From an uncultured archaeon (GTDB lineage Archaea; Asgardarchaeota; Thorarchaeia; Thorarchaeales; Thorarchaeaceae): a stretch of 64,000 bases of DNA. The position numbers were made by a program, and so were the translations under genes. Positions within the stretch are counted from its first letter, which is position 1; the number at the start of each line of letters is the position of its first letter. Positions 1 to 64,000 of the stretch are shown here, in pieces. The stretch is taken from positions 16,863 through 80,862 of the forward strand of contig CAZSWP010000014.1 in NCBI GenBank assembly GCA_964610875.1. Direction: 5' to 3'. Below the pieces are notes generated by a model that saw nothing but the letters and a program-made list of their open reading frames with translations, made no database searches and had not been told where the DNA came from.

Positions 1-2
1 AC

Positions 3-1340
3 TATGGTGGAAAGCTTATCCTTGTTTTTGATGATACTATCGGCTCTGCAGAAAAACAAGTTGAACCTGAAGCATTTGACTTAATTCCTGAGGGTCTAGA
101 GTATCTTGGTGTAAAATGGCATGAAACTGTATACAAAAGCGATAGGATGGACCTGTTCTATGATTATGCTGTAGATTTAATCAAGAAAGAAGAAGCCTAT
201 GTTTGTGATTGCGATGCTGGAGTCTGGCGGAATAAACACAAAGTTTTGGGTATCCCTTGCAGTTGTCGGGGCCTGTCACTTGACGAGAACCTAGAACGAT
301 GGGAAAAAATGCTTGATGGTTCTTATGAAGAAAAAGAAGCTGCAGTTCGTTTGAAGACCGGAATGGATGACCCTGATCCAGCAATGAGAGACCATGTGAT
401 CCTTAGAATATCTGAGACCGATCATCCCCGCGTTGGCACGAAATATCGAGTATGGCCTCTCCTAGAGTATTCATGGGGTATTGATGACCATGAACTCGGT
501 GTGACACATATCATTCGAGGAAAGGACCTAGTTAAAGAAGGGAAGATTGAGCAACATATTTGGAATATTTATGAATGGAAACATCCTGAACTCATCTACT
601 ATGGTCGTCTTAAATTCCAAGATGCCACTCTTAGCAAAAGCAAGTCGCGGAAAGAAGTTATGTCCGGAATGTATTCTGGGTGGGAAGATCCACGTACATG
701 GAGTATACAGTCATTGGAACGAAGAGGTATCCATCCAGATGCTGTTAGAAAAGCCATGCTTGATTTGGGATTGAGCATTGTTGATATCTCAATATCCATG
801 AAGAGCGTCTACTCTGAGAATAGAAAGCTTCGAGATGCTGATGCAATTAGATTCTTCTTTGTTCAAAACCCTGTATGGGTTGAACCTACTGGACTTCCTG
901 AAGATGTATCTTCAGCTGAGGCTCCAATGCATCCGGACTTCCCAGAGAAAGGTGTTCGTACGATTCCATTGATTAGAGATAAAGGGTTTGAACTTGGAAT
1001 TGCAACTAGGGATTATGAGAGGATGGAGTTAGGATCACTATTCAGATTGAAGGACTTGGCTAATTTTACTCTTATTGGCAAAACACCTCCCAGACTTGAA
1101 TTCCACAGTTTGAGTGTGGATGACGTTAGAAACGCTGGAGGGTCTATTATCCATTGGGTGCCTAAACAAAATGGAGTTCCTATAGATCTTGTGCAAATTG
1201 ATGGCACTATCGAAACTGGAATTGGTGAACCCGCTTTAGCTGATGTTGCTGAGGGTACGTTCTTACAATTCGAGCGTGTTGGTTTTGCCAGAATCTTTGA
1301 AGTTGGGGATACTATCAAGGCAGCTTTTGCGCACAAATGA
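3..1340 (+). CDS. gltX: Glutamyl-tRNA synthetase, archaeal type (5'-truncated by the window edge)
   Basis: Open frame from nt 3 (YGGKLILVFDDT...). Zn-knuckle YVCDC..CSCR, GVTHIIRGKD, KMSKS-equivalent LSKS, GWEDPR, and C-terminal anticodon-binding beta-barrel motif QFERVGF. Confidence 0.96.
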   Translation, partial: YGGKLILVFDDTIGSAEKQVEPEAFDLIPEGLEYLGVKWHETVYKSDRMDLFYDYAVDLIKKEEAYVCDCDAGVWRNKHKVLGIPCSCRGLSLDENLERWEKMLDGSYEEKEAAVRLKTGMDDPDPAMRDHVILRISETDHPRVGTKYRVWPLLEYSWGIDDHELGVTHIIRGKDLVKEGKIEQHIWNIYEWKHPELIYYGRLKFQDATLSKSKSRKEVMSGMYSGWEDPRTWSIQSLERRGIHPDAVRKAMLDLGLSIVDISISMKSVYSENRKLRDADAIRFFFVQNPVWVEPTGLPEDVSSAEAPMHPDFPEKGVRTIPLIRDKGFELGIATRDYERMELGSLFRLKDLANFTLIGKTPPRLEFHSLSVDDVRNAGGSIIHWVPKQNGVPIDLVQIDGTIETGIGEPALADVAEGTFLQFERVGFARIFEVGDTIKAAFAHK

Positions 1341-1406
1341 TACCAGATAATTCACAGCCAAAGAGAACAAATAGTAGTTTGCTAACCCCCTTTTAGGGAT
1401 GTACTG

Positions 1407-2156
1407 ATGGCTAAGAAGAAGAAAAAAACACAATCTCTATCTAAAACGCTCTTCAAGACAACTGGCAAAGATACAAAGATGAAGATAGATGACAAGAAGA
1501 AGAAACTCTATTATTTCAAACCAAAAGTGGATGAGGAAAAAGCTAAGAAGCTTGGTTCTGTTGATGGTGCAGAAATAATGGGTGTTTCTGAGGATTCATT
1601 GAAAGTAAGCAAACCTTCACTAAAATACGATTTCTACTGTATATATGATGCGACCGTTTACATGAAGTTTGTTCGAGTTCGTGATCAGGAGATTGGCGTT
1701 CAAGAACAGCTATTGGGTGCAATGGTTGGGAAAGAGGTTTTCATGCCTAAGAAAGGCAAAGAAATTCCGGGAAAAGCAATTTTTCTTGAAATCACTGAGT
1801 TATTCGAAATTGAAAACAAGGCCGAATTCATCATTGATGGAAGCACTGGTTTTCCTGCGAGGACATTAGAAAAATTACTCAAAGGTCCGGGAAAGAAGAG
1901 AGCTACTCCTGCTTGGCTTCGAAAGGGTAAGATTACTTCTGGAAAATTGAACAGTGTCGAGAAGGTTGTGAAAGCTCTTGCCAAAGATGCAGGAAAAGCT
2001 CCGAAGGAAGCAAAACGTGTTGTGGAACATTCTTTGACATTCAATACATTGGATGGATTCTATGTCCCGACGTATTATGTAAACATCAGAGCTGGCGAAC
2101 AGAAGAAGACAATGCGAATCAATGCAATAGATGGTAATGTGGCTCTCAAGGTCTGA
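1407..2156 (+). CDS. Lysine-rich hypothetical protein
   Basis: 249-aa ORF with ATG start, very basic. Two weakly similar halves ending IIDGSTG and INAIDG. No family recognised. Confidence 0.75.
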   Translation: MAKKKKKTQSLSKTLFKTTGKDTKMKIDDKKKKLYYFKPKVDEEKAKKLGSVDGAEIMGVSEDSLKVSKPSLKYDFYCIYDATVYMKFVRVRDQEIGVQEQLLGAMVGKEVFMPKKGKEIPGKAIFLEITELFEIENKAEFIIDGSTGFPARTLEKLLKGPGKKRATPAWLRKGKITSGKLNSVEKVVKALAKDAGKAPKEAKRVVEHSLTFNTLDGFYVPTYYVNIRAGEQKKTMRINAIDGNVALKV

Positions 2157-2180
2157 GATTCCTCCTTGAGCTAGGATGGA

Positions 2181-3758
2181 CTAGTCATCAGTCCATCCCC
2201 AGCCCCCACCACCCGGTGTTTCAATTTTTACAATAGACCCCTTTAGGGTCTTCACAGTGGTTTTTGCTTCTAGTTTGAATTCACGATTATCATAGATTAA
2301 TAGGTTTCTTCCGGGTTTTCCTGGCATTCCTTCTTTCAAACCCCAAGGTGCTTTCTCTCGACGTTCAGATTGTATTGAAGCATAGCAATCATCTGACAAA
2401 ATTTGAATCTCTCTAATTATGCCATCACCGCCATACCATTTCCCTTTTCCTCCACTTGCTTTACGTATTGAATACTCTATTACCCTCAATGGATATTCTA
2501 TCTCGAGTGCTTCAATGGGAGTGTTCAGTGTGTTTGTCATATGACTATGTACACCCGCGGTCCCTGCATAGTTTTGCATTGCTCCAACACCACCCCCTAT
2601 TGTTTCATAGAAGGAAAATTGCTCTCCTGTTCCATGGTGTATTCCTCCAATAGTAAGGTTATTCATTGTTCCTTGACTGGCTGCAGGAATCTTCTCTGGA
2701 ATTATCTTTGCTAATGCTCCTAGAGTAGTGTCCACTATTCGCTGTGTTGTTTCAACATTACCTGCTGAAACCGCTGCTGGTGGGTTCGGGTTTAGGAGTG
2801 AACCAGGGGGAATATTGACACGTATTGCTCTCCAGCAACCTTCGTTTGATGGGATATCGTATCCAAAGAGTGCAATGAATACATAATATACAGCAGACAA
2901 TGAAGATGCTAATGGACAGTTAATATTTCCACTCACCTGTCTACTTGTACCTGAGAAGTCTACTTCCACACCATCTGATGTGAACTCCAAGCTGACCCTA
3001 ATTGGGATTTTCCACTCTCCTGCTCCATCGCTATCCATGATGTCTTCAAAAGATGCTTTTTCACCAACTAATGGGCTGACAGCATTCATCATCCTTTTTT
3101 CGGAATACATTATGAGATTCTGAAATGAGGTTTCAATGGTCTGCCATGAGTGGGCCTCTCCAATCTCAAGCAGATTTCTTCTTCCCACATTATTTGCAGC
3201 AATTTGTGCTGACAAGTCCCCCAATCTTTCTTTAGGTGTTCTAGTGGAATCCAAAAGGTCTACAATTGCTGATGTGTCCAAAATACCTTTTTTCACAACA
3301 ATCCTGGGTTCAATAATTACACCTTCTTCGTCAATTGAAAGTGAGAGTCCGGGCATGGACCCAGGGCTTATACCGCCTATATCTGCATGATGTGCCCTGT
3401 TGGCAGTAAATCCTCTCAACTTTCCATCTCGGAAAATTGGCGACACCAATGTTAGATCAGGCAAATGGGATCCTCCCGAATATGGGTCATTGACTAATGC
3501 CATAGTGCCTTCTCTAAGTTCAAGTCCCAATGTATTGATACAGCTCTTTACTGAGAGTGGCATTGCTCCAAGATGAACGGGAATGTCCTTGGATTGAGCA
3601 ATCAATTGTCCTTTTGAATCGAAGACTGCGCTGCTACAATCTCTTCTCTCTTTTATATTTGGACTGAATGCCGTTCTACGAAGAGCCTGACTCATCTCCC
3701 GGGCAACAGAGATGAGTGCATTCTTTATAACCTCAAATGTTACAGGGTCTTCAATCAT
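2181..3758 (-). CDS. Hydantoinase B / 5-oxoprolinase subunit B family protein
   Basis: Motifs RTAFSPNIKERRDCS, IPVHLG, NDPYSGGSHLPD, HHADIGG, SQGTMNN, HSHMTNT, ETPGGGGWG. Confidence 0.95.
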   Translation of the reverse strand: MIEDPVTFEVIKNALISVAREMSQALRRTAFSPNIKERRDCSSAVFDSKGQLIAQSKDIPVHLGAMPLSVKSCINTLGLELREGTMALVNDPYSGGSHLPDLTLVSPIFRDGKLRGFTANRAHHADIGGISPGSMPGLSLSIDEEGVIIEPRIVVKKGILDTSAIVDLLDSTRTPKERLGDLSAQIAANNVGRRNLLEIGEAHSWQTIETSFQNLIMYSEKRMMNAVSPLVGEKASFEDIMDSDGAGEWKIPIRVSLEFTSDGVEVDFSGTSRQVSGNINCPLASSLSAVYYVFIALFGYDIPSNEGCWRAIRVNIPPGSLLNPNPPAAVSAGNVETTQRIVDTTLGALAKIIPEKIPAASQGTMNNLTIGGIHHGTGEQFSFYETIGGGVGAMQNYAGTAGVHSHMTNTLNTPIEALEIEYPLRVIEYSIRKASGGKGKWYGGDGIIREIQILSDDCYASIQSERREKAPWGLKEGMPGKPGRNLLIYDNREFKLEAKTTVKTLKGSIVKIETPGGGGWGWTDD

Positions 3759-5781
3759 GAGAGAGCCTCCGTACCCAAATTCTTCCTCGTTTATTCTCCA
3801 TTACTTTCCAACCTGGTGAAACATAGGTTGTTGTGTCAATTTGTTCTATGATCAAAGGTCCATCGATTTCTGTATCGACCACGAACTCATCTCTTCTGTA
3901 TACAGGAACTTCAAGTCGTTCTCTGCTGTCGAGTACAATCTCTCTCCATGAATTCATCTTATCCTCTGATTTTAGTGCATGTTCTTCTCTCTGTACTCTT
4001 GCTTGTGATGATTTTGAAACAACTCGTGCAGTGACCCATTCAATCTCCTTATTCTCAAGGTGGTATCCATATGCTTTCTCGTGCTGATTTTCAAAAGCCA
4101 TCAATGATTTCATGATTCCATTTGAAATGTCTTTGATAGGTACTGCAATTTCATGTGACTGGCCCACATATCTCATGTCAATCCAGAGTTCATGAGAGAT
4201 TGTTCCTCCCTTACATCCTTGGTCCAATAGTCTCTGTGTATTCTCCTCCACAAGATTTTGTAAGACATCTACTGTCATCGTTTCATGGGATTGTGTTGCT
4301 TTTTCGATTATAGACAGCATAGAATCGACTCTTAAATCAGCACATACTAAACCCAATGCAGAAGTTATACCTGGATGCTTTGGAATGAGGATTGAATCGA
4401 TATCAAGCTGCTCAGCAATATCAACGGCTTGTGTCGGCCCAGCTCCTCCAAACGGAATGAGAACAAACTCTCTTGGGTCTCTGCCTCTTTCAACGGTGAC
4501 TTCTCGGATAGCTTGTACCATGTTCGATGTTGAGATACGAATGATTCCCAGAGCAGTTTCATCTAGATTAAGACTCAAATTTGAACCTATTCTCTTGATA
4601 GATTTCTCTGCTAGTCCATAGTCGAGCTTTAGTCTTCCGCCTACGAAATATTCTGGGTTCAAACGACCAAGCACTAGATTTGCATCAGTAACAGTGGCTT
4701 CATCGCCTCCTTGTGAATAAGCTGCTGGTCCCGGAATCGCACCTGCACTTTGAGGGCCAACATGGAGAATCCCAACATCATCTATCCAAGCGATACTTCC
4801 TCCACCTGCTCCTATGGTCTTTACATCCACTGATGGAATCCTTAGAGGGAGTCCCCCAATCTCATTGTCTGGTCGGACAACAATCCCCCCTGATAATGCG
4901 CTAATATCACAACTTGTTCCCCCCATGTCGAACGTAATAGCATTATGTACTTCTTCCCGTTCTGCAACATACCATCCTCCAATCACTCCTCCAGCTAGAC
5001 CGGAAATTGCCAAACCCACTGCATGCCCTTCTGCCATTGAACATAGCATAGTTCCTCCATTTGACTGCATGACAGTGACTTGTGCATTCCTACAGTAATT
5101 TGATAATGTTCTCTGTAAGTTTTCGAGGTATCCGACCACCAATGGACCAAGATAGGCTTCTAACACTGTAGTCGAGGTTCTTTCAAATTCCCTGAACTCT
5201 GGGAGTATATCTGAAGAAGCAACTACATAGCTATCAAATTCATCATTGAGAGATTTTAGAATTTTCTTTTCATGATTAGGATTCAAAAATGAGAAGAGTA
5301 GTGAAATTGCCACAGCTTCTGGTTTTTGCTTGCGTAGAGATTCAATGATTTTGTCTACATCCTCATTACTTAATTCCTGAATTACAGAACCCGTTGAGTC
5401 CAGACGTTCCTTTATTCCAAATCGAAGGTTTCTCGGCACGAGCGGTTCAGGTTTCCGAGCTAAGAAGTCGTAGATCTCTGTTCTATTCTGCCTTCCAATC
5501 TCTAAGACATCTTCAGTGCCCTTGGTAGCGATGAGGCAAGTCCGTGCACCTTTTCTTTCAAGCATCGCATTTGTGGCTACCGTAGTTCCATGAACAATGA
5601 GATTAATTTCATCAGGGTGGACCTTTTCTCTTGATAGAACTTCTTTGATACCTTCCACTACTGCAATGTCCTGTGAACCTGGTGTTGAAGGCAGTTTATG
5701 AATCTTTGAAATTCCTGTTTCTATATCAAGCACTATTATGTCAGTAAAAGTGGATCCAACATCGATTCCTACTACTTTCAT
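3751..5781 (-). CDS. Hydantoinase A / 5-oxoprolinase subunit A family protein
   Basis: GIDVGSTFTD, HGTTVATNA, DMGGTSCD, IGAGGGSIA, GPQSAGA, FGGAGP, DMRYVGQSHE. Overlaps the B-subunit gene. Confidence 0.95.
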   Translation of the reverse strand: MKVVGIDVGSTFTDIIVLDIETGISKIHKLPSTPGSQDIAVVEGIKEVLSREKVHPDEINLIVHGTTVATNAMLERKGARTCLIATKGTEDVLEIGRQNRTEIYDFLARKPEPLVPRNLRFGIKERLDSTGSVIQELSNEDVDKIIESLRKQKPEAVAISLLFSFLNPNHEKKILKSLNDEFDSYVVASSDILPEFREFERTSTTVLEAYLGPLVVGYLENLQRTLSNYCRNAQVTVMQSNGGTMLCSMAEGHAVGLAISGLAGGVIGGWYVAEREEVHNAITFDMGGTSCDISALSGGIVVRPDNEIGGLPLRIPSVDVKTIGAGGGSIAWIDDVGILHVGPQSAGAIPGPAAYSQGGDEATVTDANLVLGRLNPEYFVGGRLKLDYGLAEKSIKRIGSNLSLNLDETALGIIRISTSNMVQAIREVTVERGRDPREFVLIPFGGAGPTQAVDIAEQLDIDSILIPKHPGITSALGLVCADLRVDSMLSIIEKATQSHETMTVDVLQNLVEENTQRLLDQGCKGGTISHELWIDMRYVGQSHEIAVPIKDISNGIMKSLMAFENQHEKAYGYHLENKEIEWVTARVVSKSSQARVQREEHALKSEDKMNSWREIVLDSRERLEVPVYRRDEFVVDTEIDGPLIIEQIDTTTYVSPGWKVMENKRGRIWVRRLSHD

Positions 5782-5913
5782 TTTCAATTTCTGGAGTTCA
5801 CACAGCTAGATATGAAGCCTTGGGCAAGGTAAGCTGTTATCTATATACATAACTGTCCTATTACATAATTGTTAATTGGAAAGAATCTTGTTCTGGAAAC
5901 CTGAGGTCTGAAA

Positions 5914-7092
5914 ATGGAACCACGTTTCTCATCAGTTCTTGTTCGCTTTGGAGAGATAGCTCTGAAGTCCAATCAGACAAGACTGCGAATGACAAAGATG
6001 TTGGTTGATAATATCAACGCTGCGCTAACAAAACGTGGTATCCCTTTTGATAGAATACGACGTGATTTTGGCAGAATCTTTGTTGAAACGGATTCGGTTG
6101 ATGATGCAGTAGAAGTCATTGCTACCGTTTTTGGTGTTGTATCATGCTCACCTGTTGTTGAAACAAATAGTGATTTTGATAATATCATCAATATTGGTCT
6201 AGCCATCGCAAAAGGGGAGTTTCAAAGAGACCTTAGCTTCGCAGTCGGAGCCAGACGTTATGGTAAGCAGGATTACTCTAGTCAAGATATTCGTGAGCAA
6301 CTTGGTGCAGCAATTCTTGAAGAACTCTCTACACATAATTTGAGTGTCAATCTTGACGGTCCTGACCAGAGTATCTATGTAGAAGTAAGAAAAGAAAAGG
6401 CGTACATATTCACAAAGACAGTTGATGGATTTGGTGGAATGCCCACAGGCACGCAGGGGAAGGTTGTCTGTACAATCTCCACTGGTCTTGACAGTCCTGT
6501 TGCTGCCTTCAAAGTTATGAAACGTGGATGTATTCCAATTCTCGTTTATTTTGATAACACTCCTCATGCTGAAGGTGGTTGTGAAGAACGAGCCTTGAAA
6601 CAAGCTCAGAAGTTGGCTGAATATATTCCAAACCATGAAGTGAAGTTCTATATTGTTCCTCATGGTCCAGATCTAAATGACATCGTCGAAAACATACCAG
6701 AGAAAATGACATGTGTTTTTTGCAAGCGAAATATGCTAAAACTAGCCCGTGAAATTGCACTCATTGAAGGAGCCGATGCTATTGTCACAGGGGAGATAAT
6801 TGGCGAACAAGCATCACAGACAACACAAAATCTTCGAGCTATTGGAAATGCAGTGTGTGATATTCCTGTGCTTCGACCACTTGCTGGCGATGATAAGGTC
6901 GACATCGAACATCTCGCTTCCAAAATTGGGACTTACCAGTTTGCTTCAGATGCCCCAACATGTTGTTCCTTGCCTCCTAAGTATCCGATAATTCGCGCTG
7001 ATTATAAAGAAGTAATTGATTTGGATAGTAAATTAGATATTAGCATAATCTCTGAAGAGGTTAAGAACTCGAAAATCTACATTCTAGACTGA
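5914..7092 (+). CDS. thiI: tRNA 4-thiouridine synthase ThiI (no rhodanese domain; Cys-cluster type)
   Basis: RFGEIALKS N-terminus, THUMP domain, PP-loop STGLDS, GE..GEQASQT, RPL, plus CVFC and TCC cysteines. Confidence 0.93.
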   Translation: MEPRFSSVLVRFGEIALKSNQTRLRMTKMLVDNINAALTKRGIPFDRIRRDFGRIFVETDSVDDAVEVIATVFGVVSCSPVVETNSDFDNIINIGLAIAKGEFQRDLSFAVGARRYGKQDYSSQDIREQLGAAILEELSTHNLSVNLDGPDQSIYVEVRKEKAYIFTKTVDGFGGMPTGTQGKVVCTISTGLDSPVAAFKVMKRGCIPILVYFDNTPHAEGGCEERALKQAQKLAEYIPNHEVKFYIVPHGPDLNDIVENIPEKMTCVFCKRNMLKLAREIALIEGADAIVTGEIIGEQASQTTQNLRAIGNAVCDIPVLRPLAGDDKVDIEHLASKIGTYQFASDAPTCCSLPPKYPIIRADYKEVIDLDSKLDISIISEEVKNSKIYILD

Positions 7093-7141
7093 ATTAGTAT
7101 AGAAGAAATCTTATCAGGATTTTAACACGTTTATCTGTTTC

Positions 7142-7159
7142 AATAAAAGCCTTTAAATA
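7142..7159 (+). promoter_or_regulatory. BRE plus TATA box upstream of the histone gene
   Basis: Purine-rich AATAAAAG followed by TTTAAATA (7152-7159). GAGGTG Shine-Dalgarno precedes the TTG at 7221. Confidence 0.6.
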
Positions 7160-7220
7160 CCTCTTTGACTCGATTGACAGTTATACGGGGTTTTTAAAAG
7201 CCCTGAGAGGTGTAATATAT

Positions 7221-7457
7221 TTGCCACGTTCTAGAAAGGACAGAATTATCCCAGTAGCTCCGATTGACCGACTTATCAGAAAAGCTGGAGCGGATCGAGT
7301 AAGTGACAAAGGTGCTGAAAGGTTAGCTCAGATTCTCGAAGAGATTGGAGAATTTCTTGCCAAAATTGCTTTTGAACTGACAGAACACACTGGAAGAAAG
7401 ACCATTACTGACAAGGATATTGACTTGGCATACAAACAGTGGAAACGAACTATGTAA
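7221..7457 (+). CDS. Archaeal histone (HMf/H3-H4 fold) with short basic N-terminal extension
   Basis: IPVAPIDRLIRKAGADRVS...HTGRKTITDKDIDLA histone-fold signature; SD GAGGTG before a TTG start. Confidence 0.95.
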   Translation: MPRSRKDRIIPVAPIDRLIRKAGADRVSDKGAERLAQILEEIGEFLAKIAFELTEHTGRKTITDKDIDLAYKQWKRTM

Positions 7458-7539
7458 TTCGTTTCTGAAAACAATGCAATCTGCGGTGCATATATTACTC
7501 GGTAGTTTAATTCAGGGATGTTAGGAGTGACTATCTCAT

Positions 7540-8223
7540 TTGTGTGCTAATAGAGTAAGAGATGGAGTAGTACTCATCTCTGTGCATGACATCATACCAT
7601 CTGCTGAGAATGATGTTGTGAGTACTCTTGACTGGTTGCAGGAAATTGGGATTGCAAATCCGACACTTCTAATCACACCATTTCATTCAATGAAATCTGC
7701 AAATAGTTTTGAGAAATGTCCTCTGTTCATAGAGTATCTTCTATCCTTGAGAAATGAGATTTCTTTACACGGCTATTCTCACCAAACAAAGTCTGGTTCA
7801 CCAGCAGAATTTCAACGAATGCCACGAGAACGAATGCAATCTAGATTACTTCTTGGAATCACATTGATGAAAAAGTACTTCAAAATACGACCTTATGGGT
7901 TTATACCTCCAATGTGGTTAGCACCTAAAGGACTGGCAAAAATTTTTGAAGAACTTGGAATGAAATATATTGCAATAGGCAGTGAGATCCACTTTGCTGG
8001 CGCATCAGCTCCGCTAAGTGCTTCGTCCTTGATTATCAGTCAAGGTGTCAACCGTCTGAATTTATCCGATGTCACGCTTGAATTAGAACTCGGTGGATCA
8101 ATACAATTGGCTATCCATCCCTTAGACCATAGGTCGGACAAGATGAGATCCTTCGTTCACGACCTTATTGATAGATTAGACTATGAATTCATGCCCTATG
8201 GGCAGTACCTCAAAATTCATTGA
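7540..8223 (+). CDS. Polysaccharide deacetylase-like protein (DUF2334/NodB family)
   Basis: ISVHDI, EISLHGYSH, AEF, GFIPPMW, LAIHP motifs. Confidence 0.8.
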   Translation: MCANRVRDGVVLISVHDIIPSAENDVVSTLDWLQEIGIANPTLLITPFHSMKSANSFEKCPLFIEYLLSLRNEISLHGYSHQTKSGSPAEFQRMPRERMQSRLLLGITLMKKYFKIRPYGFIPPMWLAPKGLAKIFEELGMKYIAIGSEIHFAGASAPLSASSLIISQGVNRLNLSDVTLELELGGSIQLAIHPLDHRSDKMRSFVHDLIDRLDYEFMPYGQYLKIH

Positions 8224-8551
8224 AGCAATTTCGGCTTGCTCATTAATAACTAGTAAAACTATCCGCAGGTATGTACAACGTATGTATATCTATTGTTTTG
8301 TTTCGATTGCTTTCTGGTTGCTTGAGTAGTTAGTCTCAGGTCTCTTATGTGAATGGAGAATGTGGTGTATTGTTAGTAATTCATACATGTTCCAAAAAAT
8401 CGGCAGCTCTGTCAACACATAGAAAGAGTCTGCCCAACAATGATTATTATACACTCCCTATCACTTTCACTACTAGACGTGAGACCATATCTTACACCAC
8501 TTGTGTGTTGAGGAAAGGTTCGCAACCAGAAATGTATCGAGGTCAGTCCAA

Positions 8552-11500
8552 ATGAAACGACTCAGTATTATTGCTGTACTATTCATACTTGCATTCATGC
8601 TTCCAATGACAACAACGCTACCTGTTGTTACAAATAATCCAAATCAAGAAACAATTACTGAACAAGATGACATGAAAAGCAGGTATGCCGTTTCTGACAT
8701 ATCCTCTGGAGGAGGTATGACTCTACCTGTCACAATGACGGGTACGTTGACCAATACATATGATGGCCAAATGGTCATTGATTCATCAGATTCAGGTGAA
8801 ACTACAATAACAACGACTGATGGCTGGACTGGTTCAAATCTCGATTCTAGTATTAATGACCTTTCGCTGACAATTGATAATACTCTAGAGAATGGTAAAC
8901 TCGATGATTATCATAATGAGAAATGGCTCATTAGCGGCTATGAAAGCGAAGATGTGGGAGTTCCCAATTCATGGACGCTGACCAAAGACATCTCAGGTGG
9001 CGGTTCAACACATCCGCATTACGGAACATTTGAACTAAACCGTTTTGCTGGCTCAGGCTATCAGAATTCAGAAGGGTGGCGTTTTGATGCGGATTGGAGT
9101 AGTGGAACAAATATTGGCGCAGGGGATACTATCTACATTAGCCAGATGGTTTCTTTGCCATATAGAGACATCCAATCTGCAACACTCTCATTTTACTATA
9201 ACGTTGATTCAGCATCCTCAATGCGTGATGACGTGTTTGTATTCGTAAGAATTGCAGGATATGAAACCGAGTTTCATGTATTCGAGTCTGGGGATACAAC
9301 CAGTTCTTGGTTACAGACATCTGTTTCACTGACCAGCGGACAACTAAACACAATTTCTCTTCCTGATTCTGTTCTTGTAGAGATTGGAATTGCTACTGAC
9401 CTCTCTGGCTTTCAATCAAATTCTCGCACCTACCATGTGTATCTTGATGAAATCCAGCTTTCGACAGATGTACGTCCATTCCCCGAGCAGGTAGGATTGA
9501 AAGCAAATGGGACATTGGTGCAAGGAGCAATTGAAGGCAGTATCTACAATTATGTTCCAGATGATTCAAATCGGGATGCCTACGATGATAATACCAATGG
9601 AATAGATCTCAACGGATACAACAATAATGGTCAGTTGGATGTTGGGATTTGGAGTAATGATGGAACTTGGCCAAATGCTTTTACATTTCAAGTCGGTATG
9701 CAGTTTCCTCTCACAATCCCACAAGGTGCTGCAATTACTTCTGCTTGGGTTGAAGTTGAAGCGGCAACTTCCTCAAATACTCCTGATATGCGTATCTATA
9801 TTGCTGGAGAGGATACATCATCTCAACCTATTACTAATTTCACATCAGGTACACCTCATATGGAAGACAGATACAATTGGGTCGACACAAGTATTGATTG
9901 GGATGTTTCTGGATGGACTTCTCCTGTCACGATTCGTCAAAAGACTCCAGATCTATCAGGTCTGATTCAAGAGATAGTGTCATCTAGCTCTTGGAATGAA
10001 ACGTATTATGTCTGTGTGATGCTTGATTACATGTATTCATCAAGCAATCAAGCCTACAATACAATCAAAGGCTCATCAAATTATGCACAGAATGAACTCG
10101 CACGTCTCTTTGTGGAGTATATGATCCCTCTCCCTGAGGATGAAGTAACAACATTTGCATATGAAAAGGATATAACAATCGACCAGTCGATGGTCGCCGG
10201 TCCTCTAACTGATTTTCCTGTGATGATTAATATAACCGATAGCGACCTAAAATCCAAAGCACAATCTGATGGAGATGATATTGCATTCAGTATCGATGGA
10301 AAAGCAGTCGATTTCGAAATTGAATACTATGACCCCGAATATAGCGTATCTGAAGCTCACCTAGTCGCGTGGGTAAAAGTACCATATCTCTCAAGTTCGA
10401 GTGATACAATAATTACGATGCATTATGGAAATCCTGATGCTCGACCTATGAGTTCAACGGCCGTTTGGGATGGCTATGAAACCGTACACCATCTCAATCA
10501 CGATCCGACGGGTGTTACTTACGATAGTACTGCAAACAATCATGATGGTACATCTTATGGCTCGATGACGAGTGATGATTTAACTACTGGATTGGTTGAT
10601 GGTGCAGTTGATTTTGATGGAAGCGATGATGTAATTAGCATAGGTCAAATAGAAACTGATTCGTGGAATTCATTTACTCAGAGTATCTGGGTATACAGAG
10701 ATACTGCAACTGACTGTCGTGTCTTTTCAAAATCTTATACTACATCAGCAAATCAACACATTCTCTCGACTCGTATAGATACAAATAATGTTCTTACTGT
10801 TCGACTATGGACTGACGGAACTGGTGGTTCTGGAGCGTCTTACAGTACTGGTGCTACTGTTTCATTGAATCAATGGCACCATATAGTCTGGTCTTGGGAT
10901 GCTTCTACTGGTAATGTTATTGTATACGTAGATGGTAATCTTGCATATAGCACGACTCATGATGGAGATACGATTTATAATGCAGATGAGATGTTCACGA
11001 TTGGTAATGTATATGTTGAAGCAGCTAGGAATACCAATGGCACGCTTGATGAGGTGAGGTTGACCCAGAGTGTATTAACTGAAGATTGGATTGATACTGA
11101 GTATAACAACCATTTGAATCCATCATCCTACATATCTGTTGGTTCTGAGAGGTCTGTTCGTGATACCTGGAGTGATGATGATCAAGCAAAACTTGTGATG
11201 AGCACAACCTCTCCTGACCCTGTAACACTTGACATAATGATGACTATGGATATAGAGGGTTCAGGTCAATCCCTCGATGAGAATATGGAACCCGGTTCAA
11301 CTTACTACATGACAAATGGTAGTGCCATTGTTGATTGGGTGGCGCATGTCCTCATTTCACCTCCTGCTGAAGCAACTTCAATGATGGCTGAAATTGCGTA
11401 CCCAATGACTGAGTGGAACCCCACTAAAATTCTCGACCCCTTGAGCATCGAGCTCACATACGGAACTGATTGGACATTCGATGGTGGTATCATAAGCATC

Positions 11501-14500
11501 TCTCTCAATACAGCTGGTATATGGGGCGTGTACGAACTACAATTCCAGAGTTGGAACTATGTTGAGAATGCACTACTGGGTCACACTGGACTCTCACTTG
11601 CAGAAACGGACACTTATGACATTGGCGACTCGATGAAAGTGAAAGTTACAACTCCATGGATTACAGATGCGCGGGTTGGAATGATTCTAACAGACCCATC
11701 TGGCACTGAATGGTATACTGCTTTCAACACCACTACTGGTTCGGCATCTCACGAGATTCCCTCTTTCAAGTACAGGAAGACCATAACAGTGGAATCCGAT
11801 TATGTAGCTGCAGACGTCGATAATTTTCCATTCTTCATCAGTATTCTTGATACAGATCTCTTTGATACCAGTAAGGTTCAATCAGATGGTGATGACATCC
11901 TATTCATTCAGAACGGTCAAATACTATCACACGAGATTACGTCGTTTATTCAGAATTTCGATGGTTCTCGGGCAAGACTTCAAGCTTGGATTGCAGCGAA
12001 TCTCTCTAGTACTGTAGACACACCAATAACAATGTACTATGGGAATCCTGTTGTTGGGTCTCAGGAGAGTGTTGGTAATCTCTGGTCAGAGCCATCCTAC
12101 GAGGGTGTTTGGCATTTGGAAGAAGCTGCAACTGCTGGACAAACATCAGCAATTCATTATGACTCCACGACAACAGATGCAGATGGTAATCAGAATGGAA
12201 ATGCAAGGAATACAGGTAGAGCAGGATATGCTCAACAGTTTGATGGTACAAATGACCAGATTGTTGTCAATGCTTCATTAGGTCCTAGTCCCCCTGCTGA
12301 TGCAACAATCTCTGGTTGGTTCCGTCTTGACAACTCCTTCAATGATCTCTCATCAACATCACAATTGATTGTTTCAAAATACTACTCTGATTATCACGAT
12401 ATGCACATAGCTCTTGTGGGGCAGGACTATGGAGGTTCTAATGCTGAATACGGTGCATTGGGCTTTAAAGTTGAAAACGACCCGAATTGGCTATACAAAT
12501 ACACTACAATCACATCATGGGCAGCAAATACATGGTATCATTTTGCATGCTTTATTGATTCCGATAATCCTTCTAATCACAAAATCTACATTGATGGTGT
12601 CGATCGAACAAGCACAACATCTGGAGGTTCATCTTCATATGCAAATATCTCCTATGCTGGTGATTTGCAATTTGGAGGTGGAGTTGCTGATTCTCAAGTT
12701 GATAATAGATGGCTAGATGGTAGAATGGATGAGATGCGTATATCATCTACATCTAGGTCAACTGGATGGCTCAGAACAGAGTATCTGAATCTGTATAATC
12801 TTAATTCATTCGTTTCGGTAGGATCTGAAAACCAACGAACATCTCCCGAAGCCACATTCACAAAGACAATTACTAGTGATTACAATGCTGGTCTTTGGAC
12901 TCTAACCACATATTTCAACGATACAGGAACAACTGTCACAAATGCAACTGGAATATATGAACGGAATTTCATTGTTCAACATGATAGCAGCCTTTCGCTT
13001 ATTTCCCCGACAGATGCAATTTCTGACAAAGTTGCAGTTGAAGTTGCAGGCAATCAGTTGATGCTCGAAGTTGAGCTAACCGATGATGTTACTTCCAATG
13101 GAATTACAGGAGCAGAGGTCACTATCAACTGGACGGTATCAGATGTTGCTACTGAAGTCACTCTAGATGAATACGATGATGGGCGATATGGAAAAGTCCT
13201 TGATACGGACGATTTGGGTCATAACCAAAGATGGAGAATCAATATCGGATCATATCATCCTTACTACAATAACGCAACAGATTATTTCGATCTTGATTTG
13301 TATCACGAAACCAAATTGACATACAAGCATGTTGAAACAACGCCTACTGGGTTTGACTTCACTGCAACCCTTGTGTATTGGGATGTATATGACAATGTAC
13401 CAATAACAGGCGCATCCATTTCATTTGATAATGGTACGGCTATTACTCCGGATGCTGAAGGCAGTGGTGAATACAATATCTCACTGAGTAGTAGTAGTTA
13501 CAATTATGGCGACCATATTTTCACATTCAATGCAACCAAGTCTTCGTCTTATCTTTTGGTAGGACAGTCTGATGTGATATTTACACTAAGGAAGCACTAT
13601 ACTGCTGTTTCTGTTACGGGTGATCTTCTAACACCGTATGGTGAAACGACAGAGCTAACTATTATTCTGATTGACTTGGACACAGGTACATCTGTACCGA
13701 TAGGTGATGTTGCATCCTTTACATTTACACCTGATGTTGAAACATCTGAGGGTGAAACTAGTCCAATCAGTGATTATATCTATACAATGGGGACTGATGA
13801 TTGGTCTGTTAAGACAGAGGGAGTTACACTATCTGTGTCATTAGCTGGTTCGCAGTATTATGACCCAGATGATTATAGTTTTGATATAACAATAAGAAAA
13901 CACTACACAGCACTATCTATCAATGCGAATCTAACAACTCCCTACGGATTTACAACTGATATCTCCGTTATATTGATAGACTTGGACACAGGCGGAACTG
14001 TTGCAATTGGAAATGTGTATAACATTACTTTCGACCCAACTGGTTATGGCTCCGATTCAGAAACAGATCCTATACCTGATTATGATTTCACTCTTGCTAC
14101 AAGCTCGTGGTCAGTAGGAACAGTGAGTGTCACACTGATAGTAGATATGACCGGCTCTATCTATAATAACCCCGATGACTATGTCTTTGAGATTATCATA
14201 CGAAAACGTATGACATCAATGTCGGTTAGTGGTGATTTTGTCACTCCTTTTGGCGAGAGCACCGATGTTACTGTGACGATTACAGACTTGGACACTGGTT
14301 CCACTGTAACGATTGGAAATGTGTATAACATTACTTTCGACCCAACTGGTTACACTTCCTATTCAGAAACGGATCCTATATCCGATTATGAATTTACACT
14401 TGACACGAGCTCGTGGTCAGTAGGAACAGTGAGTGTCACACTGATAGTAGATATGACAGGTTCGAATTACGATAGTCCCGATAACTATGTCTTCTCAATA

Positions 14501-17500
14501 CAAATCAGAAAACACTATACTTCAGTGACGGTTATTGGCAACCTCACAACTCCACATGGATTCACAACAGATCTAACTGTTATCCTGACTGACTTGGACA
14601 CTGGTTCCACTGTAACGATTGGAAATGTGTATAACATTACTTTCGACCCAACTGGTTACACTTCCTATTCAGAAACGGATCCTATATCCGATTATGAATT
14701 TACACTTGACACGAGCTCGTGGTCAGTAGGAACAGTGAGTGTCATACTAATTGTTGATATGGCTGGATCTGACTATGTAAATCCAACAAATTATGCATTT
14801 AACATTATTATTCGTAAACACTTTACATCAGTGAGTATTTCTGGAGATTTCATAACTCCATTTGGAGAGAATACAACTGTTACCATATCGCTCATTGATA
14901 CTGACACTGGCGGAACTGTAGCGACAACAGATGTCGTATCTTGGACATTTACACCAGATTCCAATCCTGTCAATTCAGAATCTTCTCCATCTGATTACGA
15001 ATTCGAACTGGACACTGATGGCTGGGTTGTTTCTACCGATTCAATTACTTTCTCAGTAGACCTTTCAGGCTCTATCTATATTGACCCTGATGACTTTGTA
15101 TTCTCTGTCACTATCCGAAAGCATTACACTTCAGTTACTGTTACAGGTGACTTGACAACTCCATATGGTAATGATACCACAGTTACAGTCGTCATTACAG
15201 ACCTTGATACTGCGACAACAATTGGCTTTGGAGCTGTTAACTATCTAAACTTCACATGGACTGGAGGCTATAATGATACAGCATCAGCACTCATGACGGT
15301 TCTACAGACTAATACTTGGAATGTTGGCTCAACGACAGTGACACTTGATGTGTCAATGATCGGGTCTAACTATTTTGACCCAACAGATTACGACTTTTCA
15401 GTAACAATTACCCCATTAGAAATCACACTCTATCATGAACCTACTGATTTGATATTCCCACAAGAAGATGATTTTGAACTAGTCCTTAGAGTTAATGTCA
15501 GCGAACCTGGTCAGTACCATGGTGATATTGTACCTGATCTAGTGCAAGCAGAATTCACAGTACGAAATAGCACATACACTTACACAATCACACTCTATGA
15601 AATCGGTACCAGCACTGGTAGATATAATCTAACTATCAGCTGGGTTAACAATTTCTTTGAGGGTGACTATACAATAACTATCAGAGTCAATCCTGTTGAC
15701 TCAAGATACAAATCTGATTCTTTAGTTGTCACCTTCAACTATCGACCTGCACGAAGCGAATTATCTTCTCCCGACCGTGCTGCTGTAACACCATTTGAAA
15801 CAAACTACACGATATCTCTCAACTTCACAGATATTGACCGAGATAGTGGTATCTCGGGAGCCACAATTACAATCGATGGAGTTACCAGTTATGTCGTCTA
15901 TGATTTAGGTGGAGGTCTCTACGAAGTTTCAATCAATGTTGATGGCATGTCCAAAGGCGAACATCTCTATGATGTTACTGCTGATGCTGATGGATACGAG
16001 GCGCAGACTATTGAATTCAAGGTCATAATACGTATTGCTTACACCTATGCTATCCCAACTACTGGAGCGTTAGATGTACCTGTTGGCAATTCGCCTGTAT
16101 TCTATGTCGATTATTGGGACATCGACCATGATGAAGCAGTTACTGGAGCTACTGTCACAGATAACTGGACTGCACGTGTAGATATTGCATGGACTGGTTC
16201 GAGGTATAAAGTTACATTCAATGTCCCCGATAACACAACGCTTGGAACCTATCTCGTGATGTTCACCTTCTCCAAGGGTGAGAACTATCAGGAAGGACAA
16301 TTCAATATCTCTGTAGTTGTCCGAACTCACAATACAGATTTCCGACTCGTAAGCGCGATTGAACCCACAAGCTTCAATGGTCAAATCAATATCTCTGTAT
16401 TCTATGGGGATCTTGACAGTGGAGGCGCTGGTATCGCTGCAAGCAATGTGACTCATGCTGTATGGAATGGAACAAATTGGGTTACTTCATCATTTGAGAA
16501 TGATACAAGCCTAGGTGTGGGATATTATCTGATAGCAATTCCTGCATCACAATTTGGAGGACTCGGGCTTCAAAACTTCACAGTTTACTTCAATTGGACT
16601 GGTTCAGTATACAAATATCAAAACAAGACCCTGATTGCATCAGTGAATATAATTGGAGAAGACTCCAAGCTAACACTTCTCCTATCCTCTGAACCAACAC
16701 CGTACTTGGATAATATGACATACACCTTCTTCTATGCTGAACTCTATAGTGGTGATGGCATCACTAATACTAGTAGTCCGTATGGAGATGGCAATGTTCA
16801 CATCTCTGTGAGTTTCCAAGGTCTCTCGGTTGACCTATCACAAGTTGATATCTGGGAGATAGATTCTACAAACAATCCTGGAGAATACAGAATCCGATTC
16901 GACACTGAGATATTTTCGGATATTGGTGTCATATACATGAACGTATTCATCAATTGGTCTAAGGGTGTAGAACCCTTCTACACAAATCGGACTGATACGA
17001 TAACTGTGAGAATTCTCGCAAGAGATACGCAGTTAGCTGTTGTGCCTGCATCAGCCACTCCTTACGCTGAAAACGCAACCTTCTCCTTTACATTTGAGGA
17101 TTCGTTATTGAATACAGAGATAGCGAATGCTAGCAATATGATGATCACACTGAGCTTATCATATTATAATCTGACCTATAATGAAACCACGTTAGTATTC
17201 ACGGTTTACTTCAATACGAGCCAATTTGGCGAAACAATTGGTCAGAAGTCATTTACGTTGGGAGTGGAATGGGTTGGAGCACCCTTCTATGCAAATAAGA
17301 CTGGTAGGATTCTCTATGTTACAGTTACAACACGTGACACCGTTGTTGATTTCCAAGCTCCTGCTCCCACACCATATTTGAACAATGTGACTTTCACAGT
17401 GACTTGGACTGATGTAACTGGTGCCTCGACATCAGGTATTGAACTGGCATCTCTGATTCTTTATGATGGTGTAACTGCAATCGATACTATCTATTATAAT

Positions 17501-20500
17501 GTCACTGAAATTGGGAATGGTGAATATAGCATCGAATTCAATACCACATATTATACCACACCTGGAACTTACTCCCTAAAACTTGAAATTTCGTCAACTA
17601 AAGTCTATTACGCGACTAAGACTACTACTCGAGATTTGATTGTTCAATTTAGGAATTCTATATTGACAACAGACCCCATTGCAGATGTTGCATATAATTC
17701 TTCAATTATCATACAGGCATACTTCCAAGACTCCTTGACAGGCGCGAACATTGTCAACAATTCCGACATTGTTTTCACAATTGAAACCGGCAGTAACTGG
17801 ATATTCACATGTGAATGGCAGCCTTCTCTGGAGTATTACCTCATAACCATAGAAACCTATAATCAAGCTGGACTTGAGATTGGTGTTGATTATAATCTCC
17901 GATTAAGAATGACCTACGCATATCAGAGTCCCTTCTATGACTATGATGACGTAATTGTAACATATGAGATTAGGTACAGAGATTCAACTCTCGATAGAGT
18001 ACAATCTCCAGTACAGACACCTTACCTTGACACTATTACATTCTCTGTGCTTTACACTGATGCAGATGGAAACTCAGGGATTACAGGTGCAACTATTTAC
18101 ATCTCAGAAGGTGGCACCTTACTTACCTCCGGAGTCGATTATACATTTAGTGATGATCTCGATGGATATTATACAATAAATGTTGACACCACAGCACTTG
18201 ATGGTCTAGGAAGTACAAATGTCAGAATCTATGCAAACTGGACTGGCACTCCCTACCACGACAACGCCTCACTCAGCATTAATCTTGTAGTCACTCGACG
18301 TGTCACAGATATTGTCGTCGTGTCTACACCAAGTAGAACTAGCTATAATGAGAATGTTACTTTTGTAGTAACATTCAATGATCTGGGAACTGGAAGTACT
18401 TTATCAGTAACAAAGAATTTACTAACACTGTATATAGGCACATCAAGTCTGTTCTCCAGTGACTGGTCCTTTACCGAGATTTCTACTGATACATATGAGG
18501 TTCAAGTACTCTCAACAAAATTGACAACTGTTCTCGCCTCCGGGTTGAATGTAACACTACATGTTGATTGGCCGGATTCACCAAACTACTATCAAGATGA
18601 TTCCACATCTGTTTCAGTAACTATCATAGCTAGAACTACTGCAGTCACGATAGAGCGACCTGCAAGTACAGCTTATGGTGAGAATGCAACCCTTGAATTG
18701 ACATTTATTGATACAACTGAAACCCCTGAAGAAGTAATTGACTCTCCATTAGTTGATAGATCAACAAATCTAACCGAAACACCAACTTGGACTTATTCTG
18801 CTGGAACTGGAATCTGGACCCTGTCCTTTGACACTGCACAATTTGGTGAAATTGGAGAAATGGTATTTCACATCAATGTGACATGGGTAGGTTCACCATT
18901 CTATGCGAACAAAACCCTACGAATTGTATACGTCGTAATTATAGAACGCCAAACACAGGTTGAGTTTGATTCTCCCACACCAACTCCATATGGCGACAAT
19001 GTCAATTTCACGATTGAATATATTGATATTGCTGGTGCTACTGATACTGGTATTGATGATGCTACACTCACTCTATATTACCTTGGCAGTCCAATCAACT
19101 CACTATATTATGATTATACAAAGCAAGGTAATGGAGTTTTTGAAGTCGAATTCAATTCAAGTTTCTTCGCAAATCCTGACTCTTACGATTTAAACGTGAG
19201 TCTTGTATATGATGGCTTAGGATACAAAGCGGATGGTTATGCTATCAGATCTCTTCGTGTACTATATCGTAGTACTTTAGCTTCTGCTGAACCAGCTGGG
19301 AGTATTGGATATGCGACCATATTTACTATCGAAGTGTCATTCATTGATTCATTGACACTTGCTGTGGTAGGTAATGGGTCGGGTTATGTGACTTTCACAA
19401 TTACTAATAACACAGAAACATGGGAGTTCAATATCACTTGGAATGGTGCGGATGAAACTTATACACTCTCTGTGGATACTGACGGCCATCCTGGTTTGGA
19501 ACTGAATAAACCATATCGCCTTTACTTTGAGATGTCTTATGATAATGTTGTTCCATTCTATCGATCTGATGATTCATATATCTCATTCACAATCAGACAA
19601 AGGACTTCAATATTGGATATTACGGAACCGCCGACTCCTACTTCGTATCTTGAATTTGCTGAGGTCACAATCTATTATCTCGATACAGATGAAAATCAAG
19701 GGATAAGTGGTTCATCAATTGTCGTATCCACAACTGTTCCTCTAACATTGAATGTAGACTATTTTGTCACTCCCGGTGATCCGGGATACTATCTCATTCA
19801 ACTAAACACTTCAGTATGGGGTGCACTTGGATCGTTCACAGTCACTATCACTATTACTGGTGATTGGTCTGATGCTATAGCTCCATATCATGCTGATGCA
19901 AGTAGAAATACGACCATTAGAGTGATTCGAAGAACAACAAATGTCGAGATTCTTTCTCCACCTTCAAACACAATGTATCTAGATAATCTTACTCTTACAT
20001 TTGAGTACGTTGACACAACGAATTTTGATAGTCCAATGCCAATTTCAATAACAAGTGATGATATCGTTATATATGCAGATGGTGCCCCACTTGGACCTAC
20101 AGACTTTGTATTAACTCCCTTTGGTTCTGCTTTCATATTAAACATTAATTCCACTGTTTTTGGTGAGTTCTTGGTTACAAATCTAAATCTGACAATAGTC
20201 GTTGATTGGGACGATGGGACTTCGCCGTTCTATGAGGATGACCAAACCTATATTCGTGTTTCCACTACAAAACGAAATTTGGCAATAACACTCGGACAAA
20301 TCGAAACAACTCCTTATGGAGATAATATGACTATCGAATTCACTGTTGAGGATAGCAATAGACTATCCGGTGTAGGTGATTTGATAATTCTCTTTGAGTG
20401 TACTAACTTAACACTCATAGAAGGGTTCAATTTCTGGATCACAGAAGGAACTGGAGTGAATGAGGGTCTTTACACAATCAATGTTGACACTGGTCAATTT

Positions 20501-23500
20501 CTAGGTGATGTTGGTAATTATCAGTATACACTTAGAGTCCAATGGAATCAATCCCAGGTGCCATTCTATAGAAACCTAACAGCAATTACCCTAACTGGCT
20601 CAGTTGATCTCATATGGACAAATCTACAGAACGATTTACCTGATCCATCTCCTGTTCAATATACTGGCAACGTGTCTATTCTAGTGTACTTCACTGACCT
20701 TGACCACGAACAAGTTGGAATTGATGTAGCGAATACAACATTTACAGTTGTTTATGTTTCATCTGGAATAGCACCAGAACAGCTTAGAATTAATCCATTA
20801 GGCAATGGAGTATACAATATATCTTTCAGCACAGAAAACCTACCTGGTGTTGGTTCAGTGCGTCTGAATATTACAGTAGATTCATTCCCATATGAACCGA
20901 TTAGCATCACGCCGTCACTAACAATCTCAGCAATCCAGACAACTCTTGAACCTCTCGAAGCAACCATTCAGCTAAGTTGGACAGAACTGGCGGACATAAC
21001 TTTTTACTACTTGGATAATCTGCATGATAATTTGACCGTTGGGGCTGAGCTGAAGTATAATTGGATTGGTGGTGATGGTGTCTTAGTTGAAACTTCTCCC
21101 GGTGTATACGAAATAAGCATTGATACAGCTCTTGCTGATGCTGGCACAAGGGTCATAACTTTCAATGCAACGAAAGATAATTTTCAATTTGCCATCGCCA
21201 CAATTACATTAGTTGTAGCAACTCTTCCTTCTGATATAGATGCAATTGTACCTTCAAGCCTGGTTGAAGATATCAACAGAGGTTCTCCAGTTGTGGTTAC
21301 TCTATATCTAAATGATACTTTCAACAATGCAGCAATAGACGACGAGTATGTCAACGAAGTAAAAATCTCCTTCATAACAGGAACATTCTATCTCTCATAT
21401 ACTGGTACTGCAGGAATCTATAATGGTAGTATACCTGGTGATAGTACTATTCTTTCACCTGGCTTCTACAGTGTGATTATCACATGCACATACAGGAACT
21501 ACAATCCCGCGAGTTATCAGTTCAAGATCAACTTAAAGGAAACACCAACAGTTCTTAGCTCTTCCAGATACGGCAATGCAACCGCTCTTGAAACAGTATT
21601 CTCTACTCAGTTCAATCTTACTCTGGCTCTTGAAGCACCTACTATCGATTATATCATTACAGATGGGATAGTGAACTGGACCATTCCACAGCTTAAGATA
21701 TCTGGTGATTTCATTAATCTCGGGAACGGATCTTATGTTGCAACATTCAATACTACAGGGATGTTCTTTGGTGTCTGGGCTGTGACAGTTCGAGCTTATC
21801 CTGACAACAAGACGTTAGCTGAAACCGTAAGAGGATTCACGCTCACTATCAATCAGATTACTACAATTACTATTCGTGAAGTAATTCCTGATAGGTACTG
21901 GGGTTGGGTTGGTAATGTATCTGTACAATATTACGATATATCATTCGAGCGTGGTATCGGAGGAGCGAATGTTACCTATACCTGGGAAGGAGGAAGCGAC
22001 CTGTCCTATGACCTTGGAAATGGTACCTATCTCATTCCAATCTATAGTAACTCGGTGTTACCAGATAGTTATAACATCAAGATAACTTTCACCAAGGAGA
22101 ACCATCAAGTTGGTACTGCGACTATATCTATAATCATTCGTCCTGTACCTACCGAACTCATTGCAACCGCTCCATCAATGAATTACATACCTGATTCAAC
22201 TACGAGCCTAGAACTTCCAATAAATGAAACAGTAACAATAACATTATACTATAATGACACAGATAATTCCGACGGATATATTGGAGGTCTGGAAGGAGCT
22301 AATTTTGGTAGTTCAGTCATCAGTTCAGACCTTGGAACTGCTTTTGTAATTCCACTTTCAATCGAAGTATCAGAGATTGGTGATGGCTATTATGAATTCA
22401 GCTTTGATACAAACCTAGTAAGATTCAATGTCAAAATAGGATATTCATACACAATTACTTTCATCGTTAATCTGGCTAATAGAACAAGAAGTGTAGCACT
22501 GATGAAAGTAAAAGTTATTGAAATGCCTACAGTGATTGAGATTATTCAACAAGACATTAACATCATGTACGGGGAAATTGGAGAAATTTGGCTAAACTAT
22601 ACGAATGGATGGCCAGCATATGAAGGACAACCTATCAGAAATGCAAATCTCTCTCTAGATTATGCAAGTCAATTCCTTACATTTTCCAATCCAGAAGAAC
22701 GTAGTCCGGGAATATACGTCATTCAATATACCGCAGGATCTAGTTTTGTGCCATCGGATTACGCAATACCAATAGAGGTTCAACTAAATATCACAAATCA
22801 TGAAATCAAAACTTTGAGTTTCATAATTATTGTTGCGCCCACACCTGAGGCACAGACATTGTACAATAGTACAATTCTAGGTACACCAATTCTGCTGTTC
22901 ATTCTAATACTTGTTGGACTATGGATAAAGGTCTGGAGTGTCCCCAAAAAGCTGAGGCAGATCAATGGACAGATCAAACAACTAAGGAAAGGAAAGATTC
23001 CAAAACCAATCGATGATGCCAAACCGAGAGAAGCTCTGGTCGCTGAGTTGTTCAACGACACCTATGAAGATTACAGAGTTGGAGATAAAGTCATAACACG
23101 AAAACCAGATCAAATGCCTTCCGAAGCTGTTGCCGTGGAAGTACCAGAAATGGGCGAGTTACTTATACAACTCTCTATTCTCACAAACCTTTCACCTGAA
23201 GAGCTTGATGAGTTCAAGGCTGATATTTCTAAGATGAAAATCAGTGAACAGGCTGCATTTGTGAAAGAAGTCATCATGCAAGAAGCTATTCGTGCGGCTC
23301 GTCGTGAAAACAAGACCGTTGAAGATATCATAGAAGATATCGAACATCAAGCAAGAGTTCAGCTGAGTGGCGAGGATATCGAAAGGGTTGATAGAACAAA
23401 AGCACCTACTGAGGAAGAACCAATCCTTCTCCTTGATGATGAGGTAACTGAAGAGGTCACTCCCATTGATGAAGAAGAGGAGATTTCTGAAAGCGCTCGT

Positions 23501-23698
23501 GAGATAATTGACACAATTCGTCGTGAAGAGGTAGCAACACCCTCAGAAATGATGAGTGAATATGAAATCGGAGAGCTCAGAAAAGAACTTGTCCAGAAGG
23601 GCGTTCCACCGCATGAAATAGATACCATCCTCGAACAGGCTAGAACACTGCCTAGAGAACTTGTAGAAGAGCTTCTCAAGAGCCTCGAAGATGTGTAA
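8552..23698 (+). CDS. Giant (~5,050 aa) cell-surface glycoprotein/adhesin: signal peptide, 2x DUF2341 + LamG-like, many Ig-like repeats, C-terminal TM, acidic cytoplasmic tail
   Basis: Signal peptide MKRLSIIAVLFILAF at ATG 8552. DUF2341-like FPVMINITD..AQSDGDDIAF..AWVKVP..MHYGN occurs twice, as does LamG-like WHHIV/WYHFA..G.LDEVR. About 100-aa TPY/F-containing repeats, dense N-x-S/T sequons, TM ILGTPILLFILILVGLWI followed by basic residues. Confidence 0.9.
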   Translation: MKRLSIIAVLFILAFMLPMTTTLPVVTNNPNQETITEQDDMKSRYAVSDISSGGGMTLPVTMTGTLTNTYDGQMVIDSSDSGETTITTTDGWTGSNLDSSINDLSLTIDNTLENGKLDDYHNEKWLISGYESEDVGVPNSWTLTKDISGGGSTHPHYGTFELNRFAGSGYQNSEGWRFDADWSSGTNIGAGDTIYISQMVSLPYRDIQSATLSFYYNVDSASSMRDDVFVFVRIAGYETEFHVFESGDTTSSWLQTSVSLTSGQLNTISLPDSVLVEIGIATDLSGFQSNSRTYHVYLDEIQLSTDVRPFPEQVGLKANGTLVQGAIEGSIYNYVPDDSNRDAYDDNTNGIDLNGYNNNGQLDVGIWSNDGTWPNAFTFQVGMQFPLTIPQGAAITSAWVEVEAATSSNTPDMRIYIAGEDTSSQPITNFTSGTPHMEDRYNWVDTSIDWDVSGWTSPVTIRQKTPDLSGLIQEIVSSSSWNETYYVCVMLDYMYSSSNQAYNTIKGSSNYAQNELARLFVEYMIPLPEDEVTTFAYEKDITIDQSMVAGPLTDFPVMINITDSDLKSKAQSDGDDIAFSIDGKAVDFEIEYYDPEYSVSEAHLVAWVKVPYLSSSSDTIITMHYGNPDARPMSSTAVWDGYETVHHLNHDPTGVTYDSTANNHDGTSYGSMTSDDLTTGLVDGAVDFDGSDDVISIGQIETDSWNSFTQSIWVYRDTATDCRVFSKSYTTSANQHILSTRIDTNNVLTVRLWTDGTGGSGASYSTGATVSLNQWHHIVWSWDASTGNVIVYVDGNLAYSTTHDGDTIYNADEMFTIGNVYVEAARNTNGTLDEVRLTQSVLTEDWIDTEYNNHLNPSSYISVGSERSVRDTWSDDDQAKLVMSTTSPDPVTLDIMMTMDIEGSGQSLDENMEPGSTYYMTNGSAIVDWVAHVLISPPAEATSMMAEIAYPMTEWNPTKILDPLSIELTYGTDWTFDGGIISISLNTAGIWGVYELQFQSWNYVENALLGHTGLSLAETDTYDIGDSMKVKVTTPWITDARVGMILTDPSGTEWYTAFNTTTGSASHEIPSFKYRKTITVESDYVAADVDNFPFFISILDTDLFDTSKVQSDGDDILFIQNGQILSHEITSFIQNFDGSRARLQAWIAANLSSTVDTPITMYYGNPVVGSQESVGNLWSEPSYEGVWHLEEAATAGQTSAIHYDSTTTDADGNQNGNARNTGRAGYAQQFDGTNDQIVVNASLGPSPPADATISGWFRLDNSFNDLSSTSQLIVSKYYSDYHDMHIALVGQDYGGSNAEYGALGFKVENDPNWLYKYTTITSWAANTWYHFACFIDSDNPSNHKIYIDGVDRTSTTSGGSSSYANISYAGDLQFGGGVADSQVDNRWLDGRMDEMRISSTSRSTGWLRTEYLNLYNLNSFVSVGSENQRTSPEATFTKTITSDYNAGLWTLTTYFNDTGTTVTNATGIYERNFIVQHDSSLSLISPTDAISDKVAVEVAGNQLMLEVELTDDVTSNGITGAEVTINWTVSDVATEVTLDEYDDGRYGKVLDTDDLGHNQRWRINIGSYHPYYNNATDYFDLDLYHETKLTYKHVETTPTGFDFTATLVYWDVYDNVPITGASISFDNGTAITPDAEGSGEYNISLSSSSYNYGDHIFTFNATKSSSYLLVGQSDVIFTLRKHYTAVSVTGDLLTPYGETTELTIILIDLDTGTSVPIGDVASFTFTPDVETSEGETSPISDYIYTMGTDDWSVKTEGVTLSVSLAGSQYYDPDDYSFDITIRKHYTALSINANLTTPYGFTTDISVILIDLDTGGTVAIGNVYNITFDPTGYGSDSETDPIPDYDFTLATSSWSVGTVSVTLIVDMTGSIYNNPDDYVFEIIIRKRMTSMSVSGDFVTPFGESTDVTVTITDLDTGSTVTIGNVYNITFDPTGYTSYSETDPISDYEFTLDTSSWSVGTVSVTLIVDMTGSNYDSPDNYVFSIQIRKHYTSVTVIGNLTTPHGFTTDLTVILTDLDTGSTVTIGNVYNITFDPTGYTSYSETDPISDYEFTLDTSSWSVGTVSVILIVDMAGSDYVNPTNYAFNIIIRKHFTSVSISGDFITPFGENTTVTISLIDTDTGGTVATTDVVSWTFTPDSNPVNSESSPSDYEFELDTDGWVVSTDSITFSVDLSGSIYIDPDDFVFSVTIRKHYTSVTVTGDLTTPYGNDTTVTVVITDLDTATTIGFGAVNYLNFTWTGGYNDTASALMTVLQTNTWNVGSTTVTLDVSMIGSNYFDPTDYDFSVTITPLEITLYHEPTDLIFPQEDDFELVLRVNVSEPGQYHGDIVPDLVQAEFTVRNSTYTYTITLYEIGTSTGRYNLTISWVNNFFEGDYTITIRVNPVDSRYKSDSLVVTFNYRPARSELSSPDRAAVTPFETNYTISLNFTDIDRDSGISGATITIDGVTSYVVYDLGGGLYEVSINVDGMSKGEHLYDVTADADGYEAQTIEFKVIIRIAYTYAIPTTGALDVPVGNSPVFYVDYWDIDHDEAVTGATVTDNWTARVDIAWTGSRYKVTFNVPDNTTLGTYLVMFTFSKGENYQEGQFNISVVVRTHNTDFRLVSAIEPTSFNGQINISVFYGDLDSGGAGIAASNVTHAVWNGTNWVTSSFENDTSLGVGYYLIAIPASQFGGLGLQNFTVYFNWTGSVYKYQNKTLIASVNIIGEDSKLTLLLSSEPTPYLDNMTYTFFYAELYSGDGITNTSSPYGDGNVHISVSFQGLSVDLSQVDIWEIDSTNNPGEYRIRFDTEIFSDIGVIYMNVFINWSKGVEPFYTNRTDTITVRILARDTQLAVVPASATPYAENATFSFTFEDSLLNTEIANASNMMITLSLSYYNLTYNETTLVFTVYFNTSQFGETIGQKSFTLGVEWVGAPFYANKTGRILYVTVTTRDTVVDFQAPAPTPYLNNVTFTVTWTDVTGASTSGIELASLILYDGVTAIDTIYYNVTEIGNGEYSIEFNTTYYTTPGTYSLKLEISSTKVYYATKTTTRDLIVQFRNSILTTDPIADVAYNSSIIIQAYFQDSLTGANIVNNSDIVFTIETGSNWIFTCEWQPSLEYYLITIETYNQAGLEIGVDYNLRLRMTYAYQSPFYDYDDVIVTYEIRYRDSTLDRVQSPVQTPYLDTITFSVLYTDADGNSGITGATIYISEGGTLLTSGVDYTFSDDLDGYYTINVDTTALDGLGSTNVRIYANWTGTPYHDNASLSINLVVTRRVTDIVVVSTPSRTSYNENVTFVVTFNDLGTGSTLSVTKNLLTLYIGTSSLFSSDWSFTEISTDTYEVQVLSTKLTTVLASGLNVTLHVDWPDSPNYYQDDSTSVSVTIIARTTAVTIERPASTAYGENATLELTFIDTTETPEEVIDSPLVDRSTNLTETPTWTYSAGTGIWTLSFDTAQFGEIGEMVFHINVTWVGSPFYANKTLRIVYVVIIERQTQVEFDSPTPTPYGDNVNFTIEYIDIAGATDTGIDDATLTLYYLGSPINSLYYDYTKQGNGVFEVEFNSSFFANPDSYDLNVSLVYDGLGYKADGYAIRSLRVLYRSTLASAEPAGSIGYATIFTIEVSFIDSLTLAVVGNGSGYVTFTITNNTETWEFNITWNGADETYTLSVDTDGHPGLELNKPYRLYFEMSYDNVVPFYRSDDSYISFTIRQRTSILDITEPPTPTSYLEFAEVTIYYLDTDENQGISGSSIVVSTTVPLTLNVDYFVTPGDPGYYLIQLNTSVWGALGSFTVTITITGDWSDAIAPYHADASRNTTIRVIRRTTNVEILSPPSNTMYLDNLTLTFEYVDTTNFDSPMPISITSDDIVIYADGAPLGPTDFVLTPFGSAFILNINSTVFGEFLVTNLNLTIVVDWDDGTSPFYEDDQTYIRVSTTKRNLAITLGQIETTPYGDNMTIEFTVEDSNRLSGVGDLIILFECTNLTLIEGFNFWITEGTGVNEGLYTINVDTGQFLGDVGNYQYTLRVQWNQSQVPFYRNLTAITLTGSVDLIWTNLQNDLPDPSPVQYTGNVSILVYFTDLDHEQVGIDVANTTFTVVYVSSGIAPEQLRINPLGNGVYNISFSTENLPGVGSVRLNITVDSFPYEPISITPSLTISAIQTTLEPLEATIQLSWTELADITFYYLDNLHDNLTVGAELKYNWIGGDGVLVETSPGVYEISIDTALADAGTRVITFNATKDNFQFAIATITLVVATLPSDIDAIVPSSLVEDINRGSPVVVTLYLNDTFNNAAIDDEYVNEVKISFITGTFYLSYTGTAGIYNGSIPGDSTILSPGFYSVIITCTYRNYNPASYQFKINLKETPTVLSSSRYGNATALETVFSTQFNLTLALEAPTIDYIITDGIVNWTIPQLKISGDFINLGNGSYVATFNTTGMFFGVWAVTVRAYPDNKTLAETVRGFTLTINQITTITIREVIPDRYWGWVGNVSVQYYDISFERGIGGANVTYTWEGGSDLSYDLGNGTYLIPIYSNSVLPDSYNIKITFTKENHQVGTATISIIIRPVPTELIATAPSMNYIPDSTTSLELPINETVTITLYYNDTDNSDGYIGGLEGANFGSSVISSDLGTAFVIPLSIEVSEIGDGYYEFSFDTNLVRFNVKIGYSYTITFIVNLANRTRSVALMKVKVIEMPTVIEIIQQDINIMYGEIGEIWLNYTNGWPAYEGQPIRNANLSLDYASQFLTFSNPEERSPGIYVIQYTAGSSFVPSDYAIPIEVQLNITNHEIKTLSFIIIVAPTPEAQTLYNSTILGTPILLFILILVGLWIKVWSVPKKLRQINGQIKQLRKGKIPKPIDDAKPREALVAELFNDTYEDYRVGDKVITRKPDQMPSEAVAVEVPEMGELLIQLSILTNLSPEELDEFKADISKMKISEQAAFVKEVIMQEAIRAARRENKTVEDIIEDIEHQARVQLSGEDIERVDRTKAPTEEEPILLLDDEVTEEVTPIDEEEEISESAREIIDTIRREEVATPSEMMSEYEIGELRKELVQKGVPPHEIDTILEQARTLPRELVEELLKSLEDV
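13590..15420 (+). repeat. Six tandem ~102-aa (306-bp) Ig-like repeats inside the giant surface protein
   Basis: Recurring RKHYT.V.V.G.L.TP.G..T..TV...DLDTG. 14285-14438 is identical to 14591-14744 (154 bp, period 306). Confidence 0.9.
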
Positions 23699-23704
23699 AT
23701 CCAT

Positions 23705-23731
23705 TGCCTGTCAATCTTCTTTTGGCAGGCA
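23705..23731. terminator. Hairpin between convergent genes
   Basis: TGCCTGTCAA / TTGGCAGGCA 10-bp stem (one G-U) just after the giant-gene stop codon. Confidence 0.55.
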
Positions 23732-23732
23732 C

Positions 23733-24509
23733 CTACTCATCTGAGCTCTCATCATCACGGTTGAGAAAATAGGATAGAGGCAATGTACTTCCAAAATCGG
23801 TCGGTTTCGAACGCGTGCTACGTCTTACTGGATATTGTGGATGTTTTGCCAATGTGTACTTGGAATAAGATTTGGACTCCTCAACGTAGACATGAATCTG
23901 CGAATAACTGGCAATTGCTTTCCCACCTGCTGGAGAATACTGACTTCTCTCTGAACTTGGTGCAGAAACAACTGTGAATAAATTTCTCTTGAGCGATTCG
24001 GTCATGATTCTGGTTATCATGTGTGTGAGTTGTTGCAGCCCTTCACCAGTCAGTCCCTCTTTGATGTACAAGTCTGGAAGACCTGTGACCATTAGCACTT
24101 TTGCGTGTACTCGTGAGAGGAAGTCATCAAGCTGGTTCATTATCAAGTCATATGTCTGTGAAGAGTTGAATGCGCGTGTGATATATATGCGGTCCATGAC
24201 CTCTTCTGGTTCCAGCCCAAATTCGAAGGCATAGTCTGTGATATTTTCGAACTTCACTACGTTCGCACTATCAATGATTATTGTTGAACAGTCGAGTCCA
24301 CCCTTTTCTTCGGGCAGCTGAGCATGGACTGCAATTTTCAGAAGGTCATTGTGTAAACTTCGGACTCCGTAGAATAGGTGAGTCAATCCAGCTTCAAGCC
24401 CTCCGGATAGCAATATGTCTAATGCGTCAATCCCAGTACCCAGTATTCTACGCGTCACCTGATCTGCAGTCTGGAACCCTGAATAGACTTCCGCATTATT
24501 ATCCTTCAT
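23733..24509 (-). CDS. RadA/Rad51 paralog, core domain only, degenerate Walker A
   Basis: TGIDALDILLSGGLEAG, AQLPEEKGGL, IIIDS, FGLEPEEVMDRIYITRAFN, PAGGKAI. The P-loop reads YGVRSLHND instead of GxxxxGKT. Confidence 0.85.
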   Translation of the reverse strand: MKDNNAEVYSGFQTADQVTRRILGTGIDALDILLSGGLEAGLTHLFYGVRSLHNDLLKIAVHAQLPEEKGGLDCSTIIIDSANVVKFENITDYAFEFGLEPEEVMDRIYITRAFNSSQTYDLIMNQLDDFLSRVHAKVLMVTGLPDLYIKEGLTGEGLQQLTHMITRIMTESLKRNLFTVVSAPSSERSQYSPAGGKAIASYSQIHVYVEESKSYSKYTLAKHPQYPVRRSTRSKPTDFGSTLPLSYFLNRDDESSDE

Positions 24510-24631
24510 CTCAGGTATTGGTTACAGCTGAACATTAATAACGACCCCTAAGTTTGGCGCCGCCTTATGCCGCTGGCGACTTGCTTAAAAGCTGAGGTAA
24601 CATACTAACTAGTAGTCGGGAGGACAGAAAC

Positions 24632-24850
24632 TTGGTTGGTCAAAAAATACGAGTGTGCCCTCGTTGCGGAAGTGCTAGAATCAAAGAAACTGCTAGCTCT
24701 GTAGGTGGTTGGTTGATTCCTACGACGTATTACTGTGAGTCTGAGGGTTGTGGGTACTCGGGCCCAATATATGTCGAAGTTGACGCTGAACAACTCGAAG
24801 ATTTTCAACGTGCAATAAAAGAAGAAACGGAACTTGAGTCAGTATATTAA
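24632..24850 (+). CDS. Small zinc-ribbon protein
   Basis: CPRCGS...YYCESEGCGYSGP; SD GGAGG before a TTG start. Confidence 0.75.
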   Translation: MVGQKIRVCPRCGSARIKETASSVGGWLIPTTYYCESEGCGYSGPIYVEVDAEQLEDFQRAIKEETELESVY

Positions 24851-24908
24851 CATTTACTCCGAAATTCACTTAAGGGGTATCTATTTCCCTAGATTAAGGT
24901 GAATAAAC

Positions 24909-25349
24909 GTGGTCAAGGTAGATGAATTCGAATTTCCTGATGACTTGAGATATTTCTCAACAGAAACTGATTCACTGTGGCTGAAACAAGAGGATGGAAA
25001 GGTGCGTCTAGGCATTACTCCCCTCGGTGCTTATGCTGCAGGTAAAATCAAGTTCATCCGGCTACGCCCTCCTGGAAAAGAAGTAAAGAGTGGTCGAAGT
25101 ATTGGCACACTCGAATCCGGCAAATGGACTGGAGCTGTTAAAGCTCCTCTTACAGGAACGATAGTTGAAGTCAATGATGATTTGAAAGATAATCCCTCTC
25201 TTCTAAATGATGATCCTTATGAAAAAGGATGGATTACAGTCCTTGAACCATCTGACATGTCCGAATTTGAAGCACTACAAGGTGCTGATGGGCTAGAAGA
25301 ATGGGCCAAGAACGAAGTTGCTGCGAAGAAAGCGCTGAAAGGAGATTAG
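24909..25349 (+). CDS. gcvH: Glycine cleavage system H-like lipoyl carrier protein
   Basis: FPDDLRY, VRLGIT, lipoyl-Lys motif LESGKW, APLTGTIVEVN, PSLLNDDPYEKGWI. Confidence 0.9.
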   Translation: MVKVDEFEFPDDLRYFSTETDSLWLKQEDGKVRLGITPLGAYAAGKIKFIRLRPPGKEVKSGRSIGTLESGKWTGAVKAPLTGTIVEVNDDLKDNPSLLNDDPYEKGWITVLEPSDMSEFEALQGADGLEEWAKNEVAAKKALKGD

Positions 25350-25358
25350 ACATAAAAT

Positions 25359-25410
25359 ATGTGGGACCGGGACATACCGGTCTCGCACATTTTCATTTCT
25401 TTATTTTTTC
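25359..25410 (+). terminator. Hairpin plus U-rich tract after gcvH
   Basis: ATGTG-GGACCGG / CCGGTCT-(CG)-CACAT stem followed by TTTTCATTTCTTTATTTTTT. Confidence 0.6.
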
Positions 25411-25416
25411 ATAAAC

Positions 25417-26553
25417 CTATTTTCTACGAATCAGTTCTCTTCTGAGATGCACTGCTGCATCATACAATATCTCTGGTGGGACAAGTATGTACAACAGGTT
25501 CCTTGAGTAACCTGATTCAAAAATCACACTTTGAAAAATCAGAGTCTGTAGACTCTTCTCTATGTCACTTAGGGAGTATTTTATGCCCATCTCTTCACAT
25601 TTGATCTGCACAATTTCATTCAATGTTTTTCTATCAACATAGGTTTCGCTCTTGTAACGCATTAGATGCTCAGCTAACGCCTCTAATACAACTAGGGTCA
25701 TAAAATCGTTCAGGCTGATTGCTTCAATCGTATCCATGTAGTCATCATCATTAATGAATGTGGTAATATTGCTGGTTGCATTTCTAACAATATCTGAATC
25801 AATTTGTTGTCCACTTGATGCGAGTGGCCATAACGCTTTGAGTGCCTCGATTGATGTCTTTGGTTTTGAAGCATCAAATTCACATACTATGTCTGTGATA
25901 TATCTAACAATCTCATCTGTGAGCCCTAATGGAAAGGTGTCCTCAACTCGCATCCTCACAATGTCATAGAGTTGTGACTGAGTGTAGGTATCGAGTGGAA
26001 TTTCAAAATCATATGCCATGGAAGTTGCAGGACCCTTCGTGAGAAGTCTATAATCATGACTGTTCAGCACACCGATTGTACTTGCCTTTATCTCCTTGGA
26101 TAACCTCGCGAGCTTTCCGTAAATCTCCTCATTCCGTTCATCAATATTATCGATAACAAAGACCCCTCTTTGAGGTGCTGCTGCAGCGGTTCGTCGGAAC
26201 TGCATCCATAGTACATCTAGGTCAAAAGCAATGGTGATCGGTGTGTTTGTTTGTTGGTGAATCTTATCATTTAGTTCTGACACAATTTCTAGAATATCCT
26301 TATTCTTTGCATCCACGTAGACCGTGTAGGGACTAAATTTCTCAGGAATCAGCTTGGTTAGAAAATAGCGGGAAAAAACCGTCATTCCTACTCCAGTTAT
26401 GCCATGAATAAGGCAGTTCACACCATAATCATCTTCGTAAGAGTCTCCGTATATGCCTCCAATGGTTTCTAGTTCTCGGTCCCGATAGAGTAGTTGTTTC
26501 GGAACGTAATATGGATCAAAAAGCCCTTTTGGACTTGTATCAACCTTTCTCAT
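25417..26553 (-). CDS. Cdc6/Orc1-family protein, divergent, Walker A lysine replaced
   Basis: FDPYYVPKQLLYRDRELE N-terminal motif, HGITGVGMT P-loop, VFVIDNID Walker B, YTQSQLYDIVRMRV, C-terminal winged helix. Likely start is ATG 26553, about 30 bp below CTTATAAG. Confidence 0.85.
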   Translation of the reverse strand: MRKVDTSPKGLFDPYYVPKQLLYRDRELETIGGIYGDSYEDDYGVNCLIHGITGVGMTVFSRYFLTKLIPEKFSPYTVYVDAKNKDILEIVSELNDKIHQQTNTPITIAFDLDVLWMQFRRTAAAAPQRGVFVIDNIDERNEEIYGKLARLSKEIKASTIGVLNSHDYRLLTKGPATSMAYDFEIPLDTYTQSQLYDIVRMRVEDTFPLGLTDEIVRYITDIVCEFDASKPKTSIEALKALWPLASSGQQIDSDIVRNATSNITTFINDDDYMDTIEAISLNDFMTLVVLEALAEHLMRYKSETYVDRKTLNEIVQIKCEEMGIKYSLSDIEKSLQTLIFQSVIFESGYSRNLLYILVPPEILYDAAVHLRRELIRRK

Positions 26554-26567
26554 GCACATCATAACTT

Positions 26568-26623
26568 GGTCATGATGTGTACTTATAAGCACCACAGGGA
26601 CATGACCGAAAGTAATCGGTCAT
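26568..26623. promoter_or_regulatory. ATGACC/GGTCAT inverted-repeat sites flanking the TATA box of the cdc6-like gene
   Basis: ATGACCGA-N6-TCGGTCAT (26602-26623) plus an extra half-site GGTCATG (26568-26574); TATA-like CTTATAAG at 26582-26589. Confidence 0.5.
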
Positions 26624-26625
26624 CT

Positions 26626-27963
26626 TCATACCATTGAAGCAAGGACATCATTACAATCAGGGTCCAAAATGAAGCCGTTAAAACCATCACCAATGATCTC
26701 TCGTAGTTTCTTGATTCTTGTCAATTTAATCGTATCACTGAATATCCACTTATGTTCTGGTTTTGGTGTGACTCCAAAATGTTCACACAAATCAACAATA
26801 TCCAAAACGGCTTGGTAAAGGTCCTGTCCAGATTTTCCTTCAGGTCTAATTTCACGTGAATGTAATACTATTCCATACGCTGGGGTGTTATTTCCCAGAT
26901 ACCACTTGCTCGGTCCATGCCCGTATTTGGAAAAGGATTCAAGATTATGACTCTTGAGTAGTTTGTTTATTTCGTCAATTATATCCTGCATTTTCAACAA
27001 GCTCTCGGAATGAAATCCATATCCTTCAAAGAGAGCCATTTGATTACCTTTGATTGGATTTCTCTTGGGTAGTTTTATTCTGATATGCCTCATTCGATCT
27101 AATTCTTCTTTAGATAGTTCCCTCACTTCAGCAAACTCTTCAATTTCGCATTTCTCTACTTCCGGACATTCAATAATATGTACTGGCGGATTCAAATCCC
27201 CTCGGATATCCTCATGAACCGCTGCAATTACTTCACCGTACCGGACTGGCAGGGTTCTTTTTTTCATCTCATTCAATGCGAAGCCAGTTTCATTATTATC
27301 AGAGTATTCAATCTTTAGACCAAAAATATCTTCATCAATGATTGGCTTGATTGTTAGCCTCAGTTCAGTGATGAAGCCAAGTGTCCCGTGTGAACTAGCA
27401 ATATCATGAATAGTCATATTTTGTCTGTTCAATTCTTCTTCGAGCGTTTTGTCCGAACTAGTAACTCCCTCCCAGTCAATTACATGCTTATTTCCAAGAT
27501 AGTCTACTATTTTTACTTGTTGAGTGTTATCTCGCATTGTACCATTGACCCAAGTGTCATTTCCTCCGCCATCTGTTGATAGAATTCCCCCCACAGTGGC
27601 TATATCTCTGCTACTTGGTGCTACATAGAGTCGCATCCCCATCGGACGTAAGTGATTATTAATTTGGTCTGGTGTCACGCCTGGCTGAACATCAATGAAT
27701 CCCTGTTCCTTTGATACTGAGATGATCCTCTTCATTTTCAAACTACTCAGCATTATCCGTTCCCTATCGCCTCCAGTACAAGCTCCACTAAGTCCGGTAC
27801 CTGCCCCTTTTGGTGTTACATCAAAATTCTTCTCTCTTGCATTTCGAATTGCCATGATGACATCTTGTTCATCCCTTGGATAGAAAACGCCCTTTATTCT
27901 GTTGAAATTCAATCTATAGTAGATAGAAGCATTCGCACCAATTGCTATATCCCTTAATTTCAC
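26626..27963 (-). CDS. FAD-binding oxidoreductase (GlcD/D-lactate dehydrogenase-like)
   Basis: PKGAGTGLSG, VQPGVT, PSSRDIATVGG, SHGTLGFITE (FAD_binding_4). C-terminal metal-site motifs are divergent. Confidence 0.85.
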   Translation of the reverse strand: MKLRDIAIGANASIYYRLNFNRIKGVFYPRDEQDVIMAIRNAREKNFDVTPKGAGTGLSGACTGGDRERIMLSSLKMKRIISVSKEQGFIDVQPGVTPDQINNHLRPMGMRLYVAPSSRDIATVGGILSTDGGGNDTWVNGTMRDNTQQVKIVDYLGNKHVIDWEGVTSSDKTLEEELNRQNMTIHDIASSHGTLGFITELRLTIKPIIDEDIFGLKIEYSDNNETGFALNEMKKRTLPVRYGEVIAAVHEDIRGDLNPPVHIIECPEVEKCEIEEFAEVRELSKEELDRMRHIRIKLPKRNPIKGNQMALFEGYGFHSESLLKMQDIIDEINKLLKSHNLESFSKYGHGPSKWYLGNNTPAYGIVLHSREIRPEGKSGQDLYQAVLDIVDLCEHFGVTPKPEHKWIFSDTIKLTRIKKLREIIGDGFNGFILDPDCNDVLASMV

Positions 27964-29073
27964 CTAATCATTCGCCCCATTTTGTAGTGCTTTCCACAAA
28001 ACTTCTATGATATCAAGAGTGTCCAGTTCGTTACTAAAAAGTTGTTCGCGGCAGGATGGACAACATGTAATCACAGTAGAATCCTTGAGATCTTCACTTG
28101 CAGCTCTCATTTCGATGATGATGCTACTGAGATTAGGGTCTGTCATTCGTAACAAACCTCCACCACCACAGCAGCTTGGCTCAATATCACGATATTGTAT
28201 TCCTAGTTTCCTAAGAAGAGATCGTGGTTCTCTCTTGATTTCTAAAATGCGATGTAGTTCGCAGGGGTCATGATATGTAAGATTCTCATTCGTTTCATAC
28301 TCTGGTAGTTCATCAAATAATTCATCAAAGAATTCTGAATGATGAAGAGTTTTGACCCCCTCTAGATTGTGATATTCTCTCAATTGAATTAAGCAACCTG
28401 GACAACAGGTAACAACACGAGAAGCTTCCGCATCCTCGATAACTGATTTGTTGTGTTTTCGAAGATCTTCTGCTCTTTCATCTTGACCCATTAGGTGCAA
28501 TGGGTGTCCACAACAGAACTCCTCAGCACCCATAACCAAGTATTCCACTTTTTTCTTTTCCAATGTCTTGAATAATGCACGAAGCACATCTATCTGTGTA
28601 CCACGAAATGACATTACACATCCAAGAAAAATCATCACATCAGCTCTCTTACCCGGTTGATAGACTCTCTCTGATATTTCTGGAATATCATCTTCCAATT
28701 CATCAAGCCAATAGATAGCTCTGTCTTCAGGATCAAGACCGTAGATGTTTTGCACATTGGCTAGAGCCTCTCTAAGGGAATCAAGATATTCAAACTCCTG
28801 AGGAGCCATTTCCAAAGCTTTTGCTCTTTGTTCATGCCATATACGAAGAAGATCCACATCTGAGGAACATATCTCTTTGCAGCGTCCGCACATTGTACAT
28901 GTAAATAATAATCTTCTAAATTCACTTGCTAGTTCAGGGTCATCATCGATCAAATCCATTACTTGAAGCAAGTATGTCTTACCTCTGGGTGAGAATTGTT
29001 CCTCTCCTATTGCGTCAAATATGGGGCATATAGCGAGACAGGAACCACATCTTACGCATTTATCATATGACAT
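27964..29073 (-). CDS. Fe-S oxidoreductase (GlcF/HdrD-like; 2x[4Fe-4S] plus two CCG domains)
   Basis: CVRCGSCLAICP, CTMCGRCKEIC, FLGC, EFCCG, TCCPGC, YHDPC, CCGGGG. True start is most likely MSYDKC at 29073. Confidence 0.9.
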   Translation of the reverse strand: MSYDKCVRCGSCLAICPIFDAIGEEQFSPRGKTYLLQVMDLIDDDPELASEFRRLLFTCTMCGRCKEICSSDVDLLRIWHEQRAKALEMAPQEFEYLDSLREALANVQNIYGLDPEDRAIYWLDELEDDIPEISERVYQPGKRADVMIFLGCVMSFRGTQIDVLRALFKTLEKKKVEYLVMGAEEFCCGHPLHLMGQDERAEDLRKHNKSVIEDAEASRVVTCCPGCLIQLREYHNLEGVKTLHHSEFFDELFDELPEYETNENLTYHDPCELHRILEIKREPRSLLRKLGIQYRDIEPSCCGGGGLLRMTDPNLSSIIIEMRAASEDLKDSTVITCCPSCREQLFSNELDTLDIIEVLWKALQNGAND

Positions 29074-29263
29074 TGAATTGACTCCATCTGAATATAGTAT
29101 AAGGTTACGATTTGAAACATAAAAGATATGTTGTTCGGATGTATTTCTAAATGTGTACCTTCTCATTGCCCTTTGGTAAACTTTCAATACTGCTCTTTTC
29201 GGTGTGTATTTAAGCTCACAAGAATTGCATGATGATGTCCTCGTATGCAATGAGGTTAGTGCC

Positions 29264-31231
29264 ATGGATAGACGAAGAACCGGTGGAATATTGTTCATTC
29301 TTGTTGTTGTTATATCGAGTACATTTGCATTGCTATATTTCATGCAACCTGAAAATGGTACTAGTGGAATAGATGACACAGAGATCGAATTAAGCCCCCT
29401 AAACAAGTTGAATTGGTGGGAAGTAGCTTGGGAGTTGTCTGAATCCCCAGTAGCAAATGGTCTAATATCAAAACTTGCAGGTTTTGCTTCACGGTTTGAT
29501 GGAGAACCCGGTTTCTACGAGGCTGCTAATTATCTATTCGGATTATTTGAAGATTTTTCATTACCTGTATCATTCAAAGGCAAACACGATTCTGTGGTTG
29601 CTTATCAGGAAGGTTATGGGACAGATAATCGTGCATTAGTATTTGGGGCACACCTTGATTCTGCTCTTCTTGGTCAATTCACTGGGAACATGGGAGTGAA
29701 CAACAATGCTGCTGGCTGTGGTGTCGTGATGATGATTGCTGATATTCTTTCTCAATACCGGTTGCCAATAGACATCTACTATTGTTTCTTTGCGGGGAAC
29801 TTAGAAATTCTGGATCCCAATGCCCCCATCCAAATGTTCTATGGGGCTGAAGAGGTAGCAAACATTCTGAATGAAACAGGCGTTGATGTAATTGCTAGTT
29901 ATAATTTTGATGAATTACTCTATTATGACCCTGAGCAAGGAGAACAAGACCGACTCATTGTGGAATACAAACAAGGTGTCTATTCGAGAACAAAGTATCT
30001 GGCAGACCTTCTTGAAGCCTTCATGAAAAGTCTTGGTAGTGATATTCTGACATCTGTTCTTAATTCACAACGAAAAGCCGATCATCAGAAGTTCTGGTCA
30101 AAGGGATATCCTGCTGTTCATATCACAAGTGGCCATAAGATTCCCATAGGTTATGAAGATACTGACAGATTGAATAACCCTGACTGGAATTATACGCAAG
30201 CTTTCATGATTGCCAGAGCGGCTGCTGCAACTGGAGTCTATTTAGCTTTAAGTGGAGATGGGCATGATATTGATTATAAGATGGATTCCATTATCACTGG
30301 TCTTCAAACGCAGAGGATTGTAATACCCTTGACTCATATCCAGTCTGTCCAAATTTCTGGTAGTATTGAAACAGATCGAAATGTTGTTCTCAACTTTGGT
30401 AACACTTCTCTAGTATTTGAGTCCGAACAAGTGTCAGCCAACTTCACAACTAGCTTTGAAATCACAAACAGAGGTCTGTTTGAACTTGCAATTGAAAATC
30501 CAATTAATGAGTCAATTTCTGTCAAGATTCATCTAAAATACAGCAATGATATGGATGGTGATGGGGTTTCTGATGCAGATCAGTACTCATGGCCAGAGCC
30601 GGACCCACCATTAGATTGGGACAGTGATGGCTTACCTGATAAGTTAGAGAGATATCTGGGTACAGATGTATTTCACAAAGATACTGATAGAGATGAAATC
30701 TGGGACGGCATAGAGGTAGACAATAACCTCGATCCTCTTCGCAATGACCTTCAAGAGGACCCAGATGAGGATAAGGTCGTAAACGAGAAGGAAATCTTCT
30801 ACGGCACGGACCCATTCAATAGCGATACTGACAATGATGGGATGGATGATGGATGGGAGATCCAATATCACACTAATCCAACCGTTAATGATGCTACTGA
30901 TGACCCCGATAATGATACGCTGACAAACATAGAAGAGTACGAATACGGATCAGACCCTATGTCCGCAGATGGTGATAACGACGGACTGCCTGATGTGTAT
31001 GAGGTAGAAATCGGTACAGATCCCCTATCTAAGGACTCCGACCAAGATGGTTTGGAGGACCGTCTTGAACTACTAGAAGGTTTGGATCCGCTAAATCCTG
31101 ATTATGATGTTGATATGGCTGAAGATGGTGATGATGCTAACCCACGAATCAGTGTGTTGGTTGTTCTGGGCCTTATGATTACACTTCCCGTTGGTTTTGG
31201 ATTTGTATATTTCAGAAAACGTGTGGTTTAG
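29264..31231 (+). CDS. Membrane-anchored M28-peptidase-like protein with Ca-binding DxDxDG (TSP3-like) repeats
   Basis: N-terminal TM, GAHLDS, ADH, tandem D(S/T)DxDG..D..E...GTDP repeats, C-terminal TM followed by RKR. Confidence 0.82.
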   Translation: MDRRRTGGILFILVVVISSTFALLYFMQPENGTSGIDDTEIELSPLNKLNWWEVAWELSESPVANGLISKLAGFASRFDGEPGFYEAANYLFGLFEDFSLPVSFKGKHDSVVAYQEGYGTDNRALVFGAHLDSALLGQFTGNMGVNNNAAGCGVVMMIADILSQYRLPIDIYYCFFAGNLEILDPNAPIQMFYGAEEVANILNETGVDVIASYNFDELLYYDPEQGEQDRLIVEYKQGVYSRTKYLADLLEAFMKSLGSDILTSVLNSQRKADHQKFWSKGYPAVHITSGHKIPIGYEDTDRLNNPDWNYTQAFMIARAAAATGVYLALSGDGHDIDYKMDSIITGLQTQRIVIPLTHIQSVQISGSIETDRNVVLNFGNTSLVFESEQVSANFTTSFEITNRGLFELAIENPINESISVKIHLKYSNDMDGDGVSDADQYSWPEPDPPLDWDSDGLPDKLERYLGTDVFHKDTDRDEIWDGIEVDNNLDPLRNDLQEDPDEDKVVNEKEIFYGTDPFNSDTDNDGMDDGWEIQYHTNPTVNDATDDPDNDTLTNIEEYEYGSDPMSADGDNDGLPDVYEVEIGTDPLSKDSDQDGLEDRLELLEGLDPLNPDYDVDMAEDGDDANPRISVLVVLGLMITLPVGFGFVYFRKRVV

Positions 31232-31273
31232 ACTCTCACAACAGTAAATATAGAATTGAAAAAGAAGTGGGAT

Positions 31274-31305
31274 TGGAAAACAAAGCTTTCAGGCAATGTT
31301 TTCCA
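31274..31305. terminator. Hairpin between convergent genes
   Basis: TGGAAAACA / TGTTTTCCA perfect 9-bp inverted repeat. Confidence 0.45.
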
Positions 31306-31314
31306 TTATCTAAT

Positions 31315-32724
31315 CTATGTCTTAGGTGCTTTTGGTATGTAACCTTTCTCATAGAGAATCTCTGAAGACTTGCGAGCAGTTCTAATGATGTCCTCTGCAT
31401 GCTTATAGAGGTCTTTCTCATCCCACTCTACTCTTGCAATGCCTTGTTCAATGGCCTTCATACCGACAGCAGTGGCTTCTAATGGGTAAAGATCCCATTG
31501 GTCCATTGTTGGAATGACTTTCTTCTCACTTACTTCCTTTGCACCAAGGTCTGCTAGTGCTTGGGCTGCTGCAACACACATCTCATCAGTAATGGTGTGA
31601 GCACGCACATCCAGAGTGCCTCTGAAGATACCTGGGAAGCCAAGTGAATTGTTGATTTGATTATCAAAGTCACTTCGTCCTGTTCCGACTATTCTGGCAC
31701 CTGCATCCTTTGCATCCCATGGCCAAATCTCAGGTAGTGGGTTTGCGCAGGCATAAACTATTGCATCGTCAGCCATCTTTGAAATCCATTCTTTCTTGAC
31801 AGTTCCTGGAACTGGTCGTGAGGCTGTTATCAACACATCCATTCCTTCAATAACATCACCAAGGTTTCCAGTCATTCTGTCTGGATTGGTCTTCTGTGCA
31901 AGGTCATACTTGAACGTGTCATAGTCTTTCTCTTCGACGATATCCTCACGATCTGCGTAGATTGCACCTTTACTATCAACCATGACAGTGTTTTTCGGGT
32001 CCACACCTGCTGCAAAGAGCAAGTAAGCAGTCCTTGTATTTGCTGCTCCTACTCCGAGGAGTGCAACCTTGATATTCTCTATGTCCTTCTTCACAACATT
32101 GAGACCGCCAAGTACTCCTGCCAGAACAACTGTACCAGTACCCTGTGCATCATCGTGCCAGACGGGAATCTTGACCTCTGGGTCATTCCTTAGTTTTTCA
32201 AGAACATCGTAACACTTGGGTTTTGAGATGTCTTCAAGGTTAATACCACCAAAACTGGGTTGTAGTAATTTCACAGTCTTGATGATTTCGTCTGCATCCT
32301 TTGTGTCCAAACATATTGGCCAAGCGTCAACGCCTCCAAGATATTTGAACAGAATTGCTTTTCCTTCCATAACGGGGCCTGCTGCATATGGACCAATGTC
32401 ACCAAGTCCGAGAACTCGAGTGCCATCACTTACGACAGCTACCATGTTACCTCTGTTCAGCATTTCGTAGGAGGCTTCTTGATCTTCCTTTATTGCCAAG
32501 CAAGCTTTAGCAACTCCTGGAGTATACCAGATTGCAAAGTCTGAGAAATCACGTACGGGTGCTTTTCCTATAGATTGAATCTTCCCCTTATAGAATGGAT
32601 GAAGAATCATAGCATCCTTACCTGGCTTCTCTGCTTTCTTCTTAAGTTCTTCAATTGTCTTCTCGTCAGAAGTCAAAGTATTTGCCCCTTGTATTATACT
32701 AGCCAGCTTAAGTGGGCCAGACAA
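31315..32724 (-). CDS. NAD(P)-dependent malic enzyme
   Basis: WYTPGVA, VSDGTRVLGLGDIG, VMEGKAILFK, GGINLEDI, HDDAQGT, ANPLPEIWP, TGRSDFDNQINNSLGFPGIFRG. Confidence 0.96.
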   Translation of the reverse strand: MSGPLKLASIIQGANTLTSDEKTIEELKKKAEKPGKDAMILHPFYKGKIQSIGKAPVRDFSDFAIWYTPGVAKACLAIKEDQEASYEMLNRGNMVAVVSDGTRVLGLGDIGPYAAGPVMEGKAILFKYLGGVDAWPICLDTKDADEIIKTVKLLQPSFGGINLEDISKPKCYDVLEKLRNDPEVKIPVWHDDAQGTGTVVLAGVLGGLNVVKKDIENIKVALLGVGAANTRTAYLLFAAGVDPKNTVMVDSKGAIYADREDIVEEKDYDTFKYDLAQKTNPDRMTGNLGDVIEGMDVLITASRPVPGTVKKEWISKMADDAIVYACANPLPEIWPWDAKDAGARIVGTGRSDFDNQINNSLGFPGIFRGTLDVRAHTITDEMCVAAAQALADLGAKEVSEKKVIPTMDQWDLYPLEATAVGMKAIEQGIARVEWDEKDLYKHAEDIIRTARKSSEILYEKGYIPKAPKT

Positions 32725-32891
32725 GAACGAGCTGAAAATAGGCCTATATTAAAGACTATCCATAGGGAATATTCGCTCAGAGAATGGTAAAATCGATTCT
32801 CGTCAAGTAACACTTCTAAATTCAAAATGTGTGGGACGCAATTCATAGACACATGGGAATCATCAAATGAAAAGATTCTGAGTGTATCCTT

Positions 32892-33620
32892 ATGGACGAT
32901 AATATCGGCGAAAGATTTCATGCTATGACAAAATATGCTCGAGGAAACTTACCGAGGCATATGCTTGACTGGGACAAGAAACCATCAGTTTACAAGGAAT
33001 ACAATGACGTGCCCAAAATACCTCTCCCCAAACCTAATGTGACTGGTGGAGGTGCCTTATGGGAAATTATTGAAAGAAGGAGAAGTGTTCGTGCATATGC
33101 TGAGATTCCTATCTCACTAGAACAAGTTTCCCAATTACTTTGGGCTACACAGGGTATTACAGGGCGGGTTGGTGGATATGAGCTTCGCGCTGCACCATCA
33201 GCAGGAGCTCTTTATCCAATCGAGACCTACCTGTCTGTACACAAGGTTACAGGAATTGAACAAGGTCTCTACCACTATACTCCGTCATCTCATTATTTAG
33301 ACCAGCTCAAGAAGGGTGATTATTCGACAACAGTTGCATCTAGTGCACTTGACCAACAAATGGCCAAGAAAGCCCCACTCGTCTTTATCTGGAGTGCTGT
33401 TTTCCCTAGGTCAAAATGGAAATATCTGCAGCGTGCCTATCGCTATGTATTCTTGGATGCAGGTCATATTGCACAAAATCTAGCACTTGCTTCAGAATCA
33501 TTGGGGCTAAGTAGCTGTCAGATTGCTGCAATCTATGATAATGAAATGAATGTATTGCTTGACATAGACGGTGAATCTGAGAGTGTCATCTATCTTAGTG
33601 TAGTAGGTAAATCGCGATGA
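32892..33620 (+). CDS. SagB/ThcOx-type nitroreductase-family FMN dehydrogenase
   Basis: RRRSVRAY, LLWATQGIT, RAAPSAGALYPIE, KYLQRAYRYVFLDAGHIAQN. Confidence 0.92.
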   Translation: MDDNIGERFHAMTKYARGNLPRHMLDWDKKPSVYKEYNDVPKIPLPKPNVTGGGALWEIIERRRSVRAYAEIPISLEQVSQLLWATQGITGRVGGYELRAAPSAGALYPIETYLSVHKVTGIEQGLYHYTPSSHYLDQLKKGDYSTTVASSALDQQMAKKAPLVFIWSAVFPRSKWKYLQRAYRYVFLDAGHIAQNLALASESLGLSSCQIAAIYDNEMNVLLDIDGESESVIYLSVVGKSR

Positions 33621-33633
33621 CAAAATGTATGAC

Positions 33634-34116
33634 CTATATCTTCAAGCCCCAGAATTCAACTATCTGTTCTGCGTGTTTACTAGATTTGACTTTTTCAACG
33701 CCCTTTGAACCACCAAACACTCCCTCGATTTTTCCCTCCTCATCAATAAGGAATGTTATCCGTTTGACTCCAAGAAGTTCTTTTCCCAGTAATTTGATTG
33801 GTTTGTAAACTCCATATAGCTTTGCAATTTCATTGTCCTCGTCAACCAGTAATGGGAAATTCAGATCGTATTTCTCTTTGAACTTCTGATGCGACTCTGC
33901 ATTTCCTCCAGATATTCCAAACACAGGGACTCCTGCATCTTCGAATACATCATAGCTATCTCTTATCGAGCATGCCTCAGCTGTGCATCCTGGAGTGAAA
34001 TCCTTTGGATAGAAGTAGAGTACTATTCTCTTACCTCTATGTTCACTCAATCTAAACTTGTTTCCAGACTCATCAACTGTAGTGAAATCTGGTGCTATAT
34101 CTCCTTCATCTAACAT
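33634..34116 (-). CDS. bcp: Peroxiredoxin, BCP/PrxQ family
   Basis: YFYPKDFTPGCTAEAC, RITFLIDEEG. Confidence 0.93.
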   Translation of the reverse strand: MLDEGDIAPDFTTVDESGNKFRLSEHRGKRIVLYFYPKDFTPGCTAEACSIRDSYDVFEDAGVPVFGISGGNAESHQKFKEKYDLNFPLLVDEDNEIAKLYGVYKPIKLLGKELLGVKRITFLIDEEGKIEGVFGGSKGVEKVKSSKHAEQIVEFWGLKI

Positions 34117-34157
34117 AATTCTTCACCATTCCCACTTCTTGGAATTATTTTAATCTA

Positions 34158-34640
34158 CTATATTTTGAGGTCCCAATATTTTATGACTTGATCAGCGTGT
34201 TCCTTGGTCTTTACTTTCTCTATGCCTTCAGGTCCACCAAAAATTCCCTCAATTTTCCCATCTTCATCAATGAGAAAAGTAGTTCTTTCAATACCCATGT
34301 ACTCTTTTCCGTACATTTTCTTCTTTTTGTAAACTCCATAGAGCTTTGCTATTTCAAACTCCTCATCCATTAGCAGAGGGAACGGTAGATTGTATTTATT
34401 CTTGAAGTTCTGGTGTGATTTTTCACTGCCGGCTGATATTCCGAATACCGGAATATCATTAGATGTGAAAGCATCCCAGGAGTCTCGTATTGAGCAAGCT
34501 TCTGCTGTGCAACCTGTTGTATTATCCTTTGGATAGAAATAAACCATGACCTTCTTTCCTCGGTGGTCACTCAGTTTGAATTTATCTCCATTTTCTGTGG
34601 TTGTTTCAAAATTAGGTGCTTTATCTCCCTTTTTTAGCAT
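34158..34640 (-). CDS. bcp: Peroxiredoxin, BCP/PrxQ family (tandem paralog)
   Basis: YFYPKDNTTGCTAEAC, KKMYGKEYMGIERTTFLID. Confidence 0.93.
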   Translation of the reverse strand: MLKKGDKAPNFETTTENGDKFKLSDHRGKKVMVYFYPKDNTTGCTAEACSIRDSWDAFTSNDIPVFGISAGSEKSHQNFKNKYNLPFPLLMDEEFEIAKLYGVYKKKKMYGKEYMGIERTTFLIDEDGKIEGIFGGPEGIEKVKTKEHADQVIKYWDLKI

Positions 34641-34773
34641 TTGATTAACTCCACCAATTCACTATTGTTAATGAGAGTCTGTATATCCCTATTAAACCTT
34701 TTGAAAGATGAAAGTACTACTAAGCAATCCTTAAAGAGAAGAGATATTGTTGAAGGTTCAAGGAGATTGATGC

Positions 34774-35778
34774 ATGTCGGAGGAAATAGTACAGAACAAA
34801 CCATTGGCGAAATACATCTCAATGTTGTTCTCTTTGTTTATTCTTTATCCTATTGGATTTTATCTGATATTACCTTGGTATGGAACGATGAATTGGCCAT
34901 TTCTGATTATAGATTTCATTGTTATTCCTTTGTTCCTGATTTTTTCTAGTTTTTTCATAGGTTGGATTATGAAAAAGAATGCAATAGATTACAAAAGACC
35001 AAAGTGGGATTTTAAGACCAAGTCATTCTCCCTTGATGAGATTAAAACGAGCCTAAAGGGTTCGACAAATGGGAATTCTAGAGTTGAAGCAAAACCACAT
35101 TTCTGGTTTTTCTTTACTCCAATTGTAGTGTCATTATTTCTATTATCTATAGCTCTCTATAGCATGTTAGTTAGCTGGTTTCCTCTTGACTTCCTATTAT
35201 TTGTTCTAGTAACCAGTTACTTACTTCTACACAGTTTTTCATTTTGGAGCGCGTGGCGCGCAACATCAAATAATGCTACTGATGATTTCATTAAACTGCT
35301 AATTACCGAGAATCTTCAACTGGCAAAAACGCAATCACGACTTCCAGGTGTTTCCGATATCAAATTACTCATTGAAACTGCGGATGAAAAGGGCTATTCA
35401 GTATTTCGTAATCCGAGAGTGTTATTCCGAGTTAATGGATTGGAAAAATCGAGTTATGTAGAATCCCGGACTGACGAGCTGGGTTCAATTATCCGATTAC
35501 GCGCAGGTCTACTCGACAACCAGAATCGTCCACTAGTGGAATGGTTCTGGCACTCCCGTGATAGATTCTTCAGAAAAGAAAACCGGTTGAACAATGACTC
35601 ATATTATGTTGAGAACCCTGTACCAATGACTGCATCGGAGCTTGGAGTGAAGGATGTTCATCTAGTTACCATGAATGCAATAGCTTTGGTCATCTTAGAA
35701 TATGGGAAAATACATGAGGACTGGACCTATGGTACTGAGATATTGGAAAAAATGGGTATTGCTCAAGCTATACCTTAG
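34774..35778 (+). CDS. Hypothetical membrane protein (about 4 TM plus soluble C-domain), paralog 1
   Basis: Two hydrophobic hairpins joined by an IDYKRPKW linker; soluble C-terminal half. Confidence 0.75.
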   Translation: MSEEIVQNKPLAKYISMLFSLFILYPIGFYLILPWYGTMNWPFLIIDFIVIPLFLIFSSFFIGWIMKKNAIDYKRPKWDFKTKSFSLDEIKTSLKGSTNGNSRVEAKPHFWFFFTPIVVSLFLLSIALYSMLVSWFPLDFLLFVLVTSYLLLHSFSFWSAWRATSNNATDDFIKLLITENLQLAKTQSRLPGVSDIKLLIETADEKGYSVFRNPRVLFRVNGLEKSSYVESRTDELGSIIRLRAGLLDNQNRPLVEWFWHSRDRFFRKENRLNNDSYYVENPVPMTASELGVKDVHLVTMNAIALVILEYGKIHEDWTYGTEILEKMGIAQAIP

Positions 35779-35799
35779 TTTTCAGGGAAGCGGTTCTCA

Positions 35800-36705
35800 G
35801 TGACTTCAAAACAACCCTTTGTTGAAACACCTTGGTATCAGACCATGATTCTTTTCTTCATCTTGTTTTTTTGGGCAGTATTTAGTGGTTGGGTTGCTGA
35901 ATTCTCACTGACTTTTATTGTAACGGAACCAGTGACTTGGATTATATTGTCAACACTATATTTGCTCGGTCTAACTCTACAGATATTCTTCCTGACAAGA
36001 TGGATGAAGAGTAGTCTTCATTTTCCAGAACTCGAGTGGCAATACAAGAAAGCATACGTTGAATATGATGAGTATAAGAAAATGGCATCTGAATACCATA
36101 TTTCTTACTCCTTTGCCTTAGCACAAGGTCTACAAATTATGCCTCTGCTGGTTTCTCTTCTTATTGCAATTATCGCTATACTCCTTCCAGTTTATTGGGC
36201 AATGACTGTACCTTACCTCTTGGTCTCTTTACCAGGCATATTTGGCATAGAAGTGATGATCTTTTCGATATCGCTTAGTATTGCACTATACAGGATGATG
36301 CCCTCATCGCAAAAAAGCGGTTTCAGGGCAGCTAATCCGAAATTATTCGAGAAAGCAATGAAAATCTTCGAAGAGATTGACGATATCTCCTGGTATGGAA
36401 TAGAATGCCTGATTGGAGAATCAGGTGGATATTTCACTATACCTGAAGCAAGACCAGTAGGCAGAGTTAGTGGATTCGAGAGCGTGATTGGAATCATTCT
36501 CTATGTCGACGAAAGGGGAATTACTAGTAAAGTAGTAGGATGGGTTACAGAAACATCAAATCAAACTGATGAATTTAAGACGAAGATTGAAATATCCTCT
36601 CCAACTATAATAATGATTGAAGATCTTATTGATTCACTGATTGAACAATATCTTGATTCTCGGGAGCTTGATGTAGATACAAAGGAATTACTTGAAGAAT
36701 TCTGA
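35800..36705 (+). CDS. Hypothetical membrane protein, paralog 2
   Basis: Same layout; linker LHFPELEW..YDEYKKMASEY. Confidence 0.75.
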   Translation: MTSKQPFVETPWYQTMILFFILFFWAVFSGWVAEFSLTFIVTEPVTWIILSTLYLLGLTLQIFFLTRWMKSSLHFPELEWQYKKAYVEYDEYKKMASEYHISYSFALAQGLQIMPLLVSLLIAIIAILLPVYWAMTVPYLLVSLPGIFGIEVMIFSISLSIALYRMMPSSQKSGFRAANPKLFEKAMKIFEEIDDISWYGIECLIGESGGYFTIPEARPVGRVSGFESVIGIILYVDERGITSKVVGWVTETSNQTDEFKTKIEISSPTIIMIEDLIDSLIEQYLDSRELDVDTKELLEEF

Positions 36706-36788
36706 AGTTAAACTCCGCAATTGCTAATCCGATTACCTTATGATGTATTATGTGAATGTCATTTCGAAAGTTGTAGGATGATTTCAAG

Positions 36789-37763
36789 ATGTCTGAGGAG
36801 AACATTGTAAGTTATTCACGTCAAAGGATTGTAAATCGCATCTTCATTGTATTTGTAATTACTGTGATTATTGCTATATCCATCTGGATTTATCTCAGTG
36901 GATTAGAAGCATTTGAAGTCTTAATCTTCTCATTTTTCCTAATTCCTCTTGGTGTTCTATTAGTTTCAGCAATCTTGGGAGCTGCCTCAAAAAAGGGAAT
37001 TGACTATATTCCAGGAGAATGGGAAGAATCATCAAAATGGGTTGGTTTTTCTGAATATCGCGAGATTGCGAATAAGTATGAGGAAGCGTATGGTCATCTC
37101 TATGCCCATTCTGATTCAAGCTGCAATATTCTCTGTTTCCTCATCATTGCTCCCATGCTTGGTTTTGGCGTTCTTGCATATATCGAAATTGCTACTCCAC
37201 TCTTTTCTAAAATGATTGATACCCTCCTATTGACAGTAATCTACTATTGTCTCATTACAGTGCTTGGATTCCTTATGGGTTTCAGAATACCTACTATTGA
37301 CTCGGATGCATTTTTCAAAGCCCCAGCTTCTGGTGATGACTTTGAGTTTACTGAAGCTCTCAACTCAGTGAGTGGATTAAAAGCTGGTATGAATGTTAAA
37401 ATGGGTCGTAGATCTGGTGTTCAAACACTTATCGAAGCTGAACCGAAGATTTTCATCGAAGGTCTTCCAGATACTGTTACAATAAAGGTACAGGTTTCAC
37501 ATTCTGGATTTGCTTATCCCTATCTTGTAGGTACAATATACAAGGGTCCAAAAGTTCCTGATTTTGAGGAAGGATATGGGATAAGAACAAGATACCCTGC
37601 ATTGATTGAAACCTCAATGGATGGAGAGGTAGCTGTATTTGTAGCTCGGTTTGACATTCCAAAGAGAACAAGTAGTGTACCCAGTATCTCCGACCGTGAC
37701 TTCAGGAAATTAGCAAAATTACTCGTTGAGAGAATGAAAGAATCTTACAATAGAGGTGCTTGA
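36789..37763 (+). CDS. Hypothetical membrane protein, paralog 3
   Basis: Same layout; linker IDYIPGEW..FSEYREIANKY. Confidence 0.75.
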   Translation: MSEENIVSYSRQRIVNRIFIVFVITVIIAISIWIYLSGLEAFEVLIFSFFLIPLGVLLVSAILGAASKKGIDYIPGEWEESSKWVGFSEYREIANKYEEAYGHLYAHSDSSCNILCFLIIAPMLGFGVLAYIEIATPLFSKMIDTLLLTVIYYCLITVLGFLMGFRIPTIDSDAFFKAPASGDDFEFTEALNSVSGLKAGMNVKMGRRSGVQTLIEAEPKIFIEGLPDTVTIKVQVSHSGFAYPYLVGTIYKGPKVPDFEEGYGIRTRYPALIETSMDGEVAVFVARFDIPKRTSSVPSISDRDFRKLAKLLVERMKESYNRGA

Positions 37764-37840
37764 TGACAGACATCTTTAATTAGAGCGTCTTTTCCACAGG
37801 TCTTTAGTGGACTAATCTATACCACGGAGATGACATTCAA

Positions 37841-38155
37841 ATGGCTTCAAATTGGACAAATAAGTGGGTTCTGTTACTTCTTTTCGGATTATTAATCCAA
37901 ACGATTATCTATCCGGTGATTGCGTTTCTAAAACCTGTTGCTTTCGCAGGTCATCTATATTTCTATGACGTTTGCATCATTGCATTCATTTCGCTTATAA
38001 TCCAGTATTTTGGCTTTGGAATAATTATGTCTAAAACGAAGAATGAGGACCCTGAAATATATGGACAGGGAAGACCTTTCCAGCATAAGCTCCGTGAAGA
38101 GGACCATGAAGTTGCAGATCGTAAACCTACTCATGCTGATTCTCAGGAGAGCTGA
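37841..38155 (+). CDS. Small 2-TM membrane protein
   Basis: Two hydrophobic segments and a charged tail; ATG preceded by GGAG; 5 bp from the next ORF. Confidence 0.65.
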   Translation: MASNWTNKWVLLLLFGLLIQTIIYPVIAFLKPVAFAGHLYFYDVCIIAFISLIIQYFGFGIIMSKTKNEDPEIYGQGRPFQHKLREEDHEVADRKPTHADSQES

Positions 38156-38160
38156 TCTCA

Positions 38161-38997
38161 TTGACAGAAAGTACTAATGAACCTGGACCTATTATGAAAT
38201 TCATTCAGGACTATAGGATGAAAATGCTGATTCCTGAACTCTTGGTTGTCTTTGGTGTGTGGTATATGGCTCCTACATCGTTGACATCAAATATATATAC
38301 AGCATTCTTTGGTGATTTCAGTATAATATTACAACCTCTATTTTTCCTACCAAGTGGTATCCTTGCTTTTATGACGGCATTCACATTACATGGAATTTAC
38401 CCATTGGACAATTACCATGAGGGAAAGATTCCTCATCTACCTAGAGCTGCGTTGGTAATGATTATCGTATCATTCATTTTTCTACCTTGGCTCGTACTGA
38501 TGCAAATGATTGGCTATTACATGACTGAGGCTACAGAATATATTAGCAGAAATCCGTTCTGGGAAAGAGTGGAAAGTGTTGGTGATCTGTTGTTCTATGC
38601 AGGTCCAATGTTTTTTGTAGCGCTCCAGTGGTGGTTGCTTATTCCTGTATTCTTCCTAAGTCAGGGTGTTGATGGTATTCATAAGATTGCTCATCATGAA
38701 ACCTCTAGTGATAATATCACATGGGTATTCTATTCCTTGTGGCCAATATCTATTCCATTCTTCTTCTCTCCAGTAGAGATTCTGGCAATGGCTGCATTAT
38801 CCATACCTGCTTTTGCTTTCTATAGCTACATCAGACCGTACTACACATATGTCACAGCAATTCATACGGCAACTTTCGCTGTTCTTGTTTTAGTGAGCTT
38901 CATGTTAGCTCCCTACTTGCCTCTAGTGGATTTATGGTTCCCAGGATTCATTCCCGACCATATACCTGCTAGATTATTTCCTGGAATTTCATGGTAG
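38161..38997 (+). CDS. Polytopic membrane protein of unknown function
   Basis: About 7 hydrophobic segments; SD AGGAG before a TTG start. Confidence 0.7.
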   Translation: MTESTNEPGPIMKFIQDYRMKMLIPELLVVFGVWYMAPTSLTSNIYTAFFGDFSIILQPLFFLPSGILAFMTAFTLHGIYPLDNYHEGKIPHLPRAALVMIIVSFIFLPWLVLMQMIGYYMTEATEYISRNPFWERVESVGDLLFYAGPMFFVALQWWLLIPVFFLSQGVDGIHKIAHHETSSDNITWVFYSLWPISIPFFFSPVEILAMAALSIPAFAFYSYIRPYYTYVTAIHTATFAVLVLVSFMLAPYLPLVDLWFPGFIPDHIPARLFPGISW

Positions 38998-39007
38998 TAA
39001 TTAATTG

Positions 39008-39040
39008 GTGGATGGTTTCATCCCATCCACTTTTGTTTTA
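39008..39040 (+). terminator. Hairpin plus U-tract between convergent genes
   Basis: GTGGATGG / CCATCCAC perfect 8-bp stem followed by TTTTGTTTT. Confidence 0.55.
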
Positions 39041-40075
39041 TTTTTCCACTCTACTAGTAATTTTATCAAAAGCAGTTGGATAAACACCTGCCATTTCATG
39101 TATTCGAATAATTAGTTCCTTACTCGCGCCTTTTAATCCACATTGAGTAGAAACCATACAACTTTCTTTTAAAAGGTCCAAATTTACACCACTTGCTACG
39201 AAGTTATGGAGGACATTTGAAAGATTGTGTTCAAGAGTTACTAAGACGGAAGCATCATACCCATCATCAGTATTAGGAAGTACACCTAAAGCAAGTGCCC
39301 CTCCTTTTTGGAGAAAGTGATTAATCTCTTCTGCTTGTTCAGAATCTATTGAAGTATCGTATGCCACAACGTCAATATGGACTATTTTTGGCTTTGAATT
39401 CCAGAGGATATACTCCTCGTCGATTTTTAGCTCTCGCCAATCCTCGCAATAGTGATATGCTGGGATCACCCTCTCAGGATACAAACTGTCCGTCTTCTTC
39501 AGCATTTTCTTCATATCTAGTCCATGAATTTGTTTATTCTCTATCATCTCTCTTATGAATCCAAAAGCAGGATCGTCTTGACATATAATAGTGGTCGAAG
39601 CCATATCCTCAAGAAATTCAACCATCCCTTGAGAAACTCTGGATATTAACGATGAATAGAATGCGAACATTTGCGGAGAAACATGATTCTTTCCATTGCT
39701 TCCTCTTGTACTGAAACACATTGTGGCAGGTGCAGTAACCTGAGTCTTGAATATATCAAATGAATCCTGTTCTTTGAGTAGAAATAGACTACCAAAATAG
39801 TCCTTGGATGGTGAAATTGGGTCATCATTCTCAATCATTTCTTGAAAGGATGAAGGATCAATGTCCAGAATAAAATCTCCTTCTTCTTCAAAACCATCAA
39901 TGTAAGCTCCAAATTGACGTATCATGTCTTCTTCTCTTTTCGATGGAATCTGGTAGGCATAGGGCACTTTTAATTTTGGAATGTACTCCAGCGGAGCTCT
40001 CTCCTCCTTTTCGTTTAGACTTCCCACACCAAAGAAATGCCCAACCAAATCAAAAGGTAGTACTCTCTTGGCCAA
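39038..40075 (-). CDS. Core (single-barrel) MetE-like methionine synthase family protein
   Basis: GVGSL N-terminus, EDMIRQF, KTQVTAPAT, CQDDP, putative Zn ligands HYC and STQCGL, LALGVLP. Confidence 0.7.
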   Translation of the reverse strand: MAKRVLPFDLVGHFFGVGSLNEKEERAPLEYIPKLKVPYAYQIPSKREEDMIRQFGAYIDGFEEEGDFILDIDPSSFQEMIENDDPISPSKDYFGSLFLLKEQDSFDIFKTQVTAPATMCFSTRGSNGKNHVSPQMFAFYSSLISRVSQGMVEFLEDMASTTIICQDDPAFGFIREMIENKQIHGLDMKKMLKKTDSLYPERVIPAYHYCEDWRELKIDEEYILWNSKPKIVHIDVVAYDTSIDSEQAEEINHFLQKGGALALGVLPNTDDGYDASVLVTLEHNLSNVLHNFVASGVNLDLLKESCMVSTQCGLKGASKELIIRIHEMAGVYPTAFDKITSRVEK

Positions 40076-40082
40076 GAAAGAT

Positions 40083-41795
40083 TCACTCCTTGGTCTGCGA
40101 TTTTCTTTTTGCTCCTCTGTTGCAAGACTGTAAAGCTGGACATCCGAAACATGTATCTGGAATATCGGTCAGCGCTTGTTCTCCGTATAATAACACTTGT
40201 TCAGCCACTTTGGTCCCTGTCGGTTCTGTTTCTTCTCTTTCCACAGAACCTGCTCTCCTGATGTGGCATCTATGTTCCTGCAATTCTTCAATGAATTCAT
40301 CCGTATCGTCTCTCAAAATGACGGCTTGTGGACCAAGACGTTTGACAACATGTTTCGTGAAATCCTCAATTAGCAGCAAATCTTCAAGGTCTTGTTCGTT
40401 TTCAGTTTCAAATATTGTGACATTTGAAAGTGTGGCAAATATTGTTCGGGATGTCCAATCTTTAATTGAGCGTAGTACATTCGCTGGCACTGGTTTGCTA
40501 CTTTCCGTTTCCAAGAATTCAAGAATCTCAGCTTCTCGCCAGTTGATTTCAATCGCTTGGAATATTGAATTCTCGGTGATTTTACATGTACTAACAACAT
40601 CTGTTTTAACTGGTTCTGTAAGTAGCATGAGCTGATAGAGTTTGTAGTAGTTCATCTCTGAAGAGAAGACAGTAATCTCAAAATTAGGCTGCACAAAGAA
40701 TGTTTCATGTTTTTCTAATTTTGTCATTGGTCTATTTGCAATCACGCTTGCTCCAACTTCTGTGAGTCTTATCGCCAGTAACTTCTTACCTTTATACGCT
40801 CCTTCTACCAATCCGAGTAGCAATGGTGTTTCAAGAGCCATAATGACCCTCTCCTCTGATACTTGTATCCATTTCAGAGGCTGCTCGTCAATAAACAATT
40901 CAGTTCTGATCCAATCTTTCAATTCAGATATCTGAATCCAATCCTCTGTAGTACTCTCTCTTAATCTGCAAATGACTAGATTTAGTGTATATTCGGTTGG
41001 TTGATCTGGTGTTGCCCATATTGCTCTAGTTCTTCCAAGTGCTGAGAGTAATATCCTACTTGAAACTTCATCTTGACGTCCATCAAATAGAGCTTCAACC
41101 TTTCCTGGGATCACTCTATCTTTTTCTACTATTACATAAGCACCAGCCTTTCTAGCAATCTTTTGCACTAGTTCAAAACGTTCTTCTGATGAATCTGACA
41201 TTGCTTCTTTGATATGATCCATCTCTCTCTTTGGAAATTCCCAAGAACTAGTCATCTTGACTTCATTCTTTGCCAAATATGAAACGAGTAATAGGGAATC
41301 AAGTAGGATTGTGTCACGATTATTGACAATATTTTTGACTCTCTTAGGTTTCTCTAGGTCATGTTTAGGTTTCTTAGAGAAGTACTGTTTGAGTATCGGC
41401 ATGAAGAAATCCAGTATCTTAAATTCGGCAACTTCTCTCCCAAATTCAGTAAGTCTAGACATCATTCGTCTAATAATCAAACCTTTTTTGCGAAGATCTC
41501 TCTCAGTTTGATTTAGTTGACCATAGCTATAGATTTTCCTGTAAGGCTTAAGTCGGTCATAACTCATTGCCCCGCCATTCAACACAAGCATTCCCAAAAG
41601 ATCAATTTCCTTCTCAGTAAAAGTAGCAAAAATTCGTTCCCTTGCTTCTTTATTTTTCATTTTTTCTGCTAACATTTTCATGAGAGAATCGCCTGAAGAA
41701 CTACTTCCAACATCGATGCCCCAATATTGGCATGCCACTATCAGGTCTTCTCTAAACATGTGTTCTATCTCTTTTTCAAGCGTGATTTTCTGCAT
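40083..41795 (-). CDS. Helicase-associated (XPB-N/Helicase_C_3, p52/Tfb2-like) domain protein
   Basis: FVQPNFEI...KITENSIFQAI...ILEFLE..S.KPVPANVLRSIKDW. Likely start MQKITLEK (41795). C-terminal CFGCPALQSC. Confidence 0.8.
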   Translation of the reverse strand: MQKITLEKEIEHMFREDLIVACQYWGIDVGSSSSGDSLMKMLAEKMKNKEARERIFATFTEKEIDLLGMLVLNGGAMSYDRLKPYRKIYSYGQLNQTERDLRKKGLIIRRMMSRLTEFGREVAEFKILDFFMPILKQYFSKKPKHDLEKPKRVKNIVNNRDTILLDSLLLVSYLAKNEVKMTSSWEFPKREMDHIKEAMSDSSEERFELVQKIARKAGAYVIVEKDRVIPGKVEALFDGRQDEVSSRILLSALGRTRAIWATPDQPTEYTLNLVICRLRESTTEDWIQISELKDWIRTELFIDEQPLKWIQVSEERVIMALETPLLLGLVEGAYKGKKLLAIRLTEVGASVIANRPMTKLEKHETFFVQPNFEITVFSSEMNYYKLYQLMLLTEPVKTDVVSTCKITENSIFQAIEINWREAEILEFLETESSKPVPANVLRSIKDWTSRTIFATLSNVTIFETENEQDLEDLLLIEDFTKHVVKRLGPQAVILRDDTDEFIEELQEHRCHIRRAGSVEREETEPTGTKVAEQVLLYGEQALTDIPDTCFGCPALQSCNRGAKRKSQTKE

Positions 41796-41851
41796 TATCT
41801 TCACTTCTAGGAAATTTAGGAAGTAAACAAGCGCCCAGATATTCATGGTTT

Positions 41852-41875
41852 ATGACCATTACGGTTTCGGTCATG
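41852..41875. promoter_or_regulatory. ATGACC-N11-GGTCAT inverted repeat in the divergent p52-like/rfc promoter
   Basis: TTTCGGTCATG (41865-41875) is the exact reverse complement of CATGACCGAAA (26601-26611). Confidence 0.5.
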
Positions 41876-41960
41876 TTTAGCTAAAATTTTCCAAATTAGA
41901 AAAATATCAATGAACATGCTTATCTTGTTATCGCAGGAGGAATGTATAGGGGTCCTCACC

Positions 41961-43082
41961 ATGGAAGTACCATTGTGGTCAGTAAAATATCGCCCTTCAT
42001 CATGGGATTCATTTGTGGGTCAGGAGAGAGCCATCGCCCAACTCAGACAATATGCTGAATCGGGACTCTTTGCTAGTTTGATTCTTTACGGCCCCTCTGG
42101 AACGGGCAAGACAGTAGCTGCGGAGTTGTATGCAAGAGAAGCTCTTGGTGATTTATTTGAATCAAATTATAAAATACTGAACGTGCGCGAGATATTCACA
42201 TATTCTGCAACTACTGCAAAGCGAAAAATATCTGATTTGGCTAAATTAGATAGAAAGGATAGAACTGAACTTGATGAATACATGTCCTTTGTCTATCGAG
42301 AAGCAAAAGCAGAACTAAAGCTTAAAGGTAGGAGTAAAGAACCTAACAGAAGTGAAATGCTTCAACAAGCGATAAAGCTCTTCGCGTCAACCATGACAGT
42401 TTCTGACGAACTTGTGAAAGTGTTAATTCTTGATGAAGCCGATGCGATGGATTACAATATGCAACAAGCACTCCGCAGAACTATGGAATTATATTCGGAT
42501 TTGTGTAGATTCATTCTAATAACTCCATCATTGACTGGGTGGAATCCTGCTATTATATCTCGATGTCTTATGGTTAAATTCTCAGCGATTTCTGAAGAGA
42601 ATCTTTCAGACATGCTTACAAGAATTTCCAAGAATGAGTCAGTGAATTATGATGAAACGGGCATCCAAGCTATCACCAAAGAGTCTCAAGGTGACATGAG
42701 AAGAGCTATAGACTTGCTACAGATATGTGCCTCAAGTGGAAACACGGTATTTGAAGATATTGTCTATGAGTATTCTGAATCCTCCCTCTCTAAGAAAGTC
42801 AGGAAAATGATCTCACTGGCACTCAATAATGATTTTGTGAAAGCAAGAGATCGATTAAGGTTGTTAATTGCTATGGATGGATACGAACCAGAAGAAGTCT
42901 GTCTGGAGATACAGCGAGACTTACTCAAACGACCAATTCCTGTTACGAAACTGCAACATCTTCTCTCTAGAATTGCAGAGATTGACTATAGAATAACTCA
43001 GGCACGAAACCCATTCATTCACCTAACAGCATTATTGGCATCGATTAGGAATATTTTCTCGGAAGAATCTGTTATTGCATAG
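41961..43082 (+). CDS. rfcS: Replication factor C small subunit-like clamp-loader ATPase with an internal insertion
   Basis: LWSVKYRP, VGQE, GPSGTGKT, ILDEADAM, QQALRRTME, SRC, GDMRRAI. Confidence 0.9.
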   Translation: MEVPLWSVKYRPSSWDSFVGQERAIAQLRQYAESGLFASLILYGPSGTGKTVAAELYAREALGDLFESNYKILNVREIFTYSATTAKRKISDLAKLDRKDRTELDEYMSFVYREAKAELKLKGRSKEPNRSEMLQQAIKLFASTMTVSDELVKVLILDEADAMDYNMQQALRRTMELYSDLCRFILITPSLTGWNPAIISRCLMVKFSAISEENLSDMLTRISKNESVNYDETGIQAITKESQGDMRRAIDLLQICASSGNTVFEDIVYEYSESSLSKKVRKMISLALNNDFVKARDRLRLLIAMDGYEPEEVCLEIQRDLLKRPIPVTKLQHLLSRIAEIDYRITQARNPFIHLTALLASIRNIFSEESVIA

Positions 43083-43359
43083 GTTTTTTTTCACTATTCA
43101 TCCGAACTGGTCCTCCAAATGCTGCAACAAGGTCTATTGGTAATTCTTGCTTCTCATATAGGAATCCTGCTTTGATGCTATTGCCTTCGCGGTTGACCAT
43201 TTCATTCTCAAGGGCAATTGTTAGAAGTCTACGAATATCTGAAGGCCGCCCTAACCTACATCGGAATGATAGAAAAGAAACTGCTTCCTCAATCTCCACA
43301 TGAGATCCCCTTTTACGAAATAGATGAGTTAGAATCTGGATGACATGTTTTCCATTCAT
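43072..43359 (-). CDS. DUF2240-like small winged-helix protein
   Basis: EEAVSFLSF...PSDIRRLLTIALE..MV..EG pattern. Confidence 0.6.
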   Translation of the reverse strand: MNGKHVIQILTHLFRKRGSHVEIEEAVSFLSFRCRLGRPSDIRRLLTIALENEMVNREGNSIKAGFLYEKQELPIDLVAAFGGPVRMNSEKKPMQ

Positions 43360-43415
43360 AACGAGTTCATGATTGCCGTGGGTTTAAGTGCTTTGGATTA
43401 GTTACTGAGAAATAG

Positions 43416-44381
43416 ATGTCTCCAATAAACATCCAAGTACATGGGTTTGATTTGAACCGAATTCCAATTCTATTGAATGAATCAGTAGAAGGTCTCAGGG
43501 TAGATACTCATCCCCCTATCTTGCTACACGGTTGGTCTAATATTAACCTTCTAATGGATAGTTCAGATGGCCAAGTAATAGTAAAACTTCCTCAACTTGT
43601 ATGCAGATATCAAGAAAATCCGTATGAATATCAATGGAATTGTCATGAAGCACTCTATCCTTCCGGGCTTTGCTCCAAACCATTGGCAATTGGTCGGCTT
43701 TCTGACCTAAAACAAACTCCCTTTATGGTACTCGAACATATTACTGGTCAGATACCCTCTCGGATATCTGAACTTGATTCTAGTGATATCGAAACAATAT
43801 TTGCATTTCATCAGAAGTTCGCTAAATTGAGACCCAAAACCATCCATAAATTCAAGAACGCTGAATCATATATCAGATTCAATTATGATTCCATCTTACG
43901 TATTTACAATCAATCAAACACATATTCTAACTATATTGAAAATAGAATCTCATTAATGGATGATTTTCAACAATCTCTCTTAGAGTGGGCGAAATCTATG
44001 CCATGGTCGTGTGATTTAATGCATGGTGATTTTCACACGCAGAATATAGTTTTCCAAAAAGGTGGGCTCCTTTTTCTTGATCTTGAATTCTGTGCACTTG
44101 CAGAAAGCATGATTGATCAATCATATTTCTTTTGTGAACCATATAGTTTGAAAAATCTATCAGAACTGAAAAAATCCATTTCACAGATTGAAAAGCGAAA
44201 CCAGATACTCCTTTTTGCACCTCTGGCCTTACTTGCACTGATATCTTGGTTTCTTATTTGGATAATGAACACTGAGCAAAATCTTATCGAACCCATTTTG
44301 TTAACAAATGGATCTAGAGCTTCTTGGATTGATTATCTTAGTACAAGAATGGATATTCTAGAATCTCTTCTAACTCCTTAA
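43416..44381 (+). CDS. APH/choline kinase-like phosphotransferase
   Basis: GWSNIN Gly loop, VIVKL, MVLEHITG, Brenner motif HGDFHTQNI, FLDLEF. Confidence 0.85.
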   Translation: MSPINIQVHGFDLNRIPILLNESVEGLRVDTHPPILLHGWSNINLLMDSSDGQVIVKLPQLVCRYQENPYEYQWNCHEALYPSGLCSKPLAIGRLSDLKQTPFMVLEHITGQIPSRISELDSSDIETIFAFHQKFAKLRPKTIHKFKNAESYIRFNYDSILRIYNQSNTYSNYIENRISLMDDFQQSLLEWAKSMPWSCDLMHGDFHTQNIVFQKGGLLFLDLEFCALAESMIDQSYFFCEPYSLKNLSELKKSISQIEKRNQILLFAPLALLALISWFLIWIMNTEQNLIEPILLTNGSRASWIDYLSTRMDILESLLTP

Positions 44382-44617
44382 TTATCAAGTTTCTCTTCAA
44401 TCTCACTCTTTTTCGTTCTAATGTCATTACCCTCTATAATCAGTTTGGTAAGATCTTTCTGATATTCTTCTTTGGAAATCCACCCATTACTTAGTTTTTC
44501 ATCCAAGTCTATTCTCTTGTGACGGATTTCTGTGAAGGCTTTCTCGAGTGCTGCGTGGCGTATTTTTAGAAACACAGAATTCTCTGATTGCAATCTCTCC
44601 CGGCTTGAATTATACAT
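44378..44617 (-). CDS. Small coiled-coil protein (SHOCT-like motif)
   Basis: 79 aa, helical, GWISKEEY motif. Confidence 0.6.
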   Translation of the reverse strand: MYNSSRERLQSENSVFLKIRHAALEKAFTEIRHKRIDLDEKLSNGWISKEEYQKDLTKLIIEGNDIRTKKSEIEEKLDN

Positions 44618-44653
44618 TTACATTGAAACGCTCCGAACTTTAAAGGTTATATC

Positions 44654-44676
44654 TAATATAATATAATATAATATAA
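44654..44676. repeat. (TAATA)n pentanucleotide microsatellite in a divergent promoter
   Basis: TAATATAATATAATATAATATAA, about 4.5 units. Confidence 0.75.
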
Positions 44677-44764
44677 ACTATGCTATATCTCCCATTGTAT
44701 TTCGAAAATCCATAGCCAATAGATTGATGTAATATCTATCTGAAGACATTCAGGGACTTAAGAG

Positions 44765-45592
44765 ATGAGTCTAGAAGATATGTTAAAGAAAGGACGTCCT
44801 CTTTATTGGACTGGAGTAGAACCATTGGACAAAGAAACTACGAAAGGGTTTCCAAGTAACGCATTTGGCTTTATTCGTGGACCTGGTGGTGGTGGCAAAT
44901 CTGTAATATTGAATGAAATAGCAAAAGCGCAGATGGAAATGGGAAAGAAGGTACTTTATGTTTGCTTTGAAGACACTCCTCTCTCCATTCTACAAAATCT
45001 GTATTCTCTTGGATGGGATTATGCTAAGATGCTTGGGAAGGACATGATTCATCTCATAGATTGTTTTTCGGGTCAGATTCTACGAAAAACCGTGAAGTAT
45101 AATCATACCACACTTGTTAGGAATCCCACTGAACCCAATGAAGTTGGTGATGCAATACACGCTTACCTAGATGAAAACGAAGAAGTAATCGGAGGCATTT
45201 TCATCGATAGTATCACAGAACTCTTCCTCCAATCACATCCCTTCAAGGCTGTAAATGCAGTGAAGGCTTGGCGCGCAACTTTCTCAAAAGATCATTATGT
45301 TCCATGCTGGGCTACCTATCACACTGGACTACAACAATTTGCTGCATATGATGATCTGATTACCTATAGTAGTGATATCATCATTGATACAAGACATGAG
45401 CCTGTATTCAAGAATGCGGGGGTTCTCCTAAAACAATTTAGAATAACAAAATTGAAAGGTGCACCTCATAATACATTATGGGTCACATTTGAAGTTGGTC
45501 CTGAGGGGATTGAACGTCTGACAATCGATACAATCAAAGAGATAGCACGGAAGATCACTACGTATGACGCTCCAAAGGATGAGAAAGACTAA
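44765..45592 (+). CDS. Single-domain KaiC/RAD55-family ATPase
   Basis: TGVEPLD, GPGGGGKS, YVCFED, LIDCFS, FIDSITE, RITKLKG. Confidence 0.88.
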   Translation: MSLEDMLKKGRPLYWTGVEPLDKETTKGFPSNAFGFIRGPGGGGKSVILNEIAKAQMEMGKKVLYVCFEDTPLSILQNLYSLGWDYAKMLGKDMIHLIDCFSGQILRKTVKYNHTTLVRNPTEPNEVGDAIHAYLDENEEVIGGIFIDSITELFLQSHPFKAVNAVKAWRATFSKDHYVPCWATYHTGLQQFAAYDDLITYSSDIIIDTRHEPVFKNAGVLLKQFRITKLKGAPHNTLWVTFEVGPEGIERLTIDTIKEIARKITTYDAPKDEKD

Positions 45593-47295
45593 TTGAAGAA
45601 CTTGGCGGGGTCTTTTTCCCAGATCATTTCATCATCTGATGCTATCACATATTGATAACCCTGTTCGGTTAAGAACAGTTGACGTTTAGCTGCAAAATCC
45701 ATATCGCGAGTGTCTTTTGTTATTATCGAATAAAATCTGGCAAAGCTACCATCTGATTTTGGTCTTAGAATTCTACCAAGCCGTTGTGCTTCTTCTTGAC
45801 GTGAACCAAATGTACCAGAGACCTGAATCGCTACATTTGCGTCAGGAAGATCTAGAGCAAAGTTTGCAACTTTGGACACAACAAGTATCTTTTCTTTTCC
45901 TGCTCTAAAGGCTTTGTATAGTTTCTGTCGATCATAATTGTTGGTCTTGCCTGTAATAAGCGGTGCTTTGATCTCATCAGCTATAGCCTTCAGTTGCTTC
46001 AGATACATACCAATGATCAATATATTATCCTTTTCATGATATTGAATCAGTTCTTTTATGATCTCGAGTTTTCTTGGATTTTCAGCAGCAATTCTATACT
46101 TCTTCCGATCCTCTGTGACAGCGTATTTACGTCGTAGTTTATCGGGCAACTCCAAACGTATCTCATAACAGATAGCTGTAGCAATCCATCCTTTGTTTTC
46201 TAGTTGCTTCCAGGGCATATCATAACGTTTTGGACCTATTAGGCTGAACACATCCTCTTCGCGTTCATCTTCCCGAATTAGTGTTGCAGTTAAGCCAAGT
46301 CTCCTAGTGGCCTGAATTACTGCTGTGACTCTAAAAACTGGTGCAGGTAACAGATGCACCTCATCATATATTATGAGTCCCCATTGACGCGCATCAAACA
46401 ATTCGAAGTGCTCAAATTCATTCTCACGAGATTTTCGATAAGTCAGAATTTGATAAGTTGCTACAGTTACAGGCTTGATTGTCTTATCGTCTCCTGTGTA
46501 TTCCCCAATCTGATCCTCTGTCAGAGTTGTCTTATCAAGAAGCTCGGCAATCCATTGTCTTACTGCAACCACGTTTGGACACAGAATCAATGTAGATGTT
46601 TGGAGCTCATGCATCGCACCTATCCCAACCATGGTCTTTCCGGCACCACAAGGCAGTACAACTACTCCTGAACCACCTCTTACTCCGCCTCCTGCGTGGA
46701 AAGATGCAACTGAATCGAGTTGATAATCTCGCAACCTAAAGGGCTTATTGTCAAGAGTGATGTCCCTCATCTCAAATGGTAGGGCTTCTCCTTCAGTATA
46801 TCCTGCTAGGTCTTCTACCGGATGGCCAACCTCAAGCAAAGCATGTTTTATGAAACCTCTCTCTCTTGGGTCAACAAGAAATGTCCTTTCATCCACTCGC
46901 TCTACAATAAACTCTCTCACTTTCTTCTGTTGCCATATTTCCTCTGCAACATCTACATCCTCACATTGAAGGAGCAAATCTTCTCCTTCCGCGAACAATG
47001 TAATTGTACCATATCGGCTCATGTATTCAATTATATCTCGAGAAATGTTACTCGGGATTGGATACTTGGCATACCGTTCAAGAGTATCAATTACCTCCCT
47101 GGCTGAGATGCCAATCGCTGCTGCATTCCAGAGGCTCAATGGTGAGATTTTGTATGTGTGTACATACTCTGGACTCTTTACTAGTTCTGCAAATCTTGCT
47201 AGGGCATCTCGAGTTTCTTCGTATTTTTCATTGTCAACTTCGAGGAGCACTGATCTATCAGATTGTACAATTAATGGATTGAGCGGGTTTGGCAT
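45589..47295 (-). CDS. xpb: XPB/Rad25/Ssl2 DNA helicase with N-terminal Helicase_C_3 domain
   Basis: LIVQSDRSVLLEVD, FAELVKSPEYVHTY, LRDYQ, VLPCGAGKT, DEVH, GLTAT, GSRQEEAQRLGRILRPK. Confidence 0.95.
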   Translation of the reverse strand: MPNPLNPLIVQSDRSVLLEVDNEKYEETRDALARFAELVKSPEYVHTYKISPLSLWNAAAIGISAREVIDTLERYAKYPIPSNISRDIIEYMSRYGTITLFAEGEDLLLQCEDVDVAEEIWQQKKVREFIVERVDERTFLVDPRERGFIKHALLEVGHPVEDLAGYTEGEALPFEMRDITLDNKPFRLRDYQLDSVASFHAGGGVRGGSGVVVLPCGAGKTMVGIGAMHELQTSTLILCPNVVAVRQWIAELLDKTTLTEDQIGEYTGDDKTIKPVTVATYQILTYRKSRENEFEHFELFDARQWGLIIYDEVHLLPAPVFRVTAVIQATRRLGLTATLIREDEREEDVFSLIGPKRYDMPWKQLENKGWIATAICYEIRLELPDKLRRKYAVTEDRKKYRIAAENPRKLEIIKELIQYHEKDNILIIGMYLKQLKAIADEIKAPLITGKTNNYDRQKLYKAFRAGKEKILVVSKVANFALDLPDANVAIQVSGTFGSRQEEAQRLGRILRPKSDGSFARFYSIITKDTRDMDFAAKRQLFLTEQGYQYVIASDDEMIWEKDPAKFFN

Positions 47296-47459
47296 GGGAG
47301 TATCCTCATGAGTTCATTTCAGAGCTTAATGCTTATGCCCAATTATAAATTGGAAATCGGGGTTAGGCTCAAATCAACAGTGATAAATCCTTCCTTGTGA
47401 CAATAGCAGGAATACCCACCTATATTAAGCAAACCAAATTGCTATGGACCTGAAGTATA

Positions 47460-48878
47460 ATGGGCATAGAGGTAGAAATTACTCGGAAAAAAAAGAAACT
47501 ATACTCTAATCCCCGAGTGATGATTATTGCCATTGATGCTATGCTTGTGATGTTAGGTTTTGGAATTGTAGGTCCGTCAATGGCATTCTATCTAATCGCC
47601 TTAGAGGGTGGTTTGACCCAAGCTCCGGGACCTGATTACGTAGTTCCAGCAGAAGTTGTTGCTGAGTTCTCTCTTATTCTGGGTGTGATGATGGCTGCAT
47701 TCATGGCAACACGAACTGTTCTGGCCCGTTATTGGGGCAGTGTATCTGATGAAAAAGGACGTAAACCCCTGTTAGTATCTGGTCTTCTGGGATATGTCAT
47801 TTTGCTGTTTCTCTTTGGAATGGCGCAAAATTGGATACATCTTCTGATAATCCGTTCTCTTCAAGGGGTTGTTTCTGCAATGGTTTGGCCTGTTGCTGAG
47901 GCTGCCTTGATGGATATTGTTGGAATGGAAAAAAGAGCTGAGGGGCTAGGGCTCTACATGATGGTTTCTAATGTTGGATTCATTTTGGGTCCTGGAGTTG
48001 GTGGTCTTCTATACAATTTCTGCAGAGATGTTCTATTACTCCCAGTGCCTGATGTGTTCAGAGTTCCATATTTCATCGCGGCAATAATTGTGTTGCCTGC
48101 GACAATTTTGACTGCTATTTTATTGAAGGAAACAGCTCCTGGAAAGATAGAGAGTTTGTTAACTGAAGAAGCCATTTCTGAAGTTCCTAATGATGGTTCA
48201 AATGAATCTGAACGGCTTGATGAGCATTTGACACCAAGGAGAGAAAAGATGATTCGAGCTATCTACCTTATGGCGATGGCTAATGGATTTGCAATGGGTC
48301 TTGGACAACCGATTTTTCAGCTCTTTCTAATGAGCAAGATCACGAGTGACATCGGTCTTATTGGATGGATAATTTCAGGTGCTGGTGCAATAGGTATGTT
48401 GTTTTCAATTCCCGCAGGCAGATATGCTGATAGACGCGGGAGAAAGGGATTAGCTGTTGGTGGTGCGCTGACAGCACGATTGAGTCTTGGAGTTCTTCCA
48501 ATGACATCAACAATTGAACAAACGGCTGCTGTCTGGATAACACAGAATGCATCCTTTTCTGTATCTCAACCAGCTCTCCGTGCAATACAGGCTGATATTG
48601 TCCCATGGAATTTGCGAGGCAAGTTATTTGGTACTATTCAGGCGTATTTCAATGCAGGTGCCACTATAGGACCTCTGATTGGTGGAGCAATGTACGGTTT
48701 CTTTTCATTGCTTGTTTTCAACTTCGGTTTTTTCTCGTTGAATGGATATTTCATACCTTTCTGGATTGCGGCTGGATTCGGCATTCTTGGTGCGCTTGTT
48801 CTTCAGATATTCGTAGAGGAGACCCATCCTGTTAAGATTTCTGAAGCTGATGAGGAAGCGGCTCCAGATGCAACTTGA
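47460..48878 (+). CDS. MFS transporter (DHA1-like)
   Basis: About 12 TM; motif A in both halves (GSVSDEKGRKP, GRYADRRGRK). Confidence 0.92.
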   Translation: MGIEVEITRKKKKLYSNPRVMIIAIDAMLVMLGFGIVGPSMAFYLIALEGGLTQAPGPDYVVPAEVVAEFSLILGVMMAAFMATRTVLARYWGSVSDEKGRKPLLVSGLLGYVILLFLFGMAQNWIHLLIIRSLQGVVSAMVWPVAEAALMDIVGMEKRAEGLGLYMMVSNVGFILGPGVGGLLYNFCRDVLLLPVPDVFRVPYFIAAIIVLPATILTAILLKETAPGKIESLLTEEAISEVPNDGSNESERLDEHLTPRREKMIRAIYLMAMANGFAMGLGQPIFQLFLMSKITSDIGLIGWIISGAGAIGMLFSIPAGRYADRRGRKGLAVGGALTARLSLGVLPMTSTIEQTAAVWITQNASFSVSQPALRAIQADIVPWNLRGKLFGTIQAYFNAGATIGPLIGGAMYGFFSLLVFNFGFFSLNGYFIPFWIAAGFGILGALVLQIFVEETHPVKISEADEEAAPDAT

Positions 48879-48982
48879 TTTGCAGTTGGCTGAGATAGAA
48901 ACGCCTATATACACAAATCTGATGGCCCTGAAGTACATGAAACAGCATGGAGGTGCAGTATAGATATGACAATTGTAATGGT

Positions 48983-48996
48983 TAGTGATATCACTA
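48983..48996. promoter_or_regulatory. Perfect 14-bp palindrome (candidate operator) upstream of the RIO-RIO-wHTH operon
   Basis: TAGTGATATCACTA, about 20 bp downstream of a TATA-like TATAGATA. Confidence 0.55.
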
Positions 48997-49012
48997 GTAA
49001 TCTAATTGTAGC

Positions 49013-49188
49013 TGACAACTGCACAGATGCTGTAGGGGTCTTTTAGGACTTCGCTACTTCTTTGTGCACTGTTATCATATAGCACGACGTGATACTTGGT
49101 CTCTGAAGTGCAGCAAGTTGTCGCAGTAGTCGGTTTGTGATTTTATGTCGTTTTAACATAAGACGTGCTAAGCTCAGTCGATGTGAGT
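49013..49188 (+). ncRNA. Candidate structured leader RNA
   Basis: Long hairpin 49013-49077, a multibranch domain 49080-49170 closed by TAGCACG/CGTGCTA, and a small hairpin 49172-49188. No known family recognised. Confidence 0.4.
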
Positions 49189-50059
49189 GACAATTAAAAT
49201 TGAAGGAAAAAAGACCCACATGTTACCTGAGCTGTTCCGGAAGGATGCGGTGACAGTGTCGGGTATAGTCGAAAAATTCGATCCGAGAAAACCGAGTGCT
49301 CTATCTCGAAAACGGGATGCTTTGAAGAGTACTCAAGAATCAAGACAGGTTCGATTCCAAGAGATCTCTCTTGAGGAGGTTAAAACAGATGCAGTTGAGT
49401 TTGGATTAGCAACAGAAGTCCTCTACCAAATAAAGGCTGGAAAAGAAGCATCAATCCATCTTGCACTTTGGAAGGATCACCCCATCATTCTGAAAGTGTA
49501 CCGTCTTTGGAAAACATCTCATGCTTCTAAAGAAAGAGGTACAAACGCTCCTGGTCAAATGGAAGCGTTAGCAGCAAAAGAATTTGATGTTCTTTGGAAG
49601 TGTTATCAAGCGGGTGTTCATGTTCCCACTCCCATCGGACGAGTTGGACACTATATCACAATGCGATTCATTGGTGATGGAACTGACCCTGCCCTACAAC
49701 TGAAAGACATTCAAATAGATGAACCTGAAAGAGCATTGGATCAAATATTCGATGACTATCTACTCATGTACAGGGATGCAAAATATGTCCATGGGGATTT
49801 TAGTTGCTATAATATACTGTGGTGGCAGAACCGACCATGGATAATCGATGTTCCACAGGCAGCAATTGTTGGCCCTTGGACAGATATGAGAAAAGCAGAA
49901 TCTCTTCTCTATCGAGACATCAAGAATGTACTTTCCTATTTCAAACGATATTATGGGATTCACCGAGATAGCAAAGCAATACGTGATACATTCCTCTCCG
50001 AGTATATTCCAAGTAACCTGGAAAACTACGATGAAGACGTTGGAGGCTGGATTCAATGA
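49187..50059 (+). CDS. RIO-family atypical protein kinase, copy 1 (true start possibly GTG 49256)
   Basis: AGKEASI, ILKVYR, VPTPI, MRFIG, HGDFSCYNIL, IIDVPQA. Confidence 0.9.
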   Translation: MTIKIEGKKTHMLPELFRKDAVTVSGIVEKFDPRKPSALSRKRDALKSTQESRQVRFQEISLEEVKTDAVEFGLATEVLYQIKAGKEASIHLALWKDHPIILKVYRLWKTSHASKERGTNAPGQMEALAAKEFDVLWKCYQAGVHVPTPIGRVGHYITMRFIGDGTDPALQLKDIQIDEPERALDQIFDDYLLMYRDAKYVHGDFSCYNILWWQNRPWIIDVPQAAIVGPWTDMRKAESLLYRDIKNVLSYFKRYYGIHRDSKAIRDTFLSEYIPSNLENYDEDVGGWIQ

Positions 50060-50883
50060 GTCATGTTGAGAAGCATAATCCATTGAAGAAAGATGCTTTG
50101 TCTCAAAAACGCGACTCCTTGAAAGACGGTGGACGCGTAGATATCCCAGAGATCACGTTCGAAACGGTGAAGGAAGATGCAATTAGGTTTGGATTAGTCA
50201 CCGATGTTCACTATCAAATGAATGCTGGAAAAGAAGCTTCGATATTCTTAGCGGAATGGAAGGGACATGCAGTAATCCTGAAAGCCTATCGACTCTGGCA
50301 CTCTTCACATCAGTTGTCAAAGACGAAGGGATTCATTCCAGTAGGCACTTCAAAGAGATCTTACTGTGTCTATGACATGATGGCGAACATGGCCGTGGTA
50401 GAATACGATCTGCTGATAAATTGCTTCAAAGCAGGAATGCACGTTCCGACTCCGATTGGTCGTGTAGGAACCTATGTTACAATGCGGTTCATAGGTGATG
50501 ATTTTGAACCAGCACCTCAGCTAAAGGATGCTGAACTTCAAGAACCAGAGGTCGTGTTTGAACAGATTCTTGATGATTACCTCATTATGTATCGGGATGT
50601 ACATTACGTCCATGCTGATCTTAGCGAGTATAACATCTTGTGGTGGCAGAATCGACCATGGATAATCGATGTTCCCCAAGGGTACAAGGTTGATACACAT
50701 TGCAATATGAACAAGGCAGAGGCACTCCTGCGAAGAGACATCAGAAATGTAATGAAATACTTCGAGAGTTACGGTATCCATAAAGATGAGGAACACATCT
50801 TAGAGGCCTTCTTAGATTCGTATATTCCTCACAATAAGCAACACTACCGTGAACTCTTACCCCAAGGAGGTGAGCTACTGTGA
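50056..50883 (+). CDS. RIO-family atypical protein kinase, copy 2
   Basis: AGKEASI, ILKAYR, HADLSEYNIL, IIDVPQG; ATGA overlap with copy 1. Confidence 0.9.
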   Translation: MSHVEKHNPLKKDALSQKRDSLKDGGRVDIPEITFETVKEDAIRFGLVTDVHYQMNAGKEASIFLAEWKGHAVILKAYRLWHSSHQLSKTKGFIPVGTSKRSYCVYDMMANMAVVEYDLLINCFKAGMHVPTPIGRVGTYVTMRFIGDDFEPAPQLKDAELQEPEVVFEQILDDYLIMYRDVHYVHADLSEYNILWWQNRPWIIDVPQGYKVDTHCNMNKAEALLRRDIRNVMKYFESYGIHKDEEHILEAFLDSYIPHNKQHYRELLPQGGELL

Positions 50884-51164
50884 TGGGTTTACCACGCAGT
50901 GCAGTTAAGATACTAAAACATCTGGATCAGAAAGGTCCAATGTGTCCAGTAGATATTTGCGAAACTGCAAACATTGCTCCGAGAACTGTCAGCCATGCAC
51001 TCCGTAGGTTGACGGCTACGAAGATATGTCGCAAGATTCCAAATCTACAGGACATGCGAAGACCTCTCTATTCACCAAATTATGAACGTGTGAAAGAGAT
51101 TGTCGAGAGACATGGTCCAGAATCCGTAATTGGTTCTCAACTGATGATGTGTTTTAGGAGATGA
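50880..51164 (+). CDS. Winged-helix (MarR/ArsR-like) DNA-binding protein
   Basis: LPRSAVKILKHL..KGPM...IAPRTVSHALRRL...IPNLQDMRRPLY; SD GGAGGTGA; overlaps the kinase stop codon. Confidence 0.82.
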   Translation: MMGLPRSAVKILKHLDQKGPMCPVDICETANIAPRTVSHALRRLTATKICRKIPNLQDMRRPLYSPNYERVKEIVERHGPESVIGSQLMMCFRR

Positions 51165-51212
51165 AATTCACATCATTCTAGAACACTCATCATTTGAGCT
51201 TCTTAAATTCAA

Positions 51213-51243
51213 TCCAGAGTGATAAAACTCCATTCACTCTGGA
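51213..51243 (+). terminator. Hairpin after the RIO operon
   Basis: TCCAGAGTGA / TCACTCTGGA perfect 10-bp stem followed by CCTTCTTCT. Confidence 0.6.
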
Positions 51244-51350
51244 CCTTCTTCTATGCATCCTGAGTACTATTGTAAACATAATAGTTTTAATAACCGATAT
51301 AATGCTCCCATTGATTCTCATTAAACAAATTATCTAGGACGGATATCCTG

Positions 51351-52436
51351 TTGAATACCAGTCATAACCATTATCGTATTGAACAATTCACATTTTCAAA
51401 ATCCCAGATTCCTGAACTGAGTTCTCTTATTGCAGATGCTTTTGTCGATCATGGTAGGAATGAAGGTGGCACTATTGCTTTCGATGAGGACACATTCCGT
51501 TTGAAGTTTGATTCGCCCATACGTGATTCAAATGTGTACATTCGTGCAGTCCATGAGCCTACTAGTGAGATTGTAGGGTTTCTTGGAGGTGTTGTTCGCC
51601 ATACCTATATTGAAGGTGAAAAACACAAGATTGGTGCTCCAGCTTGGATTGCTGTAAGGCCTGACCATCAAAGGAAAGGTATTGCCAAGCAAATGGGTAT
51701 CGAACTTATGAAGGCTGGTTTAGAGCTTGGCTATCATGGAGGTCTTGGCACATTTGAGCCGGAAGCACATGGAATTGACACTGCGATGTCAATTGCAAGA
51801 GACTATAATCTCGTTTCAAAAGAACTAGTACGAATCAATAACTTTGTTATCAGAGTTTACGATGCATATGCTGCTGCTCGTGCAGTAAGACTCAAGTCTT
51901 ATGAAAAATGGGGATTAAGACTTATTCAAGGTATAAGGAAAGTCGATAACCCGCAAGTGAGAGAATTCGAAGAAACGGACGCAGCTAGAGTTTATGAATT
52001 GACAAATGATTTCATTGAACGAAATCAAATTGCCTTTGTAAGAGAGAAAGATGAATTCATGTGGTTTTTGAAGCAGAAACCAGTAAACTGCGTTGTTCAT
52101 GAAGACTCGACTGGTGAAGTGGATGGTTTCTTGATTGCATGGGAGCATCTGCTTGGGGGTATTGGTGAATTCATTCCAGCAGGTTGGTTAAGTCATGTCC
52201 ATACTCATCGATTAGAAAAGAGTGAGGCGATAAATCTGGTTCGATATTTGGACCTCAAGTCCCATGAACGAGGTTGGCTCGGAATTCAGTCTCCGTATAT
52301 CCCCTATTTTGACGCAGAACCATTCAAGAAGTCTCGTTATCAATTCTACAAAAAACAACTACTGATTACTCTTTTTGCTACTCGAGATGTAGATATGCCC
52401 GACCAAATATCAAGCATCTATTATGACTACGAATAG
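51351..52436 (+). CDS. Tandem-GNAT acyltransferase resembling N-myristoyltransferase
   Basis: GNAT motif A IAVRPDHQRKGIA; second GNAT domain VREFEETD...VVHEDSTGEVDGFL. Confidence 0.8.
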   Translation: MNTSHNHYRIEQFTFSKSQIPELSSLIADAFVDHGRNEGGTIAFDEDTFRLKFDSPIRDSNVYIRAVHEPTSEIVGFLGGVVRHTYIEGEKHKIGAPAWIAVRPDHQRKGIAKQMGIELMKAGLELGYHGGLGTFEPEAHGIDTAMSIARDYNLVSKELVRINNFVIRVYDAYAAARAVRLKSYEKWGLRLIQGIRKVDNPQVREFEETDAARVYELTNDFIERNQIAFVREKDEFMWFLKQKPVNCVVHEDSTGEVDGFLIAWEHLLGGIGEFIPAGWLSHVHTHRLEKSEAINLVRYLDLKSHERGWLGIQSPYIPYFDAEPFKKSRYQFYKKQLLITLFATRDVDMPDQISSIYYDYE

Positions 52437-52540
52437 AAATTCTAGTAACGAGCCAAATAAGGAGTCTTGAAAACATCATATCCAAGGGATACTCTGTCCC
52501 ACAGACTCCTTAGGGTACGAGGGACAGTGTGCGACTAAGC

Positions 52541-52957
52541 CTAGGATACTTTCCTGAGAACTACCTTTGAAACGCCTGGGATTTTCTGCAGGCTTTCTTC
52601 AAGTTCTTTCAGAGTGATTACTAATTGGTCAGGTACGAAATAGCACTCGTAATAGCACTTCTCGCCTCTAAGGCATACGCCGGTTGTGAATATGATGTCG
52701 CTTAATTTGGCATCATTGAATGAGAAGTTAAGTTGCTTGAGGAAATTACGTGAAAGATCACTAATCTCAATTCTCAGAAGATAGATGTCATCTGAGGCAA
52801 CTGGGAATATTTTCATCACACGGTCTTTATGGTGAAGAACTGTCAAGGCAGCTTTCTCCTTAATGTCCGCTACGAATTCAGCCGGGAACTCCACTGGCTT
52901 TCCCGGGGTTAAATGAAGTATGATTGCTGAGGTCGCACCCTCTCTGTCCGGTACCAT
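52541..52957 (-). CDS. Hypothetical protein with ACT-like C-terminal half
   Basis: 138 aa; beta-alpha pattern ending LEESLQKIPGVSKV; CLRGEKCYYEC. Confidence 0.65.
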   Translation of the reverse strand: MVPDREGATSAIILHLTPGKPVEFPAEFVADIKEKAALTVLHHKDRVMKIFPVASDDIYLLRIEISDLSRNFLKQLNFSFNDAKLSDIIFTTGVCLRGEKCYYECYFVPDQLVITLKELEESLQKIPGVSKVVLRKVS

Positions 52958-53141
52958 CGCTTCCTACATCCTTTTGTTTCTTATCTAGCCCTTAACGGGT
53001 TTATATCTGGCTTTGTGTGTTTCTCTCTAATTAAGTTATTCTGTCGAGTCTCAAAACCTCTATACGAGGGTATTACACAACAGACTCGCCTTTAAAACAG
53101 GCACAATCTATAACTGTTATTGTGGTAGACTATAATCGAGG

Positions 53142-53858
53142 TTGAGAGATTTGCATCCTAGAATTTTACAGCTTGTTGGAATTGTTTTGCTTGTGGTTTG
53201 TGCAGCAATGACTTGGATCGTATATGATAGCACATTAGCAGTAGGTGGTGACCCATCTATACTACTAACCTCAGGAATTGTGGCTTGGGGCATTCTTGCA
53301 CTACCTGAATTGATAATTGGTCTGTGGTTACTCGCAAAAGGTACACGTGAAGCAAGGATTGGAGACGTATCTGGGAATTTGATAAAGCTCGTGCAAGAAG
53401 AAGGTCGTATCAGTGTGGATGCAGCTGCCAAAAAACTAGGTGCAGAACCAGAAGATGTTGTAGATGCAGCTGAAAAATTAGAGCGAAAACGTTTACCCTT
53501 GGTCTATGTTGATAGGCGCAGAAATGAGATAGTCAGTCCGAGAGCAGTAGAACTCAAGGAGAGTATTCTCCATCTTATGTTCGCACAGAGAAGAATGAAG
53601 TTCAGTCAAATTGCTGAGGTAACTGAAGCTACTGAGGAGCAGATTATTGAAGCTCTTAAAGAACTGTCCAAAGAAGGTAAATTCCGTGGTGTTATAGATG
53701 AGAATTCCAGAGTTATTTATACAAAAGAAGCAGTAAGTCAGATGCCCAAAGCTGTCACCGCCTGTCCTAACTGTGGTGGAAAACTTCCGAATCCCATCCT
53801 ACCTGGGGAAGAAGAAAACTGCCCGTACTGTGGTCATGTGATTACTAACAAATTGTGA
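53142..53858 (+). CDS. Membrane protein: 2 TM, two winged-helix (PCI-like) domains, double zinc ribbon
   Basis: Two TMs; GRISVDAAAKKLG; MKFSQIAE...LSKEGKFRGVIDE; CPNCGG...CPYCG. Confidence 0.75.
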   Translation: MRDLHPRILQLVGIVLLVVCAAMTWIVYDSTLAVGGDPSILLTSGIVAWGILALPELIIGLWLLAKGTREARIGDVSGNLIKLVQEEGRISVDAAAKKLGAEPEDVVDAAEKLERKRLPLVYVDRRRNEIVSPRAVELKESILHLMFAQRRMKFSQIAEVTEATEEQIIEALKELSKEGKFRGVIDENSRVIYTKEAVSQMPKAVTACPNCGGKLPNPILPGEEENCPYCGHVITNKL

Positions 53859-53872
53859 TAGAAACAAATTTG

Positions 53873-55009
53873 CTAAGATGAAACTCTGAATCTCTCAATC
53901 TTCCATTTTGTTTTGATTTCACTCCCCTTTACGACATGGAAGTAGTCAAAGAGATTAGTAACTAAACATGAATGATTTGGTATAATTCTGACTTTACTTC
54001 CAATTTTGGCTTGATGAAGAGGCGATTCAGAACTAATCAGTACCACTCCATGTTCTTGGGAGAGAGAAACTATTTCCGTATCATTAACAGGTTGCATATC
54101 ATTGTAATCATCTATGATTATTCCATATCCACATTCTGGTTGAATATGCGTTGGTCCAAGATCCTTTGATAGGGCAGTTGCACCTGCATCAATCACAATA
54201 TGGTCTGAGTACTTACCAACAATGGTAGCCACTACAGTTTGTGCACATTGGTCCAGTCTACAAGAACCAAGAACCGTTTGTGTATAATCATAGAATACAT
54301 AGTTTCCTGGTCTGACTTCAGTTATCCCTCTCTGAATTTGTTCAGCTAATGAGATTGTGGGAGTAGAACCAATACTTGTTGTGTTGCATTCTATTCTATA
54401 ATCATCTCTAAGTTTGTCTACAAAAACGAATATTGCTTCTTGTTCTTCCATAGCAACTCGTTTTATTTCCTCAGCAGATTGTTGATAATATGCATGTCCT
54501 GCATGTGTGAGTATTCCCTCAAAATTCAAATTTGGCGCATCTTCAATTCTATTTGCAAGCTCGTAAGATTTCTCATCATAAAGACCAACACCTGATCTGT
54601 GATATCCGCAATCAATCTTCAATAGAACATCGGTCTTAATCCCATCTTCTTCGCAGGACTCATTAAGCATTTTCACCGAAGCTGAATCGTCCACAAGCAA
54701 TTTGATTTCATTCTTTCCAAGTAACGAAGAAACAGCATCATAAGTTGTCTTTGATATTGGAAATGCGAAAGTTATGTCCTCAAATCCCGCATCATAGAAC
54801 CTGATTAACTCTCCTGCAGTTGAAACAGTTACACCTACCATCCCCGCTTTTTCTTGGAGTTTGGCAATCTCAATGCATTTGTGCGTCTTGATATGTGGAC
54901 GCAAATCAACACCAAACGCTTTAGCTTTCTTTGCCATTCGGAGAATGTTGTCTTGGAGTTTTTCAAAATCTACTAGGACCGCTGGTGTAGCTAAATCTTC
55001 AATTCGCAT
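53873..55009 (-). CDS. DSD1-family PLP enzyme (D-serine dehydratase / D-threonine aldolase-like)
   Basis: TPAVLVD, LRPHIKTHK, GYHRSG, HAGHAY, GSTPT, EVRPGNYVFYD, DAG..ALSKD, SQEHG, PNHSC. Confidence 0.93.
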   Translation of the reverse strand: MRIEDLATPAVLVDFEKLQDNILRMAKKAKAFGVDLRPHIKTHKCIEIAKLQEKAGMVGVTVSTAGELIRFYDAGFEDITFAFPISKTTYDAVSSLLGKNEIKLLVDDSASVKMLNESCEEDGIKTDVLLKIDCGYHRSGVGLYDEKSYELANRIEDAPNLNFEGILTHAGHAYYQQSAEEIKRVAMEEQEAIFVFVDKLRDDYRIECNTTSIGSTPTISLAEQIQRGITEVRPGNYVFYDYTQTVLGSCRLDQCAQTVVATIVGKYSDHIVIDAGATALSKDLGPTHIQPECGYGIIIDDYNDMQPVNDTEIVSLSQEHGVVLISSESPLHQAKIGSKVRIIPNHSCLVTNLFDYFHVVKGSEIKTKWKIERFRVSS

Positions 55010-55104
55010 ACCTCAATACATCCATTGGTTACTAATAACTTGAATTACTTTTCAATTGGATAGATATCCGAACACATGGATTATTGGGATGAAATTACTA
55101 GAGA

Positions 55105-55830
55105 TTATTCATGAATTTCTGAATCTGGACCCTCAATGGATACTTGTGCACTATTCAAATCAGCTTCAACTAATTTCTCTACAAACTCAGGTTTTGCACA
55201 TCTACGCCCATTCGTGATTAGATTCATCCGGAGACCTCGCTCTCTACCATAAGCTATCAGTTCAAAGAGGTCATCTCGTAAGGTCGGCTCTCCACCGGTA
55301 AAGGAGAGACTTGGTACATGTGCATCATCAACGAGAATGTCAATCACTCGTTTAATATCCTCCGTACTCATCTCGCCGGACTCTCTATGAGGTGAGTATG
55401 CATAACAAAAACGACATGCATTGTTGCATCTGTAAGTGACTGCTATCTCACTCAAAACGGGATATCTAATCTCCCCCTCTCCGAAAGGGAGTATTTTTGC
55501 TGTTCTATAAGTGTAAATATTTTGATTACCTGATATCATATTCTGCAGGTCAAAGACGAATGCTGCAAGGTCATTCAATACCTTTTGTTGTGCAACGCTA
55601 TGATTTGTTTCAAAGAATTCTGTTACTTCTTGAGGTGATTTTCCATCAAGTAACATTTGTAGCATCATTTGTGCAGTCTGGTTCAGATGCATTACCTTGT
55701 TTGGTCTGAGGATTAGTAGATTGTCTTCTGGTCTTACGAAGAAGTAATCCTTCACCTCACTCATGAATCTCTCTACCCAGCTGAGATCCTCAATGGTATA
55801 GTTGTATACTGGTTTCGTAATTCGAACCAC
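55105..55830 (-). pseudogene. PqqD/RRE-fused radical SAM enzyme, 3'-truncated
   Basis: N-terminal RRE-like LNQTAQMMLQMLLDG..EV..F...V..DL; CNNACRFC, FTGGEPTL, ITNG. The ORF stops at QVSIEGPDSEIHE, mid-barrel, and I saw no continuation in the 95-bp gap before the next gene. Confidence 0.78.
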
Positions 55831-55912
55831 CCATGGTAATTGAGATTTTGCAAGTCATGTTGTCATTTCATACATCTTAAGTGCTTAGATTAGAAACTCC
55901 TACCGAAGAATC

Positions 55913-56497
55913 ATGTGGTACCATGATTTGGTGAAGTCAATGATAATCTCAGGTGACAGAGTGCAGCTTCGCAATGAACCACGACAATCAGACTATGAAA
56001 ATATGTTACGATGGTGGGAATTAGATGAATGGCAGTATTATGATGAACCTGACGCAATTGTTGATAGGTCCAAATTACCATCTTATGAAACTTGGTACAA
56101 AAAGATGATGAATAGGGATGGGAGAAGCTGGCGTTGGCAAATAGATACAGAAGATGGTCAACACATTGGATGGGTCATATATTACGAGTACGACCAGGAT
56201 GACAAAACTGCTTTTGTTGGCATCGATATTCCTGAACCTGAGAATTGGGGAAAGGGACTAGGAACTGAAGCTCTCAGTCTATTGATAGACCACCTCTTTG
56301 AGTATCTTGATTTAATAGAGATTAGAACTGCAACATGGACTGGTAATGGGCGCATGATTCGGTGTGCTGAGAAGTGTGGTTTTCAAAGATACTTAGTGAT
56401 GCCACATAGAAGTCCGCTATCAGTACGCGGAGAACCTCTAGAACGAATCGTCTTTTTTCAATCAAAAGATGAGTGGAGAGAAAATAAGCGTAGTTGA
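55913..56497 (+). CDS. GNAT acetyltransferase (RimJ/RimL-like)
   Basis: HIGWV, VGIDI, WGKGLGTEAL, TWTGNGRMIRCAEKCGF. Confidence 0.9.
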   Translation: MWYHDLVKSMIISGDRVQLRNEPRQSDYENMLRWWELDEWQYYDEPDAIVDRSKLPSYETWYKKMMNRDGRSWRWQIDTEDGQHIGWVIYYEYDQDDKTAFVGIDIPEPENWGKGLGTEALSLLIDHLFEYLDLIEIRTATWTGNGRMIRCAEKCGFQRYLVMPHRSPLSVRGEPLERIVFFQSKDEWRENKRS

Positions 56498-56571
56498 TTT
56501 TATTCTTGTTCCAAATCCTGAAAGGCTTATCAGGTCTTGTGCTACTCATTGCATAACAAAAAGATGAGGAT

Positions 56572-56973
56572 TTGGAGATGAGTACCAACGAGACTAAATT
56601 ACCATATGGAACAATCAAAGATAAGAAATTGATAATGCACTTCAGTGCGTATGATATAGACTTGCCAGTGATTGCTGCAGGAATTAGAGAAAGAATGGAT
56701 GTCCTCAAGGAACTCGATGTTGCCTTTGCAGGTTTTGGAACTGAAGTCCCTGATAAAATGACGGAACAGAGTCCTGCAATGGTCAAGTGTTTCTTCGAAT
56801 ATGTCGGAAAACAAACTGACCCTGTTGTTATACTAAAGAGAGTCTATCATCTAATCTGGGGCGGTATGATTCAGGAGTTTCCTGATATCATTGATTGGGC
56901 TGCTGCAAAATCTGATCTTGCCAATCTGACCTACGCTCAAGCAGATGTGCTACGGGCACGAAAGGGTGATTAA
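56572..56973 (+). CDS. Hypothetical protein
   Basis: 133-aa ORF with SD-like GAGG/GGAG; first gene of a closely packed + strand run. Confidence 0.7.
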   Translation: MEMSTNETKLPYGTIKDKKLIMHFSAYDIDLPVIAAGIRERMDVLKELDVAFAGFGTEVPDKMTEQSPAMVKCFFEYVGKQTDPVVILKRVYHLIWGGMIQEFPDIIDWAAAKSDLANLTYAQADVLRARKGD

Positions 56974-56989
56974 AGGAAGCGCTTTAGCA

Positions 56990-57313
56990 ATGCGTGAAGT
57001 CAGAGTTTCTGAGATTCTTCATGACCTTCTCGAGAGACATGTTAAGAAGACTGAATACGAATCCGTAGAAGCCGCAGTTGATGTAATTCTCAAGTCATAT
57101 TTGATGAAGCATGATACTATTGGAAATATGCACCAGCCATTTTCTACGATTCTTATGTCCTCTGTTGATGATATTAGAGCAGCTCGCAAACTACTGGAAA
57201 CTGTAAACTGGATGAGTCTGCAAAAAGATATCAACAAAACTATTGAGAAAGTGAAGGACATTGAACAGAACCTCTCTCAGCATGCGTATGCTTTGAATGA
57301 AGAGAATAAATGA
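56990..57313 (+). CDS. Ribbon-helix-helix (CopG-like) protein with C-terminal coiled coil
   Basis: MREVRVSEILHDLLERHVKKTEYESVEAAVDVILKSYL beta-alpha-alpha pattern. Confidence 0.6.
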   Translation: MREVRVSEILHDLLERHVKKTEYESVEAAVDVILKSYLMKHDTIGNMHQPFSTILMSSVDDIRAARKLLETVNWMSLQKDINKTIEKVKDIEQNLSQHAYALNEENK

Positions 57314-57329
57314 GCAAGGAGAATTGGAC

Positions 57330-59279
57330 GTGAGAAGTATACGACAAAAACTCTTTGTAATCACATTGATAGTGTTATTATGTTGTCCACTGGCGGTAAA
57401 TTCTACAACTCCCGCTCAAGATAGAGTCGTGAATATAGATAGTGTTCTCGTCGATGTTGTTGTTTTACCGAATGGAAGAATCAATGTTACGTACTGGATG
57501 ACATTTACAGTTGAAAGTGGTTCAATTGGTGGATTTGATCTTCGAGGAATTCAGGAGTCATCAATTTACGATCCTGATCGAGCTTATGCAGAATATGATG
57601 GAGAGCGCTACTCATTAGTGGTGACTGAATATTGGGATGGATATGGTCTTGATTGGACACCTCGAACACAAGAAGGTGAATCTGTTACAATTGTGTTTGG
57701 ATACTTCAGTACAAATCGTGTCATAGAGAAGACAACAGGAACCTTCGAATTAGAGGGCAGCGGTGACACAATCACTGCTGATCTGGGAGTCTTTAATTGG
57801 GCTCCTGTCCAGTGGGAGTTGCCTATTGACTATTCCAATATCCGTGTTATTTATCCTATAGAAATGGAATCTGAATGGATTACATCTGAAGGAGGGATAA
57901 CTCCAGATGGTGCTAACCATGCTGGTTATGTGGTAGACTTCCGTCAACAGATAGAAGAGTCCAATGGAAACACTCGTGACTTCGAGTCAGTTGAACTCAT
58001 TGCATACCCTTCAGATGAGTCTGCATCGCCTAGAATTTTCAGTATCAGTTTCATTGAAAATTCAGTTAATTCTCTTGATCATCTGCGAGTCTTTCACTAT
58101 ACAAACTGGAGTTACTATGAACCCTTTTTGGTGCCTGGAGCGTTGGCAATTAATGCTGAAGATTATGTTAATGCAAATGCAGAAACAGATTTCGATATTT
58201 CACTAGACATAATCAATATTGGAGATGGTGATCTTACCGGTGTCACTGTGAATATGGCCCTTCCAGCAAATCTTACTCTAACACAAGGGTCTACTTCAAC
58301 ATTGGTTGGAACTCTTGTTGGTGGCGAATATTATACAGTCCTATTTTCCTTCATCCCTGCAAACACACCTCAGATTCTTACAATAACGTTTCAGGTTTCC
58401 GCCAATGAATTAAATACATCTGATTATCTGACCTTCAGTGTTGCTGAGCTTGATCCAGTAGAATCTGCATTCTTCGTAAACAACAGTAGGCAGAAAATTG
58501 TAGCTATGATTATGATGTCATGTGTCAAGAAGGGTGCAGTCAGAGTGATATCCACTGATCCATTGAAGTTGACTGATACCGGTGTACGATTTGAAGACCT
58601 AACCTATTATGAAGAGATGTTCATTGAAGCGATTGTTGATGACCAACTAGATGAGGAACTCGTTGATCAGATGATTGAAGAACTAGCTGAACGGGTTCAA
58701 GAAAAATCATGGAATGTTGATTTTGAAGCAACAAAGGAGCATCATGATCGAATGGTTGACGGTGCTTGGGACGAACTTAATGATCAACCTACTCTCAATA
58801 CTCGTACATTATACTACTTCGATAGTCATTACCATAACTCTTGGGCTTGGTACTGGTTGTATATGCATCCACGACACGATAGATATCTCGAAGATGCATT
58901 CGAATCTTCTGGACCTGCAATCGCACCTCCAAAGATTCCTGATTGGTTTAATGGTCTTGCTGAAGCAACTGGTAATGCCATTGATACGACCGGTCGTGTG
59001 ATTGGGGATGTTGCGGCTACAACAGGTCAAATAGTATCTAATGTTACGAGTACCATCGGGAAAGTCGTAGAGAATGTTGGGAGCGTGATAACTGCCCCAT
59101 TGAAGCCAATCATCGAAGGCACAAGTCGTTGTGTATCGCACGATGCTTGTCATAGTGCTTGCGTTTCGCATGACGCCTGTCATAGTGCCTGCCACTCAGC
59201 ATGCCATAGTGCTTGTGTATGCCATTCTGCATGTCACAGTGCTTGTCATAGTGCCTGTGTGTCAGGAGGGTTCCGCTAA
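57330..59279 (+). CDS. Exported DUF2207-like protein with Ig-like domain and C-terminal Cys/His-rich (CHSA)n tail
   Basis: GTG start after AGGAG; signal peptide; V.V.PNG.I.VTY and FNWAPVQW; DUF11/CARDB-like NIGDGDLTGVTV; tail CVSHDACHSAC...CVSGGFR. Confidence 0.82.
   Translation: MRSIRQKLFVITLIVLLCCPLAVNSTTPAQDRVVNIDSVLVDVVVLPNGRINVTYWMTFTVESGSIGGFDLRGIQESSIYDPDRAYAEYDGERYSLVVTEYWDGYGLDWTPRTQEGESVTIVFGYFSTNRVIEKTTGTFELEGSGDTITADLGVFNWAPVQWELPIDYSNIRVIYPIEMESEWITSEGGITPDGANHAGYVVDFRQQIEESNGNTRDFESVELIAYPSDESASPRIFSISFIENSVNSLDHLRVFHYTNWSYYEPFLVPGALAINAEDYVNANAETDFDISLDIINIGDGDLTGVTVNMALPANLTLTQGSTSTLVGTLVGGEYYTVLFSFIPANTPQILTITFQVSANELNTSDYLTFSVAELDPVESAFFVNNSRQKIVAMIMMSCVKKGAVRVISTDPLKLTDTGVRFEDLTYYEEMFIEAIVDDQLDEELVDQMIEELAERVQEKSWNVDFEATKEHHDRMVDGAWDELNDQPTLNTRTLYYFDSHYHNSWAWYWLYMHPRHDRYLEDAFESSGPAIAPPKIPDWFNGLAEATGNAIDTTGRVIGDVAATTGQIVSNVTSTIGKVVENVGSVITAPLKPIIEGTSRCVSHDACHSACVSHDACHSACHSACHSACVCHSACHSACHSACVSGGFR
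59130..59276 (+). repeat. 49-aa Cys/His repeat: 11 Cys, 9 His; units CHSA and CVSHDA
   Basis: Direct translation; synonymous codons vary between units (AGT/TCA/TCT, CAT/CAC, TGT/TGC). Confidence 0.95.
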
Positions 59280-60035
59280 ATGCCAAAGATGAAGACCACG
59301 ATCTTTCATCTAAGTGATGTGCACATTGGAGAAAGCGGTGTACTTTTAGAGGATTTCAGAAATATAATCGATAGTATTGAGAAGAAATCTAGAAACTCAG
59401 CATCTCCTATAGTTCTGATTACAGGTGATTTGACTTCAGAGGGTTTAAGAGATGAATTCGAAAATTTCTATTCTGTCATTGAAGGATTGAGCTTGCCGCT
59501 TGTTATAGTACCTGGAAACCATGACGAACGTAACTATGGAACTTCAATATTTGAGGAGCTTTTTGGTGATAGATTCTCTACTTATGAAACAGAACATATA
59601 TCCATGTATGCGGCAGATAGTTCTGAACCTGATAATGATGCGGGTCATGTTGGTAGATCCAAATACCATGAAATTGCTGATTTCTTTCGAACTGCAAAAG
59701 AGAAAGTGAAAATATTCGCGTTGCACCATCATCTTATTCCCGTTCCTCATACTGGAAGAGAACATAATGTCGTTGAGGACGCTGGAGATATGTTGGGTGT
59801 TCTCACTCGTTCCAGATGCTCTATGGTTCTAAACGGGCACCGCCATGTGCCATGGATGTGGCGATTGAATGGGATGATTCTCTATAACACTGGTACTCTC
59901 TTATCCAAAAGAATTCGTGGAGCCCATTCTCAAGCATATACCAGAATAGAAATAGAAGATACGGATGCAATATTCTATCTCCATGAAAAAATTGGGGATG
60001 TGTCAAAGTTTGGAGAAGGTCAGTTGTTAGTATGA
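59280..60035 (+). CDS. Calcineurin-like metallophosphoesterase
   Basis: SDVH, TGDLT, PGNHD, LHHH, NGHRH; ATG directly follows the upstream TAA. Confidence 0.92.
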   Translation: MPKMKTTIFHLSDVHIGESGVLLEDFRNIIDSIEKKSRNSASPIVLITGDLTSEGLRDEFENFYSVIEGLSLPLVIVPGNHDERNYGTSIFEELFGDRFSTYETEHISMYAADSSEPDNDAGHVGRSKYHEIADFFRTAKEKVKIFALHHHLIPVPHTGREHNVVEDAGDMLGVLTRSRCSMVLNGHRHVPWMWRLNGMILYNTGTLLSKRIRGAHSQAYTRIEIEDTDAIFYLHEKIGDVSKFGEGQLLV

Positions 60036-60105
60036 AGAACTGTGGTTTGGCAAATTAGCCGAGTCCGGTAAGTTGATAGTCTGGTTACATTCCTCAGGAA
60101 CTGCC

Positions 60106-61326
60106 ATGAATGCTCTTGAAAGATATGTGATTCTCTCTGGAGAAGTTGGAAATCTAGTCGAAAAAGAAACTGGTGTCAATTTGATTGATGCGTATTTTGG
60201 CCCAGATAATCTTGCTCCAAAGAATCAACAAAAAGACAGACCAAGTAATGACTTAATTCATGAACTTGAAGAACTGAAAGAAAAAATATCTGAAGAAATC
60301 ACAGATAGGATACACGAAACCTATCTTCTTGCAGAGATTGACTCATTCAAGACTGTAGTTCAATGGCTCTCTGGCTCTGAGATGAGTTATTCACATCTTG
60401 TTGAAGCTCTATTTCATATTCCACTCGAGAAGTTCAGTGAGAAGGAAATCGATGTAGTTATAGATACAGTTGAAGATTTGACAAAAGACATCTCTGGGAA
60501 AGATGTTCATGAGCGGGTGATCAATTTTTCAAAAGAAGGAGAGATTCAAGGAGAAGAATTGAGTGATTTGATTGAAAATGTTCTTCAACCGAAGGCGAGA
60601 GAAGTTGGTGAACTTTTCCAAAAACGTATTTTCTCGAAAATGAAGATATCAGTTACAGATAATGGAGTGTTGTATAGTTCAGTCACTGATAAACCTTGGT
60701 CTGGTTATAATTACTATCAAGGTGACTATAAGTCACTCAACGAATTCAATGTTGATCGTCCTATGAACAAAGATAGTCTCTTGGGAGTCATCTATCACGA
60801 GTATGAACATCATGTATCAAATCTGTGGCGGGAGAGAAAATATCGTATTGATGGAAACCTTGATCTCTCAACTGTACCACTTCATACTGGAAGATGTGTT
60901 ATATCTGAAGGCACAGCAGACACAGCAAAAGATTTCCTTGGTGTACGAGAATCAACCCAAAGAGAACGAATATTCGATGCATTATATATCCTACGTCGTA
61001 TGACAAGTATCAACGCAGCAATTATGATGAATCATGAGAAAGAGTCTACAGAAGAGGCAGTTGATTACATGGTTTACAGAGGCCTCAGAACTGAGTCATC
61101 AGCTAAAGGGTCTCTAGGTTTCATTGGTCCAAAGAATAGTGATGGTTCACCTAATATTTGGGCTCCGTACATTATCACTTATTTTATTGGGAGAACTGAG
61201 TTTGTGCTTCCGACATTTGAAAAAGCTAGAAATCAAGATATGATTCCAGAATTTTTCAAAACCATCTATCTCAATCCATATGCAGGCTCAAGTGCTACAT
61301 GGGAAATGGCTTTTGATTGGTTATAG
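60106..61326 (+). CDS. DUF885-like / gluzincin-type zinc metalloprotein
   Basis: IDAYFGP, WSGYNYYQG, IYHEYEHH, ISEGTA, YIITY..G. Confidence 0.65.
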   Translation: MNALERYVILSGEVGNLVEKETGVNLIDAYFGPDNLAPKNQQKDRPSNDLIHELEELKEKISEEITDRIHETYLLAEIDSFKTVVQWLSGSEMSYSHLVEALFHIPLEKFSEKEIDVVIDTVEDLTKDISGKDVHERVINFSKEGEIQGEELSDLIENVLQPKAREVGELFQKRIFSKMKISVTDNGVLYSSVTDKPWSGYNYYQGDYKSLNEFNVDRPMNKDSLLGVIYHEYEHHVSNLWRERKYRIDGNLDLSTVPLHTGRCVISEGTADTAKDFLGVRESTQRERIFDALYILRRMTSINAAIMMNHEKESTEEAVDYMVYRGLRTESSAKGSLGFIGPKNSDGSPNIWAPYIITYFIGRTEFVLPTFEKARNQDMIPEFFKTIYLNPYAGSSATWEMAFDWL

Positions 61327-61350
61327 TAGAAGAGGGTTATCCCCTCTATA

Positions 61351-62361
61351 CTATGCCTGCAGTTCTCCATCTTTCATTATTTCTTTAGTGCGACCATCAG
61401 AATAAGTTACAACTACAGTTGGTTTATCCACTAAAAAATCTTGATGATTTGCAGAGTTGTTTGCTACTGTACCAGGATAGTCCATGTTATTGCCAAAAGC
61501 AACATGTATTGCTTCTACTTTCTCTGCTTCAAGAAACTCATCAACGAGACGCGCTTTTGGATTTAGACCAATTGCGAACTCACCGACATATTTTGCCATC
61601 TTATCAATAGACTGAGCCTCTTCAATGCTTTTCACAACATCACTATCCTCGCATTCTATTGATTCGACTCTGCCATCTTTGACAGTGAGTGTCACAGGTT
61701 TTGTAATAGGCCCGATTCCGCCAATAGCTAGGTCACAGACTAATTTCCCTTGCATTGATGTTTCAACAGGTCCCACTAATACTTCTCCAGTTGGCAGATT
61801 CATCCATTTCATTGTCTTCCAGTCGATGTATGTATCTGAGAACCAAGTTCGACCTTTTACACTTAGAGTGAAATCACTTCCACTCGGAGATGTAACATAG
61901 ACTGATACTGTGTCTTGTAGCAGGGTAACGAGGTTTCTTGCCTTATTCTGCATCTCTGCATTCTCATTTCTTGTGAGAGAGAGTGCACCTTCAGTCATCA
62001 TATCAAGAGTTATTCCAGGGCAATGTCCAAGGCGTGCTTTCCCTTTACGTGTTTCAAGCTTGATTATCTTGATCCGAAATGGTGTTTCTTGTGCTGGTCC
62101 TCGCAGGATATTAACGTAAATATCTGGTGATTGCATTGAATTTATCATCTCAACCAGATGAGCTGGAGGTTCTTTCCTGAATTCTTTTGATTTAGTATCC
62201 AAGACAAGTAATCTTGTCCAGAGACCAATCTCAAGGGCTCCTTGTGCAAAAGCCTCACCTATCTCTTTTCTAACATCATCAGTAACAATAAGTATTGATT
62301 CACCTGGTCTAGCTTCAAGAACTGTTTCAAGTGCGTTAGCAGCTGCAATTATTGGTTCCAT
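61351..62361 (-). CDS. Aminopeptidase, M29 (thermophilic metalloprotease) family
   Basis: GESILIVTD, GHCPGIT, NLPTGEV, GEFAIGLN, EAEKV, IHVAFGNN, HQD. Confidence 0.88.
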   Translation of the reverse strand: MEPIIAAANALETVLEARPGESILIVTDDVRKEIGEAFAQGALEIGLWTRLLVLDTKSKEFRKEPPAHLVEMINSMQSPDIYVNILRGPAQETPFRIKIIKLETRKGKARLGHCPGITLDMMTEGALSLTRNENAEMQNKARNLVTLLQDTVSVYVTSPSGSDFTLSVKGRTWFSDTYIDWKTMKWMNLPTGEVLVGPVETSMQGKLVCDLAIGGIGPITKPVTLTVKDGRVESIECEDSDVVKSIEEAQSIDKMAKYVGEFAIGLNPKARLVDEFLEAEKVEAIHVAFGNNMDYPGTVANNSANHQDFLVDKPTVVVTYSDGRTKEIMKDGELQA

Positions 62362-62430
62362 GATACTCTCCTAGTTTTCTCTACCAAAGTGGTCACTTTA
62401 GTCTGTTTTGAATAAGGCGAAAAAGAAGAG

Positions 62431-62465
62431 AGATGATTAGAACGGCAATAACCGTTCTATCATCT
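62431..62465 (-). terminator. Hairpin plus U-tract downstream of the SLC44-like gene
   Basis: AGATGA(T)TAGAACGG / CCGTTCTATCATCT 14-bp stem, followed on the minus strand by CTCTTCTTTTT. Confidence 0.65.
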
Positions 62466-62475
62466 TTGGTTTTCA

Positions 62476-63858
62476 TTAATAGCTCCGTTGGGCTCTACTA
62501 TATGCACTATCGAGTTCCTTGGACATTGCAGAAGGAATTGCTGTCTTTCCACTGATGTCACCCTCCTTCCTTCTAATGAAGACATAGAGCAGTGTGACAT
62601 AGACAATATCGAAGGTCCTGAGTGTCAATGTGCTTGGAATACCTGCAAATACAGTGAAAATTATAGCTATAACGATAGTCATCAGAATATCCCCTGCAAA
62701 GATAAACCAACCAATGACTGCTCCACCGACAGCAAACGCTATGAAGAACATGGCTGCCAGTACACCAAATCCCCACCTGACTGCAGTCTCTTTAATAATA
62801 ACATCTACAAAGTTGTTCTTAACCAGACTTGCACTGCGTTTTATTCCATCTTTTGCACCTTTCCGTTCAGCAACCATAACTGGTATGGTGAAGTAGTTCA
62901 CTAATGCCCAAACCCAGTTGATTATACCACTCACGAGTCGACCCAGAGCACGTCCTCCAGGTCCTGATTTGCGACTTATCGCTTGGATTGCCAAAATGAC
63001 AAGCTTGACAATAACACTGGCTATACTAAGAACGATTATTCCACCAACAACACTTAGTGTAGCTTTGAAGCCATCACCAATGTCTGGGTCCTGACCTCTC
63101 ATATACAGATAGACCATAGCAGATGAAACACCATATGCGAAGTAATAGAAGAATATGGTCACGAAGAGATATATCACAACACCCAAGCCCATTGTCACAT
63201 TTTGTTCAAGAGTGGGTTCTATCGTCCCTATAAGGACATCAAAAGGCACGAAATAGAATATGATACCTGCCCATAGTGCAGCAGCAACCAAAGTGAAGAT
63301 CATCGTTAGGAGTGGTGGTATGAAAACACCTTTCTCGTCAAGACATACCTGTCCTGTAAGTTTGATTAGTTCACCTGCACGTTTTACCTTGTCCTTCCAT
63401 ACGGTGAACAGGAGAAGTGTGATGAATAGCGTGAAGAAGCCAGGAATCATTATCGGCCAGGATGAAGCAATGATTGCGAAGTTGAATCCAGAGGCAACTA
63501 TCAATAATACTGGCGCTAACCATGCCATTACATTCATGAAGAATGCACCGATGTAAATCAGTGTTCCACCTAGTTTCTTCGCCAAGGATGATGCTCCAAA
63601 AGATAGTAATAGACTCAGAATCACGAGAGATCCAAGCAATCCCACAATAGTCAAAGCATTATCTGTGAGGATATTCGGCAACCCAATATCATCGAGCGCT
63701 TGTAATATCTGAGCACCATATTGATTCCATAATTGCCAGAGTGAATAAACACCAAACGCTATGAAAGATCCAAAAACAAAGAGCAAACCAATTACTGGTT
63801 TTGTAGTGCTTGGATAAGATTCTTTCTTATGATATTCGTAAATGTCCGATTTTGCCAC
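62476..63858 (-). CDS. Polytopic membrane protein, choline-transporter-like (CTL/SLC44) / DUF6159-related
   Basis: About 10 TM; WKDKVKRAGELIKLTGQV..P.L; W.LVNYFTIPVMVAE..GAKDGIKRSASLVK. Confidence 0.6.
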   Translation of the reverse strand: MAKSDIYEYHKKESYPSTTKPVIGLLFVFGSFIAFGVYSLWQLWNQYGAQILQALDDIGLPNILTDNALTIVGLLGSLVILSLLLSFGASSLAKKLGGTLIYIGAFFMNVMAWLAPVLLIVASGFNFAIIASSWPIMIPGFFTLFITLLLFTVWKDKVKRAGELIKLTGQVCLDEKGVFIPPLLTMIFTLVAAALWAGIIFYFVPFDVLIGTIEPTLEQNVTMGLGVVIYLFVTIFFYYFAYGVSSAMVYLYMRGQDPDIGDGFKATLSVVGGIIVLSIASVIVKLVILAIQAISRKSGPGGRALGRLVSGIINWVWALVNYFTIPVMVAERKGAKDGIKRSASLVKNNFVDVIIKETAVRWGFGVLAAMFFIAFAVGGAVIGWFIFAGDILMTIVIAIIFTVFAGIPSTLTLRTFDIVYVTLLYVFIRRKEGDISGKTAIPSAMSKELDSAYSRAQRSY

Positions 63859-64000
63859 TGTAAAATCTCTCCCAATAGATTTGGCTGATACATTCGTTTG
63901 TGTCCATTTCTAGTTAAATCTTCGGACTGATTATATTTTGAGAATTTGTACTAAATGCCAAGTTATTTTTGTATGGATGTCTAAGATAGGCTATGGAGAA

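Follow-up and report, generated by a model that had tools for sequence, protein, structure and literature searches.

A predicted NMT-type double-GNAT acyltransferase gene in a Thorarchaeote, remotely homologous to eukaryotic N-myristoyltransferase

The window analysed here, a 64,000-nucleotide stretch of Thorarchaeal DNA, contains a gene that probably encodes an acyl-CoA-dependent double-GNAT N-acyltransferase of the N-myristoyltransferase (NMT) type, which we take to be a true remote homologue of eukaryotic NMT present as a laterally acquired, fast-evolved copy. The open reading frame is intact over 361 codons, and the TTG start is credible because homologues share this start position in the alignment. 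Every peptide stretch on which the initial annotation had based its N-myristoyltransferase-like proposal was located in this frame. The positions of the gene, its lobes and its key residues are collected in Table 1, together with a hairpin and AT-rich elements that, as read from the sequence, may act as terminator and promoter, respectively. Searched alone, the 361-aa protein matches the generic GNAT family Acetyltransf_9 (PF13527) in its first half (residues 17–119, 2.5e-7), with a weak match to NMT_C (PF02799) at residues 199–260 (17.2 bits, cut-off 27.9), a score of 11.3 bits for PF01233 that lies under the Pfam cut-off, and no significant match in a PDB search with the single sequence.

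Table 1. Positions of the NMT-type gene, its parts and its surroundings in the window
Feature	Position	Strand	Basis or remark
NMT-type double-GNAT acyltransferase gene (predicted)	51351..52436	+	361 aa, TTG start, TAG stop
N-terminal GNAT lobe, residues ~5–170, presumed acyl-CoA-binding	51363..51860	+	Acetyltransf_9 17–119; hhalign to PvNMT 81–215
C-terminal GNAT lobe, residues ~200–361	51948..52433	+	hhalign; weak PF02799 match
W99-I100, equivalent of the NMT oxyanion-hole pair	51645..51650	+	hhalign columns; family consensus W-L
Q107-R-K-G110-I-A112, canonical GNAT Q/R-x-x-G-x-G/A pyrophosphate-binding motif	51669..51686	+	conservation, hhalign
Y128-H129-G-G, aligned to NMT Y-T-A-G	51732..51743	+	hhalign columns; consensus GYDGG
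S281, Asp in 57/57 other members	52191..52193	+	family alignment
C-terminal tail S-I-Y-Y-D-Y-E	52413..52433	+	family end point; model superposition
Hairpin, 9-bp arms, after RIO-RIO-wHTH operon	51214..51242	+	read from sequence
AT-rich TATA-like elements ahead of the NMT-type gene	51285–51303	+	read from sequence
Insertion interval, 1,377 bp, wHTH gene to conserved 138-aa gene	51165..52540	.	synteny, six same-family genomes

A word-indexed search returned 56 homologues of ~360 aa with 38–51% identity over 98–100% of their length, carrying the source labels Lokiarchaeia, Promethearchaeota, Sigynarchaeota, Hodarchaeota, Heimdallarchaeota and 'Smithella', and an exhaustive phmmer search of 1.84 billion representatives returned just 48 clusters. 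NCBI annotates these homologues as 'GNAT family N-acetyltransferase'. Across the core-family alignment of 48 members (A1), H106, Q107, R108, G110 and A112 are invariant or nearly invariant in the family, the C-terminus is strongly conserved, and 43 members match PF01233 at E <=0.01 (best 4.4e-10). The end point of the chain is strictly fixed in all 58 family members; the 57 other members terminate at the identical position with Y-x-D/E-W-R, and Y-x-[DE]-x-R followed by a stop is the C-terminal hallmark that these prokaryotic relatives have of their own. The Thorarchaeal protein shares the full-length similarity, the fixed length and the end point of the core family, with the terminal W-R changed to Y-E.

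When PDB sequences were searched with the A1 profile, 35 distinct NMT sequences came up with E values from 1e-11 to 1e-5 and no other match reached significance (Eis, 0.85), with one alignment running across both halves of the protein (profile 18–264 to PvNMT 55–286). Profile–profile alignment with hhalign against 20 eukaryotic NMTs (A2), retrieved with a 68-residue piece of P. vivax NMT, scored 97.2% (E 4.3e-11, 224 columns) and matched residues 17–264 to PvNMT 81–315, at an identity to eukaryotic NMT of ~12%. In this alignment, W99-I100 pairs with F162-L163 of the PvNMT oxyanion-hole beta-bulge (F170-L171 in the yeast enzyme), Q107-R-K-G-I-A112 pairs with R170-S-K-R-L-A175, and F44, P56, F165 and R168 pair with Y107, P119, Y211 and R214, while R204, D210 and W238, all invariant in the family, pair with the invariant or nearly invariant NMT_C residues R254, D260 and W289. 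By the E values of both searches, the collinearity with NMT that the initial annotation had proposed is far above chance. Homology to PF01233 plus PF02799 is thus found at the level of sequence profiles and in both lobes, the single protein scoring below the cut-offs, and it is well supported that the Thorarchaeal protein is a genuine but distant relative of eukaryotic NMT.

The predicted structure leads to the same relative. An AlphaFold2 model built on A1 (pLDDT 91.3, pTM 0.90) was searched against the PDB with Foldseek, and the best 50 matches were all NMT (TM 0.74–0.78, E ~1e-20); against 50 NMT entries the model gave Z 30.7–32.2 and rmsd 2.6–3.0 over ~333 residues. A second, representative-based search that was independent of Foldseek gave yeast NMT at Z 30.9 and Cryptosporidium NMT at Z 29.7, followed by MAB_4324 (22.0), Pyrococcus 3ddd (19.4), Eis (19.1) and FemA (13.6), so that NMT exceeds every other tandem GNAT by 8–9 Z units. 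The initial annotation had named Eis, FemABX and other tandem GNATs as the competing matches, and NMT at Z 31–32 wins over Eis (19), FemA/FemX (13–14) and all others (at most 22); the closest known relative by both sequence profile and predicted fold is eukaryotic NMT, in line with the double-GNAT, NMT-like enzyme that had been proposed. The short terminal beta-strand read from the sequence is present in the model as strand E356-358. In eukaryotic NMT, the C-terminal carboxylate is the catalytic base. As model residue 361 aligns to the last NMT residue in 50 entries from 7 species (Hs 496, Sc 455, Ca 451, Af 492, Lm 421 and Pv 410 among them), the modelled chain ends at the position of this carboxylate.

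Several hallmarks of eukaryotic NMT are missing. The patterns E-[IV]-N-F-L-C-x-H-K and K-F-G-x-G-D-G, the two classical NMT signatures, match 19 and 16 of the 20 eukaryotic sequences in A2, respectively, and a pattern search found neither in any of 58 family members or 10 distant relatives. The N-terminal KFWxTQPV motif, found under a strict pattern in 13 of 20 eukaryotic NMTs (F30, W31, Q34 and V36 are invariant in A2), is matched by none of the 58 family members, and the first ~35–40 core residues of NMT have no counterpart, with model residue 3 corresponding to Hs151, Sc74 and Pv66. This N-terminal core segment contributes to the myristoyl-CoA site of NMT. PvNMT N161, T197 and H213, its catalytic and peptide-recognition residues, correspond to A98, H129 and I167 in the Thorarchaeal protein and to S, D and I in the family consensus, the catalytic Thr thus being replaced by His in the one and by Asp in the other. 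Lacking both signatures, the KFWxTQPV segment and all three catalytic residues (Thr, Asn and His), the Thorarchaeal protein is not an orthodox NMT.

The family is distributed patchily. Among 400 genomes of the Asgard phylum, divided into family-level groups labelled f8, f13 and so on, it was found in 52, with 26 of 31 genomes in f8, 12 of 12 in f13, 10 of 14 in f21 and 2 of 4 in f23. Species-representative genomes yielded 64 named loci, mostly from Heimdallarchaeota and Promethearchaeota and including Ca. Lokiarchaeum ossiferum B35, Ca. Harpocratesius, Sigynarchaeum and one member of Bathyarchaeia; about ten of the 64 are bacterial, from Smithella, Syntrophaceae, a 'delta proteobacterium' (contigs up to 5.7 Mb) and Leptospirales. 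A binning error was considered for 'Smithella' and rejected, since the genes found on its contig (Mfd, UvrA, two SurA genes and MoeA) mark it as truly bacterial. In the family tree the bacterial copies emerge at least four times within Loki-type diversity, and they are the product of repeated transfer.

Distant full-length relatives with 20–27% identity were aligned (A3). Their profile matches the core family at E 7e-54 and eukaryotic NMT at 99.1% (E 1.3e-18, 279 columns), which is better than the core family's own match, and it recovers full-length copies in the Asgard families f17, f18 and f19. In the joint tree, read without a fixed root, the eukaryotic NMTs form one clan on a long branch, and the core family forms a derived clan nested among distant prokaryotic lineages (both clans 100*). 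The initial annotation had suggested that a phylogeny be built, and in this one eukaryotic NMT falls neither inside the core family nor beside it as its specific sister. The core family branches off, as a derived group, within a larger prokaryotic superfamily, which shape and language-model feature matches in the ESM Atlas would make largely bacterial.

The initial annotation had also assigned the DNA to a probable Asgard archaeon, and this was right: the product of a neighbouring 138-aa gene is 80–94% identical to proteins of Thorarchaeota MAGs. Six genomes of the same family share the order MFS, RIO, RIO, wHTH, gap, 138-aa gene, DDRGK-like, DSD1 and radical SAM, and the gap between the wHTH and 138-aa genes measures 290–650 bp in these six related Thorarchaeota versus 1,377 bp here, where it holds the NMT-type gene. 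A misbinned contig was rejected, as the flanks are syntenic with and 55–92% identical to those of the six genomes. A recent transfer was likewise rejected, since the GC content (0.407) and GC3 (0.32) of the gene are the values of its neighbours. Together, synteny and native composition indicate a native contig and an old acquisition specific to the lineage: a single Thorarchaeota lineage took the gene up laterally, and not recently, as an insertion into a conserved block of synteny. The copy groups weakly with basal Loki and Sigyn sequences in the family tree and has the longest end branch of the family (1.03, median 0.13). The Thorarchaeal copy retains the complete CoA motif and 37 of the 43 highly conserved sites, and D281S, W360Y and R361E alter three positions with 100% conservation in the other members. 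That D281 and R361 changed jointly suggests contact between them in the canonical enzyme, and the three substitutions could mean that activity is altered or lost.

By analogy with NMT, acyl-CoA would bind to the N-terminal lobe, in which the Q-R-K-G-I-A loop makes the contact, and its thioester would be polarised by backbone amides of the W99-I100 beta-bulge. The amine acceptor would lie in a cleft to which the second lobe contributes most. The C-terminal end would reach the active site, where its carboxylate could serve as the base. After its acquisition, the Thorarchaeal copy has evolved fast, also at C-terminal residues that are otherwise invariant in the family. We consider an accessory acylation likelier than co-translational myristoylation of Gly as a general process, since the parts with which NMT recognises an N-terminal glycine have not been preserved, and since the members of this patchy family stand alone and have often been transferred. 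Candidate targets are amines of small molecules or peptides, and certain lysines or N-termini of proteins.

In the reading of the initial annotation, the enzyme would transfer myristoyl or other long-chain acyl groups to the N-terminal glycine of Gly2 proteins, small GTPases among them, and we rate this as highly improbable. It draws on the kinship with NMT, which is the nearest known relative in both sequence and fold and whose chain ends at the equivalent point, and on a candidate substrate: the best Arf-family protein of L. ossiferum starts with M-G followed by an amphipathic helix, M-G is kept in 24 of 25 orthologues of this Lokiarchaeial Arf-like GTPase, and L. ossiferum encodes both this Gly2 GTPase and an NMT-type enzyme. 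In addition, the bacteria that received the gene are syntrophs that degrade fatty acids or alkanes and are rich in acyl-CoAs, and the Smithella gene adjoins an NDP-forming acyl-CoA synthetase. However, neither the NMT signatures nor the KFWxTQPV segment nor the catalytic Thr, Asn and His are kept, the family itself is patchy, and co-occurrence of the Gly2 GTPase with the enzyme was not found across the Asgard genome families. The GTPase is encoded in 36 of 135 genomes of f22, a group without the NMT-type enzyme. It is missing in f8 and f13, two groups in which the enzyme is near-universal, and in the Thorarchaeote that carries the gene. Weak A3 matches in f22 were considered as hidden NMT-type enzymes and rejected, being Eis-type GNATs with no NMT signal. 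Position 6 of the GTPase is I, L or F rather than Ser/Thr, and published studies of Asgard Arfs detected no myristoylation sites (PMC11914678; bioRxiv 10.1101/2024.02.28.582541). These distributions and the published Arf results argue against a dedicated enzyme–substrate pair, and lipid transfer to Gly2 substrates by the Thorarchaeal protein is unlikely. Of the possible prokaryotic relative of eukaryotic N-terminal lipidation that the initial annotation had envisaged, the kinship in homology and fold stands, and the lipidation is unsupported, given the 0 of 58 signatures, the replaced catalytic residues and the patchy family.

A transferase of acetyl, short-chain or long-chain groups to protein lysines or N-termini, paired as writer with a sirtuin-type deacylase as eraser, seems doubtful. 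No neighbour is conserved across the 41 loci compared, the best being a SIR2-family gene within <=3 kb in 7 of them; two Heimdall subclades have the order NMT-like, TPR, SIR2, and in one deltaproteobacterium the NMT-like gene directly adjoins SIR2. Lysines, too, are acylated by eukaryotic NMT, and a sirtuin acts there as the eraser. Yet the seven loci stand for just 2–3 independent cases, the genes converge and are not co-transcribed, a rough estimate puts such a recurrence of a rare family not clearly above chance, and no sirtuin was found near the Thorarchaeal copy. That this copy is inactive, decaying or neofunctionalised, a stray acquisition that no longer performs the job of the family, is unlikely. 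It is the sole copy among 86 genomes of its family (the other 85 lack the gene), and beside the longest branch it has the most deviations at conserved sites (6 of 43, with D281S, W360Y and R361E among them). On the other hand, the frame is intact to the exact family end point, the remaining conserved sites and the CoA motif are kept, the D281S–R361E pair looks compensatory and not random, and the fully ameliorated composition implies long retention of the gene. An ordinary tandem GNAT of the Eis, MshD or FemX kind, resembling NMT through convergence on the double-GNAT fold, would account for the generic GNAT matches in Pfam searches with the single sequence and for the NCBI label, but we consider this next to impossible, as the profile and fold data already contradict it: the gap is 8–9 Z units, profile–profile E values to NMT reach 4e-11 and 1e-18 over both lobes, and R204, D210 and W238, which do not vary in the family, lie on NMT_C residues that are invariant as well. 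Real Eis-type GNATs, both those of f22 and one in the same genome (C12, 439 aa), give no NMT signal; C12, which scores 19.8 bits for PF01233, had been considered as a second NMT-like gene and proved to be a plain Acetyltransf_9 protein.

N-myristoylation is linked to the emergence of endomembrane signalling. NMTs have been reported as limited to eukaryotes (PMC12219266, 2025, after a 2020 review), and among the papers of the library searched none joins N-myristoyltransferase with Asgard or Heimdallarchaeota. A prokaryotic family that has the two lobes, the uncommon chain end and an ancestry visible in the sequence in common with NMT opens the origin of this enzyme to testing, and the presence of a member in the cultivated Lokiarchaeum ossiferum makes expression, acyl-CoA profiling and metabolic labelling feasible. 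It is very unlikely, in our estimate, that the family comprises working protein fatty-acyl transferases in Asgard archaea and syntrophic bacteria, with NMT-type lipidation predating eukaryotes and eukaryotic NMT descending from this superfamily; if it were so, targets such as the Lokiarchaeial Gly2 Arf-like GTPases, or particular lysines with sirtuin erasers, would be lipidated. The weight of the finding is lowered by the gene being a divergent, laterally acquired singleton, by the family being derived and not the sister of eukaryotic NMT, and by the earlier general report, in 2025, of NMT-type folds from prokaryotes.

Eukaryotic NMT (EC 2.3.1.97; PF01233 plus PF02799; e.g. 2p6e, 3iu1, 4b10) is the known system that the family resembles most, in that both are single chains of two collinear GNAT lobes, with a beta-bulge carrying an aromatic–aliphatic pair, with P56, F44, F165, R168, R204, D210 and W238 on conserved NMT positions and, in the model, with the same structural end point as the NMT carboxylate. 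The family differs in missing the ribosome-binding N-terminal extension, in having a canonical Q-x-x-G-x-A CoA loop, and in its C-terminal strand, which reads Y-x-D-W-R (Y-Y-D-Y-E in the Thorarchaeal copy) whereas that of eukaryotic NMT is a hydrophobic V-G-L-V-L-L. It is also patchy, and neither universal nor essential.

That NMT-type folds occur in prokaryotes was already known in general terms from the HisAT/NAT16 paper of 2025, in which double-GNAT structures of this type were reported from archaea and bacteria in the AlphaFold DB (PMC12219266), with Pyrococcus horikoshii PH (3ddd), Thermococcus, haloarchaea, one Thorarchaeota and one 'Euryarchaeota' protein as examples. These proteins, all uncharacterised, are likewise double GNATs with the C-terminus at the active site, but they fall outside the family of the Thorarchaeal protein, and 3ddd reaches Z 19.4 versus 31 for NMT. 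Nearest in shape are ~350-aa bacterial GNAT clusters of the ESM Atlas from Aminicenantota, Pseudomonadota and Acidobacteriota (TM 0.81–0.87, aligned to residue 361), which also have the top feature scores (0.96–0.98) and, in one cluster, PF01233 in 14% of members; they too are uncharacterised, and their kinship is one of shape and features, not of alignment. After them, the same shape search lists eukaryotic NMT (0.80–0.81) and a compact giant-virus NMT (0.73). Eis and other Acetyltransf_9 proteins share the PF13527 match of the N-terminal lobe and the tandem GNAT arrangement, but Eis has a third, SCP2-like domain that the 361-aa Thorarchaeal protein lacks, superposes less well (Z 16–19, rmsd 5–7) and reaches only E 0.85 with the profile, and true Eis-type proteins of the same phylum give no NMT signal. 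The tandem-repeat GNAT MAB_4324 (7q3a, Z 22.0) and FemA/FemX (Z 12.7–13.6) also combine two GNAT lobes in one chain, with aligned ranges (3..344 to 3..353) that end short of the C-terminal strand.

Within the window, the neighbourhood of the NMT-like gene contains a 138-aa protein that is far better conserved than the products around it, at 80-94% identity across Thorarchaeota versus 55-70% for its neighbours. Synteny of the membrane protein gene that follows is kept across the family, and the DDRGK/PCI-like match of its product scored 24.4 bits, below the cut-off. As the radical SAM reading frame encodes 241 aa in the window versus 473-497 aa at the same syntenic position in related Thorarchaeota, it is truncated in the window's genome.

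Features in the window and at compared loci
Feature	Location	Strand	Details
138-aa protein gene	window 52541-52957	-	no Pfam match
Membrane protein	window 53142-53858	+	DDRGK/PCI-like winged-helix region, C-terminal zinc ribbon
Radical SAM ORF	window 55105-55830	-	241 aa
Acetyltransf_9 (Eis-type) GNAT	L001:550-1866 (window's own genome G000, contig C12)	-	439 aa
Arf-like GTPase, Ca. Lokiarchaeum ossiferum	L136:1489-2388		orthologues in L166-L195
NMT-like gene in pieces	G015:C1:1011617-1012705		f8, single-contig genome
NMT-like gene in pieces	G016:C1:1138301-1141232		f8, single-contig genome

The Eis-type GNAT encoded elsewhere in the same genome gave a weak PF01233 match (19.8 bits), yet it belongs to a different family from the NMT-like protein and was rejected as a second NMT-like gene.

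The Arf-like GTPase of Lokiarchaeia carries a C-terminal domain of ~120 aa, and 24/25 of its orthologues, from three Lokiarchaeial families, begin with Met-Gly and an amphipathic helix, with I, L or F at position 6. A stop codon often lies just 1-2 codons before the ATG. Gly2 is also kept where an NMT-type enzyme is absent.

In one of the two f8 genomes with a split NMT-like gene, the middle piece lies on the opposite strand; the other has two pieces with 1.8 kb between them. Two tandem copies occur on another contig (G081:C78). At seven loci (L046, L050, L071, L078, L082, L084 and L041) the NMT-like gene has a gene for a SIR2-family deacylase less than 3 kb away; the order NMT-like, TPR protein, SIR2 recurs in two Heimdall subclades, and in one deltaproteobacterium the SIR2 gene immediately adjoins the NMT-like gene.

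Copies of the Asgard family are also borne on large, clearly bacterial contigs (L015-L017, L036 from Smithella, L041, L044, L055, L058, L061 and L081). The Smithella gene is flanked by genes for an NDP-forming acyl-CoA synthetase and a 2-oxoacid_dh-like acyltransferase, and its sister is a Lokiarchaeia sequence, while the sister of the Syntrophaceae copy is that of L. ossiferum.

Follow-up and report, generated by a model that had tools for sequence, protein, structure and literature searches.

The locus described here spans positions 55,105 to 61,326 of the window, that is, of the whole 64,000-nucleotide stretch of Thorarchaeota DNA that was analysed. The host genome assembly comprises 3.75 Mb in 124 contigs, with 95% completeness and 5.8% contamination. 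A first reading of the letters had predicted the set and order of the ORFs, a radical SAM protein with a PqqD/RRE domain, a protein tail with 11 cysteines ending in GGFR, and an HExxH-like motif; ORF calling, Pfam searches and translation agreed with all of these. The features are:

55105-55830, minus strand: truncated RRE-radical SAM gene (ORF list, Pfam, orthologue alignment)
55913-56497, plus strand: GNAT acetyltransferase gene (Pfam Acetyltransf_3)
56572-56973, plus strand: soluble protein of 131-133 aa, cassette member (conserved position, AF2 model)
56945-57313, plus strand: small optional ORF, RHH-like by eye (present in few orthologous loci)
57297-59279, plus strand: Cys/His-tailed protein of 660 aa (ORF, weak Pfam similarity)
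58434-58457, plus strand: junction left by the in-frame loss of 68 codons from the tail gene (comparison with orthologues)
59121-59276, plus strand: 52-residue tail with 11 Cys and 10 His (translation)
59280-60035, plus strand: metallophosphoesterase (Pfam Metallophos, E 2.6e-13)
60073-61326, plus strand: 417-aa protein with a HEYEH motif at 60796-60810 (motif)

The plus-strand run from 56572 to 61326 is tightly packed, its adjacent ORFs overlapping or being separated by no more than 37 bp. The radical SAM gene had been placed about 1.5 kb from this run; it does lie 1.47 kb upstream of the tail gene, but the GNAT gene stands between them.

The gene at 55105-55830 carries the PqqD and Radical_SAM domains that had been predicted for it, but it is only half a gene. 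Its product has 241 aa, compared with about 475 aa in full-length orthologues, and covers residues 1-238 of a 473-aa orthologue, with which it aligns without gaps at 76% identity over residues 6-238 before ending in a TAA stop. The PqqD/RRE domain occupies aa 40-96 (nt 55543-55713; PF05402, 24.4 bits, cut-off 23.4), and the CX3CX2C motif reads CNNACRFC (aa 135-142, nt 55405-55428). The Radical_SAM match (PF04055, E 4e-23) extends over profile positions 3-117 of 166; in the domain test this core was incomplete in the window gene and complete in the orthologues. No SPASM domain (PF13186) was detected in the window gene with Pfam. The full-length orthologues tested combine PqqD/RRE, Radical_SAM and SPASM domains, with SPASM scores of 21.7-48.3 bits (cut-off 21.5). 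Their PqqD score is marginal within Thorarchaeota (24-31 bits, cut-off 23.4; 31.2 bits in the orthologue L034), and in more distant enzyme clades the domain falls below the cut-off or is absent. Readthrough or an alternative code at the stop was rejected, as the codon is TAA, stops occur in all frames and the next gene begins 96 bp downstream. Since half of the gene is lost, including the SPASM domain, the enzyme cannot act in this genome.

The tail-bearing protein is damaged as well. It has 660 aa compared with 709-737 aa in its orthologues, and relative to all of them 68 codons are missing in frame, so that orthologue matches split at residue 381/382 of the window protein. The lost segment contains the sole transmembrane helix, together with an IPPLIPP stretch and a juxtamembrane motif, Y-x-x-P-E-I-x-I-x-T-x-G, which is near-invariant among orthologues. 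A Val codon is present at both breakpoints, and one hydrophobic segment is left in the window protein, the N-terminal signal or anchor at nt 57351-57407. The extracellular part shows weak similarity to DUF2207_N and CARDB/DUF11, and a winged-helix plus helical domain precedes the Cys/His tail. In intact orthologues the tail follows the single transmembrane helix on the side that carries a Lys/Arg cluster, and because of this position it is probably cytoplasmic; the original prediction, in which the protein was large and exported, is in this respect probably wrong. AF2 confidence was low for both the tail and the juxtamembrane motif.

The protein had been called DUF2207-like. Weak similarity does exist, but the PF09972 match of the window protein (17 bits) stays below the gathering cut-off of 24.4, and among 17 aligned family members we obtained a PF09972 match (E<0.01) in two and a DUF2207_C match in one. 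The general layout is that of DUF2207 proteins (PF09972, PF20990): an extracellular domain at the N-terminus is followed by a membrane segment, then by a cytoplasmic domain and finally by a tail of low complexity. When the cytoplasmic domain was used in an Atlas shape search, it matched clusters labelled DUF2207 or DUF2207_C with TM values of 0.50-0.64. No PDB match was found for this domain at E ≤0.001, and a fold assignment from the weak Vps74/GOLPH3-like rows (E 0.18) was rejected.

The third lesion is the GNAT gene (Acetyltransf_3, E 5e-21). It occupies the divergent intergenic region, which measures about 130 bp in orthologues and forms their shared promoter region, and no counterpart was present in any of the 20 orthologous loci. 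The GNAT gene is an interloper and does not belong to the system. The locus is a decayed copy of a cassette that is conserved elsewhere and consists of the radical SAM enzyme, the tail-bearing membrane protein and the 131-133-aa protein.

Could the three lesions have arisen during assembly or binning of a metagenome, the organism itself having an intact cassette? The 124 contigs and the contamination would allow for this, and the surviving parts of both damaged genes have diverged about as much as their neighbours (ratios 0.97-1.04), with no acceleration, as if nothing were broken. All three lesions, however, sit inside one contig with otherwise perfect synteny, and the tail gene has lost its codons in frame, with the shared Val codon at both ends of the deletion. 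Clean internal deletions of this kind are rarely created by assemblers. Moreover, the missing C-terminal half of the enzyme was found nowhere in the 95%-complete genome. We therefore consider an artefact quite unlikely.

The tail itself has remained intact. It starts with two CVSHDA-CHSA units, continues with two blocks of three CHSA repeats and a Cys, joined by one Val, and terminates in VSGGFR; no second protein with such a tail is encoded elsewhere in the 3.75-Mb genome. Across 30 genomes belonging to the same family, 49 of the 52 tail positions were invariant and three varied, making the tail the best-conserved part of the protein. In these genomes synonymous codons in the tail are saturated, nearly every one being used, and it is this combination that distinguishes the tail from a chance low-complexity run. 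A simple slippage repeat was rejected for the same reason, the irregular units being kept residue by residue; Tandem Repeats Finder reported weak 30-bp and 12-bp periodicity only. In the last repeats, the Cys, His and Ala positions did not vary among 42 sequences from archaea and bacteria, which elsewhere share about 30% identity. The substitution pattern indicates that the tail is under extreme selection at the protein level. This constraint across domains is among the strongest that we have seen for short segments, which argues for a precise chemical role.

The same tail type was found in at least 80 species-level genomes, from Thorarchaeota and more than 15 bacterial phyla, and the profile (HMM) search returned 277 clusters at 50% identity (E ≤1e-10). 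Most of the carriers that we found of the His-containing tail are bacteria, which contradicts its earlier description as an archaeal variant. With a transfer from bacteria into Thorarchaeota in mind, the enzymes were placed in a rough FastTree with the Cys-Ala type as root; there the archaeal sequences were basal to one bacterial clade (topology only).

A link between tail and enzyme had been predicted from one locus, with co-occurrence across genomes as the proposed check, and this link extends well beyond local synteny. The radical SAM gene is linked to the tail gene in 19/20 Thorarchaeota loci, although synteny within one family is weak evidence by itself, as related genomes are not independent samples. 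It is linked as well in 11 of 13 distant Asgard loci, the remaining two being cut by contig ends, and an RRE-radical SAM-SPASM gene was present in the same fetched locus for 77 of the 80 species-level tail loci. Gains and losses of the two genes coincide as well: within the family both are present in about 57 genomes and both absent from about 19, with nine discordant genomes, mostly at contig ends. In bacteria, the enzyme gene usually starts 3-200 bp downstream of the tail gene on the same strand, leaving no room between them for a separate short precursor gene. The distant Asgard homologues beside the enzyme have CHxA or Cys-Ala tails, and the Cys-Ala form ends in GGGR; tails of the CACACA..GGGR kind next to similar enzymes, mentioned in the original prediction, were indeed seen.

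The 131-133-aa protein, whose probable start is at 56578, lies directly upstream of the tail gene in 19/20 Thorarchaeota context loci. It occupies the same position in 12/12 Thorarchaeota-type loci of a wider scan and, at 37-42% identity, in seven bacterial loci. The protein could be assigned to no known family. Judged from this recurrence of its sequence beside the tail gene, it is the third conserved member of the cassette. AF2 modelled it (pLDDT 79) as an alpha/beta sandwich with two long helices. Foldseek gave no match at E ≤0.001, and the best VIA-align Z of 7.8 corresponds to background, with no value above 8 in the PDB. A resemblance to secretion chaperones and ACT-like sandwiches was too weak to be used.

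The other neighbours are less constant. Homologues of the ORF at 56945-57313 were found in six loci only (32-42% identity), and it had no Pfam match. The phosphoesterase and the HExxH protein belong to Thorarchaeota synteny and were found in none of the bacterial or distant Asgard cassettes; they were rejected as core parts and probably stand outside the system. The suggestion that the zinc-peptidase-like protein releases the tail is not borne out by this distribution, and we conclude that the conserved system does not include a peptidase for release. The 60073-61326 protein belongs to no Pfam or NCBIfam family. Its neighbours by Atlas features are named 'putative DUF885', which we note as a lead only.

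A conserved tail beside a peptide-modifying enzyme points, at the level of sequence, to a modification of the protein's own tail that is undescribed: a literature search returned no description of this family of tail proteins and enzymes. The nearest solved relatives of the intact orthologues include PqqE, SkfB and SuiB, all of which crosslink peptides, and the closest known system is that of Methanococcus voltae, in which the RRE-radical SAM-SPASM enzyme CrpC installs thioethers in the 28.8-kDa Cys-repeat protein CrpA (PMC13692751, 2026). As in our cassette, the CrpC enzyme (TIGR04463) adjoins a large protein with a C-terminal cysteine repeat; its product is a modified protein rather than a released peptide, and a small partner, CrpB, helps. 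The TIGR04463 family itself was not reached, as an intact orthologue scored 44 bits and the window fragment 37.9 against a cut-off of 525. CrpA is soluble and has ten 17-residue repeats containing C-x-x-Q/D, whereas the protein described here crosses the membrane once in its intact form and has a repeat of period 4 (CHSA) or 2 (Cys-Ala). Unlike CrpC/CrpA, the cassette ranges over many bacterial phyla in addition to Asgard archaea. A second RRE radical SAM enzyme, QhpD, places Cys thioethers in a protein subunit, QhpC, that goes on working (described in PMC13692751). Compared by that description, QhpC differs in being small and soluble, its Cys-Asp/Glu links are three in number and defined, and it is neither repeat-tailed nor a membrane protein.

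The sactipeptide and ranthipeptide systems (AlbA, SkfB, StsB, PapB, CteB/SCIFF) have the same enzyme domain architecture and a Cys-rich core located C-terminal to a recognition segment, and SkfB is among the nearest solved structures mentioned above. Their substrates are short precursors, unlike the membrane protein of 660-730 aa found here; the short, cleaved and released precursor that characterizes these RiPPs was not seen, and neither a protease nor an exporter accompanies the cassette as a conserved gene. The best scores of three intact orthologues were far below the respective cut-offs: 88 bits for AlbA (NF012164, cut-off 850), 103 for StsB (NF045574, 625), 78 for SkfB (TIGR04403, 300) and 89 for PapB (NF047865, 340).

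Period-4 cysteine repeats also occur in the predicted targets of TIGR04117 (Cys-Xaa-Xaa-Xaa repeat radical SAM target) and ACGX (TIGR04340), but these targets are short proteins of about 100 aa. TIGR04117 gave 18.1 bits (E 0.002, cut-off 50) on the CHNA-type tail of the Asgard homologue L052 and no match on the window tail; the ACGX radical SAM model reached 94 bits with an orthologue from Thorarchaeota and 109 with one from a distant Asgard lineage (cut-off 400). No paper on either system was found in the literature search. For the TIGR04222 integral membrane proteins, which have a Cys-containing, low-complexity C-terminal tail, modification by a neighbouring RiPP-type enzyme has been proposed (PMC12452194). 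That enzyme is an MNIO and not a radical SAM protein, and the TIGR04222 tails are Gly/Ser-rich, variable, predicted to be periplasmic and mostly from Actinomycetota, in contrast to the invariant and probably cytoplasmic tail of our protein.

These comparisons bear on the chemistry. It is conceivable that the tail is modified by a reaction other than thioether formation, such as conversion of Cys to formylglycine or dehydroalanine, C-C crosslinking, epimerisation or methylation. No curated maturase family of NCBIfam was reached at its cut-off, the best scores coming from AhbD, NirJ2, PqqE and HxsC-type models; PqqE, which forms C-C crosslinks, is the best match in the PDB; and the Cys-Ala tails do not contain the usual Asp, Asn and Thr acceptors. 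The invariant repeated residue of the tail is nevertheless Cys, and by analogy CrpC, QhpD, PapB and CteB, the RRE-SPASM enzymes acting on Cys-repeat substrates as described in PMC13692751, all make thioethers. We judge such other chemistry to be improbable. Since the Cys-Ala form offers only Ala and Gly as acceptors, the chemistry may still differ from that of known thioether systems.

Alternatively, the tail may not be modified at all but bind metal or iron-sulfur clusters through its array of thiolates and imidazoles, the enzyme having another role, e.g., exchanging clusters or electrons with the tail or acting on another substrate. The 11 Cys and 10 His at fixed spacing would fit such a segment, as would the AF2 models of the repeats as helices (at low confidence), and CrpA itself is suspected of binding metal. 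In addition, the tail is essentially perfect in two genomes that lack an intact cognate enzyme, the window genome and G368, the latter a single-contig assembly (77% complete) with masked stretches in the locus. This suggests that the tail may function unmodified, although a recent loss of the enzyme would also explain it. His-based chelation cannot be the shared function, as the homologous Cys-Ala tails have no His. Furthermore, the RRE plus SPASM architecture is typical of peptide-modifying enzymes, and the near-universal adjacency and the co-loss of the two genes would go unexplained. For these reasons we regard an unmodified, metal-binding tail as unlikely.

We consider it reasonably probable that in the intact three-gene cassette the enzyme modifies the Cys tail of the membrane protein, likely by thioether crosslinks, and that the decayed copy in the window permits no such modification. 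The enzyme would dock on the membrane protein via its RRE, possibly at the disordered juxtamembrane motif, and would then act on the full-length protein by modifying its cytoplasmic tail. Most likely, hydrogen would be abstracted from acceptor residues adjacent to the cysteines, resulting in a series of intramolecular thioether crosslinks of the sactionine or ranthionine type. The modified tail would stay on the membrane protein, with no release of a peptide. In the window genome the putative enzyme has lost half of its barrel and the SPASM domain, and the putative substrate its membrane helix and motif, so the predicted modification cannot be made. This tail modification is a prediction from sequence, gene linkage and analogy. 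A further-reaching version is possible, though we hold it to be rather doubtful: a protein spanning the membrane once would carry on its cytoplasmic tail a ladder of enzyme-installed crosslinks. Common to Asgard archaea and more than 15 bacterial phyla, this ladder would be a fixed functional element (e.g., metal-binding or redox-active at the inner membrane face) and not a secreted natural product, with the 133-aa partner as a dedicated chaperone or recognition subunit.

To our knowledge, nearly all known RRE radical SAM/SPASM enzymes make small secreted peptides; CrpC/CrpA is one clear case in which such an enzyme acts on an entire Cys-repeat protein. If our reading is true, the cassette carries this principle over to an integral membrane protein and across a very wide range of taxa. 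The window contains a natural 'broken' allele, in which damage has reached the enzyme, the promoter region and also the membrane anchor together with the candidate docking motif but has spared the tail, and this allele is relevant to the question of whether the tail serves a function when unmodified.

The ORF map of the window bore out the gene description of the original prediction, with a gene for an RRE-radical SAM protein (hereafter the enzyme) and a tightly packed run that includes the gene of a protein ending in a Cys/His repeat (the tail protein and its tail). A GNAT acetyltransferase gene lies between them. The window belongs to a genome assembly of 3.75 Mb in 124 contigs (95% complete), which the source names of homologues assign to Thorarchaeota.

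Genes and features at the locus in the window
55105-55830, - strand: enzyme gene, 241-aa ORF; PqqD/RRE at 24.4 bits (cut-off 23.4), Radical_SAM at E 4e-23
55913-56497, + strand: GNAT acetyltransferase gene, between the enzyme gene and the packed run
56572-56973, + strand: 133-aa protein, first gene of the packed run
56945-57313, + strand: 122-aa ORF, packed run
57297-59279, + strand: tail protein, 660 aa, packed run
59121-59276, + strand: tail, 52 residues with 11 Cys and 10 His, ending in VSGGFR; C-terminal end of the 660-aa protein
59280-60035, + strand: metallophosphoesterase, packed run
60073-61326, + strand: 417-aa protein with an HEYEH motif at 60796-60810, packed run

The best-conserved gene of the neighbourhood encodes a 138-aa protein (52541-52957, - strand), with 82-92% identity across genera versus 45-75% for its neighbours. 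Another gene, syntenic throughout the family, encodes a 238-aa protein (53142-53858) with N-terminal hydrophobic segments, a C-terminal zinc ribbon and weak, below cut-off winged-helix matches (DDRGK/PCI-like).

The copy in the window is damaged in three places. The enzyme covers residues 6-238 of an orthologue of 473 aa, in a gapless alignment (76% identity) that is followed by a TAA stop; the next gene begins 96 bp downstream, and the missing half was not found anywhere else in the genome. The GNAT gene occupies the divergent promoter region exactly between the enzyme gene and the 133-aa gene, and no counterpart was present in any of the 20 orthologous loci. Finally, the tail gene carries an in-frame deletion of 68 codons (each breakpoint at a Val codon), which takes out the sole transmembrane helix and a conserved motif of the protein. 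Since the surviving parts of the damaged genes have diverged no more than their neighbours (ratios 0.97-1.04), the lesions are either recent or errors of the assembly, an artefact that would concern the lesions only. In another genome of the family (G368, contig C1, ~1231855-1234200, a single contig) the tail is intact and the N-terminus of the 780-aa protein is replaced by a multi-hydrophobic one; the 133-aa gene is missing, and a genome-wide search gave no cognate radical SAM gene (best match 32% identity), although parts of the locus are masked.

Across the phylum (400 genomes searched), the tail protein turned up in 61 of the 85 further genomes that belong to the family of the window's genome, with matches extending up to its final residue. 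Among 30 family genomes, the last 52 residues vary at only three positions (S/T, S/A and F/Y), irregular repeat units being as strictly fixed as regular ones, and each position makes use of nearly all synonymous codons, with serine drawing on both of its codon families. Outside the tail, identity is only 50-70%. What acts on the peptide sequence of the tail is very strong purifying selection; repeat slippage is rejected as the origin of its uniformity, because the peptide is fixed while the synonymous codons vary. No second tail of the CHSA/Cys type was found elsewhere in the genome of the window. One ENA homologue (P0001) lacks the tail and ends in LSLIHI at a contig end; we take this ending to be a translated sequencing-adapter remnant and the missing tail to be an artefact.

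In orthologues, the tail protein has an N-terminal hydrophobic segment, followed by an extracellular part weakly similar to DUF2207_N and CARDB/DUF11, one transmembrane helix, Lys/Arg residues and the near-invariant motif Y-x-x-P-E-I-x-I-x-T-x-G. After it come a winged-helix and helical domain, modelled with high confidence, an amphipathic stretch and the tail; the motif and the tail have low model confidence, as expected of flexible segments. Atlas clusters labelled DUF2207 resemble the cytoplasmic domain at the fold level only (TM 0.50-0.64). Judging by the positive residues that follow the transmembrane helix, the C-terminal half with the tail probably lies in the cytoplasm, a position that a radical SAM enzyme could reach.

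Full-length orthologues of the enzyme (463-491 aa) have PqqD/RRE, Radical_SAM and SPASM domains, the first being clear in Thorarchaeota and marginal or absent elsewhere. No NCBIfam profile reached its cut-off, the top scores being those of the generic SPASM families AhbD, NirJ2, PqqE and HxsC4, and we therefore place the enzyme in an RRE-rSAM-SPASM clade that has not been curated. An intact orthologue lies below the threshold of the CrpC family TIGR04463 (44 bits versus a cut-off of 525). The closest solved structures are PqqE, GDGT/MA synthase, SkfB and SuiB.

In 19 of 20 fetched Thorarchaeota loci (20 kb context), the enzyme gene and the 133-aa gene are divergent and ~130 bp apart, and the tail gene directly follows the latter. 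Taken alone, this co-location is weak evidence of linkage because the entire neighbourhood is syntenic, and it is the distant comparisons that decide the question. The homologous proteins of 13 loci in other Asgard families end in CHxA repeats and VSGGH or in a Cys-Ala repeat and GGGR, both tail classes being borne by proteins homologous in full-length alignment; a radical SAM homologue adjoins the tail gene in 11 of these loci, and the remaining two are cut by contig ends. A wider scan by pattern and tblastn, with one genome per species, gave 598 pattern matches, 383 of them relatives. Of the best 80 relatives, 13 are Thorarchaeota-type loci, one is a contig labelled Thermoproteota and ~65 are bacteria from >15 phyla, including Aminicenantes, Spirochaetota, Clostridia, Planctomycetota, Gemmatimonadota, Acidobacteriota, Armatimonadota, Bacteroidota and Gammaproteobacteria. 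All 80 share the same final tail repeats, which end in CVSG, in most cases with Gly or Ser, one further residue and a terminal His or Arg after it. An enzyme homologue is present in 77 of these loci (of the three loci without it, two lie at contig ends), and the bacterial enzyme gene usually starts 3-200 bp downstream of the tail gene on the same strand. Within the Thorarchaeota family, both genes are present in ~57 genomes and both absent in ~19; most of the nine discordant cases involve fragmentary contigs. The predicted genomic linkage of tail protein and enzyme is thus upheld. An HMM of the cytoplasmic part matched 277 clusters (50% identity) at E ≤1e-10 among 1.84 billion representatives. 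Two distant Asgard loci (L060 and L063) have two radical SAM homologues of the enzyme clade near a single protein with a Cys-Ala tail, so that the enzyme may have been duplicated in some cassettes.

Seven bacterial loci have a homologue of the 133-aa protein (37-42% identity) immediately before the tail gene, which makes this protein a third member of the cassette in part of the family. The model of the protein (pLDDT 79) shows an alpha/beta sandwich and two long helices, for which structure comparison gave no convincing match. The phosphoesterase, the HExxH protein and an M29 peptidase are confined to Thorarchaeota synteny among the compared loci, so that the proposed release of the tail by the HExxH protein found no comparative support. 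For the HExxH protein (60073-61326), neither Pfam nor NCBIfam has a family; in the Atlas, the closest feature clusters are Thorarchaeota hypotheticals and others under the name 'putative DUF885' (score 0.96), a hint at a zinc-peptidase-like fold. The top NCBIfam match of the metallophosphoesterase, the anti-phage phosphoesterase NF053862, is far below the cut-off (68 versus 420 bits) and probably reflects merely generic calcineurin-like similarity.

A literature search found no publication describing the family of this cassette; the type of system already has one published precedent, the RRE-rSAM-SPASM enzyme CrpC acting on the Cys-repeat protein CrpA (2026; PMC13692751). With the two genes linked over this range, the tail is probably the substrate of the enzyme; the rival reading is that it binds metal unmodified. 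As for the modification, thioether crosslinking is the leading, if tentative, candidate because CrpC/CrpA, QhpD, PapB and CteB serve as analogues (PMC13692751), and its rival is a different chemistry on the tail. In the best-supported reading, the enzyme of intact cassettes would modify the tail of a full-length membrane protein.
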